Positions 1 through 64,000 of a stretch of 64,000 nucleotides of DNA are shown piece after piece. The number at the start of each line of letters is the position of its first letter. Within the stretch, counting starts at the first letter, position 1. The position numbers and the translations under genes were made by a program. The notes under the pieces are model-generated. The model was not told the DNA's origin. It searched no databases and saw nothing but the letters and a program-made list of their open reading frames with translations. The DNA comes from an uncultured Bacilli bacterium (GTDB lineage: Bacteria > Bacillota_I > Bacilli_A > RFN20 > CAG-826). The stretch lies in the NCBI GenBank assembly GCA_944376605.1, contig CALWDE010000012.1:4360-68359 (forward strand). Direction: 5' to 3'.

Positions 1-1889
1 GACATGGTGTAGTAAGGAAGTTTGTAATTTTCCGCAATCGTTCTGACAAGCTTCATACAAGATTCCCAGTCAGGAAGCTTTTGTCCAAGGAAGGCGTGGA
101 AAACAGTTCCCGAGGTATATAAGGTTTGGAAACGGTCTTCAATATCAAGCGCTTCAAAGATATCAGAAGTAAAGCCAACAGGAAGGTGAGAACTATTCGT
201 GTAATAAGGAGTTCCACCATTCTCATTTGCAGTGATGATATCAGGATATCTTTCTTTATCGTGCTTTGCTAAGCGGTAAGCGGTACTTTCTGCAGGAGTG
301 GCTTCTAAATTGAAGAGTTCTCCTTCATAAAGTTCTTGATAGCCAGATAGACGGTCTCTCATGTGGTTAAGAACGTCTACGGTGAAATCTTGCGCTTCTT
401 TATGTGTTAAATCTTGTCTTAGCCAGCGGGCATTAAGGCATGCTTCGTTCATGCCAACTAAGCCGATGGTAGAGAAGTGATTGGCAAAGGTGCCAAGATA
501 ATGTTTGGTGTAAGGATAAAGTCCTGCTTCTAAGCAAGCGGTAACAAACTCTCTCTTGGTATGAAGCGAACGTGCGGCAATATCCATTAAATGATCAAGA
601 CGGGCATAGAAGTCTTCTTTATTCGAAGCTAAATAAGCAATACGAGGCATATTTAGCGTGACAACACCAATTGAGCCTGTCGATTCACCAGAACCGAAAT
701 ATCCGCCGGACTTCTTACGAAGCTCTCTTAAATCAAGACGTAAACGGCAGCACATCGAACGAACATCAGAAGGCTTCATATCACTATTGATGTAGTTGCT
801 AAAATAGGGAGTGCCGTATTTGGCAGTCATTGTGAAAAGTAGTCTATTATTTTCGTTATCCGACCAGTCAAAATCTTTGGTAATCGAATAGGTAGGAATA
901 GGGTACTGGAATCCTCTGCCATTGGCATCACCTTCAATCATGACTTCAATAAAAGCTTTATTGATCATTGCCATCTCTTCCGTGCAATCTTTGTACTTAA
1001 ATGGCATTTCTTTTCCGCCAACAATGCAGTTTAACTCTGCCATATCATCAGGCACAGTCCAGTCTAAAGTAACATTGGTGAAGGGAGCCTGGGTACCCCA
1101 ACGAGAAGGAGTATTTACCCCGTAAATAAAGCTCTGGATGCACTGCTTTACTTGCTTGTAATTTAACCCGTCTACCTTTACGAAAGGAGCAAGGTAAGTG
1201 TCAAAACTAGAGAAAGCTTGAGCGCCTGCCCATTCGTTTTGCATAATGCCAAGGAAGTTCACCATTTGGTTGCAGAGAGTCATTAAGTGGTTAGCAGGGG
1301 AAGAAGTAATTTTTCCAGGTACTCCTCCTAAGCCTTGTTGAATCAGCTGCTTTAAACTCCACCCTGCACAGTATCCAGTAAGCATAGATAAGTCATGGAT
1401 GTGCATGGCAGCAGAGCGGTGCGCTTCCGCGATTTCTTTATCATAAACTTGTGAGAGCCAGTAGTTAGCAGTAACAGCACCAGAGTTAGAAAGAATTAAT
1501 CCACCTACCGAATAAGTTACCGTGCTATTTTCTTTGACACGCCAGTCATTAATTTTTAAGTAATTATCGACTACTTTCGCATAATTGAGTTCGGTATTCT
1601 TCATCTCACGGAGCTCTTCATGCTTTCTGCGATATCCCATATAAGAACGGGCAACATCAATATAGCCTGTTTCGATTAAAGCGATTTCCACACTATCTTG
1701 AATATCTTCCACAGCGATACAGTCATCTTGTACGCGGTGCCCAAAATGGGATGTCGCGCGTAAAGCTATTAATTCGATAATGCTCTTATCGGGTGAAATA
1801 TGTTCAGAAATTAAGGCGCGTTCAATTGCCCACTCAATTTTTTTGATGTCAAATTCAACAATAGAACCATTCCTTTTTAGTACTCTCAT
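1..1889 (-). CDS. nrdD: anaerobic ribonucleoside-triphosphate reductase (class III), N-terminal ~630 aa; C-terminus lies beyond window start
   Basis: Unbroken reverse-strand frame from ATG (rc of CAT 1887-1889; RBS AGGAGA 5-6 nt upstream) to window edge. Translation starts MRVLKRNGSIVEFDIKKIEWAIERA (ATP-cone) and continues with NrdD-like blocks. Absent from ORF track because no stop codon lies inside the window. Confidence 0.8.
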   Translation of the reverse strand, partial: MRVLKRNGSIVEFDIKKIEWAIERALISEHISPDKSIIELIALRATSHFGHRVQDDCIAVEDIQDSVEIALIETGYIDVARSYMGYRRKHEELREMKNTELNYAKVVDNYLKINDWRVKENSTVTYSVGGLILSNSGAVTANYWLSQVYDKEIAEAHRSAAMHIHDLSMLTGYCAGWSLKQLIQQGLGGVPGKITSSPANHLMTLCNQMVNFLGIMQNEWAGAQAFSSFDTYLAPFVKVDGLNYKQVKQCIQSFIYGVNTPSRWGTQAPFTNVTLDWTVPDDMAELNCIVGGKEMPFKYKDCTEEMAMINKAFIEVMIEGDANGRGFQYPIPTYSITKDFDWSDNENNRLLFTMTAKYGTPYFSNYINSDMKPSDVRSMCCRLRLDLRELRKKSGGYFGSGESTGSIGVVTLNMPRIAYLASNKEDFYARLDHLMDIAARSLHTKREFVTACLEAGLYPYTKHYLGTFANHFSTIGLVGMNEACLNARWLRQDLTHKEAQDFTVDVLNHMRDRLSGYQELYEGELFNLEATPAESTAYRLAKHDKERYPDIITANENGGTPYYTNSSHLPVGFTSDIFEALDIEDRFQTLYTSGTVFHAFLGQKLPDWESCMKLVRTIAENYKLPYYTM

Positions 1890-2432
1890 AGTTGTCTCCT
1901 TCGGTGATAAACAAGGCTTTGAAATCTTCCGGCAAAACGCCGCCTAGAACTTTTGGTCTTGTTTGTGCTCGCTTAATATCAAACAAGTTGCTCCTCTTGT
2001 CACGTAATATACATCAGTAAAAACTTTCAATACTTTTACAAAAACTTTTCAACAACGCATCAAAAGCCTTATATGCAGTTTTTTGTAACCCTTTTAAGGA
2101 TGCTTCATTCGTCAACCTACAAATTTCGAGAAATATGACGTTGTATAGATTTTACGATTTGGCAAAGTTATACACATAAATTACTGGATTACCGAATAGA
2201 GATCAATATAACCTCGTCTCATCTTATCCCAAGAGAAATACTGATTTTTCTTATTCGCTCATAAAAATTTAGATTTGTCTTCTGCAACGAATACAAAATA
2301 TCGTATTCATATTCTTTACATAATGGGGATAACTTATTTTGAAAATTATAGGATATAGGGAGAAGTTTTCTTTCGCTGCTTCTTGATGTGTATAATGCTT
2401 CTTAGAGACATTTTTACTTACAAGGAGACTTC

Positions 2433-3173
2433 ATGGAAGAAAAAGAAACAAATTTGAAAACTGAAGAGACAGAGGAGCTTTCTCCTGCAGAAGCAAAGAA
2501 AGAAAAACGTCTTCAAAAGAAGAAAGAAAGAAAAGAGAAAACCAGCAAGCTTTGGCAGGAATTTAAAGCTTTTATTAATAAAGGAAATGCTTTAAATCTT
2601 GCAATTGGTGTGGTTATTGGCGGTGTATTCAATTCTGTTGTTACCGCGTTAACTAATATTTTGCTTTCTATTTGTACGTGGGGGGTGCCAGGCGGCATCG
2701 CTGGACTTGTCACCGTTCTTCCTCCTATTAATGCTTCCCAAGATGCCGGAACGATGGGCTGGCAAAACTCTTACACTGCTTTAGAGTTCCAAGAGCAAAT
2801 TAACGCGATGGTCGCTGACGGGGAGTCCACAACTTTATTTATTAATAGTTATGTCTTACACGGCAGCTCTTATTACTATGCGGGAGCAGCGGTCATTGAC
2901 TGGGGCGCTTTCATTAATGCGATTATTACCTTCTTTATCGTCTGTCTTACCTTATTTGTGATTGTCAAAGTGTATAACTATTTGAAAAAGCAAAGTCAGC
3001 GTTTAGCAGATGAAGCGAAAGAGAGATATTACTTAGCGCATCCAGAAGAAAGACCTCTTCCTCCAGAACCTGGTAAGCCAGAACCGACAGAAAAAGAAAT
3101 TCTCCAACAAATTCTTTTAGAACTTAAAAAATCGAATGGAGAAGCACCGAAAGAAGAGGCAAAAACAGAGTAA
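2433..3173 (+). CDS. mscL: large-conductance mechanosensitive channel MscL, unusually long (246 aa) with K/E-rich termini and extended loop
   Basis: MscL TM1 signature WQEFKAFINKGNALNLAIGVVIGGVFNSVV. Second hydrophobic helix AFINAIITFFIVCLTLFVIV. Extended -10 TGTGTATAAT about 40 nt upstream. RBS AAGGAGA. Confidence 0.8.
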   Translation: MEEKETNLKTEETEELSPAEAKKEKRLQKKKERKEKTSKLWQEFKAFINKGNALNLAIGVVIGGVFNSVVTALTNILLSICTWGVPGGIAGLVTVLPPINASQDAGTMGWQNSYTALEFQEQINAMVADGESTTLFINSYVLHGSSYYYAGAAVIDWGAFINAIITFFIVCLTLFVIVKVYNYLKKQSQRLADEAKERYYLAHPEERPLPPEPGKPEPTEKEILQQILLELKKSNGEAPKEEAKTE

Positions 3174-3176
3174 ATC

Positions 3177-4262
3177 ATGAACCGACATTTTGTATTTGAC
3201 GGAATTGAGAACTTCCGCGATTTAGGTGGATATACATGCCGATATGGAACAACCCATTTTGGCGTGCTATATCGTTCTGGTTCTTTAACAGATGCTTCGC
3301 AAGAAGATTTAGCAAAAATCGCTTCCATGGGCATTAAATCGGTGATTGATATCCGTAGTGACAAAGACAAAGAAAAATATCCTGATGCAACAAAAGCGAT
3401 TGAGGGGATAACTCACTATGAACTCTCTGTAAACGGAAACGGGAGAGTGCCCGTTTCTCGCGAAGACATGATTGATAGCTACCTTGAGATGCTTGAAGAG
3501 CCTCATCAAGCTAGAAAAATATTCATGGCAATCGCCCACGTTACAAAGCCTGCGATTATTCATTGCGTTGCAGGAAAAGACCGTACGGGAGTGTTTGTAT
3601 TTCTTACCTTACTTCTAAACGGAGTGCCTTTTGAAGAAGCGAACGCGGACTACTTAATGAGTCCTGCCTATTTATCAAGACTAAGAGAGCATACGAAGGC
3701 GACAAATCCTGATTTTCCTTCTGCCGTCATGGATCCAGACGCGAATTTATGGCCAGAAGTGTGGAACCGTTTCTTAGAAAAGTATCACTCTCTTGATGAG
3801 TATCTTGATTTTTTAGCCTTCAATGAGTCAGATGCTTGGCTTTTAAAAAACTGCTTAGGGAAGCAGGAACGTTCCTTTGGAGCAGTAGTTTTTAATGACA
3901 ATGGTGAAGTTTTAGTAGAGAGAATGCAGAAAGGCCATTTCTCACTTCCTAAAGGTCATGTCGAACGTTTTGATAAAGGTCCTAAAGACACAGCAAGACG
4001 CGAAATCCTTGAAGAAACGGGTTTAAATATCGAATTTTTAAGCGATAAGACAACTTCTATTGAGTATTCTCCTGCTCCAGGAATTGCCAAAAAAGTTTCC
4101 TTTTTTGTGGCGAAACCTGCAGGAGGCGCTCTCCATCCTCAAAAAGAAGAAGTAAGTGAAATTTATTGGTTAAAGCCAGAAGACGCTCATCTTTGTTTAA
4201 CGCATGAGACAGACCGCTACGTGTTAAAGTGGGCTTACGCTACTTACACTGCTCTTTCTTAA
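3177..4262 (+). CDS. fusion protein: tyrosine/dual-specificity phosphatase-like domain (CX5R loop HCVAGKDRTG) + C-terminal NUDIX hydrolase domain (REILEETGL)
   Basis: N-terminal half has the P-loop HCVAGKDRTGV typical of the Y_phosphatase3-type family. C-terminal 130 aa carry a Nudix box GHVERFDKGPKDTARREILEETGL. Confidence 0.7.
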   Translation: MNRHFVFDGIENFRDLGGYTCRYGTTHFGVLYRSGSLTDASQEDLAKIASMGIKSVIDIRSDKDKEKYPDATKAIEGITHYELSVNGNGRVPVSREDMIDSYLEMLEEPHQARKIFMAIAHVTKPAIIHCVAGKDRTGVFVFLTLLLNGVPFEEANADYLMSPAYLSRLREHTKATNPDFPSAVMDPDANLWPEVWNRFLEKYHSLDEYLDFLAFNESDAWLLKNCLGKQERSFGAVVFNDNGEVLVERMQKGHFSLPKGHVERFDKGPKDTARREILEETGLNIEFLSDKTTSIEYSPAPGIAKKVSFFVAKPAGGALHPQKEEVSEIYWLKPEDAHLCLTHETDRYVLKWAYATYTALS

Positions 4263-5133
4263 GTGTTTCTAATATCGTATCAGCGTATATAGAGGCCACA
4301 TTAATTCCTGTGGCCTTTTCTATTCCTTGCATGAAGGCATTGGAATTCACTTCACATAAAATAGGTTTATCGTCTTTGCCTTTTAATAAATCAACTCCGC
4401 AATAATCTAGATGAAGAATTGCCGCAGCTTTTTCCGCAACTTCTTTATAAGAAGGAGGAGGGGTAAAGGCACTGCCGATTCCGCCTTGCGCTAAATTACT
4501 ACGAAAATCGTGAGTGTTCTTTCTTTGCATCGCTGCGACGCATTTTCCACCAATCACAAGCAACCGGTAATCCACCCCAACTTCTTCATGAATCCATTCT
4601 TGATATAACCGAAGCATATAGCGATTCTCTTCCTCAAAGCGATATAACTCTTCTTTATTAGCAATGAGGTGAACAGAATTACCCATTGATCCATAGGTTA
4701 GCTTTGCAACAAGCGGAAAGGATAAAAGAGAGGCCACACGCTCCACAAAGATGGAAGTAATCGATTGCGAATAAGTAAGAGGGCCAGGAATTGTTTTTGG
4801 TATTTGAATTCCCTTTCCTTCTAAAGCCATATAGGTTTTCATCTTGTCATCGCATAATTCAATAGACGTAGCAGAATTAAATAAACGAAAGCCACTTTTT
4901 TCTAATCCATGTGAAATATAAGCGTCCTTATCTAGATAGAGTACAAATTGCGTACTAGGGTCTAAATTGCAGATTCTATCGCTACTTTCTGAAAGATAAG
5001 TTAGAACTTCTGAATTTTGAATCGATGTTAAAAGATAATCTCTTTTTGCAAGCTCTTCCTTCATTCTGAGATAAAAATGTTCAAGACCAGGAAGGATTTT
5101 GTAGGCATTTAAAATACAAACGGCTTTCTTCAT
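4240..5133 (-). CDS. RimK-family ATP-grasp ligase (alpha-L-glutamate ligase-like)
   Basis: 297 aa. ATP-grasp motifs including DFRSNLAQGG and CEVNSN. Convergent 23-nt overlap with the upstream gene end. Confidence 0.6.
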   Translation of the reverse strand: MKKAVCILNAYKILPGLEHFYLRMKEELAKRDYLLTSIQNSEVLTYLSESSDRICNLDPSTQFVLYLDKDAYISHGLEKSGFRLFNSATSIELCDDKMKTYMALEGKGIQIPKTIPGPLTYSQSITSIFVERVASLLSFPLVAKLTYGSMGNSVHLIANKEELYRFEEENRYMLRLYQEWIHEEVGVDYRLLVIGGKCVAAMQRKNTHDFRSNLAQGGIGSAFTPPPSYKEVAEKAAAILHLDYCGVDLLKGKDDKPILCEVNSNAFMQGIEKATGINVASIYADTILETLKKEQCK

Positions 5134-5220
5134 ATGCCGTATTATAAAAAGTTTCTTTTACCTGTAGAAAAAATCTTGTTTCTTCCTAAGGAAACAAGAG
5201 AATAAGGAAGAAGGAATATT

Positions 5221-6921
5221 ATGGAACATATTAGAATCGCTTTACTTACTCCTATCTTGCATCTTGGTGATCCTCTTCTTACGAAAAAAGAGCATTTATC
5301 TTTAAAAAAGATGGCCATTGATGATGGTGCAAAACTTCTTATCTATCCCTTGAACTCTCTTTTAGGATCAATCGATAGTTTGCTTTTACAAGGCGATTTA
5401 AAAGCGGCAAAAGAAGATGCCTTAAAAGAAATTGTAGAGGGAGATGTCTACTCATTAATTGCGGAAGAATATAGAGACTCGATAGAAGTGATTCTTTATA
5501 AAAACGGGGTTCCTTTAACTAAAAACCGCGCGAAGAAGATTGGCGCGCATGAAGGCATTGTCTCGCTAGATTTTTCTCTTGAAGGTGAGGTTACTATGCC
5601 CTATCGCTTTAAAGGGAAAGTACAGGATCAGCATTCTTTTTTATGTATCCATTTTGTTGGTTCATCCACCTATGTAGCGCAAGAAGAAATGATAAAAAGA
5701 GCGCACGGAAATAAAGACTACTGTTTACTATTCTCTTCGCGCGGAGAAAGCACGACAGACGGAGTATCGCTTGGCATTTCTTTTGCGCATATTAAAGGTA
5801 ATGATTACCGGGCAACAAAAGGGTTATGTCTTTTTAATTATCCTTTAGGAAAAAAGCGATATTTTTATGAAAAACCGCGTAATTCTCATGTAATTTATCC
5901 GAATTTTGCTTTTGATGAAGAAATTCCAATGTTGCCTTTTATTGCTCATCAAGGGGGCTATGAACATGTTCATTTAGAAGATGTGAAAGAAGCAATTGCC
6001 ATTCAGACGAATGCTTTAATTGCCCGCATGGAACGTATTCATACGAGGAAGGCTGTTCTTGGCTTATCCGGAGGGCTTGATTCCTCTTTAGCCTTAATTG
6101 TCACTTATGAAGCTTTTAAGAAAATGAACTGGGATTTATCTGATCTTTCTGTTTATACGCTTCCTGCTTTTGGGACAAGTGAAAGAACAAAAGAAAACGT
6201 CTCTTTACTCGTAAATGCTTTAGGTGTTTCCCTAAAAGAGATTTCTTTAAAAGATACTCTTTTATCCCATTTTCATGATATTGAGCATAATCCAAATGAC
6301 TTTGATACTTGTTATGAAAACGCGCAAGCGAGAGAACGTACCCAAGTTTTGATGGATATTGCGAATGAAAAGAATGCCATTATGGTTGGGACAGGTGATA
6401 TGTCTGAATTAGCGTTAGGATGGACAACTTTTAATGGTGATCATATGTCGATGTACGCGGTTAATGGCGGCGTGCCAAAAACGCTTGTCCGATATTTATC
6501 TATTGGATACGGGAAATTACATCCTGAAGTAGGAAAAGCAATTGATGCTATTTTGCATACACCAGTATCCCCTGAACTTTTACCTTTAAATGAAAAGGGG
6601 GAAATTGAGCAAAAGACAGAAGAAAATCTAGGCCCATATGAGGTTCATGATTTTTATCTCTACGGCTTTTTAGAGGGGGCAACTTTAAAAACGATTTATC
6701 AAAAAGCTTGTCACACTTTCTCTTCTTTATATAGCAAAGAAGAGCTAAAAAAGTGGTTAAAAATATTTGTGTCGCGCTTTTTAACGCAGTCATTTAAACG
6801 GAACTGTATGCCAGATGGCCCACAAGTTACCATTTACAGTTTATCGGTGCGTTCTCCTGGTTATCACTTCCCAAGTGATATTTCTCCTCAATATCTCCTC
6901 TCACTTGTTGATGAGTTATAG
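5221..6921 (+). CDS. nadE: NAD+ synthetase, long two-domain form (C-terminal PP-loop synthetase domain; divergent N-terminal domain)
   Basis: PP-loop SGGLDSS in LGLSGGLDSSLALIVT. 566 aa length fits the glutamine-dependent NadE architecture. Confidence 0.75.
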   Translation: MEHIRIALLTPILHLGDPLLTKKEHLSLKKMAIDDGAKLLIYPLNSLLGSIDSLLLQGDLKAAKEDALKEIVEGDVYSLIAEEYRDSIEVILYKNGVPLTKNRAKKIGAHEGIVSLDFSLEGEVTMPYRFKGKVQDQHSFLCIHFVGSSTYVAQEEMIKRAHGNKDYCLLFSSRGESTTDGVSLGISFAHIKGNDYRATKGLCLFNYPLGKKRYFYEKPRNSHVIYPNFAFDEEIPMLPFIAHQGGYEHVHLEDVKEAIAIQTNALIARMERIHTRKAVLGLSGGLDSSLALIVTYEAFKKMNWDLSDLSVYTLPAFGTSERTKENVSLLVNALGVSLKEISLKDTLLSHFHDIEHNPNDFDTCYENAQARERTQVLMDIANEKNAIMVGTGDMSELALGWTTFNGDHMSMYAVNGGVPKTLVRYLSIGYGKLHPEVGKAIDAILHTPVSPELLPLNEKGEIEQKTEENLGPYEVHDFYLYGFLEGATLKTIYQKACHTFSSLYSKEELKKWLKIFVSRFLTQSFKRNCMPDGPQVTIYSLSVRSPGYHFPSDISPQYLLSLVDEL

Positions 6922-6953
6922 CCTATTCAAAGAAAGGGATGATAAAATAAGGT

Positions 6954-7898
6954 ATGAGCAAAAAGGAAAAGTCGACAGTTGTTTCGGACGAAGAAACCAT
7001 TTCAATGACCTCGGAAGAGCAAAGCGCTACAACCTCTTATGAAGCAAGAAGTGTAGAGCAAGCTAGGGAAGAGAAAAAAGAGAAGAGAAGAAAATCCCTT
7101 CCTCGTGAACTCATTCGCTTTGTCTTTGTGGGCATTTTATGTACCCTCATTGATTTTGGCGTTCAAATGCTTCTTTTATGGGCGTTTGAATCGAATATCT
7201 CATTAATTGAAGGCTGGGGAAGTTATTTATCCTTCGCAATCGCTGTTACTATTGCCTTCTTAGTATCTAACCTTGTCAATTTCTTCTGTTCCCGTTTCAT
7301 TGTCTTTAAAAATGTTGATGAAAAAGCGGATACGAAATCTGGAAAAGCATTCCTTATTTATCTTCTTCTTGGGGCAGGAGGCTGGATTATTGGAATTGGC
7401 TTACAAGAGTTAGGTGTTTGGATGTGCCAAGATATTTGGAAGATTCCAAACTTATCTCTCGATATTATTCATGCCTTTGACAATATTCTTGTTGATGGAA
7501 TTGGTGTTGCCTTCTGGGCGTTTGTTGCAATCTTCTGCATTAAGACGATTGTCACAATGATTTATAACTACATTACTAGAAAACTCATTATTTTCCGCGC
7601 TCCGAAGAAAGAGGAAGAATATCGCACTGTGGATATCTCGGACTTAGAAGAGAAGCCAGAAGAGAAAGTAGAAGAGGTTCATGAAGAGGTTACTCCAGTT
7701 GAGACACCAGAAAAGGTGAGAGAACCTTTAGTGACACGCGCAAGTTTCCAAACCATATTCAAAGAAGAACTCGACCGCTTATTTGGTCCTGGTAAGAAGA
7801 GAGTGGATGTTGGAGGCGGTTGGAAAATTGTTTACGAAGAACTCGATCGGTTTGATAAAGAACATCCTGACTTTGTGAAAAAAGGAAAAGACGAATAG
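6954..7898 (+). CDS. GtrA-family membrane protein with ~110-aa K/E-rich C-terminal tail
   Basis: GtrA-like N-terminus RELIRFVFVGILCTLIDFGVQMLLLWAF and later SNLVNFFCSRFIVFK. Four predicted TM helices. Charged tail EEKPEEKVEEVHEEV. Confidence 0.5.
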   Translation: MSKKEKSTVVSDEETISMTSEEQSATTSYEARSVEQAREEKKEKRRKSLPRELIRFVFVGILCTLIDFGVQMLLLWAFESNISLIEGWGSYLSFAIAVTIAFLVSNLVNFFCSRFIVFKNVDEKADTKSGKAFLIYLLLGAGGWIIGIGLQELGVWMCQDIWKIPNLSLDIIHAFDNILVDGIGVAFWAFVAIFCIKTIVTMIYNYITRKLIIFRAPKKEEEYRTVDISDLEEKPEEKVEEVHEEVTPVETPEKVREPLVTRASFQTIFKEELDRLFGPGKKRVDVGGGWKIVYEELDRFDKEHPDFVKKGKDE

Positions 7899-7910
7899 CA
7901 AACAAAGAAG

Positions 7911-7937
7911 AGGGCTCACGCTTGAGCCCTTTTCTCT
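7911..7937 (+). terminator. rho-independent terminator after the GtrA-like gene
   Basis: AGGGCTCA-cgct-TGAGCCCT stem followed by TTTTCT. Confidence 0.6.
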
Positions 7938-7949
7938 TATAATTTTCAT

Positions 7950-9098
7950 ATGAAAATTGCAATTATTGGTGCAGGTGCGGCAGGTTTATTCCTTGCTAGA
8001 GCTTTAGAAGGGAAAGGGCATTCCCTCACTTTATTTGATCATAAAGAGCAAGCAGGGAAAAAGTTAATGGCAACAGGGAATGGCCGCTGCAATTTACTAA
8101 ATACGAATTTATCTTCTTCTTTTTACTCGAATAAGGAGTTTGCAGAAACTTTATTCCGTGAATATACCTATCAAGAGTTAAAAAGAGTTGTCGAAGAGGA
8201 ATGGCTATGTCCTTTAATGGAAATAGGGGATTATGTTTATCCTGCTTCTTTATCTGGCATTGCCTTTGGACATTATCTAAAAGCTTCTATCCATGCGAAT
8301 TTTGTTTTTTCTTCTAAAATCGGGGATTACGCGATAAAAGAAGACGGAGTGCATTTATTTCATGACGCTAAGGAAGAAGTCTTTGATGAACTTGTTTTTG
8401 CAACAGGCGGAATGAGCACTCCTAAATTTGGAAGTGATGGATCTATTTTTCCCTTATTACAAAAGCATGGTTATGCGATAAAACCATTAGAAGCTGGTCT
8501 TACTCCCATCAAAGTAAAAGAGACAAGTGGTCTAAAAGGTATTTCTGGCGTTCGTCTAAAAGCGTTATGTGAAGTTTATGTCTCCAATCAAAAAATTTAT
8601 GAAGAAAACGGAGAAGTTTTATTCCGAAAAGACGGCTTATCCGGCATTGTCATATTTAACGCAGAAAGCATTCTTGTTCATTTAGGCGCCAAAGAAGCAA
8701 AGATTGTTTTGCGTCCAATTCCGTCTTTCCAAAAAGATAGAGCAACCGCTCTAATGAAATGGAAAGAGATTGCTCCTACTGCTTATTTAGAGTCTTTATT
8801 TGTTCCTTCCTTTGCGAATTATCTTTTAGAAAGAAGCAGGGAAGAGAAAGTGCCTTTATCTTCTCTTCTTAACGAAATCTCCTTCACCTATATTGGTCAT
8901 TCTTCTTTTGAAGATAGTACGATTTCTATCGGAGGAGTTTCTTTAGATGAAATAGAGGATGATTTTTCTTCGAAAAGAGAAAAATCCGTGCATTTCCTCG
9001 GCGAAATATTAGATTTTGATGGATTATGTGGTGGTTATAATCTTTCTTTTTGTCTTGCAAGTGCTTTAAAAAAGGCCAAGAGTTGGGCAAAAGATTAA
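7950..9098 (+). CDS. HI0933-family FAD-dependent flavoprotein (BaiN/aminoacetone oxidase-like)
   Basis: Rossmann motif MKIAIIGAGAAGLFLA and GNGRCNLLN typical of the HI0933 family. Confidence 0.7.
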   Translation: MKIAIIGAGAAGLFLARALEGKGHSLTLFDHKEQAGKKLMATGNGRCNLLNTNLSSSFYSNKEFAETLFREYTYQELKRVVEEEWLCPLMEIGDYVYPASLSGIAFGHYLKASIHANFVFSSKIGDYAIKEDGVHLFHDAKEEVFDELVFATGGMSTPKFGSDGSIFPLLQKHGYAIKPLEAGLTPIKVKETSGLKGISGVRLKALCEVYVSNQKIYEENGEVLFRKDGLSGIVIFNAESILVHLGAKEAKIVLRPIPSFQKDRATALMKWKEIAPTAYLESLFVPSFANYLLERSREEKVPLSSLLNEISFTYIGHSSFEDSTISIGGVSLDEIEDDFSSKREKSVHFLGEILDFDGLCGGYNLSFCLASALKKAKSWAKD

Positions 9099-9231
9099 CA
9101 AAAAGCTGCTCTCAAAGAGAGCAAGATAAGAAAATGAAAGTTGACTATCCTCCCATGATGCCATTAAATACTTGCGCGCTTCCACTCATTTGGAGGGATG
9201 AAAGCAAAATACTTATTATTCGAGGTTTGCC

Positions 9232-10206
9232 ATGAAATACACTAGCACTTCCAAAACTCTAAGCATGATCTTCCATGCGATTATTGCCCTAGGCTGCTGC
9301 GCTATGGGACTCTACTTTGGGTTCTTTGTCGTTCCATTTGCCTTCACTTCTAATCCCTATCAATTTTCGGATAACTTATTTGCTGCAAGCTTCTATCTTT
9401 ATTTGGAACTTGCTGTGATTGGTTTAGCCTTTGCTATTATTTCTGGATATGGATTTGTAAAAGCCTTCCTTTCCTTTAGTGCTGGCGGAAATAGTGATCA
9501 AATGGTTCGCGATTCCTTAACTGCTTTTATTTGTGAAGGCTATGTTGCTGCAGTTACTTTATTGCTTAATGGCTCTGTTTTATTCAATGCGATGACGGGT
9601 TCGGAAACTGCAAGCATTACCTTCCCTATCGTCATGTGCATCCTTCTTTCGATTGTTCTTCTTATCGCTACCAATATTCCAATGGTTCGTATGTATGACG
9701 GACACGATTATTCTCCTCTTTTAAAAGGATTAAGTTTAACGGGTGGAATTACTCTTCTCGTTCTCTCTTTTGAAACCTTACTTGCTTTAATCGGTTTATA
9801 TACTCGTTCTTTCACTGCAACAACCAATCCTTTCATGGCCCAAATTGTTGCTATTCTTGTTCCTACTCTTGTTGCGGGAGCTCTTCTTCTTGCAGCCGGG
9901 ATCCTTCTTAAGAAAAAAGAAGCTTCTGCTAAATCTGTGAAATTCACAACGATTGCCTTAGGGGCAGCAATGATTGTTCTTTCTGCCACCTTTATTTGCG
10001 AAGGAGCTTTCGAATTTATTTGGCAAGATTATAACTACCACTTAATTGGTATCTTAAATGAAAATGCCTTCCTCTTCCCAGGACTTGGATATGGCATTAT
10101 GTGCATTATTGCTGCTGTTATCCTGATTGGTGGTGGGATTACTGCTATCATTTACTCTGGTCAACAGACTAGCACGAATAGCAAAGGCACAAAGCACACC
10201 GCTTAA
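9232..10206 (+). CDS. polytopic integral membrane protein, function unknown
   Basis: 324-aa ORF with about 8 hydrophobic helices. RBS-less, but terminator follows. Confidence 0.5.
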   Translation: MKYTSTSKTLSMIFHAIIALGCCAMGLYFGFFVVPFAFTSNPYQFSDNLFAASFYLYLELAVIGLAFAIISGYGFVKAFLSFSAGGNSDQMVRDSLTAFICEGYVAAVTLLLNGSVLFNAMTGSETASITFPIVMCILLSIVLLIATNIPMVRMYDGHDYSPLLKGLSLTGGITLLVLSFETLLALIGLYTRSFTATTNPFMAQIVAILVPTLVAGALLLAAGILLKKKEASAKSVKFTTIALGAAMIVLSATFICEGAFEFIWQDYNYHLIGILNENAFLFPGLGYGIMCIIAAVILIGGGITAIIYSGQQTSTNSKGTKHTA

Positions 10207-10225
10207 TTTCCTAATAAAAGTCTCT

Positions 10226-10254
10226 AGCAGGCGAATAATGCCTGCTTTTTTATT
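10226..10254 (+). terminator. rho-independent terminator (plus strand)
   Basis: AGCAGGC-gaataat-GCCTGCT followed by TTTTTT. Confidence 0.7.
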
Positions 10255-10257
10255 AAG

Positions 10258-10279
10258 AAAAAACCCTCCAATAGGAGGG
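10258..10279 (-). terminator. rho-independent terminator for convergent minus-strand gene
   Basis: CCCTCC-aata-GGAGGG preceded by A-run on plus strand (T-run on minus). Confidence 0.55.
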
Positions 10280-10304
10280 AGAAAAGCAAATAAGTTAAGA
10301 TTAC

Positions 10305-10796
10305 TTAATAAATAGGCGCGAAGTCACGAACCGTAACCACTTCATCATAAAGTTCTTTGACTTCATCAGAGATAGGTTCAAATTCGTCTTTAAAGCGTCT
10401 CATAACAGCTTCTGGAACAATTCTTCCTTCATCACGCATTCTGTTTTGCCTGCAGCAAACTTCAAATGGTAAATCAAAGTAGATTAAGACATGACGGTCA
10501 AATCGAGGTGTCTGCTTGCAGTACATGACTCGGTACACATTTTGTAAGTTTGTAGCATCTGCAATAACGGTAGCGTTCTCATCTTCATCGCCATAACGAT
10601 TAAGCCTTTCTAAAAAAGTTTTCCAGACGAGCGCTTCATCGCGGAAGTCTTGCGCTTTACCAAAAAGTTCTTGGCGGATTTCATCAGAAGAAACAATCTT
10701 TGTTTTGGGATTGGCTTTTTGATATTTTGCCGCCCAAGTGGATTTTCCACTTCCCGGCAATGCCGAAAGAAGAATTAACGTCCTCATGCTTAGCAT
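10305..10796 (-). CDS. P-loop NTPase/kinase (AAA_33, zeta-toxin/polynucleotide-kinase-like fold)
   Basis: Walker A LLSALPGSGKST. Start taken at MLSMRT (10796) to avoid overlap with divergent prs. Upstream ATG at 10865 also in frame. Confidence 0.55.
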   Translation of the reverse strand: MLSMRTLILLSALPGSGKSTWAAKYQKANPKTKIVSSDEIRQELFGKAQDFRDEALVWKTFLERLNRYGDEDENATVIADATNLQNVYRVMYCKQTPRFDRHVLIYFDLPFEVCCRQNRMRDEGRIVPEAVMRRFKDEFEPISDEVKELYDEVVTVRDFAPIY

Positions 10797-10894
10797 TGTA
10801 CCGATTTCTTTTTCTGTTTGGAAAAGTTTCCCAATGAAAGCGATTGCAAAGATGAATGGTAGCAATGAAGAAGAGGATTCTTCATAATAGGGAT

Positions 10895-11866
10895 ATGCAA
10901 GAAAATACTCTAGAAAATGTTGTTTTGTTTAAACTCACTTCTTCTCCTGCCTTAGCAGAAGAAATTGCTTGTTTACTTGGCGTGAAGCTTGGGGAAGTAG
11001 AAGTTCGTCATTTTGCAGATGGAGAAGTCATGGCAAGACCTTTAACCAATGTACGCGGCAAAACGGTATATGTGGTTCAAAGCACTGCTACTCCTGTTGC
11101 GGAACGTTTAATGGAACTCCTTATCTTTATCGACGGTTTACGTAATGCGAAAGCCAAAGAGATTAACTTAGTGATTCCTTATTATGGTTTCTGCAGACAG
11201 GACAGAATCGCCCGAAGCGGAGAACCAATCACCGCAAAACTTGTTGCAGATTTACTCAATACGGTGGGAATTAACCGCGTTATTACAATGGATTTACACA
11301 CCCCGCAAACACAAGGCTTTTTCTCGTGTCCAGTAGATGATTTATCGCCAACTAGTTTATTTGGTGATTATTATCGTAAACTCTTCAAAGAGAAAAATAT
11401 TCCTACCTCATCTGTAACAGTTGTCTCTCCTGATCATGGCTCGATTCACCGTGCTAGAGACTTAGCTTCGGAATTACCGGACAGTAAATTAGCCATTATT
11501 GATAAAAGAAGACCTGCTCCCAATGTAGCAGAAGTATCCCAAGTAGTTGGGGAAGTTCATAATCAAGTGTGCCTCGTTGTCGACGATATTATTGATACAG
11601 CTGGCACAGCCATTGCCTGCGCTTCTTTGCTTGAAAAAGAAGGTGCAAAAGCCCTTTATGTAGCAGGTACACACGGAGTGCTTTCTCAAGGGGCAGAAGA
11701 AAAAATACATGCGCATTCCTTTATTAAAGACTTATGTCTTACCAACTCTATTGAAAAGAATATTCCTTGGGCTTCTATCATATCAATCGCTCCAATGATT
11801 GCGGGAGTTATTCGGGCATCTGAACTTGGCTCTTCTGTCCCTGATTCCTGGATGGCCTTTTATTGA
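10895..11866 (+). CDS. prs: ribose-phosphate pyrophosphokinase
   Basis: Alignable to Prs throughout (VVLFKLTSSPALAEEIA, PYYGFCRQDR, HTPQTQGFF, VVDDIIDTAGT). Start chosen by homolog alignment. In-frame ATGs also at 10856 and 10865. Confidence 0.85.
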   Translation: MQENTLENVVLFKLTSSPALAEEIACLLGVKLGEVEVRHFADGEVMARPLTNVRGKTVYVVQSTATPVAERLMELLIFIDGLRNAKAKEINLVIPYYGFCRQDRIARSGEPITAKLVADLLNTVGINRVITMDLHTPQTQGFFSCPVDDLSPTSLFGDYYRKLFKEKNIPTSSVTVVSPDHGSIHRARDLASELPDSKLAIIDKRRPAPNVAEVSQVVGEVHNQVCLVVDDIIDTAGTAIACASLLEKEGAKALYVAGTHGVLSQGAEEKIHAHSFIKDLCLTNSIEKNIPWASIISIAPMIAGVIRASELGSSVPDSWMAFY

Positions 11867-11883
11867 TTTTGAGCATTGTCTAG

Positions 11884-13029
<1,146 letters not shown>

Positions 13030-13030
13030 C

Positions 13031-14080
13031 GTGGATATTGAGTTATTTAATTTTGATTTGCCAGAAGAGCTTATTGCCCAAAAGCCAAGTGAAAAACGAG
13101 ATGAATGCCGCCTTTTAGCGATTAACCGTGAAGCAAGAACTTATGAGGACACTACCTTTCACCATATTCTTTCTTATCTCAAGAAAGGCGATGTTTTAGT
13201 TAGAAATAACACCCGCGTTATTCCTGCCCGTTTATATGGGGTGAAAGAAGATACGGGCGGAAAGATAGAACTTCTTCTTCTAAAAGATTTAGGAGATGAC
13301 ACTTGGGAATGTTTAGTAGGGAACGCTCATTCGGTTAAGGTAGGTAGTTTCTCCTCTTTTGGGAAAGGCAAATTACGCGCTCAATGTGTAAAAGTTTTAC
13401 CAGAAGGCATCCGTCATATGAAATTTATCTATGAAGGAATCTTTTTAGAACGCTTAGAAGAACTAGGGGAGATGCCCTTACCTCCTTATATCCACGAAAG
13501 AACCAGTAAAAAAGAAGATTATCAAACTGTCTATGCAAAAGTTCCAGGCAGCTCTGCTGCTCCGACGGCAGGATTTCATTTCACTCCTGAACTTTTAGAT
13601 GAGGTTGAAAAACTAGGCGTGAAAATTGTTGATATCACGTTAGATATTGGTCTTGGCACCTTCCGCCCAGTTCAAGTTCAAGACACAAAAGATCATGTGA
13701 TGCATTCGGAAACCTATTCTATGAGTGAGGAAGCTGCAAGAGAGTTAAATGCCGCAAAAAAAGAAGGAAGACGCATTATTGCAACCGGCACAACATGCGT
13801 GAGAACACTAGAATCTGTTTACGCTAAATACGGGGAGTTCCGCGCGGATTCTTCCTCTACCTCCATTTTTATCTCACCCGGCTATCACTACCAAGCTGTG
13901 GACGCTTTAATTACCAATTTCCATTTACCCAAAAGTACGCTTATTATGCTTGTCTCTGCTTTCATGGGGCGAAGGTTCACTTTGGAGTGTTATAAACATG
14001 CAGTAGAAGAAAAATATCGCTTCTTCTCCTTTGGTGATGCAATGTTTATTTACGGAAACTACCAGGGAGATGGGGAATGA
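13031..14080 (+). CDS. queA: S-adenosylmethionine:tRNA ribosyltransferase-isomerase
   Basis: GTG start. N-terminus [19 protein letters not shown] aligns with QueA. TNFHLP and [11 protein letters not shown] motifs present. Confidence 0.9.
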
Positions 14081-14703
14081 ATGATCTCAAGCATCATTTA
14101 ATAAAAGAGTTAAAAGAAGAAGCGATCAAACCGAAAAAAGAGAAACTTCTTCTCCATTCTTGCTGCGGCCCTTGTTCTTGCTTTCCCTTTCTTGTTCTTG
14201 GTGCTTCTTTTGACCTTTATGTAAGTTATTCTAACTCGAATATCTATCCTTTAGCAGAATGGGAAAAACGTTTAAAAACCCTGCAAAAAGCAGTTAAACT
14301 TTTTGCTTCTACTTATGGAATTACGATTACGCTTCTGCCAGCAAATTATTCTCATGACACATATATGGCTGATTTAAAAGAGTTTGCTCTTGAAAAAGAA
14401 GGCGGCAAAAGATGTCAGCTTTGTTATAAAAAAAGAATGGAAGAAGCACGAGAGATTGCTAAAGAGCATCATATCCCTTATTGGTGCACCACTTTAACCT
14501 CTTCTCGCCAAAAAGATTCTCTTCTGATTAACCAAGTTGCCGAAGAATTAGACCAAAAAGATCCTGGCGGACCGCGTTTTCTCCATAGTGACTGGAAAAA
14601 AGCAGGAGGCGCGGAAGAGGGAGCAAGAATTGCCCGTCATCTGAAACTATATCGGCAAAATTATTGTGGCTGCGGATATAGCTTAAGAAGCAAAGGAAAA
14701 TAA
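14077..14703 (+). CDS. queH: epoxyqueuosine reductase QueH (DUF208)
   Basis: [11 protein letters not shown] motif and later CQLCY / CGCGY cysteine clusters. Overlaps queA stop by 4 nt. Confidence 0.8.
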
Positions 14704-14850
14704 ATCTTTTTTCTTAATTTTAGGTGCGTTTTGTTATGCACGGTGCACAAACTTTTCTTCATGTAAACGCTTGCAAAAAGGAAAAACCCCGCCATCTTGC
14801 GATGTTTTTTAAATCTTGCCGTTTTATCGGACGATTTCCTCACTTTTTTG

Positions 14851-14879
14851 TTGTTTCTTCTCGCGCGTAAGAGTATATT
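14851..14879 (+). promoter_or_regulatory. candidate sigma-70-type promoter of the S10 operon (-35 TTGTTT, 17-nt spacer, -10 TATATT) followed by a ~130-nt GC-rich leader
   Basis: Sequence read directly. Leader 14886-15007 is markedly GC-richer than surroundings and contains hairpin CGACA-n13-TGTCG. Confidence 0.35.
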
Positions 14880-15007
14880 TCGCACTGCCAGCGCTCGCGA
14901 GGAATTGCGATGTTGCCGACACGCCCATAAACGTTGTCGATGGACTTAGTCGGGGAACTCGTAAAGAGCAAGCAAAGGCAAGCCAAGAGACACAAGGAGG
15001 AAAATCT

Positions 15008-15322
15008 ATGGCGAAGAAGCATGTGCTACGCATCAGACTTCAGGCTTATGAACACGCCTCTCTCGACACTGCTGTTGAGAAGATTCTGACGGTAGCAAAG
15101 AAAACCGGCGCCGGTGTGATTGGACCAGTTCCTCTCCCAACCGAAAAGCAGGTTTACACCATTCTCCGGGCAACCTTCAAATATAAGGATTCCCGTGAAC
15201 AATTCGAAATCCGCACCCACAAGAGGCTGATTGACATCGTCGATCCTAAGAAAGAGACCGTCGATCAAATCAAGCGTCTCGACGTTCCTTATGGCGTCGA
15301 AATTGAATTAACCGCGAAGTAA
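15008..15322 (+). CDS. rpsJ: 30S ribosomal protein S10
   Basis: [26 protein letters not shown]. Confidence 0.95.
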
Positions 15323-15336
15323 AGGAGGCAGGCATT

Positions 15337-16047
15337 ATGAAATCCCTCATTGGAAGGAAAATCGGAATGACTGAGGTGTTCGCCCAAGATGGCACCATGT
15401 ACCCAGTCACAGTTGTTGAAGTCCTGCCTAACCTCATCCTTGCTAAGCGCACGTTAGAACGTGATGGGTATGAAGCTCTTCAAGTTGGATATGAAGATAA
15501 GAAAGAAACGCGCGTGAATAAGTGCGAACTTGGAAACTTCAAAAAGGCGGGCGTCGCTCCAAAAGCTATTGTTGCTGAATTAAAGGGCGATGAAATTTAT
15601 GGAAAAGAAGTTGGTCAAACTCTCGACGCTTCTTTATTCCAAGCTGGTGATGTTGTTGATGTCATCGGCACTACCAAAGGTCATGGATATAGTGGCACCA
15701 TCAAGAAATATGGTAACCATATCGGACCAAAAGGACATGGATCTGGTTATCACCGTCAAATTGGTTCGTTAGCCAATAACGGTCGTTGTAATAACCGTGT
15801 TATCCCAGGTAAGACCATGTCTGGTCACTGGGGACCAGAACAAACCACATTACTCAATGTTACAGTTGTCGAAAGTAATGTGGAAAAAGGATACATCCTC
15901 TTAAAGGGTGGACTTCCTGGACCAAAGCGCTCCATCGTCAAGATTCGTAGCGCTGTGAAAGCTCCCAGCAAAAATCCTGTGATTAAACCATTAATCGACC
16001 ACACACCTGCAAAAAGTGAAGTAGTCGAAGAAACGAAAGGAGAATAA
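15337..16047 (+). CDS. rplC: 50S ribosomal protein L3
   Basis: MKSLIGRKIGMTEVF. Confidence 0.95.
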   Translation: MKSLIGRKIGMTEVFAQDGTMYPVTVVEVLPNLILAKRTLERDGYEALQVGYEDKKETRVNKCELGNFKKAGVAPKAIVAELKGDEIYGKEVGQTLDASLFQAGDVVDVIGTTKGHGYSGTIKKYGNHIGPKGHGSGYHRQIGSLANNGRCNNRVIPGKTMSGHWGPEQTTLLNVTVVESNVEKGYILLKGGLPGPKRSIVKIRSAVKAPSKNPVIKPLIDHTPAKSEVVEETKGE

Positions 16048-16049
16048 CC

Positions 16050-16691
16050 ATGGCCGAGAAGAAAATTACCCTCCCCGTGGTGAATCTATCTGGGGAAAAA
16101 GTTGGAGAGGTCAAACTCTCTGCTAGTGTGTTCGGAATTGAAGATGCAAATGAGCAAGTGGTTCATGATGCTGTTGTGACAGAAGGGGCCAATAGCCGTC
16201 AAGCAACAGCCAAAACCAAAAAGCGTCATGAAGTGTCAGGCGGTGGCAAGAAGCCATGGCGTCAAAAAGGCACAGGACGTGCTCGTGCAGGTTCGATCCG
16301 TTCTCCTATCTGGGTTGGCGGCGGTACCGTCTTTGGACCCGATGGGAATCAATCCTACAAGCGTTCGCAAAACAAAAAAGCGCACGAACTTGCCTTAAAA
16401 ACGGTTCTCTCTACTAAGGCACTTGATAAAGACATCATCGTTGTTGATTCTTTATCCCTAGAAGAGGTTTCCACAAAGAAGTTTGCTGCCATTCTTGCTT
16501 CTGTTGGAGCAAAAGGCAAAACCTTACTTGTGGATGATACCGAAGATCCTAAGCTTGTTCTCTCGAGTGAAAACATTGCTGGGGTCAAATGTGTCAGCGT
16601 GGATAACATTGGGGTTTATGACCTTCTCAATGCATCCAAATTGCTCATCAGTAAGAACGCCATTACGGCGTTAGAAGGAGGGCTCAAGTAA
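16050..16691 (+). CDS. rplD: 50S ribosomal protein L4
   Basis: Sequence and synteny. Confidence 0.95.
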   Translation: MAEKKITLPVVNLSGEKVGEVKLSASVFGIEDANEQVVHDAVVTEGANSRQATAKTKKRHEVSGGGKKPWRQKGTGRARAGSIRSPIWVGGGTVFGPDGNQSYKRSQNKKAHELALKTVLSTKALDKDIIVVDSLSLEEVSTKKFAAILASVGAKGKTLLVDDTEDPKLVLSSENIAGVKCVSVDNIGVYDLLNASKLLISKNAITALEGGLK

Positions 16692-17020
16692 TGGCCGAAG
16701 AAAAGCAAACAAAAACCTTCAGCGCGCCTGTTGCTCACGATTACGAGGTTATCCTTGAACCAGTGATTACCGAAAAGAGCATGGCACTCCTTCAAAACGG
16801 AAACAAAGTGACCGTGAAGGTGCTCTCAAGCGCCAATAAGATTGAAATCAAAGAAAGTTTCCAACGTCTTTATAAAGTCGAAGTGGAAAACGTTCACGTT
16901 ATCAATCAAATCAGCAAGAGCAAATCCCGTGGTGGTCGTTATCAAGGCCATGTCAGTGGCTATAAGAAAGCAATCATCACTCTCAAAGAGGGAAATGCTG
17001 TTGACTTATTCAAGGAATAG
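16691..17020 (+). CDS. rplW: 50S ribosomal protein L23
   Basis: Synteny and sequence. Confidence 0.9.
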   Translation: MAEEKQTKTFSAPVAHDYEVILEPVITEKSMALLQNGNKVTVKVLSSANKIEIKESFQRLYKVEVENVHVINQISKSKSRGGRYQGHVSGYKKAIITLKEGNAVDLFKE

Positions 17021-17097
17021 GGAGGGAACCCCCAATCACTTCTCTTTATATAAGTAATAAGGATAAGTGAAAAAGAGCCCATATAGGAGAAAGAAAA

Positions 17098-17925
17098 ATG
17101 GCTATTAAATCATATCGTCCTTATACGCCAAGCCGCCGGGCAATGACCACGCTTAGCTATGAAGACGTCACAACCGCCACTCCTGAGAAATCGCTACTCG
17201 CCCCTAAGAAACATACGGGTGGGCGCAATAACCAAGGAGTGATCACTTGCCGTCATCGCGGTGGTGGCAACAAAAATCGTTACCGTATCATCGACTTCAA
17301 GAGAAGAAAAGATGGTATCCCTGGTAAGGTTGCAACCATTGAATACGACCCCAATCGCAGCGCTTTCATCTCGTTAATCAATTATGTTGATGGTGAGAAG
17401 CGTTACATCATCCTTCCCAAAGGATTACATGTTGGCGATCAAATTATCTCGGGTGAGGCTACTGATATTAAGGTTGGTAACTGCTGCGCCCTTAACAATA
17501 TTCCAGATGGTACCTTCGTTCATAACATTGAGCTAAAGCCAGGTAAGGGCGGACAAATGTGCCGCGCTGCTGGTACAAGTGCTCAGGTGCTTGGCAGTGA
17601 AGGAAAATACGTCATGCTTCGTCTTGCTTCTGGTGAAGTGAGAAAAGTGCTTGGCAGCTGCCGCGCTACCATTGGCGTAGTTGGCAATGAAGATTACAGC
17701 CTCGTCAATGTTGGTACTGCTGGAAAAATGCGCCATATGGGATGGCGCCCAACTGTCCGTGGTTCCGCGATGAACCCGAACGATCACCCTCATGGTGGTG
17801 GTGAAGGTAAGTGTCCTGTAGGACGCGATGCACCACGTACCCCATGGGGTAAAAGAGCAATGGGTGTTAAGACCCGTCGCGTGAAGAAAGAATCGACTCG
17901 CCTTATCGTCAGGCGTCGTAAGTAA
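17098..17925 (+). CDS. rplB: 50S ribosomal protein L2
   Basis: [14 protein letters not shown]. Confidence 0.95.
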
Positions 17926-17937
17926 GGAGGATAAGAA

Positions 17938-18225
17938 ATGTCACGTTCTAGCAAGAAGGGGCCATTCGTTGATAGCTACCTCCTCAAAAAGGTGGAGGCT
18001 ATGGACAAAAGCGGCAAGCATGAAGTCATCAAGACTTGGAGCCGCCGTTCCACCATCTATCCTGCCTTCGTGGAACATACCTTCGCTGTGCATAATGGCA
18101 AGGAACATGTCACTGTGTTTGTAACCGAAGATATGGTAGGACATAAGCTTGGAGAATTTGCCCCAACACGTACCTTCTCTGGGCACCATGGAAATAACGC
18201 TGGCGATCAAGCCGCGAAGAAGTAA
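17938..18225 (+). CDS. rpsS: 30S ribosomal protein S19
   Basis: [12 protein letters not shown]. Confidence 0.95.
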
Positions 18226-18236
18226 AGGAGACGCTT

Positions 18237-18746
18237 ATGGCAGAAAGAAAAAAGAAAACCGCCACTGCTGAAGTAGCAGAAGAAATTGCGGAAGAGCCAA
18301 AGAAGCGCTCTCGCAAAACAAAGAAAGAAGCTAAGAAAACCCATGCTGAAGTCCATGCAGAATGGGTAGCTAAGCATAAGGAAGATAAGAAAGCACATCG
18401 TCCTGCAGTTCATGAGGCACATGCCCTTGCAACCAATGTAAGAGTCACTCCTCGCAAAGTTCGTCTTGTGCTTGACCTTGTCCGCGGAAAGAGTGTTCAT
18501 GACGCTCTTGCCCTCCTTAAGCACGTTAACAAAGCAGCTTCCTTACCCGTTTATAAGTTAATCGAAAGCGCGGCAGGAAATGCCGTAAATAACTTCCATC
18601 TTGATGAAGAACTTCTCTATATCAGTGAAATTCAAGCTTCTGATGGAGTGAAGATGAAGCGTTATCTACCACGCGCTAAGGGTAGTAGTTCTGGTCTTGT
18701 GAAAAGAACCAGCAACATCCGTGTGACGGTAAAGGAGAGAAACTAG
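18237..18746 (+). CDS. rplV: 50S ribosomal protein L22 with ~55-aa lysine-rich N-terminal extension
   Basis: 169 aa vs ~110 typical. Core VRVTPRKVRLVLDLVRGK. Confidence 0.9.
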   Translation: MAERKKKTATAEVAEEIAEEPKKRSRKTKKEAKKTHAEVHAEWVAKHKEDKKAHRPAVHEAHALATNVRVTPRKVRLVLDLVRGKSVHDALALLKHVNKAASLPVYKLIESAAGNAVNNFHLDEELLYISEIQASDGVKMKRYLPRAKGSSSGLVKRTSNIRVTVKERN

Positions 18747-18747
18747 G

Positions 18748-19506
18748 ATGGGTCAGAAAGTTAATGCTGTCGGGCTTCGTATCGGAGTGAATCGTGGTTG
18801 GAATTCCAACTGGTTTGCTTCCAATAAAGACTATGCCCGTTATCTAAAAGAAGATATGGCCATTCGCTCCTTCGTCGAAAAGAGCCTTAAGAATCTTACC
18901 TCAGACCGCGCAAGTAAAGGCGCTGCTGCTGATAAGAGCCGTCAAGACACTTATCTCTCTCACGTGGAAATTGCTCGTAGTAAGGGAGATAAAGGCGCGA
19001 GTGTTATCGTCCGTATCCACACTTCCCGTCCTGGCGTTTTATACGGCACAAACGGGGAAAACATTCAAAAAATCAAAGCAGGACTTCTCAAGATTGTTGG
19101 CAAAGGAGTTGACGTCAAAGTAGAAGCAGTCGAGGTGAAAAACCCTGACTTAGACGCTACTTTAATGGCCAAATGGATTGCTAGCGAACTTGAGAATCGT
19201 CAAAGCTTCCGTAGCACCCAAAAGAAGGCTATTCAAAGGATTCGCAAAGCTGGCGCAGCTGGCTGCCGTACCCAGTGCCAAGGCCGTTTAGGTGGCGCGG
19301 AAATTGCTCGTAGAGAAGGCTATAAAGAGGGAGTTGTCCCACTTGAAACTCTTCGTGCAGATATTGACTTTGCGGCCATTCCAGCCCACACCACTTCGGG
19401 AAGAATTGGTGTCAAAGTTTGGATCTGCCGCACTACCGATATGAAAGTGGAAGAAACTTCCACAAAGGAAGGAGGAACGGCGAATGCTACAACCAAAGCG
19501 CGTTAA
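18748..19506 (+). CDS. rpsC: 30S ribosomal protein S3
   Basis: [19 protein letters not shown]-terminal extension. Confidence 0.95.
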
Positions 19507-20041
19507 GTACCGCCGCCCTCACCGTCTCTCCTATGAAGGAAAGGCGACCAAGGGTAATAAGGTGGAATTCGGGGAATGGGGCTTACAGGCTTTAGAAGGC
19601 GCCTATATCACCGATCATCAAATTGAATCCGCTCGTATTGTTCTTGCCCGTTATACAGACCGTGCAGGAAAGATTTGGATTCGTATCTTCCCTCACCTTG
19701 GTAGAACCAAGAAGCCCGCTGAAGTTCGTATGGGTTCTGGAAAAGGTTCACCAGAAGGTTGGGCAGCACCAGTCAAAGCAGGAAAAATTCTCTTCGAAAT
19801 CGGAGGAATTAATGATGCTCTTGCATGCCGTGCCCTTCATCAAGCCGGCTATAAGCTTCCAGTTGCAACAAAGATTGTGAAGCGGACAAAAGCCTTAAGT
19901 GAAGAAGAAAAAGAAAAGATGGAAGAAGCCCATGCTTCTTCGCTTGAAGCAATTGAAAGAGAAGATGAAATCATCACCGTTTCTGACACTGGCAATGAAC
20001 CAGTAGAAGAAACAACAGAAGAAAATAAGGGGGATAAGTAA
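19484..20041 (+). CDS. rplP: 50S ribosomal protein L16 with ~45-aa acidic C-terminal extension
   Basis: [14 protein letters not shown]. 185 aa vs ~140. Confidence 0.95.
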
Positions 20042-20253
20042 TGGATATTAAAGAATTCCGTGAGTTAACTGACGAAGAACTCGCCAGCAAACTTCAAGAC
20101 CTCCGTCAAAGAAAGTTTGAACTCACCCGTGCGAAAGCAGTGGGAAACTTAGAACACCCCGATGAAATTCGTATCGTTCGTAAAGACATTGCCAAAGGTG
20201 AAACCGTGTTACGGGAACGCCAACTTGGCATTCATGCTAAGGAGGGAAGGTAA
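20041..20253 (+). CDS. rpmC: 50S ribosomal protein L29
   Basis: Synteny and sequence. Confidence 0.9.
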
Positions 20254-20618
20254 TGGAACGGAATAGAAGATCAACCTTCCAAGGTGTTGTTACCTCTTGT
20301 AAGAATGCAAAGACAATTACTGTCACTGTTTCGACCAAGCGTAACGATCCCCTTTATCGGAAGAGAGTAAGTTACTCGAAAAAGTATCGCGCTCATGATG
20401 AAAAGGAAGAGGCAAGAGTAGGAGACACAGTCACCATCATGGCTTGCCGCCCCTTGAGCGCAACCAAGAGATTCCGCCTTGTCTCTATTGATAAGCGCGC
20501 TATCTCTGTGACTAGCGTAGAAGAAAGCGAAAGCGCTCTTGAAGCAAAAGAGGGCGTAGAAGAAGCCGTTTCTACTTCTCATAAAGAAGAAAGCGCTCCA
20601 GAAGCAAAGGAGGAATAA
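20253..20618 (+). CDS. rpsQ: 30S ribosomal protein S17 with E-rich C-terminal extension
   Basis: 121 aa vs ~85. Confidence 0.9.
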
Positions 20619-20621
20619 GCG

Positions 20622-20990
20622 ATGATTCAAAAGGAAACTAACCTCATTGTCGCTGATAACTCTGGCGCTCGTTTAGTCCGTGCCTTCCAGCTTTATGGAG
20701 GCGGTAGAAGAAAAAGTTCTACCATTGGAGATGTCATCCAGTGCGCGGTAAAAGACGCTATCCCAAGCGGCAAAGTCAAAAAAGGCCAAGTGGTACGCGC
20801 GGTCATTGTCCGTACCAAAAAGGCCGTTCAACGGAAAGATGGAAGCTCGATTTCCTTCGATGATAACGCAGTTGTTCTCATCGATAATGATGGCAACCCA
20901 CTCGGAACACGTGTCTTTGGACCTGTTGCCAGAGAGCTTCGTGAAAAGGGCTATATGAAAATTATCTCTCTCGCCCTTGAGGTCTTATAA
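20622..20990 (+). CDS. rplN: 50S ribosomal protein L14
   Basis: [16 protein letters not shown]. Confidence 0.95.
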
Positions 20991-21002
20991 GGAGGAGCCA
21001 AA

Positions 21003-21317
21003 ATGAATATCAAAAAAGGTGATACTGTCATCGTCATTAGTGGCGCCGATCGTGGTAAGACGGGCGTGGTCCAACTTGTCCACCCAAAACTCAATAAGGT
21101 GGTCGTAGAAGGAGTTAACGTCCATAAGAAACATGTCAAACCAACTCAGGCTGTACCTGAAGGTTCTATCAAGGACATCTATGTCCCAATTGATGCTTCT
21201 AATGTTGCGCTTCTTGATCCAAAAACAGGACGCGCTACTAGAGTGCATCACAAAGTAGTCGACGGGAAGAAGATCCGTGTAGCGGATAGTGGTGCTTCTC
21301 TCGACGATAAGAAATAA
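21003..21317 (+). CDS. rplX: 50S ribosomal protein L24
   Basis: [16 protein letters not shown]. Confidence 0.95.
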
Positions 21318-21331
21318 GGAGGTTGCTTCAT

Positions 21332-22072
21332 ATGCCAGCAAAGAAAAAAGTTGAAGAAACTGTAGCGGAAGAAAAAGTAACCCCCGCAACAAAAAAGAAA
21401 GTAGCCGCCAAAAAGACGACTACCACAAAAAAAGCTTCTCCTGCCAAGAAAGCTGCTCCTAAAGCAGAAACTGCTGAAAAGAGCGCTCCAAAAGCAAAGA
21501 AAGAGACAAAGAAAGCTCCTTCCGCTTTAGAGCAAAACCGTCTTGCAAAGAAGTACCACGAGGAAGTTATCCCTGCTTTGATGAGTAAGCATGGCTACAC
21601 CACTCCTATGGCAGTTCCTCATTTAGAGAAGATTGTCATTAATATTGGTGTTGGTGATAGCGTTTCTAACTCCAAAGCACTCGATGACTCGGTGAATGAT
21701 TTAACAAAAATCTCTGGTCAAAAGCCAGTTGTTACAAGGGCAAAGAAATCCATTGCTTCCTTCCACTTAAGAGAGGGACAGGCGATTGGTTGCAAAGTGA
21801 CACTTCGCGGAGTTCGTATGTACGAATTCTTAGATAAGCTCATCAGCATTTCTTTACCCCGTGTGCGTGATTTCCGTGGCATCTCCCGTAATGGATTTGA
21901 TGGCCATGGTAACTACACCTTAGGCGTGAAAGAACAACTCATCTTCCCAGAAATTGAATACGATAAGACTGGGAAATTACGCGGTATGGACATTGTTATG
22001 GTCACCACCGCCAACAGTGATGAAGAGGCTCTTAGCCTTCTTGAAGGGCTTGGCTTGCCCTTCCGTAAGTAG
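21332..22072 (+). CDS. rplE: 50S ribosomal protein L5 with ~70-aa Ala/Lys-rich (histone H1-like) N-terminal extension
   Basis: ATG 21332 with AAGGAGG 9 nt upstream. Track TTG at 21323 rejected. 246 aa vs ~180. Confidence 0.9.
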
Positions 22073-22084
22073 GAGAGAAACAAT

Positions 22085-22270
22085 ATGGCGAAGAAAAGTC
22101 TTATGAATAAACAAGCACGTCGTCCTAAGTTCTCGACCCGTGCTTACACACGCTGCACCAGATGCGGAAGAGTGCATGGCGTCATCCGTAAATTCGGTCT
22201 CTGCCGTATCTGTCTCAGGGAAATGGCCTATAAAGGTGAAATCCCTGGTATGAAGAAGTCTAGTTGGTAA
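22085..22270 (+). CDS. rpsN: 30S ribosomal protein S14, zinc-ribbon type Z (61 aa)
   Basis: CTRCGR...CRIC C4 ribbon. Confidence 0.95.
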
Positions 22271-22284
22271 GGAAGGAGGAAAAT

Positions 22285-22677
22285 ATGATTGTAGATCCTA
22301 TCAGCGATATGCTGACTCGCATTCGTAACGCGAATGCCTTAAAAAGAGAAAGCGTTACTCTTCCTTCTAGCAAAATGCTCTATAGCATTGCCAGCATTAT
22401 GAAGAAAGAAGGTTATATTGCCGATTGCTCTATCGAAGAGGAAGATGGCAAGAAGAACCTCAAAATTACCTTAAAGTATGGTCCTCGTGGGGAAAAGGTG
22501 ATTACCGATTTAAAGAGAATTTCTAAGCCCGGACTTCGTGTCACGTGCGGAGTAGAAAATCTCCCTCACGTCCCAGGATATGGTATTGCGATTATCTCTA
22601 CCTCCAAAGGCGTCTTAACGGATGCTGAATGCCGCAAGGCAGGGGTAGGCGGAGAAGTCCTCTGCTACGTCTATTAA
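22285..22677 (+). CDS. rpsH: 30S ribosomal protein S8
   Basis: ATG 22285 after GGAAGGAGG. Track start 22264 is an upstream alt codon. Confidence 0.9.
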   Translation: MIVDPISDMLTRIRNANALKRESVTLPSSKMLYSIASIMKKEGYIADCSIEEEDGKKNLKITLKYGPRGEKVITDLKRISKPGLRVTCGVENLPHVPGYGIAIISTSKGVLTDAECRKAGVGGEVLCYVY

Positions 22678-22698
22678 TCAAGGAAAGGAGAAAGAGAC

Positions 22699-23259
22699 AT
22701 GTCTCGTATTGGATTTAAACCCATTCCTCTCCCTGCCGGAGTTACCTATTCTCTTGAGAATCAGGTGCTCACCGTCAAAGGTCCTAAAGGCGAAGTAAGC
22801 ACCCATTTACCTGCTGGTGTCAGCGTCGAGGAAAAAGACGGTACTCTCCATGTCATTCCTAATAATGACTGGGAGAGTAATCCCCAATCTGCTGCTAATC
22901 ACGGCACAAGCGCAGCAATCCTTCATAACGCGATTCATGGCGTTTCCGAAGGATGGAAGAAGGAATTAGAAATTAACGGTACTGGTTATCGTGCATCTAT
23001 GAAAAACGGGGAACTTACCATGTTCCTTGGCTATTCGCACGAAGTCCACGCTAAGCCTATTGGCAAATACACAACCATCACTTGCCCAGACGAAACGCAT
23101 GTGGTGGTGGAAGGAGTAGATAAGTTCGAAGTAGGAGAAACTGCTGCTAGAATTTATAACCTCCGTCGTCCTGACCCTTATGGACAAAAAGGTGTCCACT
23201 ATAAGGGACAACATCTCATTAAGAAGGTCGGTAAGCGCGCCGCTGCCGGTAAGAAGTAA
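22699..23259 (+). CDS. rplF: 50S ribosomal protein L6
   Basis: [15 protein letters not shown]. Confidence 0.95.
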
Positions 23260-23270
23260 GGAGTCTCACC

Positions 23271-23627
23271 ATGATCAGGAAAGAATCCAGAAATGTAATG
23301 CGCGAGCGGCGTCACTTAAGAATCCGCGAAAAGATTCACGGAACGGCCACTTGCCCACGTTTGAGCGTATTCCGCTCCAACAAGCATATTAGCTGCCAGC
23401 TTATCGATGATGAGCATGGCGTCACCTTAGCCTCTTCTTCCTCTTTAGCCTTAAAGCTTACAAACGGAGGAAATATCGAGGCCGCAAAACTCGTCGGTAA
23501 AGACATCGCTAAGAAAGCAAAAGCATTAAAAATTGAAGCGGTAGTTTATGATAGAGGCGGTTATATGTATCATGGCCGTGTTGCCGCTTTAGCTGATGCA
23601 GCAAGAGAAGGAGGTCTCCACTTCTAA
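23271..23627 (+). CDS. rplR: 50S ribosomal protein L18
   Basis: Synteny and sequence. Confidence 0.9.
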
Positions 23628-23638
23628 GGAGTAGTCTT

Positions 23639-24358
23639 ATGGAAGAAAATAAAGTATCTACACCCGCACCTGCTCCCAAGGCGGAAGAAGCGGTAAAAGC
23701 TCGTCCTAGTGGAAACCCCAATTATGAACCAAGAGGCAGCCGTGCTGCTGCTCGTCCTGGTGATAGAAAATATGGCGATAGACGCGGACGTCCTTCCGAA
23801 AGAAGAGGCGGACGCGGAGGATTCCGTAGAGAAGAGGACAACGTTCAAGATAGAGTTGTCGATATCAACCGCATTTCTCGTACAGAAAGCGGCGGAAAGC
23901 ACATGCGTTTTGATACCTTAGTGGTTGTTGGTGATCAAAATGGACATTATGGCTTTGCTCTTAGAAAGAGCGGCGAAGTGCCAGATGCCATTAAGAAATC
24001 TGTCGCTCAAGCAAAGAAGCGCTTATATTCCATCCGCATCCGTAAAGGTACCATTGCTCATGAAGTTGTGGGACATTATGAGAAGACAACCGTCATCTTA
24101 CGTCCTGCTCCAGAAGGAAAGGGAATTGTTGGTGGCGGCGCAACACGTGCTATCTTAGAGCTTGCTGGCGTGAAAAACGTCGTTTGTAAGATCTTAGGAA
24201 GCAGAACTCCTATTAATGTTGTTCGTGCTACCCATGATGCCTTATCGCAATTAAAAGACTATAAGACTGTTATGGTCTTAAGAGGTCTTAAGAAGGAAGA
24301 AGATTTCCGTCCTGCTAAAAAAGAGGAAGTCTTAGAAGGAGGAAAAGCCAATGGCTAA
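23639..24358 (+). CDS. rpsE: 30S ribosomal protein S5 with ~75-aa Arg/Gly-rich N-terminal extension and C-terminal tail
   Basis: 239 aa vs ~166. Core [28 protein letters not shown]. Confidence 0.9.
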
Positions 24359-24797
24359 GAATCTCCACACCTTATCCGTTCATCCAGGTTCTCAAACCGA
24401 GCACTTCCGTAAAGGACAAGGAAGAGGAACAGGAAACGGAAAGACCGCAGGACGCGGTCAAAAGGGACAAGGCGCCCATAGCCACACCAAGAAGCGTGAT
24501 TTCGAGGGTGGCCAAATGCCTTTAATTCGTCGTATTCCAAAGTTTGGTTTCAAAAATTTCTCTCGTTCGGAGTATTCCCCCGTTAATATCGAGGTTTTAA
24601 ACCGCTTTGAGGATGGCACAGAAGTCACTCCAACCTTATTAATTTCAACTGGAGTGGTGAAAGATGCCAAAGACGGGATTAAAATCCTCGGCAGGGGCCA
24701 ACTTGAGCGCAAGCTCACTGTGAAGGCACATGCCTTCTCAAAATCTGCCTCTGCTGCTATTACTGCAGCTGGGGGAACTGCTGAGGTTATAAAATAA
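24351..24797 (+). CDS. rplO: 50S ribosomal protein L15 (follows S5 directly; no rpmD/L30 gene in between)
   Basis: Synteny. S5 stop overlaps L15 start. Confidence 0.9.
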
Positions 24798-26155
24798 TGA
24801 AAAAGCTCGCCGCGATCTTTAAGAACAAAGAAATCGTTAATCGAATTTTCTTCACGATCATGGTTCTCTTCGTCATCCGGATCGGGGCGGCCATCACCGT
24901 GCCTGGGGTCAGTGTAAGCCAAGAGTTAAACGAGTTAATGAATTCGGGTAACTCTTTAGCCCTAATGGATTTATTAGGGGGAGGTGCCTTGAGTAATTTC
25001 TCGATTTTTGCTCTAGGTGTTTCTCCTTACATCACCTCACAAATTATTATTCAACTTCTCTCGAAAAACGTTCTTCCTGCCTTAACTGAGTTATCCAAAC
25101 AAGGGGAATATGGTAGGAAGAAAATCGAGATGGCAACCCGTTATCTCACCTTGCTACTTGGTGCGGTACAAGCTTATGGCATTATCCGCACGATGATTAA
25201 TAGTTCCTATATCTCCCTAAATTTAGAAGATAATTTCTGGACTTATGCTTATATCATCACCATTCTCCTAGCGGGAGCAATGTTAACGATGTGGCTTGGT
25301 GACCAAATTACGGAAAAGGGTCTTGGAAACGGTATTTCTATGATCATTTTCGCGGGCTGTGTAAGAAGTCTTCCTACGCAAATTACCACCGCATGGGATA
25401 AATGGATCACGGGTAATGTTGCCCATGGTTCTGGCGAAATGGTACAAGGGGCCTTCCAGTTTGCCATTTATATTCTTGCCTTCCTTCTCATTATTGGGTT
25501 TGTGGTATTCATCGAAACCTCGAGAAGAAAGATTCCTGTACAAAATGCAGGGAAAGGCGGTTCCACCGCTTCGATGGCAAGAGCAAGCTTCTTACCAATT
25601 AAGTTGAATTCGGCTGGTGTTATCCCTGTTATCTTTGCAGCTTCTTTAATGAGTGCGCCTGCTATTATTGCTGGCTTTATCTCCGCGGACGCTGCAAATG
25701 CCGAATGGCTCCAAATCTTTAATTACAACGCAACCTTCACAATGCCGTGGTTTGATGGAAGCCACTGGGAGATGAACTGGGGCTTATTCATTTATGTAGC
25801 CCTAATTATCGCCTTCAGCTTCTTCTACGCGCAGATGTCGATTGATCCTGAAAAACTTGCGGACAACTTCCAAAAGAATGGTTCTTACATTCCGGGCGTG
25901 CGTCCGGGCAAAGAGACAGAACGCTATGTGGGCAAGGTGTTAAACCGCGTTACCTTCATGGGTTCTATTGCTCTAGCTGCTATTGCCGCCTTACCAATTA
26001 TTCTTACTTGGGCAAATGTATTTGGCAGCGACACCTCGCTTGCTATCGGCGGAACTGGATTAATCATTATTGTTGGTGTTGCAATTGAGCTTAACAATCA
26101 AATTGATGGTTTACTTGCAGGAAAGAGCCACGAAAGGGCTCGGGAAGGAATCTAG
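24797..26155 (+). CDS. secY: preprotein translocase subunit SecY
   Basis: 10-TM protein in conserved position. Confidence 0.95.
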   Translation: MKKLAAIFKNKEIVNRIFFTIMVLFVIRIGAAITVPGVSVSQELNELMNSGNSLALMDLLGGGALSNFSIFALGVSPYITSQIIIQLLSKNVLPALTELSKQGEYGRKKIEMATRYLTLLLGAVQAYGIIRTMINSSYISLNLEDNFWTYAYIITILLAGAMLTMWLGDQITEKGLGNGISMIIFAGCVRSLPTQITTAWDKWITGNVAHGSGEMVQGAFQFAIYILAFLLIIGFVVFIETSRRKIPVQNAGKGGSTASMARASFLPIKLNSAGVIPVIFAASLMSAPAIIAGFISADAANAEWLQIFNYNATFTMPWFDGSHWEMNWGLFIYVALIIAFSFFYAQMSIDPEKLADNFQKNGSYIPGVRPGKETERYVGKVLNRVTFMGSIALAAIAALPIILTWANVFGSDTSLAIGGTGLIIIVGVAIELNNQIDGLLAGKSHERAREGI

Positions 26156-26157
26156 AT

Positions 26158-26811
26158 ATGCTAAATATCATTCTGATGGGCCCTCCTGGGGCAGGAAAAG
26201 GAACCGCAGCTACATGGATTAAGGAAGACTTCTCTCTTCCTCATATCTCTACTGGCGATATGTTCCGTGAAGCGATGGCTTCTAATTCTCCTCTTGGTAA
26301 GCAAATCAAAGATATCGTTGATAATGGGGGACTGGTGAACGACGAGTTAACTTGTGCCCTCGTAAAAGAAAGACTTTCGCGCAAAGACTGTCAGAATGGC
26401 TATCTCTTAGATGGCTTTCCGCGCACAGAAGCCCAAGCGGAAGCCTTAAAGAAAATGGGAGAAGAGATTGGTCGCCCAGTAACTCTTGCGATTAATCTTA
26501 CTTGCCCAGATGAGGTTCTCATCTCTCGCGTTACCACACGCAGAGTATGTCCCAAATGTGGAGCCTCTTATAACGTGATCACTCTTAAACCGTTAAAAGA
26601 AGGGATTTGCGATCATTGCGGATCTGCTCTTATTCAACGGAAAGATGATAATGAAGCCTCCTTCAAGGTTCGCTTAGAGAACTACTATAGAAGCACTGCT
26701 CCTCTTCTTGATTATTATAAGAAAGAGGGCTTACTCCATGAGTTTGATGGCACCTTGTCTATGTCGAATTTGAAGGTAGAAATTTCTGCCTTCTTGAGGT
26801 CCTACCTTTGA
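26158..26811 (+). CDS. adk: adenylate kinase (zinc-lid type)
   Basis: GPPGAGKGT P-loop. CPKCG...CDHCG lid. Confidence 0.95.
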   Translation: MLNIILMGPPGAGKGTAATWIKEDFSLPHISTGDMFREAMASNSPLGKQIKDIVDNGGLVNDELTCALVKERLSRKDCQNGYLLDGFPRTEAQAEALKKMGEEIGRPVTLAINLTCPDEVLISRVTTRRVCPKCGASYNVITLKPLKEGICDHCGSALIQRKDDNEASFKVRLENYYRSTAPLLDYYKKEGLLHEFDGTLSMSNLKVEISAFLRSYL

Positions 26812-27581
26812 TTGAGATTAAAAGCAAGCGAGAGATTCACCTCATGGAAGAGGCAGGATCTCTGCTTGCTCATGTCTTTGATGAGTTAGAACCCCATATT
26901 CGACCTGGAGTTTCTACCTTAACTCTTTCTCTTCTTGCAGAAAAAATCATCTCAGAAGGGGGAGGAGTTGCTGCAGAGAAAGGCTACGCAGGTTATCCTG
27001 CTGCCATCTGCGCTTCTGTGAATGAAGTCCTAGTTCATGGAATACCTTCTGCCAAAACTATCCTGAAAGATGGGGATGTGGTCTCACTTGATATTGTTGT
27101 AAAAAAGAACGGTTATCATGCTGATGCCTGCCGGACGTATCTTGTAGGAATTGGTAATGAAGAAAAAGAAAAGTTTATCGCTGTGACTCGACAAGCTTTC
27201 TTCGAAGGACTAAAGATGGTGAAAGAAGGGAATCATCTTGGAGACGTATCCGCAGCCATTCAAAGCTATGTGGAAGGACACGGATATTCTCTCACAAGAG
27301 AATTCTCAGGCCACGGGATTGGGAGAGAGATGCACGAAGATCCTTCTATCCTCAATGTAGGAGAAAAAGGAACAGGACCTCTTCTAAAAGAGGGCATGGC
27401 TCTTGCCATTGAACCTATGGTGCTCATGGGTTCTCCTGCCGTTAGGACACTGAAAGACGGCTGGACAACTGTGAGCAAGGACGGGAAGATTACCGCCCAC
27501 TATGAAAACACCGTAATCGTCACAAAAGATGGCGCTAACGTCATCACATTACAAGATAAGGAGAGAAAGGTGCATGAGTAA
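26808..27581 (+). CDS. map: type I methionine aminopeptidase
   Basis: TTG start overlapping adk stop. Metal-ligand blocks. Confidence 0.9.
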
Positions 27582-27795
27582 AAAAGACTGCATCGAAATG
27601 GACGCCACCGTTTTAGAAAGTTTACCGAATGCTAATTTCCGCGTAAAACTTGCTAACGGAGTTGTGATCACCGCCTGCGTCTCGGGAAAAATCCGGATGC
27701 ATTACATCCGCATTCTCCCCGGTGATAAGGTCACCGTTCAATTCTCCCCTTATGATTTAGAACACGGGCGCATTAGTTTCAGACAAAGGAACTAG
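27574..27795 (+). CDS. infA: translation initiation factor IF-1
   Basis: [29 protein letters not shown]. Confidence 0.9.
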
Positions 27796-27816
27796 TCTGA
27801 AGAAGGAGTGAAGCAA

Positions 27817-27930
27817 ATGAAAGTAAGACCATCGGTCAAACCCATCTGCGACAAGTGCAAGGTGATTCGCCGGCACGGTGTTGTAATGGTCATCTGCAGC
27901 AACCCCAAGCATAAGCAACGTCAGGGTTGA
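27817..27930 (+). CDS. rpmJ: 50S ribosomal protein L36
   Basis: [37 protein letters not shown]. Below ORF-track length cutoff. Confidence 0.9.
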
Positions 27931-27948
27931 GAAAGGGAAGTATCGTAA

Positions 27949-28329
27949 ATGGCAATGACTCGTATTGCAGGTGTCGATATTCCTGCAGATAAACAAGTGT
28001 GGGTATCTTTAACCTACATCTATGGAATCGGAAGAACTCTCGCACACAAGATTTGTAGAGATGCGAAAGTGGAAGAAACCATTCGCGTAAAAGATCTTAC
28101 GGATGAACAAATGGTCGCTATCCGTGGAGAAGTAGCGAAATACAAAACAGAAGGTGATTTAAGAAGAGAGGTCGCCTTCAACATTAAGCGACTCACAGAT
28201 ATTGGCTGCTATCGCGGCATTCGTCATAGAAAAGGACTTCCAGTCCGCGGTCAAAGAACAAAGACCAACTCGAGAACTCGTAAGGGTAAGAGAAAGACGA
28301 TTGCCAATAAGAAGGAAGCCACTAGGTAA
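27949..28329 (+). CDS. rpsM: 30S ribosomal protein S13
   Basis: [12 protein letters not shown]. Confidence 0.95.
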
Positions 28330-28340
28330 GGAGGTCTTTT

Positions 28341-28757
28341 ATGGCAGAGAAGAAGAAAACAGCCACTAAAGGCAAGACGGGTGCAACCCGTAAGAAAAAG
28401 GTTAAGCGCAACTTTACAGATGCGATTGCCTTCATTACCTCCTCCAATAACAACACCATCGTCACTGTCACAGATAAGCAAGGCAACGTCCTTACTTGGT
28501 CTGCGGCTGGTGCGTTAGGATACAAAGGGGCAAAGAAATCCACTCCTTACGCGGCAAGCCAAGTTGCTGAAAGCGCAGGGTCGAAAGCTTATGACCAAGG
28601 AATTCGTAATGTGGATGTCCGTGTACGCGGAGTTGGTCCTGGAAGAGAAGGTGCTTTACGCGGTTTAATCACTGCGAAACTTCAAATCCTCTCAATTGAA
28701 GACGTTACCCCAATTCCTCACAATGGATGCCGCCCACCAAAAAGGCGTCGTGGATAG
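28341..28757 (+). CDS. rpsK: 30S ribosomal protein S11
   Basis: Synteny and sequence. Confidence 0.95.
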
Positions 28758-28784
28758 TCGATAAAAGAGAGGAGCATTTCACAA

Positions 28785-29777
28785 ATGGCAAATACCGAAA
28801 ATAAAGAAGTACTTATCGCAAAACCTTTCCAGCACTTTAATATCGAAGTCAAACCAGACTTAGAAAATAATTATGCTCGCTTCGTGATTGAACCCTTAGA
28901 AAGAGGGTTTGGTCAAACCATTGGAAACGCCTTACGGCGTGTGCTCCTGTCTGCCCTTCCTGGCATTTCTGTTTATGCTGTGGAAATTGAAGGGGTAAGA
29001 CACGAATTCAGTGCGATTTCTGGCATTGAAGAAGATGTTACCTCAATCGTCTTAAATCTTAAGGATCTTGTTCTTCGCTATTTAGATGATGGAACCGATT
29101 CCCGCAGAATTGATGTTGATGTAACTGGTCCTGCTACTTTAAAAGGCGGCGACCTTATTTGTCCAGCTCTTACCGAAGTTGTTAACAAAGACTTAGAGAT
29201 TGCGCATTTAAAAGAAGGTGCCCATCTTAAAATGTCTATTTATGTTGGCGCTGGAAGAGGCTATGTCACAAGCGAACAAAATAAGATTGACCGCAAGGTT
29301 GATCACGTTGGAGTGATTACTACAGATAGTAGTTTCTCTCCTATTCGCAAGGTAGGTTACCACGTAGAACCTGCCCGTGTTGGTCACGATTCTCACTTCG
29401 ATTCGTTAGAGCTTGAAGTGACAACCAATGGTTCGATTTCTCCAAGCACGGCAGTTGCCTATGCTGCCCAAATCTTGAACAGTCAATTCCAGAAGTTCTT
29501 AGATTTAGATAGCAAGGCTGCCAATATCCGTACGGAAGAAGACGAAGTCCAAAAGGAAGAGAACAAGTATCAAGATATGCTAATCGAAGAACTTGATCTC
29601 TCCGTTAGAAGCAATAACTGCCTTAAGAGAGCGGGTATTTCTACTGTCTTAGAACTCACACAAAAGAGTGAAGAAGACATGATGAAAGTCCGTAACCTTG
29701 GCAAGAAGTCCCTCAAAGAAGTGAAAGATAAGCTCGCTGAGCTTGGTCTCCACTTCCGCGACTACTTAGGAGATTAA
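28785..29777 (+). CDS. rpoA: DNA-directed RNA polymerase alpha subunit
   Basis: Synteny and sequence. Confidence 0.95.
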   Translation: MANTENKEVLIAKPFQHFNIEVKPDLENNYARFVIEPLERGFGQTIGNALRRVLLSALPGISVYAVEIEGVRHEFSAISGIEEDVTSIVLNLKDLVLRYLDDGTDSRRIDVDVTGPATLKGGDLICPALTEVVNKDLEIAHLKEGAHLKMSIYVGAGRGYVTSEQNKIDRKVDHVGVITTDSSFSPIRKVGYHVEPARVGHDSHFDSLELEVTTNGSISPSTAVAYAAQILNSQFQKFLDLDSKAANIRTEEDEVQKEENKYQDMLIEELDLSVRSNNCLKRAGISTVLELTQKSEEDMMKVRNLGKKSLKEVKDKLAELGLHFRDYLGD

Positions 29778-29782
29778 TAATT

Positions 29783-30181
29783 ATGGCATCTCAAGGAAGA
29801 AAAAATGTTCATGGTAAGGCCGGTGTTCGTTTTAAAGCCGGTTGGACCGCTTCAAAAGAATGGAGCATGATTCGTAATCACGTCAGCGAACTTATTGTTC
29901 ATGGCGAAATTCGTGTTCCTTCTGGAGTGGTGAAAGAACTTGTCAGCGAAACAGAACACTGTATCACCCTTGCAAAGAAAGGCGATTTAGCATCGCGTAG
30001 AGAAGCAGCTAAAATTGTCCGTGAATCTATTTGCAAAGATGGCGTGAGCTGCTTAAAGGTTCTCTTTGATGAACTTGGACCTCGCTATAAGGATCGTCAA
30101 GGTGGTTACACCCAAACCTTCAAGCTTGGTGCAAGAAGAGGCGATAACGCTGAAATTGTTCTTGTCCGCTTTGTGGACTAA
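29783..30181 (+). CDS. rplQ: 50S ribosomal protein L17
   Basis: Synteny and sequence. Confidence 0.95.
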   Translation: MASQGRKNVHGKAGVRFKAGWTASKEWSMIRNHVSELIVHGEIRVPSGVVKELVSETEHCITLAKKGDLASRREAAKIVRESICKDGVSCLKVLFDELGPRYKDRQGGYTQTFKLGARRGDNAEIVLVRFVD

Positions 30182-30198
30182 TTTTTGAAAACAAGAGA

Positions 30199-30226
30199 AG
30201 CGCCCATCATGGGCGTTTTTCTTTTT
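30199..30226 (+). terminator. rho-independent terminator of the r-protein superoperon
   Basis: CGCCCA-tca-TGGGCG + TTTTTCTTTTT. Confidence 0.8.
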
Positions 30227-30234
30227 CTTTAAGT

Positions 30235-30252
30235 GACTTTTGCAGGGATTTT
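30235..30252 (-). repeat. copy 1 (inverted) of 18-nt intergenic motif AAAAWCCCTGCAAAAGTC
   Basis: rc reads AAAATCCCTGCAAAAGTC, 17/18 identical to copy at 43266-43283. Confidence 0.6.
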
Positions 30253-30326
30253 GAAAGAAGAAATAATTCACTCTTCACAAGAAGAGACAAAAGTTTTATT
30301 TTCCTCACTAGGAGAAAAAGCAAGTT

Positions 30327-31847
30327 ATGAAAGAATACTTCAATAAAATCATCCATTCTCCCTCAAAACATTTGCTCTTTCTTTGTCTTTTTTCTCTTCT
30401 CTTATCCGCTTTATTTGTCACATTAAATGCCTATGCGGTTTCTCCTTTGTATAACCAGGCGAATTTGCTCTCCTATGATTCTCCCTACTTCACTTTAATG
30501 GGGAATAAGATGTTAGAAGAAGGAGCAATTCCTTATGTGGATTTTTATGATATTAAAGGGCCTTATTTATTTTATTTAGAAGAGTTTTTCTGTCTCATTC
30601 ATCCCTTTTATGGCGCTTATATAGGTCAGATCTTTTTTAGCGCGCTTAGTATTTTCTTTCTTATTTTGGCACTCGATAAATTAGAGATATCTTTTAAGAA
30701 GAAGCTTGTTTTATTTAGTGTTTACATGATCTTCGCTTTTGCTTTTATGGAAGGAAATGTCGCGGAAGATTTATTTTTATTTATCCCTAGCTTAAGTTTT
30801 TATCTCTTTTTGCTCATACGTGAGAAACCTTCTTACCCAAGATTTCTTCTTTTTGGTTTTGTAGAAGGTGCTTTGACAGGCTTTCTTCTTTTTGTGAAGA
30901 TGAATCTTCTTGTCTTCCCGGGTTTACTTTTATGCATGCTTCTTTATTACTCTTTGAAGGAGAGAAGCTTAGGGAAGTGTTTTTCTTTTCTCACTTTAGC
31001 GCTTATTGGCTTTTTACTTTTTGTTTTACCTCCTATTGTCTTTTATGCCTCTCTTGGGGAGCTTGACGCTTTAATGGAGTGGAATTTTATCCGGGAGTTT
31101 GCCTATTTAGGGACACATAGCTGGGAGATAGAAAGAATTTTTGTTTATATTATTTCTCTTGCTCTTTTCCTTTTCTTCGTCCTCTTTTTCTTTTTTAAAA
31201 GAAAGAATTTTCCAAAAGAGGATATTGGTATTGCTCTTTTTTGTTTAAGCGTCGAGACACTTCTAGCGCTTCTTTCTTTCGTTTCGATGCGCCACTTAAG
31301 AATTGCCTTACCTTTATTTATCGCTTTGAGCGTTTTCCCTCTTTCTCTATTAAAGGAGGAAAAGAAAGGAGTCCGTATCTCACTAAACGTGTCCGCGCTA
31401 TTTGCTTATCCTTTTCTTGTGATTTGCTGTATTGGTTTTCTTTCTTACACCTATGTTACAGTGACACGCGCAGGAGACTGGGTAAATGACGCTTTAGAAG
31501 GCATTTCTTTAGCAATCTCTGAGGAAGAGAGAGAAGAAGGAAGCGTTTTAGCAATCGATATGCCGTGCGGAGTCTATTTTGAGCTCGATGTTTTGCCGGA
31601 ATTTGTTTATCCTGGTTATCACTCGATTCACGCGGTGGAATATGTGCCTGAAATGATGGATTTAGTGACTGCCTACATAAAAGAAGAAGCAACTTGGGTA
31701 TTGGTGAATGACGCTCCATATGAGCATCCTGAAGTCACTCCTATCTATAAGCAAGCAGAGTTTCAAGAGGCTTTAGAAGAAGCAAATTTTGTTTTAAGAG
31801 AAGACTTAACCTATTACGGGTTATGTCTAGTTTACGAAAAGGTGTAA
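30327..31847 (+). CDS. polytopic membrane protein with C-terminal soluble domain, function unknown (possibly a glycosyltransferase-like/ArnT-type membrane enzyme)
   Basis: 506 aa, about 12 TM helices, acidic C-terminal domain. No recognisable motif. Confidence 0.45.
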   Translation: MKEYFNKIIHSPSKHLLFLCLFSLLLSALFVTLNAYAVSPLYNQANLLSYDSPYFTLMGNKMLEEGAIPYVDFYDIKGPYLFYLEEFFCLIHPFYGAYIGQIFFSALSIFFLILALDKLEISFKKKLVLFSVYMIFAFAFMEGNVAEDLFLFIPSLSFYLFLLIREKPSYPRFLLFGFVEGALTGFLLFVKMNLLVFPGLLLCMLLYYSLKERSLGKCFSFLTLALIGFLLFVLPPIVFYASLGELDALMEWNFIREFAYLGTHSWEIERIFVYIISLALFLFFVLFFFFKRKNFPKEDIGIALFCLSVETLLALLSFVSMRHLRIALPLFIALSVFPLSLLKEEKKGVRISLNVSALFAYPFLVICCIGFLSYTYVTVTRAGDWVNDALEGISLAISEEEREEGSVLAIDMPCGVYFELDVLPEFVYPGYHSIHAVEYVPEMMDLVTAYIKEEATWVLVNDAPYEHPEVTPIYKQAEFQEALEEANFVLREDLTYYGLCLVYEKV

Positions 31848-31864
31848 TCGATGTTTTTCTAATC

Positions 31865-31901
31865 ACCTCCTTAACTAGATATAGGGAGGTATTTTGTTTT
31901 T
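31865..31901 (+). terminator. rho-independent terminator
   Basis: ACCTCC-n14-GGAGGT + TTTTGTTTTT. Confidence 0.55.
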
Positions 31902-31968
31902 GTCCCTTTCTCTCTTTTTATAAGACAAGATTTTCTTTTTTCTTTCTTTCGCTTCCTTTAATATTAGC

Positions 31969-32012
31969 CCCAGACAGTTCGTGACCATCCTGTCTTTAAA
32001 CAAAACTAGGGA
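31969..32012 (+). ncRNA. preQ1-I riboswitch (queuosine-precursor sensing) in 5' leader of the YhhQ-like transporter gene
   Basis: CAGACAG-UUCGUGACCAUC-CUGUCU-UUAAACAAAACUAGGG. This is a 6-7-bp stem with a 12-nt loop starting UUC, then an A-rich tail ending AAAACUAGGG. Same architecture as the B. subtilis queC (AGAGG-UUCUAGCUACAC-CCUCU-AUAAAAAACUAAGG) and T. tengcongensis aptamers. Confidence 0.7.
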
Positions 32013-32044
32013 AATGGGCGCGAGGAAAGGTGTCATTTCCCTAT

Positions 32045-32827
32045 ATGCAGTGGACGAAAAAGATTCATCAAGAATGGAAGGAATTCACCATTCTTTTAAA
32101 AGAAATACCTTCTTATGTTTTAGTTTTATTTGTTGCTTCTTTACTCATAATGAATTTACTTGCTAACAAGAGTATTGATTGCGGCACACCTTATTTAGCG
32201 CTTGATTGCGGAATTTTCGTTTCTTGGATTTCTTTTCTTACCTTAGATGCTTTAACCAAACACTTTGGAGCGAAAGCTGCAAATGAAGTCTCTTTATTTG
32301 GCATTGTTTTCTCTCTTTTCTTCTCTCTTATTTTTTATCTTGCTTCTTTAGTTCCTGGCGTTTGGGGCGAGTCTTTTATTGAGGGATCAGAAGATATCAT
32401 TAATAACGCTTTAAATCACACTTTTGGCGGAACTTGGTATGTGCTTTTAGGTTCTACAATAGCATTTCTTGCTTCCGCTTTTATCAATAATGGGGTGAAT
32501 TCCCTTTTAGCGCCTCTTTTCCGGAAAAAGCCAAATAGCCGCGTTGCCTTTTTTGTGAGAAGTTATGTTTCTACCTCTATTGCCCAGTTTTGCGATAATT
32601 TGATTTTTGCCTTTATGGTAAGTTATCTCTTTTTTAGCTGGACTCCTTTGCAGTGCGTTACTTGTGCTTTAACGGGTATGGGGGTAGAACTTCTTTTAGA
32701 AATCCTTTTCTCTTTTTATGGGTATCACTTAACAGAAAAATGGAGAAAAGAAGAAATTGGTAAGGCATATTTTGCTTATCGCATGGAAAAGGAGAAAGAA
32801 TATGAGAGTGATCATCACGGGAACTAG
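32045..32827 (+). CDS. YhhQ/DUF165 (VUT-family) queuosine-precursor transporter
   Basis: 6-TM protein. C-terminal half matches YhhQ pattern (SIAQFCDNLIFAFMVSYLFF ~ E. coli ALGQILDVHVFNRL...FFFIAFW). Start ambiguous between GTG 32030 and ATG 32045. Confidence 0.55.
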   Translation: MQWTKKIHQEWKEFTILLKEIPSYVLVLFVASLLIMNLLANKSIDCGTPYLALDCGIFVSWISFLTLDALTKHFGAKAANEVSLFGIVFSLFFSLIFYLASLVPGVWGESFIEGSEDIINNALNHTFGGTWYVLLGSTIAFLASAFINNGVNSLLAPLFRKKPNSRVAFFVRSYVSTSIAQFCDNLIFAFMVSYLFFSWTPLQCVTCALTGMGVELLLEILFSFYGYHLTEKWRKEEIGKAYFAYRMEKEKEYESDHHGN

Positions 32828-33449
32828 TCAAGGCATTGGCAAAGCGATTGCAGAAAAATTCCTGCAAAAAGGCCACGAAGTTTATGGTTTTGATATTTTA
32901 GAATCCTCCATTGAGCATCCTTTTTATCACCATATTGAGAAAAGCATTGCCGATAAAGAGCTTCCTCTTATCGATAAAGTGGAGATATTAATTCATAACG
33001 CGGGTATTCAAAAAGGGGAAGAAGACATCGATATTAACTTAAAAGCGACGATTGCCTTTAACGAGAAATATGCGTTTCATGAAGGTATTAAAAGCGTGTT
33101 ATTTATCGCAAGTAGTAGCGCTTCTAGTGGTGCGGAGTTTCCCTGTTACGCTGCTTCAAAAGGCGGCATTCTTGCCTATATGAAAAATGTTGCTATGCGC
33201 ATTGCAAAGTACGGGGCAACTGCGAATAGTCTTTCTCCTGGAGGAGTGTACACCCCTTTAAATAATCACATCATAGAAAACCCTTCTCTTCATGAAGCGG
33301 TACTCCAAGAAACGCTTCTTCATAAATGGGCTAGTGCAGAAGAGATTGCAGATTGGGCTTATTTTGTTACGGTGTGCAATCAGTCTATGACTGCACAAGA
33401 TTTGCTCATCGATAATGGTGAAATGAACCATTTCCACTTCGTTTGGTAG
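32802..33449 (+). CDS. short-chain dehydrogenase/reductase (SDR)
   Basis: TGTSQGIGKAIA glycine motif, NAG, YAASKGG (YxxxK). ATG 32802 after GGAGAAAGAA. Overlaps preceding gene by 26 nt. Confidence 0.8.
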   Translation: MRVIITGTSQGIGKAIAEKFLQKGHEVYGFDILESSIEHPFYHHIEKSIADKELPLIDKVEILIHNAGIQKGEEDIDINLKATIAFNEKYAFHEGIKSVLFIASSSASSGAEFPCYAASKGGILAYMKNVAMRIAKYGATANSLSPGGVYTPLNNHIIENPSLHEAVLQETLLHKWASAEEIADWAYFVTVCNQSMTAQDLLIDNGEMNHFHFVW

Positions 33450-33480
33450 ATATTTGCGAAATATCGTGCTTTCTTTTTTA
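33449..33480 (+). terminator. perfect 7-bp palindrome GATATTT-gcg-AAATATC plus T-run; terminator or operator
   Basis: Begins at the SDR stop codon. Followed by GTGCTTTCTTTTTT. Confidence 0.45.
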
Positions 33481-33518
33481 GTATTTGCTTTCCTTATATG
33501 GTCAATAAGGAGAACATC

Positions 33519-33848
33519 ATGGAAAAGACAGCTCTTGCTACTCCAACAGGAGAGAGCTATTTCGATGGAAATGGTTTTGGCTTTCTTGGTTGGGGACTTC
33601 TCGGCGCCCTAGTGACTATCTGCACACTCTTTTTATGTGCCCCTCTCGCTTTTGTTTGGATCTACCGCTATGAGACAAATCACACGGTGATTTCTGGCAG
33701 AAGACTTCATTTTGAAGGAAAAGCAATGAGCTTATTCGGTCACTGGATTAAATGGCTCCTTTTGACCGTTATTACATGCGGTATTTATACCCTTGTCATG
33801 TTGCCGAAAAAGCGCTGGACTACAAAGCACACATCCTTCACCATGTAA
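33519..33848 (+). CDS. small 2-TM membrane protein (DUF898/YjgN-like fold)
   Basis: ATG 33519 with AAGGAG 7 nt upstream. Pattern GFLGWGLLGALVTICTLFL ... WIKWLLLTVITCGIYTLVM. Confidence 0.45.
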   Translation: MEKTALATPTGESYFDGNGFGFLGWGLLGALVTICTLFLCAPLAFVWIYRYETNHTVISGRRLHFEGKAMSLFGHWIKWLLLTVITCGIYTLVMLPKKRWTTKHTSFTM

Positions 33849-33852
33849 GCAT

Positions 33853-33884
33853 AACTGCCTAGCAATAGGCAGTTTTCTTTTATT
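33853..33884 (+). terminator. rho-independent terminator
   Basis: AACTGCCTA-gcaa-TAGGCAGTT + TTCTTTTATT. Confidence 0.7.
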
Positions 33885-34045
33885 GTTTCCCCTGCATATC
33901 TCATTGAAATAACGTTATATCGGTAATTTTGTTGTGAAATTGCTTTTCTTACCTTCCTTCGCATTGCATCTAACCTCAACACGCTTAAAATTAGCATTTG
34001 TCATACCTGCCTTTTTTGTGCGGTTAAATTCCTAGGAGGAAAGCT

Positions 34046-34531
34046 ATGCCGATACGTCAAGATGCGAAGGAGAAAATCCTAGCTATCTGTGAATCCCATA
34101 AGGGAGAGCCATCTCCTTTAATGGTTGTGCTTGAAGAAATTCAAAGAGAGTTTGGTTATATTCCCTTTGATGTTCAAGAAATGGTTGCGAATAAACTTAA
34201 TGTAAGCGTGAGTGATGTTTATGGAGTGGTTACCTTTTATAACTTCTTCTCTTTAAATCCCAAAGGGAAGTATGTAATTGGTGTGTGTCTTGGCACCGCA
34301 TGTTACGTAAAAAATAGTCAGGCTGTTCTTGACAAGTTTGAAGAAGTGCTTGGCATTAAATCGGGTGAAACGAGCGAAGACGGTTTATTTACGATTGAGG
34401 CTCTTCGCTGCATCGGTGCTTGCGCTTTGGCACCTGCTGTTTCCATCAACGGAAAAGTTTATCCCATGGTTGCTCCTTCTAAGGTGCCATCCATTATTGA
34501 TGAATACCGTAAACTTGAGGAGGTAGCCTAA
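34046..34531 (+). CDS. hydC: [FeFe]-hydrogenase NuoE-like [2Fe-2S] subunit (HydC/HndA-type)
   Basis: Thioredoxin-like [2Fe-2S] cysteines (CLGTAC ... CIGACALAP). First gene of 3-gene operon. Confidence 0.8.
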   Translation: MPIRQDAKEKILAICESHKGEPSPLMVVLEEIQREFGYIPFDVQEMVANKLNVSVSDVYGVVTFYNFFSLNPKGKYVIGVCLGTACYVKNSQAVLDKFEEVLGIKSGETSEDGLFTIEALRCIGACALAPAVSINGKVYPMVAPSKVPSIIDEYRKLEEVA

Positions 34532-36408
34532 TGATTTCTGAGATTCGTAACGTAAAAGAATTAGACGAGGCCATTGATACTTGTACAAAAGAGTTTGAAG
34601 ACAAGATTAGTGGAGCGCACGGAAAAAGAGCGGTTCTTGTTTGTGGTGGAACAGGCTGCTTATCCAACGATTCTGATGCCATTTTGCAGGAATTTAAGCG
34701 CTTAGTAGAGGAAAAAGGTTTAGCAAATTCTATTACCGTTAATCATGTTGGTTGCTTTGGCTTTTGCTCCCAAGGTCCTTTTGTCAAAATTTATCCAGAA
34801 GATACCTTATACTGCAAAGTAAAAGTAAAAGATGTTATCGATATTGTGGAAGAAGATCTCGTTGGTGGAAATATCGTTGAACGCCTTCTTTATGTTGATC
34901 CTGTAACACATGAACGCGTGCAAAGACAAGACGATATTAACTTCTATAAGAGACAAAAGAGAATTTCTCTGCACGGCTGTTCGCTTGTTAATCCTGACTT
35001 TTTAGAGGAAGCACTTGGTTATGATGGCTTTAAAGCGTTAAAGAAAGTTCTTCTTACCATGAAGCCACAAGAAGTAATTGATGAAGTGCTCGCTTCTGGG
35101 CTTAGGGGTAGAGGAGGAGCTGGCTTCCCTACTGGCAGAAAGTGGCAATTTGCCGCGAATCAGCAAAGCGATACGAAATATATTGTTTGTAATGGTGATG
35201 AAGGCGATCCAGGCGCGTTTATGGACCGTTCTATTTTGGAAGGAAATCCCTTTGAAGTTATTGAAGGGATGATGATTGCTGGTTATGCCTTTGGCGCGCA
35301 TGAAGGCTATTTCTATGTAAGAGCGGAGTATCCTGTCGCAGTAGAACGTTTAAAAACTGCTATCAAGGATATGGAGAAGGTTGGCTTATTAGGTGACCAT
35401 ATTTTGGGAACTGATTTCTCTTTCCGCGCTTATATTCGCGAAGGCGCTGGCGCTTTCGTGTGCGGAGAAGAAACAGCCTTATTAAACAGTATTGAAGGGA
35501 AGCGCGGAATGCCAAGACCTCGTCCTCCTTTCCCTGCTATCAAAGGGCTTTGGGGAAAGCCAACCTGCGTGAATAACGTGGAGACTTTAGCCCAAGTTCC
35601 ATACATTATTCGAGTTGGGGCGAAAGAGTACGCCAAAGTGGGCACAGAAGGCAGCAAAGGCACAAAGGTGTTTGCTTTAGGCGGAAAGGTGAATAACGTC
35701 GGTTTAGTAGAAGTACCAATGGGTACCACTTTAAGAGAGTTAATCTTCGACATTGGGGGAGGTATTCCGGGCGGAAAGAAATTTAAAGCGATTCAAACGG
35801 GCGGACCTTCTGGAGGCTGCTTAACGGAAGAAGATTTAGATACTCCTATCGATTATGACACTCTCGTTGCCAAAGGCTCCATGATGGGTTCTGGTGGCGC
35901 GATTGTTATGGACGAAGATAACTGTATGGTGGACGTGGCGCGCTTCTATATGGACTTTATTTGTTCGGAGAGCTGCGGAAAATGTACGCCTTGCCGCATT
36001 GGCACAAAGCGTTTATACGAAATGCTTAGCAAAATTGTGGAAGGGAAGGGAACAAAAGAGACTTTAAAAGAAATGAAGAGTCTTGCCGCAGTGATTCATC
36101 AAGGTTCTTTATGTGCTTTAGGACAAACAGCAGCAAATCCTATTCTTTCCACGATGGAAAAATTCCCCGAAGAATATTTAGCGCACGTAGAAAGAAAAGA
36201 ATGTCCTGCTCACGTTTGTAAAAGACTTATTCGGATTGTTATTAATCCTGAATTATGTAAGAAGTGCTCTTTATGTGCGAGAAATTGTCCTGTTTCTGCT
36301 ATCACTGGTGTACCAGGAAAAGAGCCTTATCATATTGATCAAAATAAGTGTATTAAATGCGGCGCCTGTCTTGCCTCTTGCCGCTTTAAAGCGATTCATA
36401 AGGAGTAA
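34531..36408 (+). CDS. hydB: [FeFe]-hydrogenase NuoF-like NADH/FMN subunit (HydB/HndC-type) with N-terminal [2Fe-2S] and C-terminal 2x[4Fe-4S] ferredoxin domains
   Basis: GRGGAGFPTG FMN/NAD site. SESCGKCTPCR [4Fe-4S]. Terminal CKKCSLCARNCP / CIKCGACLASC. Confidence 0.85.
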   Translation: MISEIRNVKELDEAIDTCTKEFEDKISGAHGKRAVLVCGGTGCLSNDSDAILQEFKRLVEEKGLANSITVNHVGCFGFCSQGPFVKIYPEDTLYCKVKVKDVIDIVEEDLVGGNIVERLLYVDPVTHERVQRQDDINFYKRQKRISLHGCSLVNPDFLEEALGYDGFKALKKVLLTMKPQEVIDEVLASGLRGRGGAGFPTGRKWQFAANQQSDTKYIVCNGDEGDPGAFMDRSILEGNPFEVIEGMMIAGYAFGAHEGYFYVRAEYPVAVERLKTAIKDMEKVGLLGDHILGTDFSFRAYIREGAGAFVCGEETALLNSIEGKRGMPRPRPPFPAIKGLWGKPTCVNNVETLAQVPYIIRVGAKEYAKVGTEGSKGTKVFALGGKVNNVGLVEVPMGTTLRELIFDIGGGIPGGKKFKAIQTGGPSGGCLTEEDLDTPIDYDTLVAKGSMMGSGGAIVMDEDNCMVDVARFYMDFICSESCGKCTPCRIGTKRLYEMLSKIVEGKGTKETLKEMKSLAAVIHQGSLCALGQTAANPILSTMEKFPEEYLAHVERKECPAHVCKRLIRIVINPELCKKCSLCARNCPVSAITGVPGKEPYHIDQNKCIKCGACLASCRFKAIHKE

Positions 36409-36413
36409 GCAAT

Positions 36414-38207
36414 ATGGCGTTAATAGAAATTAAAATTGAAGGTAGAAATTACCAAGTTGATGACTCTTTAACAGTGTTAGAGGCTGCTAGAAGCTGCGGT
36501 TACCGTATTCCTACTTTATGTTATTGGAACCATGGCCATAACTCTTTAGCCTCTTGCAGAGTTTGCCTTGTTGAAATTAAAAATCCCCGCGGATCGCGCT
36601 TATTTGCCTCTTGTGTGTATCCGGTAAAAGAGGTTCCTGCTAGCAAAGGATTTGAGATTTTAATCTCTTCTCCTATGGCGGTTGAAGCAAGAAAGACTGC
36701 GGTAGAACTTCTTTTATCGAACCATTCCAAAGACTGTCAAACATGCGCGAAAAACGGGAAGTGCGAATTACTTGATGTTGCTAACTTAACGGGCGCAGAA
36801 ACGGGGAAGTTTATAGGGGAAAAGACTCCTACTACCTATGATGAACTTGCTCCCGGACTTATTCGCGATACGAGTAAATGCATTTTATGTGGCCGCTGCA
36901 TTGAACGCTGCAAAGAGGCGACAGGGATTGGTATTTTAGGATTTGAAAATCGCGGATTTAAAACCATTGTCGCGCCAATTGCCAATCGTTCTTTCAGCAA
37001 AGTGCCATGTCTCCAGTGCGGGCAATGCATCAACGTTTGTCCTACAGGCGCTTTATCAGAGAAGCGAGAAATTGACCGTGTTGATGAAGCCTTCAAGGAA
37101 GGCAAATATGTAGTTTGCCAAGTTGCTCCTGCAGTTCGCGCGGCAATTAGTGAAGAATTTGGCCATAAAATTGGTGAAGAAAATGGCGAAGGCAAGATGG
37201 TTGCAGCCTTACACCGTTTAGGCTTTAAGAAAGTGTTTGATGTGAACTTTGGCGCGGATGTGACCATTATGGAAGAAAGTCACGAATTACTAGAAAGAAT
37301 CAGTAAGCATACTGGCCCTTTACCACAAATTACATCTTGCTCTCCAGGCTGGGTGAATTATTTAGAGTATTTTTATCCCGAACTAATCCCACATCTATCT
37401 ACCTGCAAATCTCCTCATGAGATGCAAGGCGCTTTAACGAAGTCTTATTTTGCTGAAAAAGAGGGCTTAGATCCGAAAGATATTTATGTTGTTTCGATTA
37501 TGCCTTGCACAGCGAAGAAGTTTGAAAAAGAAAGAAAAGAGAACGCGGCGCTTGGCGTGCCTGACGTTGACGCGGTATTAACAACAAGAGAGCTTGCTTT
37601 ACTCATTAAGCGTTCTGGTATCTTATATGATGAGCTAAAAGAAGAAACTTTTGATCCTTTAATGGGTGAAAGTTCTGGTGCTGGCGCGATATTTGGTGTA
37701 ACTGGCGGAGTAATGGAAGCTGCTTTACGTACTGCTTATCACACTTTAACAGGAAAAGAGTATGCAAAAGTTGATTTTACGGAAGTACGCGGCTTTGAAG
37801 GAATTAAAGAAGCGGAAATCGATATAGAAGGAAGTAAAGTCAAAGTAGCGGTTGCTTCCGGTGCGAAAAACGCCAAACCTCTTTTAGAAGAGATTAAAGC
37901 AGGGAAGAGCCCATACGCCTTTATTGAGATTATGGGGTGCCCTGGAGGATGCTTAAATGGTGGCGGTCAGCCCTTTGTCAAACCATCCTTATTACCAAAG
38001 GAAGATAAAGACATCCTTGATACTTATTTAAGTAAGAGAGCGAATATTCTTTATTCCATTGATGAGAGAAAGAGCGTTCGTCAAAGCCATAACAATCCTG
38101 AAATTAAAGCGTTATATGAATCTTATTTAGAAAAGCCAGGAAGTGAGAAGGCGGAGCATCTCTTACATACCTCTTATATCGCTACGCGTGAGCGTTATCC
38201 TCATTAA
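36414..38207 (+). CDS. hydA: [FeFe]-hydrogenase catalytic subunit HydA (M3-type: 2Fe-2S + His-ligated 4Fe-4S + 2x4Fe-4S + H-cluster)
   Basis: H-cluster motifs TSCSPGW (L1), MPCTAKKFE (L2), EIMGCPGGCLNGGGQP (L3). CILCGRCIERC and CLQCGQCINVCP ferredoxin motifs. Confidence 0.9.
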   Translation: MALIEIKIEGRNYQVDDSLTVLEAARSCGYRIPTLCYWNHGHNSLASCRVCLVEIKNPRGSRLFASCVYPVKEVPASKGFEILISSPMAVEARKTAVELLLSNHSKDCQTCAKNGKCELLDVANLTGAETGKFIGEKTPTTYDELAPGLIRDTSKCILCGRCIERCKEATGIGILGFENRGFKTIVAPIANRSFSKVPCLQCGQCINVCPTGALSEKREIDRVDEAFKEGKYVVCQVAPAVRAAISEEFGHKIGEENGEGKMVAALHRLGFKKVFDVNFGADVTIMEESHELLERISKHTGPLPQITSCSPGWVNYLEYFYPELIPHLSTCKSPHEMQGALTKSYFAEKEGLDPKDIYVVSIMPCTAKKFEKERKENAALGVPDVDAVLTTRELALLIKRSGILYDELKEETFDPLMGESSGAGAIFGVTGGVMEAALRTAYHTLTGKEYAKVDFTEVRGFEGIKEAEIDIEGSKVKVAVASGAKNAKPLLEEIKAGKSPYAFIEIMGCPGGCLNGGGQPFVKPSLLPKEDKDILDTYLSKRANILYSIDERKSVRQSHNNPEIKALYESYLEKPGSEKAEHLLHTSYIATRERYPH

Positions 38208-38213
38208 AAGAAG

Positions 38214-38242
38214 GGGTCAGTTGCAAGACTGACTCTTTTTCT
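38214..38242 (+). terminator. rho-independent terminator of hydrogenase operon
   Basis: GTCAGT-tgcaag-ACTGAC + TCTTTTTC. Confidence 0.75.
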
Positions 38243-38256
38243 TTAGGATACTTTGT

Positions 38257-38901
38257 ATGACAAAAGTATTTTTCTTTGATTTAGACGGAACATTAATGCA
38301 TACCTTACCTGACTTAAAGGATGCGGTGAATGACGCCTTAAAAGAAGTCGCCATTCCTCTTTTTTATGAAGAAAAAGATGTACGCGCGATGATTGGGAGA
38401 GGGCCTGAAGTTTTAGCCCATAAAGCGTTAGGGATATATGATAAGGCAGATACTTTTGCTGCATTCTTAAAAGCGTATATGCCGCTATATCACGCCTACC
38501 AAGGAAGGCATTCTTTGCCTTTTCCTGGAATGAAAGAAACCCTCATTTCTTTAAAAGAGAAAGGAATGCGTTTATTTGTGGTAACCAATAAACCCGATCC
38601 TTTAGCAAAAGAGTTAATATCTCAGCATTTCCCCTCTCTTTTTGAAGGAATTCAAGGTTATTTACCTCATCATCCTCCAAAACCAGACCCTTGGTTTATC
38701 TCTTCTTTAGCAAAAGAATACAATATTTCCTTAAAAGAGGCGGTTTTTGTGGGGGATTCTTTACCAGATGCTGAAACCGCGGAAGCAATGCATCTTCCTT
38801 TTATTTTATGCACGTATGGATATGGGGAATATGTATCCCCTCTTTTGAAAAGAGCAAGTAAAATAATAGATAGTCCAAAGGGATTACTTGATATTTTATG
38901 A
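38257..38901 (+). CDS. HAD-IA family phosphatase (phosphoglycolate phosphatase-like)
   Basis: FFDLDGTLMHT motif I, VTNK, GDSLPD. Confidence 0.75.
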   Translation: MTKVFFFDLDGTLMHTLPDLKDAVNDALKEVAIPLFYEEKDVRAMIGRGPEVLAHKALGIYDKADTFAAFLKAYMPLYHAYQGRHSLPFPGMKETLISLKEKGMRLFVVTNKPDPLAKELISQHFPSLFEGIQGYLPHHPPKPDPWFISSLAKEYNISLKEAVFVGDSLPDAETAEAMHLPFILCTYGYGEYVSPLLKRASKIIDSPKGLLDIL

Positions 38902-39851
38902 TTAAAGCGGAAAAGAAGATTGTTGCAAAAGAGGTAAAAAAAGACTCGGAACGAGTTTGCTATTTTTCGAATAGCGGACTAGCCTCTGTTTTACTATTTT
39001 TTGCTGCGCTTCTTTTTGCCATTGTCTGCACCCAGCCTCTTTGGTCCACCGTTTCTGAAGGGAATGAAGAGGTTACTCGTTTCACTCTTTCCTACTGGAT
39101 TCCTCTTGCTTTATCCCCTTTTTGTATTTTAGATTTTGCAGCAGACTATGCGCCTCTTTCTTGGAAAAAGAGCAAAGTATATTCTTATTTGTCTTTGCTA
39201 TGCCCGCTTATTGAATTTGTAATTACGCTTTGTGCAGTTTACTTTGTAGTTGCTGCTTTATCGATGGGAGAAGGGATTATTTTCTTAACCCGCTTTTTAG
39301 CACTTACCTCTATTCTTCTTTTATCTCTCATCCCTCTTTTTATTCGTCTTTCTAAGATATTGCCTTATAAGGTGCTTGGGAATGTTCGGGAAAGAGCGAT
39401 ATTTACCGCGGCATTTTCTCTTTTCTCCCTCTTTTTGTTCTCTTCTTCTGCCTCGGTAGATTGCGCGATTCAAGGACCTTTAGGATTAGAGGCAATCTTC
39501 TCTCTGATTGGCTCTCTTATTAGTCTTGTTTCTTTCTTTGTTTCGCTTTATTTTGCTTTTTCAAAAAAAGGAGAAGAAAAAGCTCCTAAAGCGTTATTAA
39601 TTCTTGTTGGTATTCTTCTTGGATATTCTTTTATTGCTTTACTGCTAGGGGTAGCTAGGTTTGACTTTTCTTCTGGAAGTTCTGGCTTTCATATTTTGTT
39701 TTGGAGCATTGCCTCTGGCTTTGGAGGGATTCTTACGGGAAGCTGCGCTTTTTTCTATCTAGGAATTGATGTTCTTTATTCTTTAGATTCCCTCAAAGAG
39801 GAAGAGACAGATAAGGAGGATGATTTTTATGAATTCATTGAAAATTTATAA
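38898..39851 (+). CDS. polytopic membrane protein, function unknown; translationally overlaps cysS
   Basis: 317 aa, about 8 TM helices. Stop lies 23 nt inside cysS. Confidence 0.5.
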   Translation: MIKAEKKIVAKEVKKDSERVCYFSNSGLASVLLFFAALLFAIVCTQPLWSTVSEGNEEVTRFTLSYWIPLALSPFCILDFAADYAPLSWKKSKVYSYLSLLCPLIEFVITLCAVYFVVAALSMGEGIIFLTRFLALTSILLLSLIPLFIRLSKILPYKVLGNVRERAIFTAAFSLFSLFLFSSSASVDCAIQGPLGLEAIFSLIGSLISLVSFFVSLYFAFSKKGEEKAPKALLILVGILLGYSFIALLLGVARFDFSSGSSGFHILFWSIASGFGGILTGSCAFFYLGIDVLYSLDSLKEEETDKEDDFYEFIENL

Positions 39852-41169
39852 CTCTTTAACACAGAAAAAGGAGGAGTTTGTTCCTCTTATTCCTCATAAA
39901 GTGTCTCTCTATTTTTGTGGTCCCACTGTATATAACGATCCTCATGTAGGCAATTTTCGTCCTGTCGTTACTTTTGATATTTTACGAAGAGTGCTTCTTG
40001 CGCTTGGCTATGAGGTTACAGCTGTATCGAATTATACGGATGTTGACGACAAGATTATTCGCCGCGCAGCAGAACTCCATATTTCTGAAAAAGAACTCAC
40101 GGATTCGATCATTAAGGAATACCGTCATTTGGTAGATGAGGTTGGTGCGATGCAGCCTACTTACACCCCTCGCCCTACCGAATACATGAATGAGATTATT
40201 CAGTATGTTGATGATTTAGTGCAAAAAGGTTATGCCTATGTGGTAGACGGGGATGTTTATTTGCGTGTCAGAATGATTCCTGAATATGGTGAATTATCAG
40301 GAAATTCCATTGAAGAGTTAGAAAGCGGAGCAAGAATCTCCCCTTTAGAGAAAAAAGAAGATCCTCTTGATTTTGCTTTGTGGAAAAAGACAGAAGTAGG
40401 AATTCGTTGGGACTCACCTTGGGGGAAGGGAAGACCTGGTTGGCACACCGAGTGCTGCGTGATGATTGCGAAGATTTTTGCTGAGCAAAACGGATATATT
40501 GATATTCATGGTGGGGGATTTGATTTAAAGTTCCCGCATCACGAAAATGAAATGGCGCAGGCTAAAGCACATAACGGTAATAAGTTAGCGCGTTACTGGA
40601 TGCACAACGGCTTTATTGATATTCGCGGAGAGAAGATGAGTAAATCTCTCGGGAATGTCATTTTGATGAAAGATGTTATTCGCGATTATGGCGGAATGCC
40701 CTTCCGTCTGATGCTTCTTTCTGCCCATTACCGCGCTCCAGCAACTTTTGCAGATGAGACGATGAAAGAGGCATCTAAGAAATATGCCCAAATTGAAAAC
40801 GCTGTTAGAAAAACTGCAATAACACTGCAAAGACAAGATATTTCTTTGGATTTTACTCTTTCTTCTCCTAGTGAAAGTGTTTTAGAAGCTTTACTTGATG
40901 ATTTAAATACTCCAAACGCCTTAGCCTCTTTATATGAAGAGTTAAAATCGCTCAATCAAACTTTGGCTGGACGTACTTCTCTCTCTTTGAAAGACGTTTT
41001 CTCTCATTTTCTTTCCGATTTAAATCTTCTTGGAATAAAAGTAGAAATTCCCCTTTTAAGTGAAGAGGACAAAACGCTCTACAGGCTGTATGATAAGGCT
41101 AGAGCAGATAAGGATTTTGCAGAAAGCGACCGAATTCGCAAAATCTTAAGCGACAAAAATATCTTTTAA
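39829..41169 (+). CDS. cysS: cysteine--tRNA ligase
   Basis: MNSLKIYNSLTQKKEEF aligns to CysS N-terminus. HVGNFRP (HIGH) and KMSKSLGN. AAGGAGGA 9 nt before ATG 39829. Confidence 0.9.
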   Translation: MNSLKIYNSLTQKKEEFVPLIPHKVSLYFCGPTVYNDPHVGNFRPVVTFDILRRVLLALGYEVTAVSNYTDVDDKIIRRAAELHISEKELTDSIIKEYRHLVDEVGAMQPTYTPRPTEYMNEIIQYVDDLVQKGYAYVVDGDVYLRVRMIPEYGELSGNSIEELESGARISPLEKKEDPLDFALWKKTEVGIRWDSPWGKGRPGWHTECCVMIAKIFAEQNGYIDIHGGGFDLKFPHHENEMAQAKAHNGNKLARYWMHNGFIDIRGEKMSKSLGNVILMKDVIRDYGGMPFRLMLLSAHYRAPATFADETMKEASKKYAQIENAVRKTAITLQRQDISLDFTLSSPSESVLEALLDDLNTPNALASLYEELKSLNQTLAGRTSLSLKDVFSHFLSDLNLLGIKVEIPLLSEEDKTLYRLYDKARADKDFAESDRIRKILSDKNIF

Positions 41170-41189
41170 CAAATCAAGGAGGAGCCAAA

Positions 41190-41930
41190 ATGACGACAAT
41201 TGATCAAATCATTACTGATTGGTTCAATAATGGTTGTAATGGCTTTTTACCAACTTGGTTTGGAAATTTTCTTTTGATTCTTCTTTCGATTATTATGGCC
41301 ATTCTTCTTTCTTTCCTTATTGGTTTTGAAAGAGAATTCCACGGACACGCCGCAGGGCTTAGAACCCATTTATTAGTTTGTGTTGGCAGCTGTCTTATCA
41401 TGATTATTTCTGTATACGGCTTTGGGAGCGCCTTCCCTAACCGCGACCCTGCTAGACTTGCTGCACAAGTGGTAGCTGGTATTGGCTTTTTAGGCGCTGG
41501 GACTATTGTTCAAACGGGATTAGATGTGCGCGGATTAACTACTGCCACAACAATCTGGATTGTCATGGCGATTGGTTTAGCGTGCGGCTCAGGTAATTTT
41601 GTGATTGCCACCGTTGCGACCTTGCTTTCTCTTATTTGTCTTATCTCTTTCCGCAGCATTGAACGTTATTTAGCAAAGAGAAATCCTATTTTAACTTTAG
41701 TTGTTCCTAGTGAACGTCCTGTTTTAAAAGATATTAACCAAATTGCAGCGCGATATGGGATTACTATCTTAGATACCCGTACAGAGATTATTTCTTATCA
41801 AGATCAAAGCGCTTTACGCATTATGATGCGCTGCTTATTTACAGGAGATAGTCAAATTACAGCTTTTATGGATGACATTCGTTTCTCCGTTCGTCCTTTT
41901 GCTTTAAGCGTCTCTACAGAAACTAATTAG
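41190..41930 (+). CDS. mgtC: MgtC/SapB-family membrane protein
   Basis: FLIGFEREFHGHAAGLRTHLLVCVGSCLIMI. Confidence 0.8.
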   Translation: MTTIDQIITDWFNNGCNGFLPTWFGNFLLILLSIIMAILLSFLIGFEREFHGHAAGLRTHLLVCVGSCLIMIISVYGFGSAFPNRDPARLAAQVVAGIGFLGAGTIVQTGLDVRGLTTATTIWIVMAIGLACGSGNFVIATVATLLSLICLISFRSIERYLAKRNPILTLVVPSERPVLKDINQIAARYGITILDTRTEIISYQDQSALRIMMRCLFTGDSQITAFMDDIRFSVRPFALSVSTETN

Positions 41931-41947
41931 AAAGTCGGACATCCAAA

Positions 41948-42673
41948 GTGAAAAAAGAGAGTACTGTTATTTATGGCAGAAATGCCGTGCGGGCATCATT
42001 GCTATCGGGAAGGGCAAAAAAAGTTTATGTCGCTTCTCATTTAGTTAATGATTCTTTAAGCAAAGAGGCTCGAAGTATTTTAGGAAGCGTTGAGTTAAGA
42101 AAGGAGGGAGAAATAACGCGAATTACCGGAGTTCCCTCTCATCAGGGATTTGCGGCAATTGTGGATCGTTATGATGCATATCTTCTTTCTGACCTCATTC
42201 GTGAAGACGAGAAACATCATCACCCTTTAATTGTGATGTTAGATGGAATCGAAGACCCTCATAACTTAGGTGCAATTATGCGTTCTGTTGATGCTTTTGG
42301 TGCAGACGGGATTGTGATTAAAAGTAAGGGGAACGCTCCACTTAATGGAACTGTTGCCAAAGTATCTACCGGGGCAATTGAGTACGTTAAAGTGGCGATG
42401 GTGCCAAGTTTAGTAAACGCCATTAAAGAGTTAAAAAAGAAAGGGTACTGGATTGTTGCAGCAGACGGGAAAGGAGATTCTCTTTATGATGAAATCTCTT
42501 ATGACTATCCTATTTGTTTAATTGTAGGAAGTGAGGGATTTGGGATTTCCCGTTTATTGCTAGAAAATTCTGATTTTATTGTTCGTATTCCAATGCAGGG
42601 TCATGTAAACTCTTTAAACGCTTCCGTTTCCGCTGGAATTCTTCTTGCTCATATTGCTTCCTCCCGCAAGTAA
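41948..42673 (+). CDS. rlmB: 23S rRNA (guanosine-2'-O)-methyltransferase RlmB / SpoU-TrmH family
   Basis: GTG start. IYGRNAVRASL, LDGIEDPHNLGAIMRSVDAFG. Confidence 0.8.
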   Translation: MKKESTVIYGRNAVRASLLSGRAKKVYVASHLVNDSLSKEARSILGSVELRKEGEITRITGVPSHQGFAAIVDRYDAYLLSDLIREDEKHHHPLIVMLDGIEDPHNLGAIMRSVDAFGADGIVIKSKGNAPLNGTVAKVSTGAIEYVKVAMVPSLVNAIKELKKKGYWIVAADGKGDSLYDEISYDYPICLIVGSEGFGISRLLLENSDFIVRIPMQGHVNSLNASVSAGILLAHIASSRK

Positions 42674-42681
42674 GGAGGTTT

Positions 42682-43266
42682 ATGCAGTTTTCTTTTTCTG
42701 ATGAAGATCTCATTCTTTTTATGCGTCTTGGGAAAGAGGAGTACAGAGAGCTACTTCTATTACGTTACTGGCAAAAGATGTCTTGCTTATGTCATTTAGC
42801 TTGTCCCTTTCTTTCTTATTCTTTTGACTTAGCAGAGTTCTCCTCTTCTTACTTAAAAGTATTTTATATGGCGAGTAATAATTACCGCCTCGAAGGAACT
42901 CTATTTGAAACTTATTTTGTGAATGCTTTAAGAAATGAGATCTATATCTTTTTGCATAAAGAAAAAGTGAGAAGAGAAGTCGCTTCTCTTCGCCTAGAAG
43001 ACACTTGTTCTTCAAGCACTTCTCTCACTTTTGGGGATGTGGTAGCTTCTCCTGCTTTAGGGCCAAAAGAAGAAATCATTCATCTAGATTCTGCAAGGAT
43101 TTTAGCAGAAAGAAGTCTTCTTCTTTCGCGCGAGGAAAAACGTCTTATTTCCTTAAGAAGAGAAGGAAAACCATATGAGGAATGCGCGAAAATTTTAGGC
43201 CTAACAAGGAAACAAGTGCGTGTGCGCATGAACCGTATCCGAAAATGTTTACTTATCGTAGAATGA
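42682..43266 (+). CDS. alternative sigma-70-family factor (ECF/SigH-like, regions 2 and 4 only)
   Basis: Region 2-like DEDLILFMRLGKEEYRELL...TYFVNALRNEI. Region 4 HTH LLSREEKRLISLRREGKPYEECAKILGLTRKQVRVRMNRIRKCL. RBS AAGGAGG. Confidence 0.65.
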   Translation: MQFSFSDEDLILFMRLGKEEYRELLLLRYWQKMSCLCHLACPFLSYSFDLAEFSSSYLKVFYMASNNYRLEGTLFETYFVNALRNEIYIFLHKEKVRREVASLRLEDTCSSSTSLTFGDVVASPALGPKEEIIHLDSARILAERSLLLSREEKRLISLRREGKPYEECAKILGLTRKQVRVRMNRIRKCLLIVE

Positions 43267-43283
43267 AAAACCCTGCAAAAGTC
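43266..43283 (+). repeat. copy 2 of 18-nt motif AAAAACCCTGCAAAAGTC (overlaps sigma gene stop)
   Basis: Direct reading. Followed by nested hairpins TTTCTC-gaa-GAGAAA. Confidence 0.6.
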
Positions 43284-43380
43284 TTTTCTCTTTACTTTTT
43301 GTTATTTCTCGAAGAGAAAACCTCTTGAATTCCACCTCCCCCTATTCTTAATATGAACCAATCTTTTGGGAGGCTTTTTA

Positions 43381-44172
43381 ATGGCTAAATCGACAAAAAT
43401 GAATAGTCGAAAGAAGTGGACGCTTGGCGGCATTGGATTGTTCCTTGGTGTTGCCCTTGTTACCACTGCTTCCGCCACCTACATCATTGGAATTAATCAA
43501 ACAAATCAAAATCCAAACGTTGGCGTGGATGTTGATACTGTTACCAATAATTCTGTTACCTTCTCTATGAAAGTACATGAAGGCAGCCGCTTACGTGTTG
43601 GTGAAACAGAAAACACTAGCGGAGATGTCGTTGTTGTAGAAGATGCTAGTGATACCGCCATGCAAGTTACTTTTGACGTAACAATCAAGTATGGCGAGCA
43701 ATATCTTGCTGATGGCGAAACAATGACCATCAATTACTCTTTTGATTATTGGAGTGAGGATACTAGCTCTGCGAATAAACCTTTACTTGTAGCGGATGGC
43801 CTTTTAAGCATTAGAGGCGAAATTGATAAGACTGTTTGCTCTACTGAAGAGGAAGGCGTCGCAGATCGTTGGACTTATGTGGATGCACCAAATGCTACTG
43901 CAGTACCTACTGCGACTGGTAGCGGCTGGACTGTTAGCACAGATGGTAATGTAACTACTGCTACTGCAACACTTACTCTCACCTTTAAGTGGGGTTCTTT
44001 CTTTGATAATCAAAGCCCTGCCACTTTCTATAACGCGAAATATGATCCTTCTACCATTACAGCAGAAGATGCTGGCAAAATCGAAGCAGAGTTAGATGCA
44101 ATGCACGCAGCTCTTGATAAGAAGAATATTACGCTTACTGCTGAGATTACGAAGGCAGGCGCAGGAGCCTAA
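43381..44172 (+). CDS. TasA/camelysin-like secreted protein 1 with SipW-cognate-type signal peptide
   Basis: ATG 43381 after GGGAGG. N-terminus MAKSTKMNSRKKWTLGGIGLFLGVALVTTASATYIIGINQT resembles TasA signal (…GGGTWAAFND). 264 aa, size of TasA. Confidence 0.55.
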   Translation: MAKSTKMNSRKKWTLGGIGLFLGVALVTTASATYIIGINQTNQNPNVGVDVDTVTNNSVTFSMKVHEGSRLRVGETENTSGDVVVVEDASDTAMQVTFDVTIKYGEQYLADGETMTINYSFDYWSEDTSSANKPLLVADGLLSIRGEIDKTVCSTEEEGVADRWTYVDAPNATAVPTATGSGWTVSTDGNVTTATATLTLTFKWGSFFDNQSPATFYNAKYDPSTITAEDAGKIEAELDAMHAALDKKNITLTAEITKAGAGA

Positions 44173-44250
44173 TTTCCCTTTCTTACTCTTCTAGCCCATG
44201 GTGACATGGGCTCTCTTTCGTTAAGGTAATTTTATAAAGAAGGAATATTT

Positions 44251-44973
44251 ATGAAAAAAACGAGAAAAACAAATAACAAAGCAATGACAGTTGGTATTGC
44301 TTTAGCAGCAGTTGCCATCACTGGTGTGGCTTTCTCTACATGGATAATTGTGAATGATCAAAGCTCTACTGTTACTGGCAATATCACTCTCAATGTTGCT
44401 GATGTAGAGGATCAAAGCATTATTATCAAGAACGCGCAAGTAGATGATGGTGCTATCAGATTTGACTGTAAGAAGGATGATTCAAGCGGCCCTATCCGTT
44501 TCTCGGATGATGACGGAAGTACTGGAGAAGATCTTAACTTCTCTATGCACTTTGATATTGAAAATGTTTGGGATGGATCTGCTTTTGAAAGTTACTATAG
44601 CGGTTTCAAATTAACCTGGACTATCACGGATACTTCTAGCGCTTTTAGCACTGCTATTTCTAGTGGTTATATTGTTGCGCCTTGGGCAAGTGAGAGTGAG
44701 CTTACTTTTGGAAAGCCAACGAATCTAACAGAAGACACAAACACCGTTAAGGTTCAAAGCTTTACTGCGACGCATACTGCTGGTAGTGATAATGATGTTC
44801 ATGTTGCAATTTCTGCTTCTTTCGCTTGGGGAACTTATTTTGGAACTAGTAACCCTGGTGAATATGCAGGAAGCGACGCTTCTACTATTAGCAGTTATTT
44901 AAGCGGTTTAAATAGTTTGAAGAGCCTTGATAGTGTTACTATCGCTTTCACGGTGGCGCCAGTTCGTGCATAG
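44251..44973 (+). CDS. TasA/camelysin-like secreted protein 2 (paralog)
   Basis: Signal MKKTRKTNNKAMTVGIALAAVAITGVAFSTWIIVNDQSS. FSTWIIVND ~ GGTWAAFND of B. subtilis TasA. Confidence 0.6.
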   Translation: MKKTRKTNNKAMTVGIALAAVAITGVAFSTWIIVNDQSSTVTGNITLNVADVEDQSIIIKNAQVDDGAIRFDCKKDDSSGPIRFSDDDGSTGEDLNFSMHFDIENVWDGSAFESYYSGFKLTWTITDTSSAFSTAISSGYIVAPWASESELTFGKPTNLTEDTNTVKVQSFTATHTAGSDNDVHVAISASFAWGTYFGTSNPGEYAGSDASTISSYLSGLNSLKSLDSVTIAFTVAPVRA

Positions 44974-45009
44974 ATAATGATTTATAACTAACTTTTTGTT
45001 CCTATAGCT

Positions 45010-45741
45010 ATGGGTAGAAAATCTCTTGAAACAACCATTATCTTTTCTCTTCTTGGTGTGGCTGTTTTAAGCATTGGATTTTCTACCTTTGCTTATGGAG
45101 ATGCGAATGCAGAAGATGTTTCAGGAAATATCAACTTTGGCAACATTGTTGTAGAAGAAGATAGTAGCCGTTATCTTCTTCCTTTAAAGGATGAGGAAAA
45201 CTTAGTAACAGCAGGATTCTCTCTGGATTTGTTACAAAGCACTTCTATCTCTTCTTACTTTAGTGTTGCGATTCCTGTAACTTTTTCTGCTTCTTATTGG
45301 CGTCTTACGAATCAGCCAAATTTTACGATTGATATAAGCGGCTTTAGCGATGCCGCTCAGCAAAATCTTGCTTTGCTTGTTGGGGTTACTAACGAGAGTG
45401 ATATTTACACAAGTTGTTCCATCAATCTTTCGACCTTCGCTTTTGATCACGAGAGTGTATTTCAAGGTAGCTTAATTGCTGCAGAAGGATTTAACAGCGT
45501 CGAGGAAGGGAAAAATACGTATCATTTTCCTTCTACTATGCAGTTTACTTTAGAGGATAGTACGCACTTTTCTGCCTTAGAAGGAGCGGAAAACATTTAC
45601 CTTAATCTTCATTTTTCCCGGAATGGTTATAGTTCAGGACAGACACAGTCGTTACGGAACTTTGTCTCTTCCTTAATTAATACTGCCAATGGATTTATTT
45701 TAGAACTTAAGATTCATGATGTAACAGGAGAGAGTGCATGA
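45010..45741 (+). CDS. TasA/camelysin-like secreted protein 3 (paralog)
   Basis: Signal ...LGVAVLSIGFSTFAYGDANAED (GFSTFAYGD ~ SipW-cognate consensus GGTFAYFSD). Confidence 0.55.
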   Translation: MGRKSLETTIIFSLLGVAVLSIGFSTFAYGDANAEDVSGNINFGNIVVEEDSSRYLLPLKDEENLVTAGFSLDLLQSTSISSYFSVAIPVTFSASYWRLTNQPNFTIDISGFSDAAQQNLALLVGVTNESDIYTSCSINLSTFAFDHESVFQGSLIAAEGFNSVEEGKNTYHFPSTMQFTLEDSTHFSALEGAENIYLNLHFSRNGYSSGQTQSLRNFVSSLINTANGFILELKIHDVTGESA

Positions 45742-46778
45742 GTGGATTAGAAATTCTCTCTCTTATTGTTACCATTATTTGTCTTGTCTCTTTCTCTTTC
45801 GTCTTCACCATCTTATTCCGTTCTTACTATAAGAATGCGGAAGAGGGGGTAAATAACGGCAAGGAAGACTTACTTCTTTTGCAAGAACTTGTTGAAGAAG
45901 AAGAAAAGAAGAGTTCGAAATGGGCGCAAGTGAAAAATGTAGGAGGAAAGATTATCTCTTACTCCTTGCTTGCCCTAGTAGTGGTCTTCTTTGGTTTCTC
46001 TCTTGCAGCAAGAATTAGTAATACTCCACTTTTATTTGGTGAAACGGGGACTCTTGTCATTTCTTCTCCCTCCATGAGTGAGAAAAACACCGTCAATACG
46101 TATTTATGGACGTATGACTTAAATGATCAGCTTGATACTTATGATCTCATTGGAGTAGAGAGAATCCACTCTCCAGAAGAAATAGAACTTTATGACATTA
46201 TTGCTTTCCGGGCGAATGATGGCAGAACCATTGTTCACCGCGTGATTGATATTAGTAAAATAGATGGGGAATATTTCTTCCGCACGAAAGGAGATGCAAA
46301 CCGTTTAGAAGATGCTGGAGATTTATATGGTGACTATCTTGCCTATCAAGACATCTTAGCCAAATATAACGAGTTCCGTGTTCCTGTAATTGGGGTATTT
46401 GTCATCTTCTTACAATCAGGCGCAGGAATTGCCACAATCTTCTCGCTTATCTACTGCTATCTCATGTATGGATATTTCCGTAAGAGACTAGATAAAGCGA
46501 TTGAAGAGAGAAGCGAGTATTTAGTAAGCACTCTCTCTTTTGTTGCAAAAGATAAAGAGACTCCTGCTTATATTGAAGAAAAAGAAGAAATTCTTTATAA
46601 AGAAGAAAAATATCTCTTCGTTGAAGGAAAGTTCATTGAGAAAAGTGCAGCTTCCGAAGAAGAAATTACCCGCTTTACCGCTTCTAGTGAAGAAGAGGAG
46701 AAAGAAGAAACAGAAAACTTCATCCAAAAACTTCTTCATAAATTTAGAAAGGAGGATGACCAAGATGAAAAAGAATAA
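45738..46778 (+). CDS. sipW: ER/archaeal-type signal peptidase I (SipW-like, S26B) with N-terminal TM anchor, an insertion and ~130-aa E/K-rich C-terminal tail
   Basis: Boxes VISSPSMSE (Ser nucleophile), IVHRVIDI (His), FFRTKGDANRLEDAGD (KGDxN..D). ATGA overlap with preceding gene. Confidence 0.65.
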   Translation: MSGLEILSLIVTIICLVSFSFVFTILFRSYYKNAEEGVNNGKEDLLLLQELVEEEEKKSSKWAQVKNVGGKIISYSLLALVVVFFGFSLAARISNTPLLFGETGTLVISSPSMSEKNTVNTYLWTYDLNDQLDTYDLIGVERIHSPEEIELYDIIAFRANDGRTIVHRVIDISKIDGEYFFRTKGDANRLEDAGDLYGDYLAYQDILAKYNEFRVPVIGVFVIFLQSGAGIATIFSLIYCYLMYGYFRKRLDKAIEERSEYLVSTLSFVAKDKETPAYIEEKEEILYKEEKYLFVEGKFIEKSAASEEEITRFTASSEEEEKEETENFIQKLLHKFRKEDDQDEKE

Positions 46779-49647
46779 CGCTAAATTCCGTTGGACTTTT
46801 ACAGGGATTTTGTTTGCAATTGGTTGTATCTCCTTAGGTTCCGCAGCCTATTTAGTAGAGAATGAAACGAATTTAGGACTCTCTGACGGCTTAGTGCAGG
46901 TCCGCTTTGTAAATGAGAACAGTGCTACTTCGAATGAAATGCTTGTTCCTCCTGGCACCATTGTGAAAGTGAACACTTCTACCGTTCCTGGTTATTCTTA
47001 TGTTTCTTCTAATGAAGGCACAGTGGTAGAAAATAAAGTCATTTTTGGGGACTTTGTTGTACCAGAAGATGTTGATGAAATTGAATGCACCGCATTCGCA
47101 CCAATTGTCGATAGTGATAGTTATGTTTCTTTATCTGAGTATGTTCAGGGAGGTACTCCAGCCCATTTAGCGGTGAATTTCACAGGAGGCACAACAGAAT
47201 TAGAATCCACTTTATTTTCGCCATCTACCGAAGAAAGAAGGGGATTAAACGAGAAGTACGTATTCCTTGATGTAGAAGACAATTTTGTCTTATCAAAACC
47301 TTTGTCTTTTGTGATTGGCGGTGAGCCTTCTACTGATACAAATCAGAGAAATTTAAATCAAGGTGCTGCTCCTGCTACTACAAACGCCTTCCAACATGTT
47401 ACGGAAGCAAATCATTTGATTACAGTTGTTTTGCAGTCTGATTTAACGATTGGTAGTGGTGGCTCTCTTGCTTTAGAGGCTACTACTGGAAGAAAATCTA
47501 CTGGTTTTTCAGGGAACGTAATTAGTGGAAATTACACTGCTTTAGATTTAAATGGACATACAATAACTTTGCAAAACGGCGCTTCTTTACGTCAATTTGG
47601 TCTATTAACAGATTCTTCTTATGATAAATCAGGGCAAATTATTGTTGATAATGGTGCGCATTTATCAGGCGGCTTAGTGGTGGAAGACTTTAATGGTGGC
47701 ACTGTCACGGTTGGCAGCTATTTAGTGAACTCTGCCCCGTTCTTCCTCTTCTCTATGCCCTATTTAGAGGCAACAGTGGATGTGCTCTATGGCGGCAACT
47801 TCGGGGGAGATGTTTCGCTATATGCGCAAGGCACATATGGAAGCACGGAAATTCCGCTTTTTGGTTCTAGTGATTTACATATGGTAGAGATAGAAAATGC
47901 TTCTTCTCATGTGGTTCGTTCGGTAAAAGGACGACATAGAGTCGATAGTACTCAAACAAATTACTCTGTTAATTTCTGGAAGCCGTATTTAGTGGATTAC
48001 AGAGAAGAATTTGCCTTAATTGGCCCTGGCGATTCTACAAGTGAATCCTTCCGTGTGAATCCTATGGTTCTACCACTTTTAATGCGCGCAAATATACCTC
48101 TTTTAGGAGATGTTGATATCAATGCAGAAGTGAGTTTTGCTGAAATGGATTTCCCTATCGCGCCTTGGATGCATATTTCTTTAGAAGATGGTGCGGCCTT
48201 AAATTTTGGAAATAGTTTTGGCTTTTTACCTGGTTCATCGCTTAATGTGGACTCTACATCTAAAATTATTTTCTCTTCCAGAAACAATATTGAAGCAACA
48301 ATCACTGCATCCATTTGGACAAAGACAATGACTTTTAATAGTTTACCCTATCTAAAAGCCTATGACTTTATGCCACCTCAGCCCTATTATTCAATGGCTT
48401 ACTTTTCATCTTTTAATAGTAACTATGCAAATTGGGACTCTGTTGTTGAACCTGCCTTCTTTAATTTTGAAGGTTCAATGGAGCTTGATTCAAGCAGTTT
48501 GCCCTCCAATATGGGTATTGGTGGGTATACCCATATGGGCCAAGCAAGTAGAGAATTTATTGCTTCCCTATCGCCAAATACGTTTAATACAACGCCTATT
48601 GGAATTATGCGCGTAGGCGCTATTGGTGTAACAGAATTAGGAACTTGGATGCTCGACGTCTTTAGTAATACTCCTCCGCATGTGGCGGTGAATGCAATGT
48701 ATAACATAGCGCCACTATCAGTAGATGGTTATATCGTTAAGGACTTAGCTTCTCTTGGAGTAAATGCTAACACTGATTACAATCCAGATGAAAAATGGAC
48801 CTATGATTGTGTGGACTCCTTAGCAAAACGTTATAGCGGAGAAACTCTTACAGGTATTCAATTTTTCCTCGTTGATTCCTCTTATGATCAAAATTTCTCA
48901 AGTCAATGGACCAATAATCCTTCAGGAAGTTGGGTGGATGCAAGCCGTTTATCTGATGGTAATTGGGGTGAATTAAATTTGCCCAACTATCAACGTTCTT
49001 ATAGTTCTGAACTTGGAGTTAATATGATTCCGTTTGTTCATTATGGCGATACTTATTATGCCAGATTTGGTGGAACTTTTGTTCCGATGCTAACTAAATT
49101 GTCTACGGTTTTTCAAACGAGTCGTACTCAGACAAGAACTCATACGCAAACGCGCTCATGGGCTCTTGGACCATGGAAAAATGATGAATATTCAAAGTGG
49201 GTGGCATCTTCAATCGTGTCTAGCAATGGCGTTACAAGCATTTCTAGTTTAAATACAAACACTAGTTCATTAACTATCGAGCCTGTTTTTACAGGTTTAA
49301 ACTGCTATGAAAATCTTAATGTAAAACGCTTTACCCGTATGAGTGACGATAGCGTTGATAGTGATAATGCAAATCCATTTATGAATGCGTCAAACAGCTC
49401 CATGTATTCTCTATCAAATCAGTTGGGTTCGCAGGGAGTTTCTCTTAATATCCCAGACTATACAGGAATAGAAAATTCTTCTATTTCATCAGGGGACTGG
49501 TCCACTGATGGTAATACGAGAACTCGAACACAAACGCGTGCTACAACCCCAGCACAAAGTTCTGGACATGAAAATGGTTACAGTTACTTCCGTTTTGATG
49601 CTACTAGAGCAAGTTGGAGAGTTTTATGGGTAGATGGTACCCGTTAA
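46765..49647 (+). CDS. large (960 aa) secreted surface protein with SipW-cognate-type signal and Thr/Arg/Gln dipeptide repeats
   Basis: ATG 46765, 9 nt after AAAGGAGG. Signal MKKNNAKFRWTFTGILFAIGCISLGSAAYLVENE. TRTQTRTHTQTR and TRTRTQTR repeats near C-terminus. Start overlaps sipW by 14 nt. Confidence 0.6.
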   Translation: MKKNNAKFRWTFTGILFAIGCISLGSAAYLVENETNLGLSDGLVQVRFVNENSATSNEMLVPPGTIVKVNTSTVPGYSYVSSNEGTVVENKVIFGDFVVPEDVDEIECTAFAPIVDSDSYVSLSEYVQGGTPAHLAVNFTGGTTELESTLFSPSTEERRGLNEKYVFLDVEDNFVLSKPLSFVIGGEPSTDTNQRNLNQGAAPATTNAFQHVTEANHLITVVLQSDLTIGSGGSLALEATTGRKSTGFSGNVISGNYTALDLNGHTITLQNGASLRQFGLLTDSSYDKSGQIIVDNGAHLSGGLVVEDFNGGTVTVGSYLVNSAPFFLFSMPYLEATVDVLYGGNFGGDVSLYAQGTYGSTEIPLFGSSDLHMVEIENASSHVVRSVKGRHRVDSTQTNYSVNFWKPYLVDYREEFALIGPGDSTSESFRVNPMVLPLLMRANIPLLGDVDINAEVSFAEMDFPIAPWMHISLEDGAALNFGNSFGFLPGSSLNVDSTSKIIFSSRNNIEATITASIWTKTMTFNSLPYLKAYDFMPPQPYYSMAYFSSFNSNYANWDSVVEPAFFNFEGSMELDSSSLPSNMGIGGYTHMGQASREFIASLSPNTFNTTPIGIMRVGAIGVTELGTWMLDVFSNTPPHVAVNAMYNIAPLSVDGYIVKDLASLGVNANTDYNPDEKWTYDCVDSLAKRYSGETLTGIQFFLVDSSYDQNFSSQWTNNPSGSWVDASRLSDGNWGELNLPNYQRSYSSELGVNMIPFVHYGDTYYARFGGTFVPMLTKLSTVFQTSRTQTRTHTQTRSWALGPWKNDEYSKWVASSIVSSNGVTSISSLNTNTSSLTIEPVFTGLNCYENLNVKRFTRMSDDSVDSDNANPFMNASNSSMYSLSNQLGSQGVSLNIPDYTGIENSSISSGDWSTDGNTRTRTQTRATTPAQSSGHENGYSYFRFDATRASWRVLWVDGTR

Positions 49648-49691
49648 ACATATATTTGTAATTAAGAAGGAGAGATAAGGAGGATTCTTCG

Positions 49692-59190: not shown

Positions 59191-59745
59191 ATGGCAGAAA
59201 ATATCGCAGACAATCAGTGGTATGTCGTTACCACTTATGCTCAGCACGAAGCAAAAACCAAAGAAAATTTGGAGAAGCGTCGTGTGAACATGAAAATGGA
59301 AGATGAAATTAAAAGAATTCTTATCTGTGAACAAGAAGTCCCAGTTCTAAAAGATGGTCTTCCAACAGGAAAAACAAAGAAAGTCAATTTGTATCCTGGT
59401 TATCTCTTCATTGAAATGAAGATGACTGATAACGCTTGGTTTGTTGTTCGTAACACTCCTGGCGTTACTGGTATTGCTGGCTCTTCGGGAGGCGGTCAAA
59501 AACCGACCCCTGTCCCGAGAGAGCAAATTGAACCAGTCTTAAAGAGAATGGGTATTGTGGATGAAAGCATGTATACCCGTTATCAAGAAGGCTTAAAGGT
59601 CAAGATTATCTCTGGACCATTAGAAGGAACAGAAGGTACGATTGTCTCTATCGATAAGGAACACGGAATGGTCCGTGTGAACACAGTCTTCTTTGGAAGA
59701 GTGACTCCTGTCGACTTAGACTTCTCGGAAATTGATTTAATTTAA
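59191..59745 (+). CDS. nusG: transcription termination/antitermination factor NusG
   Basis: ATG 59191. NQWYVVTTYAQHE NGN domain, KOW domain KVKIISGPLEGTEGTIVSID. Track start 59167 is an upstream in-frame ATG inside secE. Confidence 0.85.
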   Translation: MAENIADNQWYVVTTYAQHEAKTKENLEKRRVNMKMEDEIKRILICEQEVPVLKDGLPTGKTKKVNLYPGYLFIEMKMTDNAWFVVRNTPGVTGIAGSSGGGQKPTPVPREQIEPVLKRMGIVDESMYTRYQEGLKVKIISGPLEGTEGTIVSIDKEHGMVRVNTVFFGRVTPVDLDFSEIDLI

Positions 59746-59748
59746 GGA

Positions 59749-59775
59749 AGGAGGGTAAAACCTCCTTTTTTCTTT
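59749..59775 (+). terminator. rho-independent terminator after nusG
   Basis: AGGAGG-gtaaaa-CCTCCT + TTTTTC. Confidence 0.75.
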
Positions 59776-60141
59776 CTTTTTTGTAGAAGAAAAGGCAGTC
59801 ATCAATTACATCAACAATGGAACTCCGTTTACTTTTAAGGAAGAAGAACATAGATATTGTGGCGAATATGATAGCGGAGATAAGAACGCAAAAGTTTATT
59901 TAACTCCCAAAGGAGATGGAGGAATTGAGGTAGAGACTCCTCTTTTTAAGGAGGAGGCGATTAAGATTGGTCACTACGCGGAGCCAGTTCCTATTTTTGC
60001 AGCGGATGTTCCTTCATTTTGGTGCATAAAAACAGCATCTTTATAAAGTGAATAATATGGAAAAAATTAACATAATTATCTTTTTTTGTATACTTAAGGT
60101 GACGAATAGATGTTAAGTAAGCATCAAGAAGAGGAAAAGTT

Positions 60142-60723
60142 ATGAGAAATAAAACTTTATTACTATTCCCGTCTCTCATCTCACTTGTCTCGTGCGGAGC
60201 TGGTATCAACAGTTCTTCTTTCTTAAGTAGCAGCAGCGATACCAGCTTAAGCGAATCGATTGTAGGAAGATGCTTTCGCACCTCTTACTTTTCTTTTTGG
60301 GAAGAGATGAACACTTATCTCTCTGACATAGAAAACGAGACAAAAGAAACTTTTTCTCCATATATTTCAGATCCAGTTAGGGACGAAATTCCTTCTTTTA
60401 AAGCCCCTCAGTTTGGGGTCACAACTGATGGTGAATACACAAAAACAAAAGAATATTCCTTAGGAGAATATCCTTTAGACCCTGCAGAGGGAATAAGTTC
60501 TATTTCGATTCGTTATCAGCATATAGAGGATGATTTTGAAATTAATGTCATTATTCGAGAAGAATCTTCCTTTTCTAAAATGAGCCCTCTCTATTTCACT
60601 TATTCTGAAGAAAGAGAGGATTTAGCATCTTTAGTTGCACCTTTAGAAGAGAAATGGAGAACAAAGTTAGGAGAAGACTATTCTTTCTCTTGGACCGCTC
60701 TTGTGCCAGCTTATCACTTGTAA
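60142..60723 (+). CDS. lipoprotein, function unknown
   Basis: Lipobox LISLVSCGAG. RBS AGAGGAAAAG. Confidence 0.6.
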   Translation: MRNKTLLLFPSLISLVSCGAGINSSSFLSSSSDTSLSESIVGRCFRTSYFSFWEEMNTYLSDIENETKETFSPYISDPVRDEIPSFKAPQFGVTTDGEYTKTKEYSLGEYPLDPAEGISSISIRYQHIEDDFEINVIIREESSFSKMSPLYFTYSEEREDLASLVAPLEEKWRTKLGEDYSFSWTALVPAYHL

Positions 60724-60737
60724 CTCAATCTTTTAAA

Positions 60738-60780
60738 TATGAATTAATATTCATACTTGATAAATGAAACTCTGTTCATA
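60738..60780. promoter_or_regulatory. ArsR/SmtB-type operator: inverted repeat TATGAAT-taat-ATTCATA, second imperfect repeat AATGAA-n6-TTCATA, overlapping -10 TATAAT
   Basis: Resembles CzrA/SmtB 12-2-12 operators (…ATATGAACAAATATTCA…). Sits directly upstream of the arsR-like gene. Confidence 0.6.
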
Positions 60781-60810
60781 TAATCTAGATAGATATGAAG
60801 GGAGATTCAT

Positions 60811-61104
60811 ATGTCAAATATTCCGTCTGAGAAAATCATTGATGCAATGGAGAACTTGTTAAATATTGCATCAGACTCTACTAGGCTTAAGATTCTTTAT
60901 TCCATCTCGGGGGAGGAGAAGAATGTTTCTGAGATTGTGAAAGAGATAGGAGCCTCCCAGTCATTAGTCTCACATCAGCTTAAAGTTTTAAAGAAGGCAA
61001 AACTTGTTGCAACGCGTAGAGAAGGAAGAAAAATTTATTACCTTTTGGCGGATGAACACGTCGTTCATCTTTTAGATGTCGTGCATGCTCACGTGACGGA
61101 GTAG
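60811..61104 (+). CDS. ArsR/SmtB-family metalloregulator, Cys-free alpha-5-site type (CzrA-like Zn/Co sensor)
   Basis: wHTH RLKILYSISGEEKNVSEIVKEIGASQSLVSHQLKVLKKAKLV. C-terminal DEHVVHLLDVVHAHV resembles CzrA alpha5 D-x-H...H-x-x-H site. No Cys. Confidence 0.75.
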   Translation: MSNIPSEKIIDAMENLLNIASDSTRLKILYSISGEEKNVSEIVKEIGASQSLVSHQLKVLKKAKLVATRREGRKIYYLLADEHVVHLLDVVHAHVTE

Positions 61105-61107
61105 TTT

Positions 61108-63258
61108 ATGGAACATGCAGAGAAAACGTATCGTATTAGTGGCCTTGATTGCGCTTCTTGTGCTTTAAAAGCAGAAAAAGCACTGGAGAATTGCAAGGGT
61201 ATTGATTCATGTCATATCGATTATGCTGGTTCAAAAATTTATGTTACCGGGCTTTTATCCAAAGAAGAATGTGAAGCGGAAATCCGAAAAGTAGAAGAGG
61301 AAGTTCGTCTTTTTGATATGGAGGAAAACGCTGACTGGAAAAAAGAAAGAAGAAAGATGATTGTGGTTGCTTTGCGCGCCTTTATCTCTTTTCTTTTAGC
61401 AATACTTACTCAGTTTTTGTTACCGGTAGATCAATATGGTGTCGCACCATATTTATCACTTATGATTGCTGCTTGGCTTCTTTCTGGCTATGACTTACTT
61501 TACTTTGCAGGGAAGGCAATTTTCAAAGGGAAAGACATTTTCAATGAATCTTTTTTGATGTCTTTTGCTTCGATTGGTGCCTTTTTACTCCCTTTGCTAA
61601 ATCATGATTTTGATTCTTGTTTTGATGCTGTTCTTGTTGTTGTTCTTTATCAAATAGGAGAACTATTTAATGACTACGCGACAAGAAAATCGCATCAGGC
61701 AGTTGTCGATGCCTTATCGCTTAAAAAGGAAGTTGTCCATAGACGAGTAAATGGCATATATGAAGACATTCCTGCTTCGTCAGCAAAAAGAGGAGATTAT
61801 CTTCTTATTAAACTTGGAGAAAGCGTTCCAGTAGATGGCGTTATTAAAAAAGGCAAGGCGGAGATTGACTTATCTTCTTTAACAGGGGAGTTTGCCCCTA
61901 AATTTGTTGAGGCGGGAGATAAAGTCGTCTCTTCCGCAATTGTGAAAACAGGATACTTAGAGATTGAAGCAATAACAGGTTATCAAGATTCTACCTCAAG
62001 TAAACTTGTCGAACTTGTGGAAGGAGCAAGCCGGGAAAAGGGAAAAACCGAAAAACTGATTGACCGATTTGCACGTTATTACACGCCAATTGTGATTGCT
62101 CTTGCGGTAATTCTTGCTGTCATTCCTCCTCTATTTATTAATTACTCTAACGCAGAAGTTTGGGCAAACTGGGCTACTATTGCCTTGTCTCTTCTTGTAA
62201 TTTCATGTCCCTGCGCAATTGTTCTTTCGATTCCTCTTTGTTACTTCTCTGCCGTTGGATCAATGGGGAAAAACGGCATCCTTTTAAAGGGCACAGAATA
62301 TATTGATGTTTTAGCTTCTACTTCTTATTTAGTGAGCGATAAAACAGGCACTTTAACGGAAGGTAGATTTTCTTTAGAAGAGGTTTGTCCAAATGAAATA
62401 AGCAAAAAAGAATTATTAGAACTTATTGCTCTAGCAGAGCATCGTTCGAATCATCCCTTAGCGCAGCCATTTAAGCCCTATTTTGACTCTCTAAAGGAAA
62501 AAGAAATTAATTCTTATGAGGAGATTCCAGGAAAGGGAATTACTCTTTCTTATCAAAATAAGAAGCTTCTTGTGGGCGCTAAAAAGCTGCTTGAAGAAAA
62601 CGGAATTTTGGTTCCATCTGAAGTTGAGGGCACTTTGATTTATGCCTCTTATAATCAAAAATATATTGGTTATGTCACTTTAGTTGACTCTTATAAAGAT
62701 GGTAGCAAGAGCCTCTTCTCTTACTGTAATGAGAAAGGAATCCACACTCTATTACTTACTGGAGACCAAGAGAAAGCTGCTAAAAAAGCACAAAGTGACT
62801 TAGGAATTGATGAAGTTTATTCTCAGCTTTTACCAGAAGAAAAGACAAATATTATTCGCGAAAAAAAGAGTAAGTTATCCAAAAATAAGACGCTTTTGTA
62901 TGTAGGTGACGGGATTAATGACGCGGCAAGTTTAGCTTTGGCAGATTGCGGTGTTGCTATGGGTGCACTTGGTTCTGGACTTGCTATTGATGCCGCAGAT
63001 GTCTTACTGATGAACGACGACCCCTCCTCTATTGCAAAGGGGATATCCATTGCCAAAAAGACAAAATCTTTGGCGTATTTTATCTTAGCTTTCGCTTTAA
63101 TCATAAAATTCATCATTATGATTATTTCTTTTGTTCTTGGCTCTTCTTTCCCCTTATGGGTTGCAGTCTTTGGGGATACAGGATTAACCTTGATAACGAT
63201 TCTCTTATCTTTGATTCCTCTTACTTTTGCCAAAGGGAAGAGAAAGAAATTGAAATAA
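61108..63258 (+). CDS. heavy-metal (Zn/Cd/Co-type) P1B-ATPase
   Basis: HMA domain GLDCASCALKAE, TM CPC (SCPCAIV), DKTGTLT, HP (SNHPLAQ), GDGINDA. ATG 4 nt after the regulator's stop. Confidence 0.85.
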   Translation: MEHAEKTYRISGLDCASCALKAEKALENCKGIDSCHIDYAGSKIYVTGLLSKEECEAEIRKVEEEVRLFDMEENADWKKERRKMIVVALRAFISFLLAILTQFLLPVDQYGVAPYLSLMIAAWLLSGYDLLYFAGKAIFKGKDIFNESFLMSFASIGAFLLPLLNHDFDSCFDAVLVVVLYQIGELFNDYATRKSHQAVVDALSLKKEVVHRRVNGIYEDIPASSAKRGDYLLIKLGESVPVDGVIKKGKAEIDLSSLTGEFAPKFVEAGDKVVSSAIVKTGYLEIEAITGYQDSTSSKLVELVEGASREKGKTEKLIDRFARYYTPIVIALAVILAVIPPLFINYSNAEVWANWATIALSLLVISCPCAIVLSIPLCYFSAVGSMGKNGILLKGTEYIDVLASTSYLVSDKTGTLTEGRFSLEEVCPNEISKKELLELIALAEHRSNHPLAQPFKPYFDSLKEKEINSYEEIPGKGITLSYQNKKLLVGAKKLLEENGILVPSEVEGTLIYASYNQKYIGYVTLVDSYKDGSKSLFSYCNEKGIHTLLLTGDQEKAAKKAQSDLGIDEVYSQLLPEEKTNIIREKKSKLSKNKTLLYVGDGINDAASLALADCGVAMGALGSGLAIDAADVLLMNDDPSSIAKGISIAKKTKSLAYFILAFALIIKFIIMIISFVLGSSFPLWVAVFGDTGLTLITILLSLIPLTFAKGKRKKLK

Positions 63259-63275
63259 AAAACTCTCTTTCTAAT

Positions 63276-63345
63276 AACCTTGCATTTCTTGAATTAAAAT
63301 TCAGAAAATTTGAATTTATATAGGTTTTGCAAGGTTTTTAATTTT
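63276..63345 (+). terminator. long-stem terminator / nested palindromes at right edge of inserted island
   Basis: AACCTTGCA (63276-84) pairs with TGCAAGGTT (63328-36). Inner GAATT/AATTC repeat. Followed by TTTTTAATTTT. Confidence 0.45.
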
Positions 63346-63405
63346 GGCTTTAAAGAGCAAAAACGGGGTCAAATTTTTGGTTTTTAAAATTGCTAAAATT
63401 CCTTG

Positions 63406-63434
63406 TTGCGAAGGGGATTACAGATAAGTATAGT
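63406..63434 (+). promoter_or_regulatory. candidate rplKA promoter (-35 TTGCGA, 17 nt, -10 TATAGT) followed by leader hairpin GGGTCT-aggcga-AGACCC (possible L1 autoregulatory site)
   Basis: Read directly. Leader 63435-63512 is GC-rich. Confidence 0.4.
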
Positions 63435-63512
63435 TACGCTCGCACGCAAGTGCATTGCTAGGTGGGTGGGTCTAGGCGAAGACCCGAGAACCACAACCAA
63501 AAGGAGGAACCT

Positions 63513-63923
63513 ATGGCTAAAAAAATCACCAAGGTCCTAAAGATGGAACTTCCCGGTGGGGAAGCACGTCCCGGACCAAAACTTGCCTCTGCTGGTGTTG
63601 TCATGAATAAGTTCTGCACGGACTTCAACGCCAAGACGGCTGACCGTAAGGGAGAAATTGTCCCTGTCATCATCACTGCTTACGAAGACAAATCGTTTGA
63701 CTTTGTTATCAAAACCAGTCCTGTTGCTGGCCTTCTTCTTAAGGCTGCTGGCATCAAGAAGGGTTCTGGTAACCCCAAGCAAATTGTTGGTCACATTAGC
63801 GAGAAGCAACTCGAGGAAATCGCCGCCTACAAGCTTCCTGACTTAAATACAACCGACATTGAAGCGGCAAAACGTATTGTGGAGGGCTCCGCACGCCAAA
63901 TGGGCATCGCGGTGGATCGTTAA
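63513..63923 (+). CDS. rplK: 50S ribosomal protein L11
   Basis: MAKKITKVLKMELPGGEARPGPKLASAGV. ATG 63513 after AAGGAGG. Track start 63462 is an upstream alt codon. Confidence 0.9.
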   Translation: MAKKITKVLKMELPGGEARPGPKLASAGVVMNKFCTDFNAKTADRKGEIVPVIITAYEDKSFDFVIKTSPVAGLLLKAAGIKKGSGNPKQIVGHISEKQLEEIAAYKLPDLNTTDIEAAKRIVEGSARQMGIAVDR

Positions 63924-63924
63924 T

Positions 63925-64000
63925 ATGAAGCGCGGTAAGAAGTATCAAACAGTTCTCAAGGAATTTGATCCCAAGAAGATTTATTCCTTTGAAGAGGCTG
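63925..64000 (+). CDS. rplA: 50S ribosomal protein L1, N-terminal fragment (runs off window)
   Basis: MKRGKKYQTVLKEFDPKKIYSFEEA. Confidence 0.8.
   Translation, partial: MKRGKKYQTVLKEFDPKKIYSFEEA

Follow-up and report, generated by a model that had tools for sequence, protein, structure and literature searches.

Short dispersed DNA signals, such as the uptake sequences DUS and USS, Chi sites and REP elements, have each revealed part of the machinery with which bacteria handle DNA. The DUS of the Neisseriaceae is 10–12 nt long, and the USS of the Pasteurellaceae comprises a 9-nt core within a ~30-bp motif that is flanked by AT tracts. Known uptake sequences occur about once per 1–1.5 kb, and a large part of them lies in coding DNA. 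To our knowledge, no Gram-positive case of sequence-specific DNA uptake has been described.

The window analysed here, a 64-kb stretch of DNA from an uncultured Bacilli bacterium, carries copies of a motif that resembles these uptake sequences in several respects. Like DUS and USS, the motif is non-palindromic, over-represented and present in both orientations. Its exact core is common to related genera, in which it occupies non-orthologous sites and forms 'dialects' (..GTCCAC../..CTCAAC..; AAAAA/AAAAT), and it prefers sites shortly after genes and close to terminators. Some copies lie within genes, in several frames and without indels. Furthermore, the motif is extended and has phased A/T tracts, and its 24-nt pattern is missing from the phage contigs searched. 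Unlike DUS and USS, the motif has a much longer strongly conserved part (~28 bp), a density that is 5–15 times lower and a far stronger intergenic bias (~85–90 %). It is rarely found in inverted pairs, and its host is a Gram-positive-type lineage.

Other dispersed elements provide further points of comparison. Like the REP/BIME sequences of Enterobacteria and Pseudomonas, the motif is a short repeat outside genes that lies at 3′ gene ends and within operons, in both orientations, at about one copy per 7–8 kb and alongside terminators. REPs, in contrast, are imperfect palindromes with a GTAG head that are mobilised by RAYT, whereas the motif has no dyad symmetry or hairpin and also arises within genes by substitution. 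As with MITEs, such as the Correia elements of Neisseria, and the Rickettsia palindromic elements (RPEs), copies are dispersed and sometimes overlap gene ends or coding sequence. A TAGTGGA-like string opens both the reverse complement of the motif and Correia ends, which is probably a coincidence. Unlike MITEs, the motif has neither terminal inverted repeats nor a body of ~100–150 bp, and proteins gain no residues from its coding copies, in contrast to the 30–50 aa or so that RPEs insert. Bidirectional intrinsic terminators share with the motif the order of A-tract, ~18-nt core and T-tract directly past stop codons. The left half of the motif, AAAAACCCTGC, has the form of a typical terminator arm and serves as one at a few loci (L127, L147 and position 63322 of the window). 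In contrast with such terminators, the core of the motif is not self-complementary, its minimum free energy (MFE) of folding is ~0, and ordinary terminators still stand alongside it.

Many genomes carry several copies of the motif, which stand at non-orthologous sites and point in either direction. The copies crowd into the DNA under least constraint, past a stop codon and ahead of the terminator or of the next promoter, and substitutions can also create the motif within reading frames, with no insertion. On balance, we favour the view that the window copies belong to a lineage-wide, short, non-palindromic signal that would act as double-stranded DNA, and not as an RNA, a promoter, a terminator or a transposon end.

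Motif copies in the window

The sequence-only reading of the window listed three copies of an 18-nt motif in intergenic DNA. All three are present and lie far above chance, but the list was too short, and a degenerate intergenic copy and three near-copies in coding DNA are added here (Table 1). The pattern AAAAWCCCTGCAAAAGTC matches exactly at copies 1 and 3 and with two mismatches at copy 2. With up to two mismatches, the window holds six matches, compared with 0.02 expected from dinucleotide shuffles; with up to three mismatches, there are again six, against 0.25 expected. The 10-mer core, CCCTGCAAAA, has five matches where 0.20 are expected. An additional 4 kb to the left of the window contained no motif copy.

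Table 1. Coordinates of motif copies and adjoining features in the 64-kb window.
Feature	Position	Strand	Remarks
rplQ intrinsic terminator	30197–30229	+	GCGCCCATCATGGGCG, then T-run; adjoins copy 3
Motif copy 3	30235–30252	−	AAAATCCCTGCAAAAGTC; between rplQ terminator and 506-aa ORF starting at 30327
Sigma-70-family gene	42682–43266	+	sigH position (cysS-mgtC-rlmB-sigma)
Motif copy 1	43266–43283	+	AAAAACCCTGCAAAAGTC; nhmmer 24.8 bits against family profile
Accessory block, 15 kb	43366–58646	+	Present in L156, absent in L157–L160
Motif copy 2	58645–58662	+	AAAATCCCTGCAAAATTA; 16/18 to pattern; overlaps lipoprotein TAA stop
Terminator-like hairpin	58674–58719 (about)	+	12 nt past copy 2; −16.3 kcal/mol, z = −2.3; separate from motif
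Degenerate intergenic copy	63322–63339	−	AAAAACCTTGCAAAACCT; P-type ATPase gene on one side, rplK on the other
Coding near-copy, 2 mismatches	14274–14291	+	Within queH
Coding near-copy, 1 mismatch	46794–46811	−	Antisense to gene; encodes TFTGIL, lipoprotein signal peptide
Coding near-copy, 2 mismatches	53894–53911	+	Encodes KILAKG; gene for 534-aa membrane protein

The first A of copy 1 is the last base of the TGA stop codon of the sigma gene, and 97 nt separate this copy from the first ORF of the 15-kb block. Its sequence is the same in a contig from a second sample (L001), which is 99.7 % identical to the metagenomic window. Downstream of copy 2 stand a real terminator-like hairpin and then rpmG, and copy 3 lies ~10 nt past the hairpin of the rplQ terminator. 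At the degenerate copy, the GCAAGGTTTTT end pairs with AACCTTGCA ~45 nt upstream. Two similar small hairpins were described shortly after copies 1 and 2, and both can be found, at 43305–43319 and 58733–58751. The first of these does not surpass shuffled sequence (z = 0.15), and the sole significant fold near 58645 is not the second but the terminator-like hairpin in Table 1.

The near-copy in queH had been set aside as a probable coincidence, which is now doubtful. The three coding near-copies compare with a mean of 0.05 in synonymous-codon shuffles, and none of 60 shuffles gave three; coincidence is therefore an improbable explanation of the queH copy, and the same holds for all three coding copies in the window. 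All 18 bases of the near-copy at 53894–53911 are kept in the orthologue of the relative L156, in which the adjoining coding sequence is also highly conserved.

In the window organism (~40 % GC), the motif is reduced to its first 15–18 bp and occurs about once per 16–20 kb. The copies are oriented 2:2, and the GC skew of the strand is uniformly positive.

Borders of the 15-kb accessory block

The genes of the window run in the order cysS, mgtC, rlmB, sigma gene, 15-kb block, rpmG, secE and nusG; after nusG follow an ArsR/P-type ATPase insert and then rplK. A homologue search with the sigma protein returned no match besides the protein itself. Most products of the block are unknown surface and membrane proteins; an ABC ATPase, a beta-helix protein and a lipoprotein are also encoded there.

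Motif copies bracket this block, as the first reading of the sequence noted, and in geometrical terms this is correct: copies on the same strand stand at both of its sides. It was suggested that they are flanking direct repeats left by a site-specific insertion of the block, that is, att sites or a target duplication. The position of same-strand copies at both borders of a block that is absent from L157–L160 fits this proposal, which is nevertheless very improbable in view of the relatives. These were found through NusG, which is 76 % identical in L156 and 72 % identical in L157–L160. In L157–L160, the positional orthologue of the sigma gene leads directly to rpmG-secE-nusG, the block is absent, and the sigma/rpmG junction carries no motif. 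L156 has the same block, with a lipoprotein that is 67 % identical, yet the border between lipoprotein gene and rpmG is free of the motif. An insertion scar fails as an explanation because the relatives with an empty site are motif-free and the right border in L156 is motif-free. Furthermore, the two border copies agree at only 15 of 18 positions, and no recombinase domain is encoded in or beside the block. Recombinases are not associated with copies of the family elsewhere, the same motif occupies many unrelated sites in other genomes, and its coding copies come without insertions. Serine-invertase (hix-like) sites and tyrosine-recombinase core sites were also considered and rejected, as the two halves of the motif are not inverted copies of each other.

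On the view favoured here, the two copies flank the block because each occupies free DNA past a stop codon, and not as mediators of its insertion; the case cautions against taking short repeats at island borders for att sites. The nearest sampled relatives of the window (L156–L160, 20 kb each) contain no good intergenic copies, so the hold of the motif in the window lineage is weak or patchy.

The motif family in other genomes

One reading of the motif offered from the window was a small dispersed repeat family. This was borne out, and the family is much wider than the window suggested, with members in many genomes across an uncultured group of Bacilli. An exact scan for the 18-mer, with one genome per species, found at least 118 stretches. 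By our own estimate, ~140 matches are expected by chance in the 596 Gb searched, and single matches in unrelated taxa are therefore uninformative. In the same scan, Ca. Onthovivens sp. SUG2468 has at least eight exact 18-mers, and several 'uncultured Mollicutes/Bacilli' metagenome-assembled genomes (MAGs) have two each among the matches listed. In multi-copy genomes, the match runs 12 bases further and gives AAAAACCCTGCAAAAGTCCACTATTTTTTT. The extended consensus in Ca. Onthovivens and allied MAGs is AAAAACCCTGCAAAA[C/G]TC[A/C]A[C/T]TATTTTTT. A profile built from these copies found nine more within the surrounding 61 kb, mostly of the second dialect, ..AAAACTCAACTA.., and Onthovivens loci carry about one copy per 7 kb.

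A degenerate 24-nt pattern matched 35 metagenome loci, against ~0.1 expected by our own estimate from the information in the pattern and the size of the collection. The same pattern had no match in 2.9 million viral contigs (IMG/VR), in which the 18-mer matched once, in a coding region; on these counts a phage origin was rejected. The motif-rich hosts, which are Ca. Onthovivens and uncultured Bacilli or 'Mollicutes' MAGs, have a GC content of ~30 % and are all metagenome-assembled. The RpoA of the window is 53 % identical to that of an Onthovivens locus, compared with 64 % to that of L159, and the window organism is only distantly related to the ~30 % GC hosts. A full-text literature search for motif strings returned an unrelated buffalo primer only, and searches on uptake sequences in Firmicutes, RF39/RFN20 and Onthovivens found nothing relevant. 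The ~30-bp motif has apparently not been described before.

In the ~30 % GC relatives, the family unit spans ~30 bp and reads A5-CCCTGCAAAA-[C/G]TC-[A/C]A-[C/T]TA-T6-7. Internally, it consists of two half repeats phased by 11 bp (AAAAACCC, TGC, AAAAGTCC), followed by the T-tract. The consensus has no dyad symmetry. The motif was folded on both strands and formed no hairpin; the MFE values were 0 and −2.1 kcal/mol, no better than shuffles. A search against Rfam gave no match at the gathering score or the E-value threshold, with only sub-threshold noise around the three copies in the window.

The placement of the motif was surveyed in 73 non-redundant copies. Between co-directional genes there are 14 forward and 16 reverse copies, and convergent and divergent pairs hold seven copies each. 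The remainder lie within ORFs or at contig edges; several of these ORF calls are start-codon artefacts, and ~85–90 % of true copies are intergenic. In co-directional pairs, the upstream stop codon is at a median distance of 4 nt and the next start at 100 nt, and 25 of 30 copies are closer to the stop than to the next start (p = 3e-4). Among reverse copies, a TAG or TAA within the complement of CACTATTTTT frequently supplies the stop codon. The commonest order is stop codon, motif, terminator and next promoter, and in several loci the motif occupies the entire gap between genes of one apparent operon. Hairpin terminators are found in 57 % of motif-bearing intergenic regions and in 51 % of motif-less ones. 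Because motif-bearing regions keep hairpin terminators as often, the motif does not replace them, and it was rejected as a hairpin-less terminator.

Copies inside genes are informative about how the motif arises. In L124, a perfect 30-mer lies on the opposite strand of a gene for an HI0933-type flavoprotein, where it encodes EKNSGLLQGFL; this segment aligns residue for residue with PDB entries 2i0z and 4cnj, without insertion. In three orthologous ECF S-component genes (L007, L040 and L043), the motif encodes KKSTFAGFL, again without insertion relative to 4rfs. It encodes KNPAKVDYFQ in L029 and L148, and in L138 it forms the start of a lipoprotein signal peptide. These coding copies use different frames and strands, and the constraint therefore acts on DNA. 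As judged from these alignments, the coding copies are products of substitution, not of transposition. The presence of the motif on coding sequence without insertions implies a new, putative sequence-specific DNA-recognition system in uncultured gut Bacilli.

At orthologous sites, intergenic copies are also identical at 30 of 30 positions despite diverging flanks (L123 versus L131 and L136). Elsewhere, motif positions turn over between genomes at ~70 % nucleotide identity. Between L082 and L133, an intergenic copy differs by a ~40-nt indel. In view of this turnover and the indel, insertion-like events may have contributed to intergenic copies.

It is conceivable, although unlikely, that the motif is a selfish miniature repeat of the REP, MITE or Correia type, spread by a trans-acting transposase or by gene conversion and tolerated only in 3′ intergenic DNA, with no function for the host. 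Its dispersal in both orientations, mostly in intergenic DNA and at a REP-like density, would fit such a repeat, as would its positional turnover between relatives, the ~40-nt indel relative to the empty state in one copy and the gene-content differences found exactly at motif sites. The T-rich and A-rich outer flanks can also be read as a weak target duplication. Neither these flanks nor the indel is diagnostic, and a comparison with MITE and transposon ends failed, as there is no inverted partner and no coding indel. The palindrome or hairpin that REP/RAYT and IS200/605 derivatives need is absent, and no copy has a second inverted end within range. Comparison of two independent coding copies with homologues of solved structure revealed no insertion. 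In the gene tables of some loci, no transposase stands beside the copies, and the motif is identical across diverged orthologous sites. Selfish spread is thus weakened by the coding copies and the absent palindrome.

Candidate functions of the motif

The sequence-only reading also considered a recognition element for a sigma factor or regulator. The promoter half of this suggestion does not hold, whereas the motif may still be a site for some other DNA-binding protein. For a promoter element read by the neighbouring sigma factor or by sigma-A, one can point to copy 1, which lies directly past the sigma gene and ahead of the operon. The reverse complement contains hexamers resembling TTGCAG/TTGACT, and a plausible TTGCAG-16-AATAAT stands at 30235, ahead of the ORF at 30327. 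The orientation of the motif relative to downstream genes is nevertheless random (14:16), and copies occur between convergent genes and in coding DNA. The best-conserved bases would fall in the spacer, and AT-rich hexamers resembling a −10 element stand at no fixed distance when the flanks are inspected by eye. A promoter scan was also empty at the motif, and a promoter element is very unlikely. A sigma-54 promoter was rejected on account of the GG-GC spacing, which is 8 where 12 would be needed.

An RNA element, such as a 3′-UTR motif, a small RNA or a small-peptide gene, is scarcely credible either. Forward copies do lie in 3′ UTRs, and a 21-codon ORF, MKNPAKVFSLYFLLFLEEKTS, could begin with copy 1. 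Against this, the motif has no fold and no Rfam family, half of its copies are antisense to the flanking transcript, and most copies have no ATG ahead of them that would serve a small ORF or toxin peptide.

Other chromosomal signals were compared with the motif and rejected. Chi and KOPS/SRS sites are motifs of 5–8 nt that are strongly co-oriented with replication or transcription. The present motif is ~30 bp long, its gene-relative orientation is 14:16, and its orientation in the window is 2:2. Inspection by eye gave only partial, unconvincing matches to the DnaA box and to an IHF-like consensus.

A cis-regulatory protein site at gene ends, acting as a roadblock against readthrough or as the operator of a global regulator between transcription units, is an unlikely but conceivable alternative. 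Copies lie close to stop codons (median 4 nt) and also between convergent genes (L081 and L154). Their A-tract, core and T-tract resemble a bidirectional terminator in which the hairpin has been replaced, and half repeats phased by 11 bp fit tandem protein binding. Such a role is at odds with the equal retention of ordinary hairpin terminators (57 % versus 51 %), with loci in which the motif fills the whole gap within an operon and with perfect copies in the middle of genes. The genes that flank the copies in the window form no coherent regulon. If the motif were such a site, it would hint at a new element of genome organisation.

The most likely nature of the motif is a duplex-DNA recognition signal that is made in place by substitution. 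It is proposed that a lineage-specific, sequence-specific DNA-binding protein would read each base of the duplex motif, and that new copies would form in place and persist through selection or through the drive of recombination or uptake. Among specific mechanisms, a tag for uptake or recombination on the lines of the DUS of Neisseria or the USS of the Pasteurellaceae is the most likely, by analogy with those systems, although it is put forward tentatively. Next in rank is a site bound by a nucleoid protein or a protein that organises the chromosome.

With an uptake tag, a dedicated DNA receptor would read the motif, and biased uptake followed by recombination would spread copies in place. Such a process could account for the perfect copies within genes, the dialects of different genera, the absence of the motif from the phage contigs searched and the accumulation of copies in neutral DNA after stop codons. 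The motif would then be the first sequence-specific uptake or recombination tag in a Gram-positive-type lineage, the reduced-genome gut Bacilli that include Ca. Onthovivens, a possibility that we raise with caution on the strength of the same analogy. If this proved true, self-biased transformation would have evolved in monoderm bacteria too, and the motif would offer a handle for the genetic manipulation of these lineages.

The motif can also be used as a lineage marker for binning. As a side observation, gene-content differences coincide with motif sites in two cases, both in comparisons at ~70 % identity: L125 and L153 versus L081 and L140, and L133 versus L082.

The motif in intergenic gaps

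At two sites the motif, a dispersed DNA family, takes up all of the space from a stop codon to the ATG that follows, before uvrB (L125, 1150-1200) and before trmL (L133, 1340-1375), and consequently neither gene is preceded by a Shine-Dalgarno sequence. Related genomes hold an additional gene of ~1 kb where the motif would be, and these gene-filled uvrB and trmL sites carry no motif copy.

In three loci (L123, L131 and L136), the core is partially duplicated in tandem, as AAAAACCCTGCAAAT, and this duplicate precedes the full motif by 8 nt. Two other loci, L127 and L147, have a GGGTTTTT(GC) upstream that forms a hairpin by pairing with AAAAACCC of the motif.

Motif copy 1 in the window encodes a 21-codon ORF, which starts at 43264 in an ATGA overlap with the stop of the sigma gene. 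In other genomes (L138), the motif likewise supplies a signal-peptide start, Lys-rich and then hydrophobic; a start of the same kind arises from the motif at window position 46771, on the opposite strand.

Locations and content of the features discussed (window coordinates unless a locus is named)
Feature	Location	Strand	Content
HydABC-type cluster	34046-38207		three genes: NuoE/NuoF-like and [FeFe]-hydrogenase
sigH-position sigma factor	42682-43266		
Positional orthologues	L157 8897-9526; L159 8770-9387		
21-codon ORF	43264-43329	+	MKNPAKVFSLYFLLFLEEKTS*; encoded by motif copy 1
15-kb block	43366-58646		between sigH-position sigma and rpmG-secE-nusG
Insert between nusG and rplK	60142-63258		unknown 193-aa protein, ArsR regulator, heavy-metal P-type ATPase
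uvrB site	L125/L153 vs L081/L140		geneA-[motif]-uvrB vs geneA-geneX-uvrB
trmL site	L133 vs L082		ppa-[motif]-trmL vs ppa-geneY-trmL

The 15-kb block and its neighbours

The sigma/rpmG-secE-nusG cluster, conserved elsewhere, is interrupted in the window by the 15-kb block. Among relatives found through NusG, the block is present in L156 and absent from L157-L160. Its proteins have almost no Pfam or NCBIfam matches, the exceptions being an ABC ATPase, a beta-helix protein and a lipoprotein with Listeria-Bacteroides repeats. The adjoining sigma factor is extremely divergent, with 26-27 % identity to its positional orthologues in relatives, and a word-indexed search of 5.8 billion proteins returned only its self-match. 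At the nusG/rplK site, the ArsR and P-type ATPase genes also occur in L156, L159 and L160.

RNA genes and host metabolism

No Rfam family reached its gathering score across the whole 64-kb window (1-64000), nor does the window contain tRNA genes. Ribosomal-protein leaders are usual for Firmicutes at the S10/spc/alpha operons and the rplK region; these operons and this region lie in the window, yet lack any Rfam match at that score. The HydABC-type cluster indicates that the host metabolism is anaerobic and hydrogen-producing.

What the first reader, a model, noticed from the sequence alone, without database searches (positions are those of the whole stretch)
43381..45741. Three tandem TasA/camelysin-like paralogs, each with a SipW-cognate-type signal
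The N-termini have a K/R-rich stretch, a hydrophobic core, then G/S-[ST]-[TA]-[YWF]-[AI]-x-x-[ND]:
- SATYIIGINQ;
- FSTWIIVND;
- FSTFAYGDAN.

This parallels B. subtilis TasA GGTWAAFND, which is cleaved by SipW. Mature sizes of about 210-240 aa match TasA.

Three diverged copies in a row suggest major and minor fibre subunits, or antigenic variants. Beyond the signal region they share little obvious sequence identity with each other.
Basis: partly seen in the sequence, partly recalled or inferred. Interest (0 to 1): 0.7.

Follow-up and report, generated by a model that had tools for sequence, protein, structure and literature searches.

The report
Hypervariable secreted proteins with dedicated peptidase
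Three neighbouring genes encode diverged copies of an unannotated, fast-evolving family of secreted surface proteins that sit next to their own Sec11/SipW-type signal peptidase; the arrangement resembles the TasA biofilm-fibre operon, but the proteins show no detectable relationship to TasA.

Summary
Three tandem ORFs (263, 240 and 243 aa) carry the quoted N-terminal motifs. An ER/archaeal-type signal peptidase I gene overlaps the stop codon of the third.

The TasA/camelysin interpretation is only half right.
- None of the three proteins, and none of 145 relatives, matches PF12389, TasA NCBIfam models or the SipW-signal model TIGR04088. TasA itself hits all of these as a control.
- The predicted cleavage site ([GA]-F-[ASG]↓[TS]-W) lies three residues upstream of TasA's register.

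The proteins instead belong to a large unannotated family: 1,437 representatives at 50% identity, with no Pfam or NCBIfam model. It lies in a conserved cluster: 2–3 paralogs, the peptidase, a membrane-tethered McrB-like AAA+, a DUF2357/Zn-ribbon protein, an ABC exporter and a β-helix protein.

The signal peptide is the most conserved part. The mature domains are hypervariable between near-identical strains: 47% and 37% protein identity against 97–99% for four downstream neighbours. dN/dS is elevated 4–5-fold.

Best reading: surface-exposed, probably polymerising subunits processed by a dedicated peptidase. They are analogous to TasA, not homologous.

The parts
42682..43266 (+). ECF-like sigma-70 family factor immediately upstream. 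It is part of the locus only in the window's own lineage.
   Evidence: TIGR02937 43.2 bits (cut-off 42.9) and Sigma70_r4_2 E=1.1e-8. An equivalent gene is present in L001, L003 and L012. It is absent in L007-L011, where an alpha-amylase gene precedes the cluster.
43381..44172 (+). P1, a 263-aa precursor. It is the family-typical copy and the proposed major subunit. Predicted cleavage is ASA|TYIIG after residue 32, giving a 231-aa mature protein.
   Evidence: 228.7 bits against a family HMM built without the window's proteins. SD GGGAGG lies upstream. AF2 model of the mature part: pLDDT 90.6, pTM 0.84, with no regular secondary structure before residue 27 and low confidence over the first ~20 residues. 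It is the most variable small gene between same-species strains (88.4% nt, dN/dS 0.38).
43381..43476 (+). Signal-peptide coding part of P1 (32 codons). This is the most conserved segment of the family.
   Evidence: Information content is 2.5-3.4 bits per column in the signal region against 1.46 in the mature core. In L007 vs L009, DNA identity of 95% runs through the first 37 codons of the P1-like gene and then vanishes.
44193..44212 (+). Terminator-like hairpin in the P1-P2 spacer. It may act as an attenuator that raises P1 output over the downstream genes. This is weak evidence.
   Evidence: 8-bp stem with 5 GC pairs, followed by CTCTTTCGTT. The P1-P2 spacers in L001 and L003 are only 11 and 20 nt, so it cannot be conserved there.
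44251..44973 (+). P2, a 240-aa precursor and diverged paralog. Predicted cleavage is AFS|TWIIV after residue 29, giving a 211-aa mature protein.
   Evidence: 125.1 bits against the independent family HMM. AF2 model: pLDDT 88.5; helix 10-29 ends exactly at the predicted cut; residues 30-57 are coil; then a beta-sandwich. dN/dS 0.33.
45010..45741 (+). P3, a 243-aa precursor and highly diverged paralog. Predicted cleavage is GFS|TFAYG after residue 25, giving a 218-aa mature protein. It lacks the C-terminal FxWGxxF motif.
   Evidence: 21.4 bits with a full-length alignment (residues 8-236) against the independent HMM; E=2.6e-6 against the 261 window ORFs. Orthologs occur only in L001 and L012.
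45738..46778 (+). ER/archaeal-type (SipW/Sec11-like) signal peptidase I, 346 aa. It has an extra N-terminal TM segment and an acidic C-terminal tail. Its start overlaps the P3 stop codon (ATGA).
   Evidence: TIGR02228 61.6 bits, above the 51.85 cut-off. The SipW equivalog NF046067 scores 65 bits, below its 190 cut-off. Best PDB matches are SEC11A and SEC11C. S112-M113, H167-R168, G185-D186-x-N188 and D192 are invariant in 5 loci.
46756..49647 (+). Large secreted protein of about 960 aa with a family-like signal and first strand (SLGSA|AYLVENE). It is proposed as an accessory, tip or anchor component. It is optional in the cluster.
   Evidence: Its N-terminal 60 residues align to the family HMM, weakly (7-9 bits, E=0.0014-0.02). 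The L001 ortholog has SLGSS|SFYIE. It is absent in L003 and L007-L011. Identity to the same-species strain is 73.7% nt, and the C-terminal ~1.4 kb has no similarity.
49692..51494 (+). Membrane-tethered McrB-like AAA+ protein of 600 aa, with N-terminal TM helices. It is a conserved cluster member.
   Evidence: PADLOC PDC-M26A E=4.8e-41. Weak AAA_5 hit. It occupies the same position in all long loci (L001, L003, L004, L007-L012). Identity between window and L007 is 52%.
51498..52769 (+). 423-aa cytoplasmic partner with a C-terminal CxxC...CxxC zinc ribbon. Its orthologs carry DUF2357, a McrC-like N-terminal domain.
   Evidence: Weak zinc-ribbon hits. The L010 ortholog scores 24.2 bits on DUF2357, above the 23.3 cut-off; L007 scores 22.5 bits.
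52773..53588 (+). ABC transporter ATPase, 271 aa.
   Evidence: PF00005 E=1.7e-22. It is conserved in all long loci (L001, L003, L004, L007-L012).
53585..55189 (+). Polytopic membrane permease of 534 aa, partner of the ABC ATPase.
   Evidence: Orthologs in L007-L011 carry PF09847 12TM_1. Identity to L007 is 33% over 527 aa. The window copy itself has no Pfam hit.
55186..57564 (+). 792-aa protein with an N-terminal hydrophobic segment and a right-handed beta-helix region. It is a conserved member; it is the last cluster gene wherever the fetched sequence reaches that far (cut at the locus end in L003 and L007-L011, not reached in L001 and L012).
   Evidence: Beta_helix E=3.3e-5, 24.0 bits, just under the 25.9 cut-off. 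Weak tail-spike PHROG hit. Orthologs of 805-837 aa occur in L003 and L007-L011.
57561..58646 (+). Lipoprotein of 361 aa (lipobox LTSC) with a Listeria-Bacteroides repeat. It carries GSAGYLIQD just after the lipidated Cys. Its membership of the system is uncertain.
   Evidence: Flg_new E=1.6e-11. The motif scan finds it as one of only five matching ORFs in the window.

Best explanation
P1, P2 and P3 are precursors of an unannotated family of ~23-25 kDa secreted beta-sandwich surface proteins from uncultured gut-type Bacillota.

Proposed mechanism:
1. They are exported by Sec.
2. Their unusually conserved signal peptide is removed by the operon-encoded ER/archaeal-type Ser-His signal peptidase at [GA]-x-[ASG]|[TS]-[WYF]-[VI]-[IVY]. 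This is inferred from the columns that are 100% small residues, and from the adjacency and translational coupling.
3. The mature proteins are surface-exposed and under diversifying selection. This is shown by strain comparisons.
4. The conserved but unpacked first ~20 residues of the mature chain (TW[VI][IV]G.NQ...) most likely act as an intermolecular strand that links subunits head-to-tail into a fibre or coat. This is inferred by analogy with TasA and AbpA donor-strand exchange.
5. P1 would be the major subunit and P2/P3 minor ones. The ~960-aa protein carries the same kind of N-terminus and would be a TapA-like tip or anchor.

The system works like tapA-sipW-tasA or sipW-bsaABC, but its subunits are not detectably homologous to TasA.

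Step probabilities:
- Secreted and processed by the adjacent peptidase: ~0.75.
- Surface-exposed and diversifying: ~0.8.
For: Family:
- The profile search finds 1,437 representatives (441 at E<1e-10), all full-length and 230-280 aa.
- An independent HMM scores P1 at 228.7, P2 at 125.1 and P3 at 21.4 bits.

Peptidase:
- TIGR02228 is above its cut-off. Ser, His and Asp motifs are invariant. The best PDB matches are SEC11A/C.
- Its start overlaps P3's stop codon.

Cleavage motif:
- Column 27 is G/A in 145/145 and column 29 is A/S/G in 145/145. Column 31 is W 129, Y 12, F 4.
- The AF2 helix of P2 ends at residue 29.

Signal conservation:
- The signal region is more conserved than the mature core, 2.5-3.4 against 1.46 bits. 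This is the pattern known for SipW substrates, which is why a signal model such as TIGR04088 exists.

Free N-terminal segment:
- pLDDT is 52 and 69 for the first two 10-residue blocks of mature P1, with no regular structure until residue 27.
- The same segment is conserved at 2.11 bits.

Diversifying selection:
- L007 vs L009 protein identity: P1 47% and P2 37%, against 97-99% for AAA, partner, ABC and permease.
- DNA similarity disappears exactly between codon 37 of P1 and the peptidase start codon.
- Within the window's species, dN/dS is 0.38 (P1), 0.33 (P2), 0.29 (large protein) and 0.16 (P3), against 0.00-0.09 for neighbours.

Accessory protein:
- The large protein shares the N-terminal signal and strand. 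This parallels TapA mimicking TasA's donor strand (PMC9674648).

Precedent:
- Multi-paralog SipW operons with a large accessory protein are known in C. perfringens (PMC11580942).
Against: - No experiment or multimer model shows polymerisation.
- Monomer AF2 disorder of an N-terminal segment is not specific to donor strands.
- Cleavage is inferred only from the -3/-1 rule. An alternative cut two residues earlier (T-T-G|F) also satisfies it.
- A basic n-region, a ~19-residue hydrophobic stretch and an interfacial Trp would also suit an uncleaved signal anchor.
- The TasA-type operons compared here (tapA-sipW-tasA, sipW-bsaABC) have no counterpart of the conserved AAA+/DUF2357/ABC/beta-helix genes. 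The machine may therefore do something different.
- P3's family membership is borderline at 21 bits, and it lacks the FxWG motif.
- The terminator-like hairpin after P1 is not conserved in relatives.
Confidence: 0.5

Rival explanations
1. The three proteins are very remote but genuine TasA/camelysin (Peptidase_M73) homologues with a SipW-cognate signal. They would form TasA-type donor-strand fibres.
For: - The operon logic is the same: paralogous ~25 kDa secreted proteins next to a SipW-type peptidase.
- The T-W / T-F-A-Y motif near the cleavage site looks similar.
- hhalign does align the two signal peptides with the TW in register.
Against: - No PF12389, NF046066, TIGR04088, TIGR04089 or TIGR04090 hit in P1-P3 or in 145 relatives. 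The TasA control hits all of them.
- The family profile finds no TasA chain in the PDB sequences at E<=10.
- hhalign probability is 1.8% and nothing aligns in the mature part.
- The models have a long C-terminal helix followed by a terminal strand and the FxWGSFF motif. I recall no counterpart in TasA, but this was not compared here.
- The cleavage register differs by three residues.
Confidence: 0.08
2. The N-terminal hydrophobic segment is not cleaved. On this reading P1-P3 are signal-anchored (type II) membrane proteins that form a variable surface coat. The conserved helix mediates contacts with the membrane proteins of the cluster, and the peptidase serves other substrates.
For: - The n- and h-regions are conserved as strongly as functional TM helices, at 2.5-2.6 bits.
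- Trp sits at the end of the helix. The family profile's best PDB hit is the KcsA TM2 helix, a chance match that shows the TM-like character.
- AF2 models residues 10-29 as one helix.
- Related orders include peptidoglycan-deficient lineages in which surface proteins would need a membrane anchor (PMC10868615).
Against: - Both the -3 and -1 columns are 100% small residues in 145 sequences. That is the signature of a signal peptidase I site, not of a TM end.
- A dedicated, catalytically intact peptidase is translationally coupled to the genes in every locus where the downstream gene was fetched.
- The hydrophobic core is about 13 residues followed by polar T-T, which is typical of a Gram-positive signal peptide.
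Confidence: 0.15
3. P1-P3 are secreted and processed but do not polymerise. They would be monomeric variable surface or secreted proteins, such as adhesins, decoys, phage-receptor or anti-receptor proteins, or ligands handled by the ABC exporter and AAA+ machine. The locus would be mainly a defence or envelope-variation island.
For: - The AAA+ protein matches the candidate defence protein PDC-M26A (E=4.8e-41).
- Its partner carries DUF2357, a McrC-like domain.
- Strain-level cassette replacement is typical of phage-receptor and defence loci.
- IS605/TnpB elements sit near the locus in L007-L009.
- The fold core is a generic Ig-like sandwich, common in adhesins.
Against: - The pattern of conserved termini and a variable middle is the classic signature of polymerising subunits such as flagellin and pilin.
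- Two or three paralogs share the same N-terminal strand, and a large protein mimics it.
- The gene order is collinear across two lineages with only 30-56% protein identity. This argues for one functional unit rather than an island of unrelated genes.
Confidence: 0.2

Closest known systems
Bacillus subtilis tapA-sipW-tasA operon (TasA fibres; PDB 5OF1, 8AUR)
   Same: - A dedicated ER/archaeal-type signal peptidase is encoded beside ~25 kDa secreted beta-rich subunits.
- The signal peptide is conserved.
- The mature N-terminus is conserved and, in TasA, is the donor strand.
- An accessory protein has an N-terminus that mimics the subunit's (TapA).
   Different: - No sequence or profile similarity in the mature part.
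- No fold match.
- The cleavage register differs: TWA|AF in TasA against GFA|TW here.
- The peptidase is 346 aa with an extra TM segment and an acidic tail, and it fails the SipW equivalog cut-off (65 vs 190 bits).
- The cluster also contains a McrB-like AAA+, a DUF2357 protein, an ABC exporter and a beta-helix protein.
- The subunits are hypervariable between strains.
Clostridium perfringens sipW-bsaA-bsaB-bsaC operon (BsaA family, TIGR04090)
   Same: Several paralogous subunits, a SipW peptidase and a large secreted accessory protein sit in one operon. Heteropolymer assembly by donor-strand exchange has been proposed for it (PMC11580942).
   Different: - No TIGR04090 hit was reported among the families listed for the 145 members.
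- No LPxTG motif at the C-termini of P1-P3, and no sortase or vWA hit in the cluster proteins scanned.
- An N-E-K isopeptide triad was not assessed.
Archaeal bundling pili AbpA/AbpB (PDB 7UEG) and other chaperone-free donor-strand filaments
   Same: A small beta-sandwich subunit is cut by signal peptidase I and uses its N-terminal strand for assembly. A larger second protein is proposed as initiator or anchor.
   Different: AbpA is linked to PF12389 by HHpred at 97% and has no dedicated peptidase. The family here has a dedicated peptidase but no detectable PF12389 link.
Flagellin and type IV pilin loci (hypervariable surface-filament subunits)
   Same: Conserved terminal segments with a hypervariable exposed middle. 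Allelic cassette replacement between near-identical strains, bounded by the conserved 5' end.
   Different: - No class III signal or prepilin-peptidase site.
- No hit to an assembly ATPase of the PilB/TadA type or to a prepilin peptidase in the cluster proteins scanned.
- The hydrophobic segment is followed by a signal peptidase I site.

Membership tests
TasA/camelysin (Pfam PF12389 Peptidase_M73; NCBIfam NF046066) | Sequence match to the family HMMs | tested here: not met
   No hit for P1-P3 at E<=1. No hit for any of 145 relatives at E<=10 in Pfam or E<=0.1 in NCBIfam. The TasA control scores 129.1 bits on PF12389 and 513.8 bits on NF046066. hhalign of the family profile against TasA gives 1.8% probability, with the signal region only.
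TasA/camelysin (Pfam PF12389 Peptidase_M73; NCBIfam NF046066) | SipW-dependent-type signal peptide (TIGR04088) | tested here: not met
   No TIGR04088 hit in P1-P3. It is also absent from the 25 families listed for the 145 relatives. TasA scores 38 bits against a cut-off of 19. The predicted cut is before T-W, not after T-W-A.
TasA/camelysin (Pfam PF12389 Peptidase_M73; NCBIfam NF046066) | Jelly-roll fold superposable on TasA (5OF1, 5OF2, 8AUR) | tested here: inconclusive
TasA/camelysin (Pfam PF12389 Peptidase_M73; NCBIfam NF046066) | Operon partner is an archaeal/ER-type signal peptidase | tested here: met
   ORF 45738-46778 overlaps P3's stop codon and scores above the TIGR02228 cut-off. The adjacency holds in all nine loci long enough to show the downstream gene: L001, L003-L005, L007-L011 and L012.
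TasA/camelysin (Pfam PF12389 Peptidase_M73; NCBIfam NF046066) | Fibre assembly by N-terminal donor-strand exchange | not testable with these tools
   Only monomer predictions were possible. The N-terminal ~20 residues of the mature protein are conserved but unpacked. That is compatible with donor-strand exchange but is not proof.
ER/archaeal-type signal peptidase I (S26B; TIGR02228) - for ORF 45738-46778 | HMM score above the curated cut-off | tested here: met
   61.6 bits against a cut-off of 51.85. The best PDB matches are SEC11A (E=6.4e-5) and SEC11C.
ER/archaeal-type signal peptidase I (S26B; TIGR02228) - for ORF 45738-46778 | Catalytic Ser (S-M box), His in place of the bacterial Lys (H-R box), and the GDxN...D box | tested here: met
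   S112-M113, H167-R168, G185-D186-x-N188 and D192 are invariant across 5 loci that are 40-67% identical to the window protein. They align to IVHRV and TKGDNN of SEC11A.
SipW proper (NF046067 equivalog) | Equivalog-level score | tested here: not met
   65 bits against a cut-off of 190. The protein is 346 aa and has an extra N-terminal TM segment and an acidic C-terminal tail of about 100 aa.
The unannotated family itself (GFA|TW ... FxWGSFF proteins) | Full-length match to an HMM built without the window's proteins, plus the cleavage motif and the C-terminal FxWG[ST][FY]F motif | tested here: met
   P1 scores 228.7 bits and has FKWGSFF. P2 scores 125.1 bits and has FAWGTYF. P3 scores only 21.4 bits; it has the cleavage motif but not the C-terminal motif. 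P3 is therefore a borderline, highly diverged member.
Type IV pilin / archaellin-like subunits (class III signal peptide) | Prepilin-peptidase site ahead of the hydrophobic helix, with a prepilin peptidase and assembly ATPase nearby | tested here: not met
   The small-x-small site lies after the hydrophobic segment. No prepilin peptidase or PilB/TadA-type ATPase hit was found in the cluster proteins scanned. The Foldseek match to the Iho670 pilin is insignificant, with TM-scores of 0.15 and 0.14.

The most novel reading that the evidence does not exclude
The locus encodes a previously undescribed, lineage-specific surface-filament or coat system of uncultured gut Bacillota.

Its components would be:
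- subunits with a fold that has no close PDB counterpart;
- a hypervariable 'mature-domain cassette' that is swapped between strains while the signal peptide stays fixed;
- a dedicated Sec11-like peptidase;
- an assembly or export apparatus built from a membrane-tethered McrB-like AAA+ with a DUF2357/Zn-ribbon partner and an ABC exporter.

This would be a new combination of a restriction-type motor with envelope biogenesis.
Probability: 0.3. Interest if true: 0.8.

Novelty: new variant of a known kind. Interest (0 to 1): 0.6.

Why it matters
- SipW-coupled matrix fibres (TasA, BsaA, and the archaeal AbpA and cannulae) are emerging as a widespread chaperone-free way to build extracellular filaments. 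All known cases trace back to one protein family, PF12389. A second, unrelated subunit family wired to the same kind of dedicated ER-type peptidase would show that this export-and-processing logic evolved, or was recruited, more than once.
- The family is large (1,437 clusters at 50% identity) yet has no Pfam or NCBIfam model. It is a blind spot in the annotation of uncultured gut Bacilli.
- The precise cassette-like hypervariability marks these proteins as a main exposed antigen or phage-contact surface of these organisms. That is relevant to strain typing, host immunity and phage ecology.
- The conserved membrane-tethered McrB-like AAA+/DUF2357 pair inside the cluster is unexplained and worth testing.

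Tried and rejected
- Direct sequence searches of P1-P3 against PDB chains found nothing at E<=10.
- Pfam and NCBIfam found nothing meaningful. PHROGs found nothing meaningful.
- A genome-collection scan with the mixed alignment A1 failed because it had no conserved stretch. The rerun with A2 found only one relative, labelled 'uncultured Firmicutes bacterium'.
- The AlphaFold DB Foldseek library was unavailable, so annotated AFDB neighbours could not be checked.
- One context look-up landed on a 1.2-kb contig.
- Naming the organism through cluster look-ups of housekeeping proteins returned no names.
- Rfam and tRNA scans of the window were empty.
- The type IV pilin/archaellin idea came from the conserved N-terminal helix and weak FlaG and Iho670 hits. 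I rejected it because the small-x-small site follows the helix and there is no pilin machinery.
- Weak similarity of the n-region to the KxYKxGKxW signal peptide appears in 16 of 145 members, with a best E of 0.11. It is not significant.
- I first read the terminator-like hairpin after P1 as support for a 'major subunit' role. I downgraded it because relatives have 11-20 nt spacers there.


Full report
**1. The observation**

The region holds three same-strand ORFs:
- P1, 43381-44172, 263 aa
- P2, 44251-44973, 240 aa
- P3, 45010-45741, 243 aa

A GGGAGG Shine-Dalgarno sequence 8 nt before the ATG at 43381 fixes P1's start.

The next ORF (45738-46778, 346 aa) overlaps P3's stop codon. It passes the archaeal-type signal peptidase I model TIGR02228 (61.6 bits, cut-off 51.85). 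It fails the SipW equivalog model (65 bits, cut-off 190). Its best solved relatives are the ER signal-peptidase catalytic subunits SEC11A and SEC11C. The S-M, H-R and GDxN..D boxes are invariant in five loci that are 40-67% identical to the window protein. It is therefore an intact Ser-His type peptidase.

Pairwise BLASTP between the three proteins is insignificant, apart from the N-termini of P2 and P3 (E=0.001).

**2. Are they paralogs, and of what family?**

Word-indexed searches found only 2-4 close relatives. An exhaustive profile search gave a very different picture. It found 1,437 cluster representatives at E<=1e-3 and 441 at E<=1e-10. Nearly all of the 150 best hits listed are 230-290 aa and match over essentially their full length.

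I built an HMM from 139 of these, excluding the window proteins and their near relatives. It scores P1 at 228.7 bits, P2 at 125.1 bits and P3 at 21.4 bits; the P3 alignment is full-length. Among all 261 six-frame ORFs of the window, only these three hit it, plus the N-terminus of the next large ORF.

So P1 is the family-typical copy, P2 is diverged, and P3 is a borderline, highly diverged paralog that lacks the C-terminal FxWG[ST][FY]F motif.

None of the 145 aligned members matches any Pfam or NCBIfam family at a meaningful level. The few named members are 'hypothetical protein' from 'Candidatus Onthovivens sp.' and unnamed 'bacterium' MAGs. A 52%-identical locus comes from an 'uncultured Firmicutes bacterium'.

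**3. Is it TasA/camelysin?**

Residues 28-261 are identical to the fibre chain 8AUR_A. This also confirms that mature TasA begins AFND, so cleavage is TWA|AFND.

As a positive control, TasA hits these models:
- PF12389, 129 bits
- NF046066, 514 bits
- the SipW-signal model TIGR04088, 38 bits (cut-off 19)
- the BsaA and 'alternate-type' SipW-substrate models TIGR04090 and TIGR04089

None of these models appears for P1-P3 or for any of the 145 relatives, even at E<=10 for Pfam. The family profile finds no TasA chain among PDB sequences. hhalign against TasA aligns only 25 signal-peptide columns, at 1.8% probability.

AlphaFold2 with the deep alignment gave confident models:
- full-length P2: pLDDT 88.5, pTM 0.75
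- mature P1: pLDDT 90.6, pTM 0.84

**4. The signal and cleavage site**

Column statistics over the 145 members give this consensus:

...S-K-R-K-W-[IV]-x-G-G-...-V-A-L-L-T-T-G-F-A-T-W-[VI]-[IV]-G

- The G position is G/A in 145/145.
- The A position is A/S/G in 145/145.
- The W position is W 129, Y 12, F 4.

This is a textbook -3/-1 signal peptidase I site: [GA]-F-[ASG]|[TS]-W. For the window proteins it predicts ASA|TYIIG (P1), AFS|TWIIV (P2) and GFS|TFAYG (P3). The mature chains are then 231, 211 and 218 aa. An alternative cut two residues earlier (T-T-G|F) cannot be excluded.

The modelled N-terminal helix of P2 (residues 10-29) ends exactly at the predicted cut.

The resemblance to TasA's GGTWAAFND is out of register. 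In TasA, T-W is at -3/-2. Here it is at +1/+2.

The signal region is the most conserved part of the family. The n-, h- and c-regions carry 2.5, 2.6 and 3.4 bits per column, against 1.46 for the mature core. That is unusual for ordinary Sec signals, but it is the known hallmark of substrates of dedicated SipW-type peptidases. The next ~26 residues of the mature chain are also conserved (2.11 bits). Yet they are modelled without regular structure, and the first ~20 at low confidence (pLDDT 52 and 69 for the first two blocks).

**5. Genomic context**

Ten further loci from metagenome assemblies were read, L001 and L003-L011, plus L012; L002 was fetched but its genes were not examined, and L006 (1.2 kb) shows no context. 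They fall into two lineages.
- Group A includes the window. It is preceded by cysS, mgtC, rlmB and an ECF-like sigma factor.
- Group B is preceded by an alpha-amylase gene.

Wherever the fetched sequence extends far enough, both groups keep the same collinear cluster:
1. P1-like
2. P2-like (plus P3 and a ~960-1000-aa protein in the window's sub-lineage only)
3. the peptidase
4. a ~600-aa protein with N-terminal TM helices and a McrB-like AAA+ domain (PADLOC PDC-M26A, E=4.8e-41)
5. a 423-478-aa protein with a C-terminal zinc ribbon, whose orthologs reach the DUF2357 (McrC-like) threshold (24.2 vs 23.3 bits)
6. an ABC ATPase
7. a polytopic permease (PF09847 in group B)
8. a ~800-aa protein with a weak right-handed beta-helix hit

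In the window this unit spans 43381-57564. A lipoprotein gene follows at 57561-58646.

The large ORF at 46756-49647 starts with a family-like signal and first strand, SLGSA|AYLVENE. Its L001 ortholog has SLGSS|SFYIE. It aligns weakly to the first 60 HMM positions. This recalls TapA, whose N-terminus mimics TasA's donor strand (PMC9674648).

**6. Hypervariability**

This is the strongest new evidence. Loci L007 and L009 compare as follows in protein identity:

| Protein | Identity |
|---|---|
| AAA+ | 97% |
| AAA+ partner | 97% |
| ABC ATPase | 99% |
| permease | 99% |
| peptidase | 80% |
| P1-like | 47% |
| P2-like | 37% |

At the DNA level, 95% identity runs up to nucleotide 10113. That is through the first 37 codons of the P1-like gene, ending with TWVVG. 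No similarity is detectable across the rest of P1 and all of P2. Identity resumes exactly at the peptidase start codon.

Within the window's own species (L012), background nucleotide identity is 96.6-98.2%. Against that, P1 is 88.4%, P2 93.9%, P3 95.8% and the large protein 73.7%. The C-terminal ~1.4 kb of the large protein is unalignable.

Nei-Gojobori dN/dS values are as follows:

| Gene | dN/dS |
|---|---|
| P1 | 0.38 |
| P2 | 0.33 |
| large protein, N-part | 0.29 |
| P3 | 0.16 |
| sigma, peptidase, AAA+, partner, ABC | 0.00-0.09 |

Conserved termini, a replaceable exposed middle and cassette-like exchange are the pattern seen in flagellins and pilins. They argue that the mature domains are abundant, surface-exposed and under diversifying pressure. 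They also explain why a family of narrow taxonomic range yields more than 1,400 clusters at 50% identity.

**7. Mechanism proposed**

Shown by the data:
- paralogy and family membership;
- an intact ER-type peptidase, translationally coupled to the subunit genes;
- a strictly conserved small-x-small site;
- extreme conservation of the signal peptide;
- hypervariability of the mature domains.

Inferred:
- Sec export and cleavage by the adjacent peptidase (~0.75);
- surface exposure (~0.8);
- polymerisation through the conserved, unpacked N-terminal strand, with P1 as major subunit, P2/P3 as minor subunits and the large protein as tip or anchor (~0.35). This rests on analogy with TasA, BsaA and AbpA.

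The roles of the AAA+/DUF2357 pair, the ABC exporter and the beta-helix protein are unknown. Their strict collinearity in two lineages that share only 26-56% protein identity suggests they belong to the same functional unit. A co-located defence module cannot be excluded.

**8. Rivals**

- Remote TasA homology, ~0.08. It is disfavoured by every sequence and fold test run here, but HHpred is missing.
- Uncleaved signal-anchored coat proteins, ~0.15. The helix is TM-like and conserved. However, the -3/-1 columns and the dedicated peptidase argue for cleavage.
- Processed but monomeric variable surface or defence-related proteins, ~0.2.
- A type IV pilin-like reading was considered and rejected. 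The cleavage site follows the helix, and there is no pilin machinery.

**9. Verdict**

The label 'TasA/camelysin-like' is not supported as family membership. The locus is a new variant of the 'dedicated-peptidase secreted subunit' theme. It is built on an unannotated, hypervariable protein family with a fold that has no close PDB match, and it is embedded in a conserved multi-gene cluster of unknown mechanism. Interest is moderate to high (0.6). Multimer modelling, HHpred and cleavage mapping would settle most of the open steps.

Noticed in passing
L007:10114-11584 vs L009 (and window 43381-44973 vs L012): The mature P1 region and all of P2 form a hypervariable cassette. DNA similarity between otherwise 91-95% identical loci stops after codon 37 of the P1-like gene and resumes exactly at the peptidase start codon. 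In the window's own species P1 is 88% identical against a background of ~97-98% (96.6-98.2%), with dN/dS 0.38 against ~0.08.
   Followed up: yes
window 49692-52769: A McrB-like AAA+ protein is fused to an N-terminal multi-TM domain (PADLOC candidate defence protein PDC-M26A, E=4.8e-41). Next to it is a DUF2357/zinc-ribbon partner. This looks like a membrane-tethered McrBC-like pair. It keeps the same position inside the cluster in both lineages. Its role, whether assembly motor or defence module, is unexplained.
   Followed up: partly
window 46756-49647: A ~960-aa secreted protein has an N-terminus (SLGSA|AYLVENE) that mimics the family's signal and first strand. Its distal ~1.4 kb is unalignable between same-species strains. 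It is present only in the window's sub-lineage.
   Followed up: partly
window 57561-58646: A lipoprotein (lipobox LTSC) with a Listeria-Bacteroides repeat carries GSAGYLIQD a few residues after the lipidated Cys. This resembles the large protein's GSAAYLVENE. It could be a membrane anchor that presents a donor-like strand, or it could be chance.
   Followed up: no
window 44193-44212: A terminator-like hairpin lies in the 78-nt P1-P2 spacer. It could attenuate read-through and favour P1 expression. It is not conserved in L001 or L003, whose spacers are 11 and 20 nt.
   Followed up: partly
window 42682-43266: An ECF-like sigma factor (region 4 clear, region 2 weak) lies directly upstream of P1 in the window's lineage only. 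It may be a dedicated regulator. No ECF-type promoter was searched for in the 114-nt spacer.
   Followed up: no
window 45738-46778: The peptidase is almost twice the length I recall for B. subtilis SipW (~190 aa; its NCBIfam model is 189 positions). It has an extra N-terminal TM segment with an acidic linker, and a ~100-aa highly acidic, Glu/Lys-rich cytoplasmic tail. In L007 vs L009 it is 80% identical where most neighbours are 97-99% identical, so part of it co-varies with the subunit cassette.
   Followed up: partly
window 1-64000: There are no Rfam matches at gathering threshold and no tRNA genes in 64 kb. All genes from ~5.2 kb onwards are on the + strand with steadily rising cumulative GC skew. 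ORFs matching an electron-bifurcating [FeFe]-hydrogenase-type cluster sit at 34046-38207; this reading rests on the Pfam annotation of the syntenic genes in L001 and L003.
   Followed up: no
L007:4062-5964, L008:4975-6318, L009:3896-5798: IS605-family OrfB/TnpB genes (Cas12f-like TNB domain) lie a few kb upstream of the cluster in group B loci. In L007 and L009 they come with a resolvase.
   Followed up: no
alignment A3 (family n-regions): 16 of 145 members give weak hits (best E=0.11) to the KxYKxGKxW signal-peptide model. The family n-region SKRKW[IV]xGG resembles that Gram-positive signal class. The hits are not significant.
   Followed up: no

Follow-up and report, generated by a model that had tools for sequence, protein, structure and literature searches.

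A 64-kb stretch of DNA from an uncultured Bacilli bacterium (64,000 nucleotides, hereafter the window) encodes a signal peptidase of enlarged architecture among genes for secreted proteins, which raises the question of whether the enzyme is active and which proteins it serves. The initial annotation had placed the protein with the SipW-like peptidases of ER/archaeal type and had suggested that its long C-terminal tail might be a second functional module. We found that, judged by its sequence, the gene product is an S26B (SipW/Sec11-type) signal peptidase with intact catalytic residues, and we put the probability that it is an active enzyme dedicated to the adjoining secreted proteins at about 0.6.

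The gene encodes an S26B signal peptidase

45738..46778, plus strand: S26B signal peptidase gene, 346 aa

The predicted reading frame was confirmed on the plus strand at its full 346 aa, and its ATG start and the TGA of the preceding gene overlap (ATGA). About 60 full-length homologs were found at 37–97% identity, relatives were present in 73 species genomes and the wider family made up 448 clusters (50% identity) at E≤1e-30, so that a chance reading frame is excluded. An Rfam scan of the window returned no RNA family. The assignment to the ER/archaeal (S26B) type was borne out by profile and structure searches. The protein passed the S26B cutoff of TIGR02228 (61.6 bits versus 51.85) over residues 71–247, a profile of the peptidase family matched SEC11C (E=2.3e-8) and SEC11A (E=6e-8) with the His box and the GDxN box aligned, and the best Foldseek match of the AF2 model (pLDDT 78) was SEC11C (7p2q_A; E=1.8e-4, TM 0.60 on the target), with SpsB next. 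SEC11A and SEC11C, catalytic subunits of the eukaryotic signal peptidase complex, are the closest solved structures by profile and fold and have the same catalytic boxes; SEC11 has a single membrane helix and depends on accessory subunits, whereas the peptidase here itself contributes three helices and carries the 15-aa insertion past the Ser box. The SipW equivalog model NF046067 gave 65 bits where its cutoff is 190, indicating that the protein is not a SipW ortholog.

The catalytic residues are universally conserved

46065..46076, plus strand: Ser box S-P-S-M, residues 110–113; predicted nucleophile S112; invariant S112 and M113
46233..46244, plus strand: His box V-H-R-V, residues 166–169; H167 is the predicted general base
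46287..46313, plus strand: KGDANRLED box, residues 184–192; D186 lies 19 residues past the His, D192 is conserved

All of the boxes named by the initial annotation were present, SPSM from residue 110, VHRV from 166 and KGDAN from 184, and the predicted catalytic triad is S112/H167/D186. Loss of the catalytic Ser or His on careful alignment had been named as what would refute the annotation. Ser, His and Asp were retained in all 71 orthologous locus ORFs and in a 27-sequence alignment, in which S112 and M113 were invariant. The Ser box followed the pattern [ST][GDPS]SM in 71/71 locus ORFs, 22 of them carrying the variants T-G-S-M, T-D-S-M or T-P-S-M. H167-R168 and G185-D186 aligned to the SEC11 'IVHRV' and 'KGDNN' boxes, and by sequence alignment the general base is His and not Lys, with the Asp of the GDxN box also present. 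The His-to-Asp spacing equals that of SipW, whose catalytic positions are Ser47, His87 and Asp106 (PMC8767453).

These residues bear on a different reading, in which the protein would resemble SipA/LepA of Streptococcus pyogenes pili, that is, an inactive, peptidase-like assembly chaperone that helps to polymerise subunits without cleaving them. Pilus assembly factors that look like signal peptidases are known (PMC4049620), and proteins of the signal peptidase family associated with McrBC-linked CoCoPALM loci (discussed below) have been called 'pilus assembly factors' (PMC11090510). However, every ortholog examined keeps Ser, His and Asp and the distances between them, unlike inactive SipA-type proteins, and we regard a non-cleaving chaperone as highly improbable. 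The reading as a pseudo-peptidase was rejected because the catalytic residues were universal in the 71 ORFs. The protein is most likely a dedicated SipW-like enzyme, that is, a variant within a known type for which signal cleavage is predicted.

An extra membrane helix and an insertion are the main additions

45750..45818, plus strand: TM1, extra N-terminal membrane helix, residues 5–27; T12, F23 and T24 invariant; 63.5% pairwise identity
45819..45947, plus strand: predicted cytoplasmic loop, residues 28–70; G41 and D44 invariant; K/R-rich at both ends
45948..46013, plus strand: TM2, residues 71–92; the usual N-terminal anchor of S26B peptidases
46077..46142, plus strand: insertion segment, residues 114–135, holding a family-specific insertion of about 15 aa; N120 and Q131 nearly invariant
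46380..46475, plus strand: TM3, C-terminal membrane helix, residues 215–246; 60% pairwise identity

About 30 extra residues had been counted between the Ser and His boxes. An insertion is indeed there, but it measures about 15–17 aa, as deduced from the Ser-to-His distance (55 residues here, 40 in SipW and 38 in canonical 198-aa bacterial relatives) and from the SEC11 profile alignment, in which Y135-D136 falls on the 'GD' strand after the Ser box. The extra residues are located between the Ser box and this 'YD' strand, whose invariant Y135-D136 comes right after segment 114–135. A further addition was absent from the initial annotation, namely an N-terminal extension of 70 aa that carries TM1; the AF2 model places the N-terminal helix at residues 3–39. 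TM1 is the most conserved segment of the peptidase and is missing from canonical S26B relatives. Pairwise identity was 56% in the Ser box plus insertion, and together with TM1 and TM3 this region stood above the core at 46%; the invariant residues of TM3 are G219, F221, F224, Q226, S227, G230 and C240. Among the 150 best representatives, most had a Ser-to-His distance of 52–64 and were extended at the N-terminus by about 100 residues, the exceptions being a few that were truncated or had longer N-terminal extensions. At the sequence level, then, it is the additional N-terminal helix and the insertion, more than the tail, that stand out as conserved additions. The predicted topology has the N-terminus outside, followed by TM1, a cytoplasmic loop, TM2, the catalytic domain outside, TM3 and a 100-aa cytoplasmic tail.

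Neighbouring secreted proteins share a signal motif

Arrows mark the predicted cleavage sites.
43381..44172, plus strand: sp1, 263 aa, secreted, of a paralogous family; signal ...VTTASA↓TYIIG; probable major subunit or substrate
44193..44212, plus strand: terminator-like hairpin directly 3' of sp1
44251..44973, plus strand: sp2, 240 aa, sp1 paralog (hhalign E=1.5e-30); signal ...GVAFS↓TWIIV
45010..45741, plus strand: sp3, 243 aa; signal ...SIGFS↓TFAYG, of the same type; mature part unrelated
46765..49647, plus strand: 960-aa secreted protein; signal ...SLGSA↓AYLVE, of the same type

If the enzyme is dedicated, its substrates should be sought among these proteins. We propose that sp1, sp2, sp3 and the 960-aa protein are exported via a common signal peptide, with a K/R-rich start, a hydrophobic core, G/A-x-A/S and then [TSA]-[WYF]-[IVL]-[IV]. 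Within the 64-kb window the signal motif was found in four ORFs only, all neighbours of the peptidase, and about 150 sp paralogs carried a common G-F-[AS]-[TSA]-W-[IV]-[IV] motif 25–29 residues from the Met. sp3, which was found in the closest relative only, and the 960-aa protein resemble the sp family in the signal region only, which fits a signal class rather than a single protein family. A word-based homolog search with sp2 gave only 2 matches. In the distant relative L074, too, the flanking genes encode small proteins, which carry a G-V-[YF]-A-A-W signal.

The 960-aa gene is lineage-specific cargo placed between the peptidase and GTPase genes. An AAGGAGG ribosome-binding site lies upstream of its ATG at 46765, and the TAA stop of the peptidase gene is at 46776–46778, in agreement with the 14-nt overlap reported earlier. 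The initial annotation had called its product a substrate, which is a reasonable prediction since the signal motif is the same as that of the other neighbours.

The peptidase most likely cuts past the small −1 residue and would thereby expose a hydrophobic T-W/Y-I-I N-terminus, the site being predicted from the −3/−1 rule alone. TM1, TM3 and the 15-aa insertion beside the catalytic Ser most likely adapt the enzyme to the signal class of its neighbours. Once matured, these proteins probably become surface or fibre subunits, of which sp1 would be the major one; the analogous cases are TasA/SipW, the Abp pili of archaea and the tafi/TafD system of haloarchaea. TasA-like substrates were considered and rejected, as Pfam/NCBIfam scans of 39 sp homologs and PDB profile searches found nothing of the kind; the TasA/Peptidase_M73 and TIGR04088 SipW-cognate signal models had no match at E≤1 among the window proteins and the 39 sp homologs. 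A weak TafE match (E=6.9e-4) in one of the 39 was not counted as evidence. The AF2 model of sp1 (17-sequence alignment, pLDDT 53), which is too poor for a fold search, gave no fold match; this monomer model leaves the conserved N-terminal segment unstructured, which agrees with donor-strand exchange without proving it.

The peptidase lies in a conserved gene cluster

49692..51494, plus strand: membrane McrB-like NxD AAA+ GTPase, 600 aa; about 4–5 membrane helices, then the GTPase domain
51498..52769, plus strand: McrC-like partner, 423 aa; C-terminal C4 zinc ribbon
52773..55189, plus strand: ABC transporter, with ATPase (52773–53588) and multi-pass permease of 534 aa (53585–55189)
55186..58646, plus strand: two surface proteins, a 792-aa signal-anchored beta-helix protein (55186–57564) and a 361-aa lipoprotein (57561–58646)

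The cluster was kept in 73 species genomes with order and strand the same throughout: 2–6 paralogous secreted proteins (G-F-[AS]-[TS]-W), peptidase, GTPase, McrC-like protein, ABC transporter and two surface proteins. Among these 73 loci, sp1-like genes were found in 57, sp2-like in 54, the GTPase gene in 72 (directly downstream of the peptidase gene in 72/73), the McrC-like gene in 67, the ABC ATPase in 68 and the ABC permease in 65, and the beta-helix protein and the lipoprotein, which carries a Listeria-Bacteroides repeat, were conserved downstream in 61 and 54. The genes overlap or abut. Between the genes from sp1 to 58646, no terminator-like hairpin was detected beyond the one after sp1, the other matches of the scan being intracoding. 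The GTPase has a Walker A (GLSGTGKSS), a Walker B (VLDE) and N437-K-D439-D440; N437, D439 and S441 are invariant, the window protein reading T-A-N-K-D-D-S. AAA_5 was detected in 29 of 31 GTPase orthologs, and PADLOC PDC-M26A matched at 4.8e-41. Of 31 McrC-like orthologs, 19 had a DUF2357 match, the best at E=2e-8; the match of the protein encoded in the window fell below threshold. A search of the McrC-like protein for a nuclease domain found none. The host MAGs are labelled Bacilli or Mollicutes, and this group of gut bacteria has been found in human, chicken, sheep, horse and deer samples.

The host labels would also suit a housekeeping enzyme, the sole type I peptidase of a small-genome, Mollicutes-like gut bacterium, which would process all Sec substrates; adjacency to the sp genes would then be inherited gene order and the tail a tolerated low-complexity extension. 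In line with this, only one S26 homolog was found within the 64-kb window and within each locus of about 20 kb. However, the order of the cluster is constant while its flanks change (cysS-mgtC-rlmB-sigma lies upstream in only 4/73 loci), and its genes are translationally coupled. Furthermore, within the window the distinctive signal motif is confined to cluster genes, other exported proteins of the cluster use a lipobox or a signal anchor, and motif-bearing proteins also flank distant relatives of the peptidase that lie in other contexts. A general housekeeping role thus appears unlikely, and we favour a peptidase dedicated to its neighbours.

The tail is a lineage-variable cytoplasmic appendage

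46476..46535, plus strand: membrane-proximal tail helix, residues 247–266; R258 invariant; kept even in short-tailed orthologs
46581..46649, plus strand: three-stranded small beta unit of the tail (hairpin), residues 282–304; Y-K-x-x-x-Y-x-F-x-x-G; Y287 invariant; pLDDT about 76–80
46650..46775, plus strand: distal acidic low-complexity tail, residues 305–346; net charge −9 over 306–346; length and sequence vary among orthologs

The tail had been described as an acidic extension of 130 aa. Its E/K-rich strings are present, but the soluble part comprises 100 aa (residues 247–346, with 30 D/E, 19 K/R and a net charge of −11), and the larger figure arose because the stretch past the last catalytic box includes TM3. 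The tail exceeds that of canonical relatives by about 70 aa, and the positive-inside pattern predicts it to be on the cytoplasmic side, as is the SipW C-terminus. Pairwise identity was 38.5% in the helix, 17% in the linker (residues 267–281), 33% in the hairpin and 14% in residues 305–346, and the hairpin motif was found in 44/49 orthologs. In four orthologous clusters (L078–L081) the peptidase ends at about residue 265 while all other cluster genes are kept, so the distal tail is dispensable. The earlier caution that the tail might be a low-complexity artefact absent in orthologs proved apt for the distal part. The divergence of the distal tail, and its absence from some orthologs, also fit the tolerated extension expected of a housekeeping enzyme. 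The tails of wider relatives are about 20 to about 800 aa long and unrelated in content, and a Pfam scan of the long tails of distant relatives found no domains. Overall, the alignments describe a lineage-variable cytoplasmic appendage with a universal membrane-proximal helix and a poorly constrained acidic end.

The proposal of a second functional module was only partly supported, in that residues 247–304 are constrained, while residues 305–346 have low identity and short-tailed orthologs exist. In B. subtilis SipW, the last 20 residues have a peptidase-independent regulatory role (PMC8767453), and the tail here could be a module of that kind, which would pass signals at the membrane on to gene expression or to the GTPase encoded alongside it. 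Its predicted cytoplasmic location, the constraint on residues 247–304 (R258, Y287 and the widespread hairpin motif) and the presence in the same operon of a membrane McrB-like GTPase and a McrC-like protein, both with cytoplasmic soluble parts, are consistent with this. Yet the short-tailed peptidases of L078–L081 coexist with a full GTPase/McrC/ABC cluster, so the system can dispense with the hairpin and the acidic end, and the tails of wider relatives share neither length nor content. We consider a SipW-like regulatory role of the tail improbable. A simple coupling of a long tail to the GTPase and McrC-like genes was likewise rejected, as L078–L081 retain both genes. Another locus, L075, has a short-tailed peptidase in a cluster without the GTPase and McrC-like genes. 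Most close orthologs conserve the beta-hairpin, which is probably a docking site for a cytoplasmic partner.

Relation to known systems

SipW is about 190 aa long. The peptidase here, at 346 aa, differs from it in having an extra N-terminal helix, the 15-aa insertion and a 100-aa tail in place of about 20 aa. The two are alike in their Ser-His-Asp residues of ER/archaeal type, N-terminal anchor, outside catalytic domain, C-terminal membrane helix, cytoplasmic C-terminus, His-to-Asp spacing of 19 and an operon shared with likely substrates that bear a special signal class. SipW, of 21 kDa, is substrate-specific and encoded in the tapA-sipW-tasA operon (PMC8767453). In contrast, the neighbours here are not TasA/camelysin-like by sequence, and their G-F-A↓T-W signal is missed by the SipW-cognate model. 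TafD, the dedicated S26 peptidase of haloarchaeal Tat-fimbriae (tafi), is comparable in having additional membrane helices and a domain and in being clustered with several fimbrial subunits that it processes, but its extra domain (DUF5305) is extracellular and its substrates are Tat substrates (PMC11821415). In the peptidase here the added parts are the helix at the N-terminus and the predicted cytoplasmic tail, and no twin arginine occurs in the signals of its neighbours.

By its gene content the cluster matches CoCoPALM, a McrBC-linked pilus assembly association that was named in two sentences and never described (PMC11090510): a membrane-anchored NxD McrB-like GTPase, a DUF2357 McrC homolog and a signal-peptidase-family protein lie in one conserved operon. 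[quoted passage not shown] The GTPase here appears to differ, with a membrane domain of several helices and no more than a short acidic helix; hydropathy indicated about 4–5 helices in residues 5–172, then an acidic helix of about 25 aa and a low-complexity linker, and profile matches to ATP synthase subunit b were insignificant. No follow-up on CoCoPALM was found in the searchable literature, and the supplements of the CoCoNuT paper hold no CoCoPALM details; that literature does not cover the architecture of the peptidase, its putative substrates or the ABC and surface genes of the cluster. Tentatively, the whole cluster might be an undescribed surface filament or secretion apparatus of uncultured gut Bacilli, in which a McrBC-type GTPase, a motor otherwise known from DNA restriction, would have been recruited to drive or gate the export and assembly of subunits matured by the SipW-like peptidase, with the peptidase helix and hairpin contacting the motor in most lineages.

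Implications

Dedicated SipW-type peptidases mark extracellular-fibre clusters, such as those of TasA in Bacillus and of Abp and tafi in archaea. The subfamily described here extends this theme to abundant, uncultured, small-genome gut Bacilli, in which no surface structure is known, and the predicted cleavage motif, G/A-x-A/S before the cut and T/S-W/Y after it, is directly testable in gut metaproteomes. The cluster also provides a concrete and well-delimited CoCoPALM example that links McrBC-like GTPases to signal peptidases. If the GTPase pair does work with the peptidase and its substrates, the McrBC module would here have a use outside defence.

A probable dedicated signal peptidase with an intact catalytic core

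The initial annotation had proposed a SipW-like signal peptidase in this region, and we refer to the following genes:

43381..44172, sp1, protein with the common signal type
44251..44973, sp2, protein with the common signal type
45010..45741, sp3, protein with the common signal type
45738..46778 (+), S26B signal peptidase, 346 aa
46765..49647, 960-aa protein with the common signal type
49692..51494, 600-aa membrane McrB-like GTPase
51498..52769, 423-aa McrC-like protein

The SPSM, VHRV and KGDAN boxes claimed for the peptidase were found at residues 110, 166 and 184, together with the E/K-rich strings quoted from it. Its reported 14-nt overlap with the 960-aa gene was also seen, the TAA stop lying at 46776-46778 and the ATG of the 960-aa gene, with an AAGGAGG site upstream, at 46765; the peptidase ATG shares ATGA with the TGA of the gene before it. 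About 60 full-length homologs (37-97% identity, none named), relatives in 73 species-level genomes and 448 related clusters (50% identity; E<=1e-30) indicate that the ORF is a real gene. The protein passed TIGR02228, the archaeal/ER-type signal peptidase I model (61.6 bits, curated cutoff 51.85), scored 65 bits against the SipW equivalog model, far under the cutoff of 190, and had no match in a Pfam scan. A profile of 27 family members matched human SEC11C at E=2.3e-8 and SEC11A at 6e-8, the alignment bringing the IVHRV and TKGDNN..D boxes into register, and the best fold match of the AlphaFold2 model (pLDDT 78) was SEC11C (7p2q_A), followed by S. aureus SpsB.

When the S26B alignment suggested in the initial annotation was made, the catalytic Ser and His were retained: S112 and M113 were invariant among 27 members, H167, R168, G185, D186 and D192 were invariant or nearly so, and [ST]-x-S-M, the His box and the Asp box were kept in 71/71 orthologous ORFs of the fetched loci. 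D186 lies 19 residues past the His, the same spacing as between His87 and Asp106 of SipW.

Departures from ordinary S26B enzymes

The peptidase was aligned to canonical 198-aa bacterial relatives and compared with SEC11 and SipW. Its N-terminal extension of ~56-70 aa includes an extra membrane helix (TM1, residues 5-27) and a loop in which G41 and D44 are invariant, and five additional residues follow D192. The unusual architecture noted initially is real, but its numbers need correction. Rather than ~30 extra residues between the Ser and His boxes, there is an insertion of ~15 aa, starting right after the Ser box and ending at invariant Y135-D136 (Ser-to-His distance 55, compared with 38-40 in canonical relatives and SipW), and the supposed 130-aa tail comprises ~100 residues behind the C-terminal membrane helix, compared with ~30 in canonical relatives. 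Among the best 150 representatives of the wider family, most had a Ser-to-His distance of 52-64 and the serine ~100-110 residues from the start, and a few were truncated or had longer N-terminal extensions. Hydropathy revealed three membrane segments; because positive charges are concentrated behind TM1 and TM3 and in front of TM2, the catalytic domain would lie outside and the loop and tail in the cytoplasm. Regional conservation indicated that the extra helix and the insertion, and not the tail, are the best-kept additions.

Pairwise identity among 27 orthologs, by region
TM1: 63.5%
TM3: 60%
Ser box plus insertion: 56%
Rest of catalytic core: 46%
Tail helix 247-266: 38.5%
Tail linker: 17%
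Tail hairpin 282-304: 33%
Tail end 305-346: 14%

Likely substrates

Sp1 and sp2 were full-length paralogs (hhalign E=1.5e-30), and sp proteins had no match among known families and structures. About 150 sp copies had a common signal layout, with a K/R-rich start and a hydrophobic core followed by G-F-[AS]-[TSA]-W-[IV]-[IV], 25-29 residues from the Met. Only four ORFs in the 64 kb had this pattern, namely sp1, sp2, sp3 and the 960-aa protein, with the versions ASA↓TY, AFS↓TW, GFS↓TF and GSA↓AY (arrows, predicted cuts), all fitting the small-x-small rule with an aromatic residue at +2. The likeness of sp3 and the 960-aa protein to the sp family was limited to the N-terminal signal region. On either side of a distant peptidase relative in another genomic context lay small proteins with G-V-[YF]-A-A-W. 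Loci had 2-6 tandem sp copies; the number upstream of the peptidase differed between species, from 2 to at least 6 (loci L008, L011, L023, L025, L029, L035, L041 and L046), suggesting rapid diversification of exported subunits.

The best supported reading of these sequences is that the peptidase is an active, dedicated SipW-like enzyme that would mature those co-encoded proteins that have the G-F-A↓T-W signal; substrate recognition would involve the extra helix, TM3 and the insertion. SipW with TasA/TapA and TafD with tafi are precedents for such an enzyme. Cleavage, its site, fibre formation and any tail role are what we infer. Alternatively, the organism may have no type I signal peptidase other than this one; within the stretch covered by each locus, a single S26 gene was seen.

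A conserved gene cluster

Window proteins were searched by tblastn against the 73 loci, and the cluster genes were found in one order and on one strand.

Occurrence of cluster genes among 73 loci
sp1-like: 57
sp2-like: 54
Peptidase: 73
600-aa membrane AAA+ protein: 72
423-aa zinc-ribbon protein: 67
ABC ATPase: 68
ABC permease: 65
792-aa beta-helix protein: 61
361-aa lipoprotein with Listeria-Bacteroides repeat: 54

The upstream cysS-mgtC-rlmB-sigma genes were common to only the four closest loci, which indicates that the whole cluster moves together. In the window it spans 43381-58646, a ~15-kb insertion in this lineage between a sigma-70-family factor gene (42682-43266), in a SigH-like position after cysS/rlmB, and nusG (59167-59745); in Bacillota these two flanking genes usually lie close together. 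Two insertions, sp3 and the 960-aa gene, are specific to the lineage. Another locus has three large genes of 878, 767 and 808 aa (L080:1-5794) ahead of its sp genes, so large cargo genes may occupy either side of the core; one of the three resembles the 960-aa protein, with 28% identity across 358 aa.

The genes abut or overlap, and the only intergenic terminator-like hairpin found in the cluster, GC-rich with a T-rich tail, is at 44193-44212, right after sp1, the other scan matches being intragenic. One possibility is an attenuating terminator, giving a high ratio of sp1 to downstream genes, as found after major pilin genes. The last gene (57561-58646) encodes a lipoprotein with an L-T-S-C lipobox, repeats of ~55 aa in its interior and a Listeria-Bacteroides repeat at its C terminus, and the 792-aa protein encoded just before it combines a signal anchor with a right-handed beta-helix. 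Elsewhere in the window are genes for an [FeFe] hydrogenase (36414-38207) and a heavy-metal P-type ATPase (61108-63258), both of which fit an anaerobic organism of the gut.

The GTPase pair

The 600-aa protein has about 4-5 membrane helices, Walker A (GLSGTGKSS) and Walker B (VLDE) motifs and an invariant N437-x-D439 followed by a second Asp, with AAA_5 matches in 29/31 orthologs. Its 423-aa partner has a C4 zinc ribbon and, in 19/31 orthologs, DUF2357 (McrC N-terminal domain); no nuclease domain was detected in it. The NxD clade of McrB-like GTPases was described by Bell et al. (eLife 2024, PMC11090510), who leave the description of CoCoPALM, the McrBC-linked pilus assembly, to a later paper; our literature search found none. 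Of the four stated CoCoPALM features the cluster matches three; neither an FtsB-like anchor nor coiled coils are evident in the GTPase pair. The 600-aa protein strongly matches PDC-M26A, a PADLOC defence candidate (E=4.8e-41). Its gene is nevertheless in fixed synteny in 72/73 species, as would not be expected of a mobile defence island; PDC-M26A may not be a defence gene.

The cytoplasmic tail

The tail (247-346) has 30 D/E and 19 K/R, a net charge of -11. In the AlphaFold2 model the TM3 helix continues as far as residue 266, a small sheet of three strands lies at 282-304 (pLDDT about 76-80; motif Y-K-x-x-x-Y-x-F-x-x-G, Y287 invariant) and a low-confidence helix extends to residue 337. Among 49 orthologs the tail measured 62-254 aa (median 109) with a median net charge of -4, and 44 had the hairpin motif. 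Tails range from ~20 to ~800 aa in the wider family, some with two or three copies of a ~120-aa domain; the distant members P0222, P0218 (L074:751-3063), P0195, P0210, P0215, P0200 and P0171 have tails of 240-800 aa with 1-3 copies. The domain has no Pfam match and the rough consensus SF..K....Y..IKN.LLSY...R.S...E.FR.G....AK..I.GKTL.VYLAL.P..Y..TKY...DVS..K.Y...P...K..S.R..KWA.ELI.

One natural variant (L075:4978-13533) has a short-tailed peptidase and no GTPase or McrC-like gene, retaining sp1, sp2, ABC ATPase, permease and a ~800-aa beta-helix protein. That the tail goes together with the downstream GTPase genes was ruled out by four other loci, L078-L081, whose peptidases (271-273 aa) end at about residue 265 and which retain GTPase, McrC-like, ABC and beta-helix genes, indicating that the hairpin and acidic end are dispensable for the system. 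Absence of the tail from orthologs, named in the initial annotation as counter-evidence, thus applies to these two parts in L078-L081, but the membrane-proximal helix is universal, short-tailed orthologs included. A regulatory tail is weakly suggested. The more interesting result is a conserved operon of uncultured gut Bacilli that joins a specialised signal peptidase, motif-bearing putative substrates and a McrBC-like GTPase.
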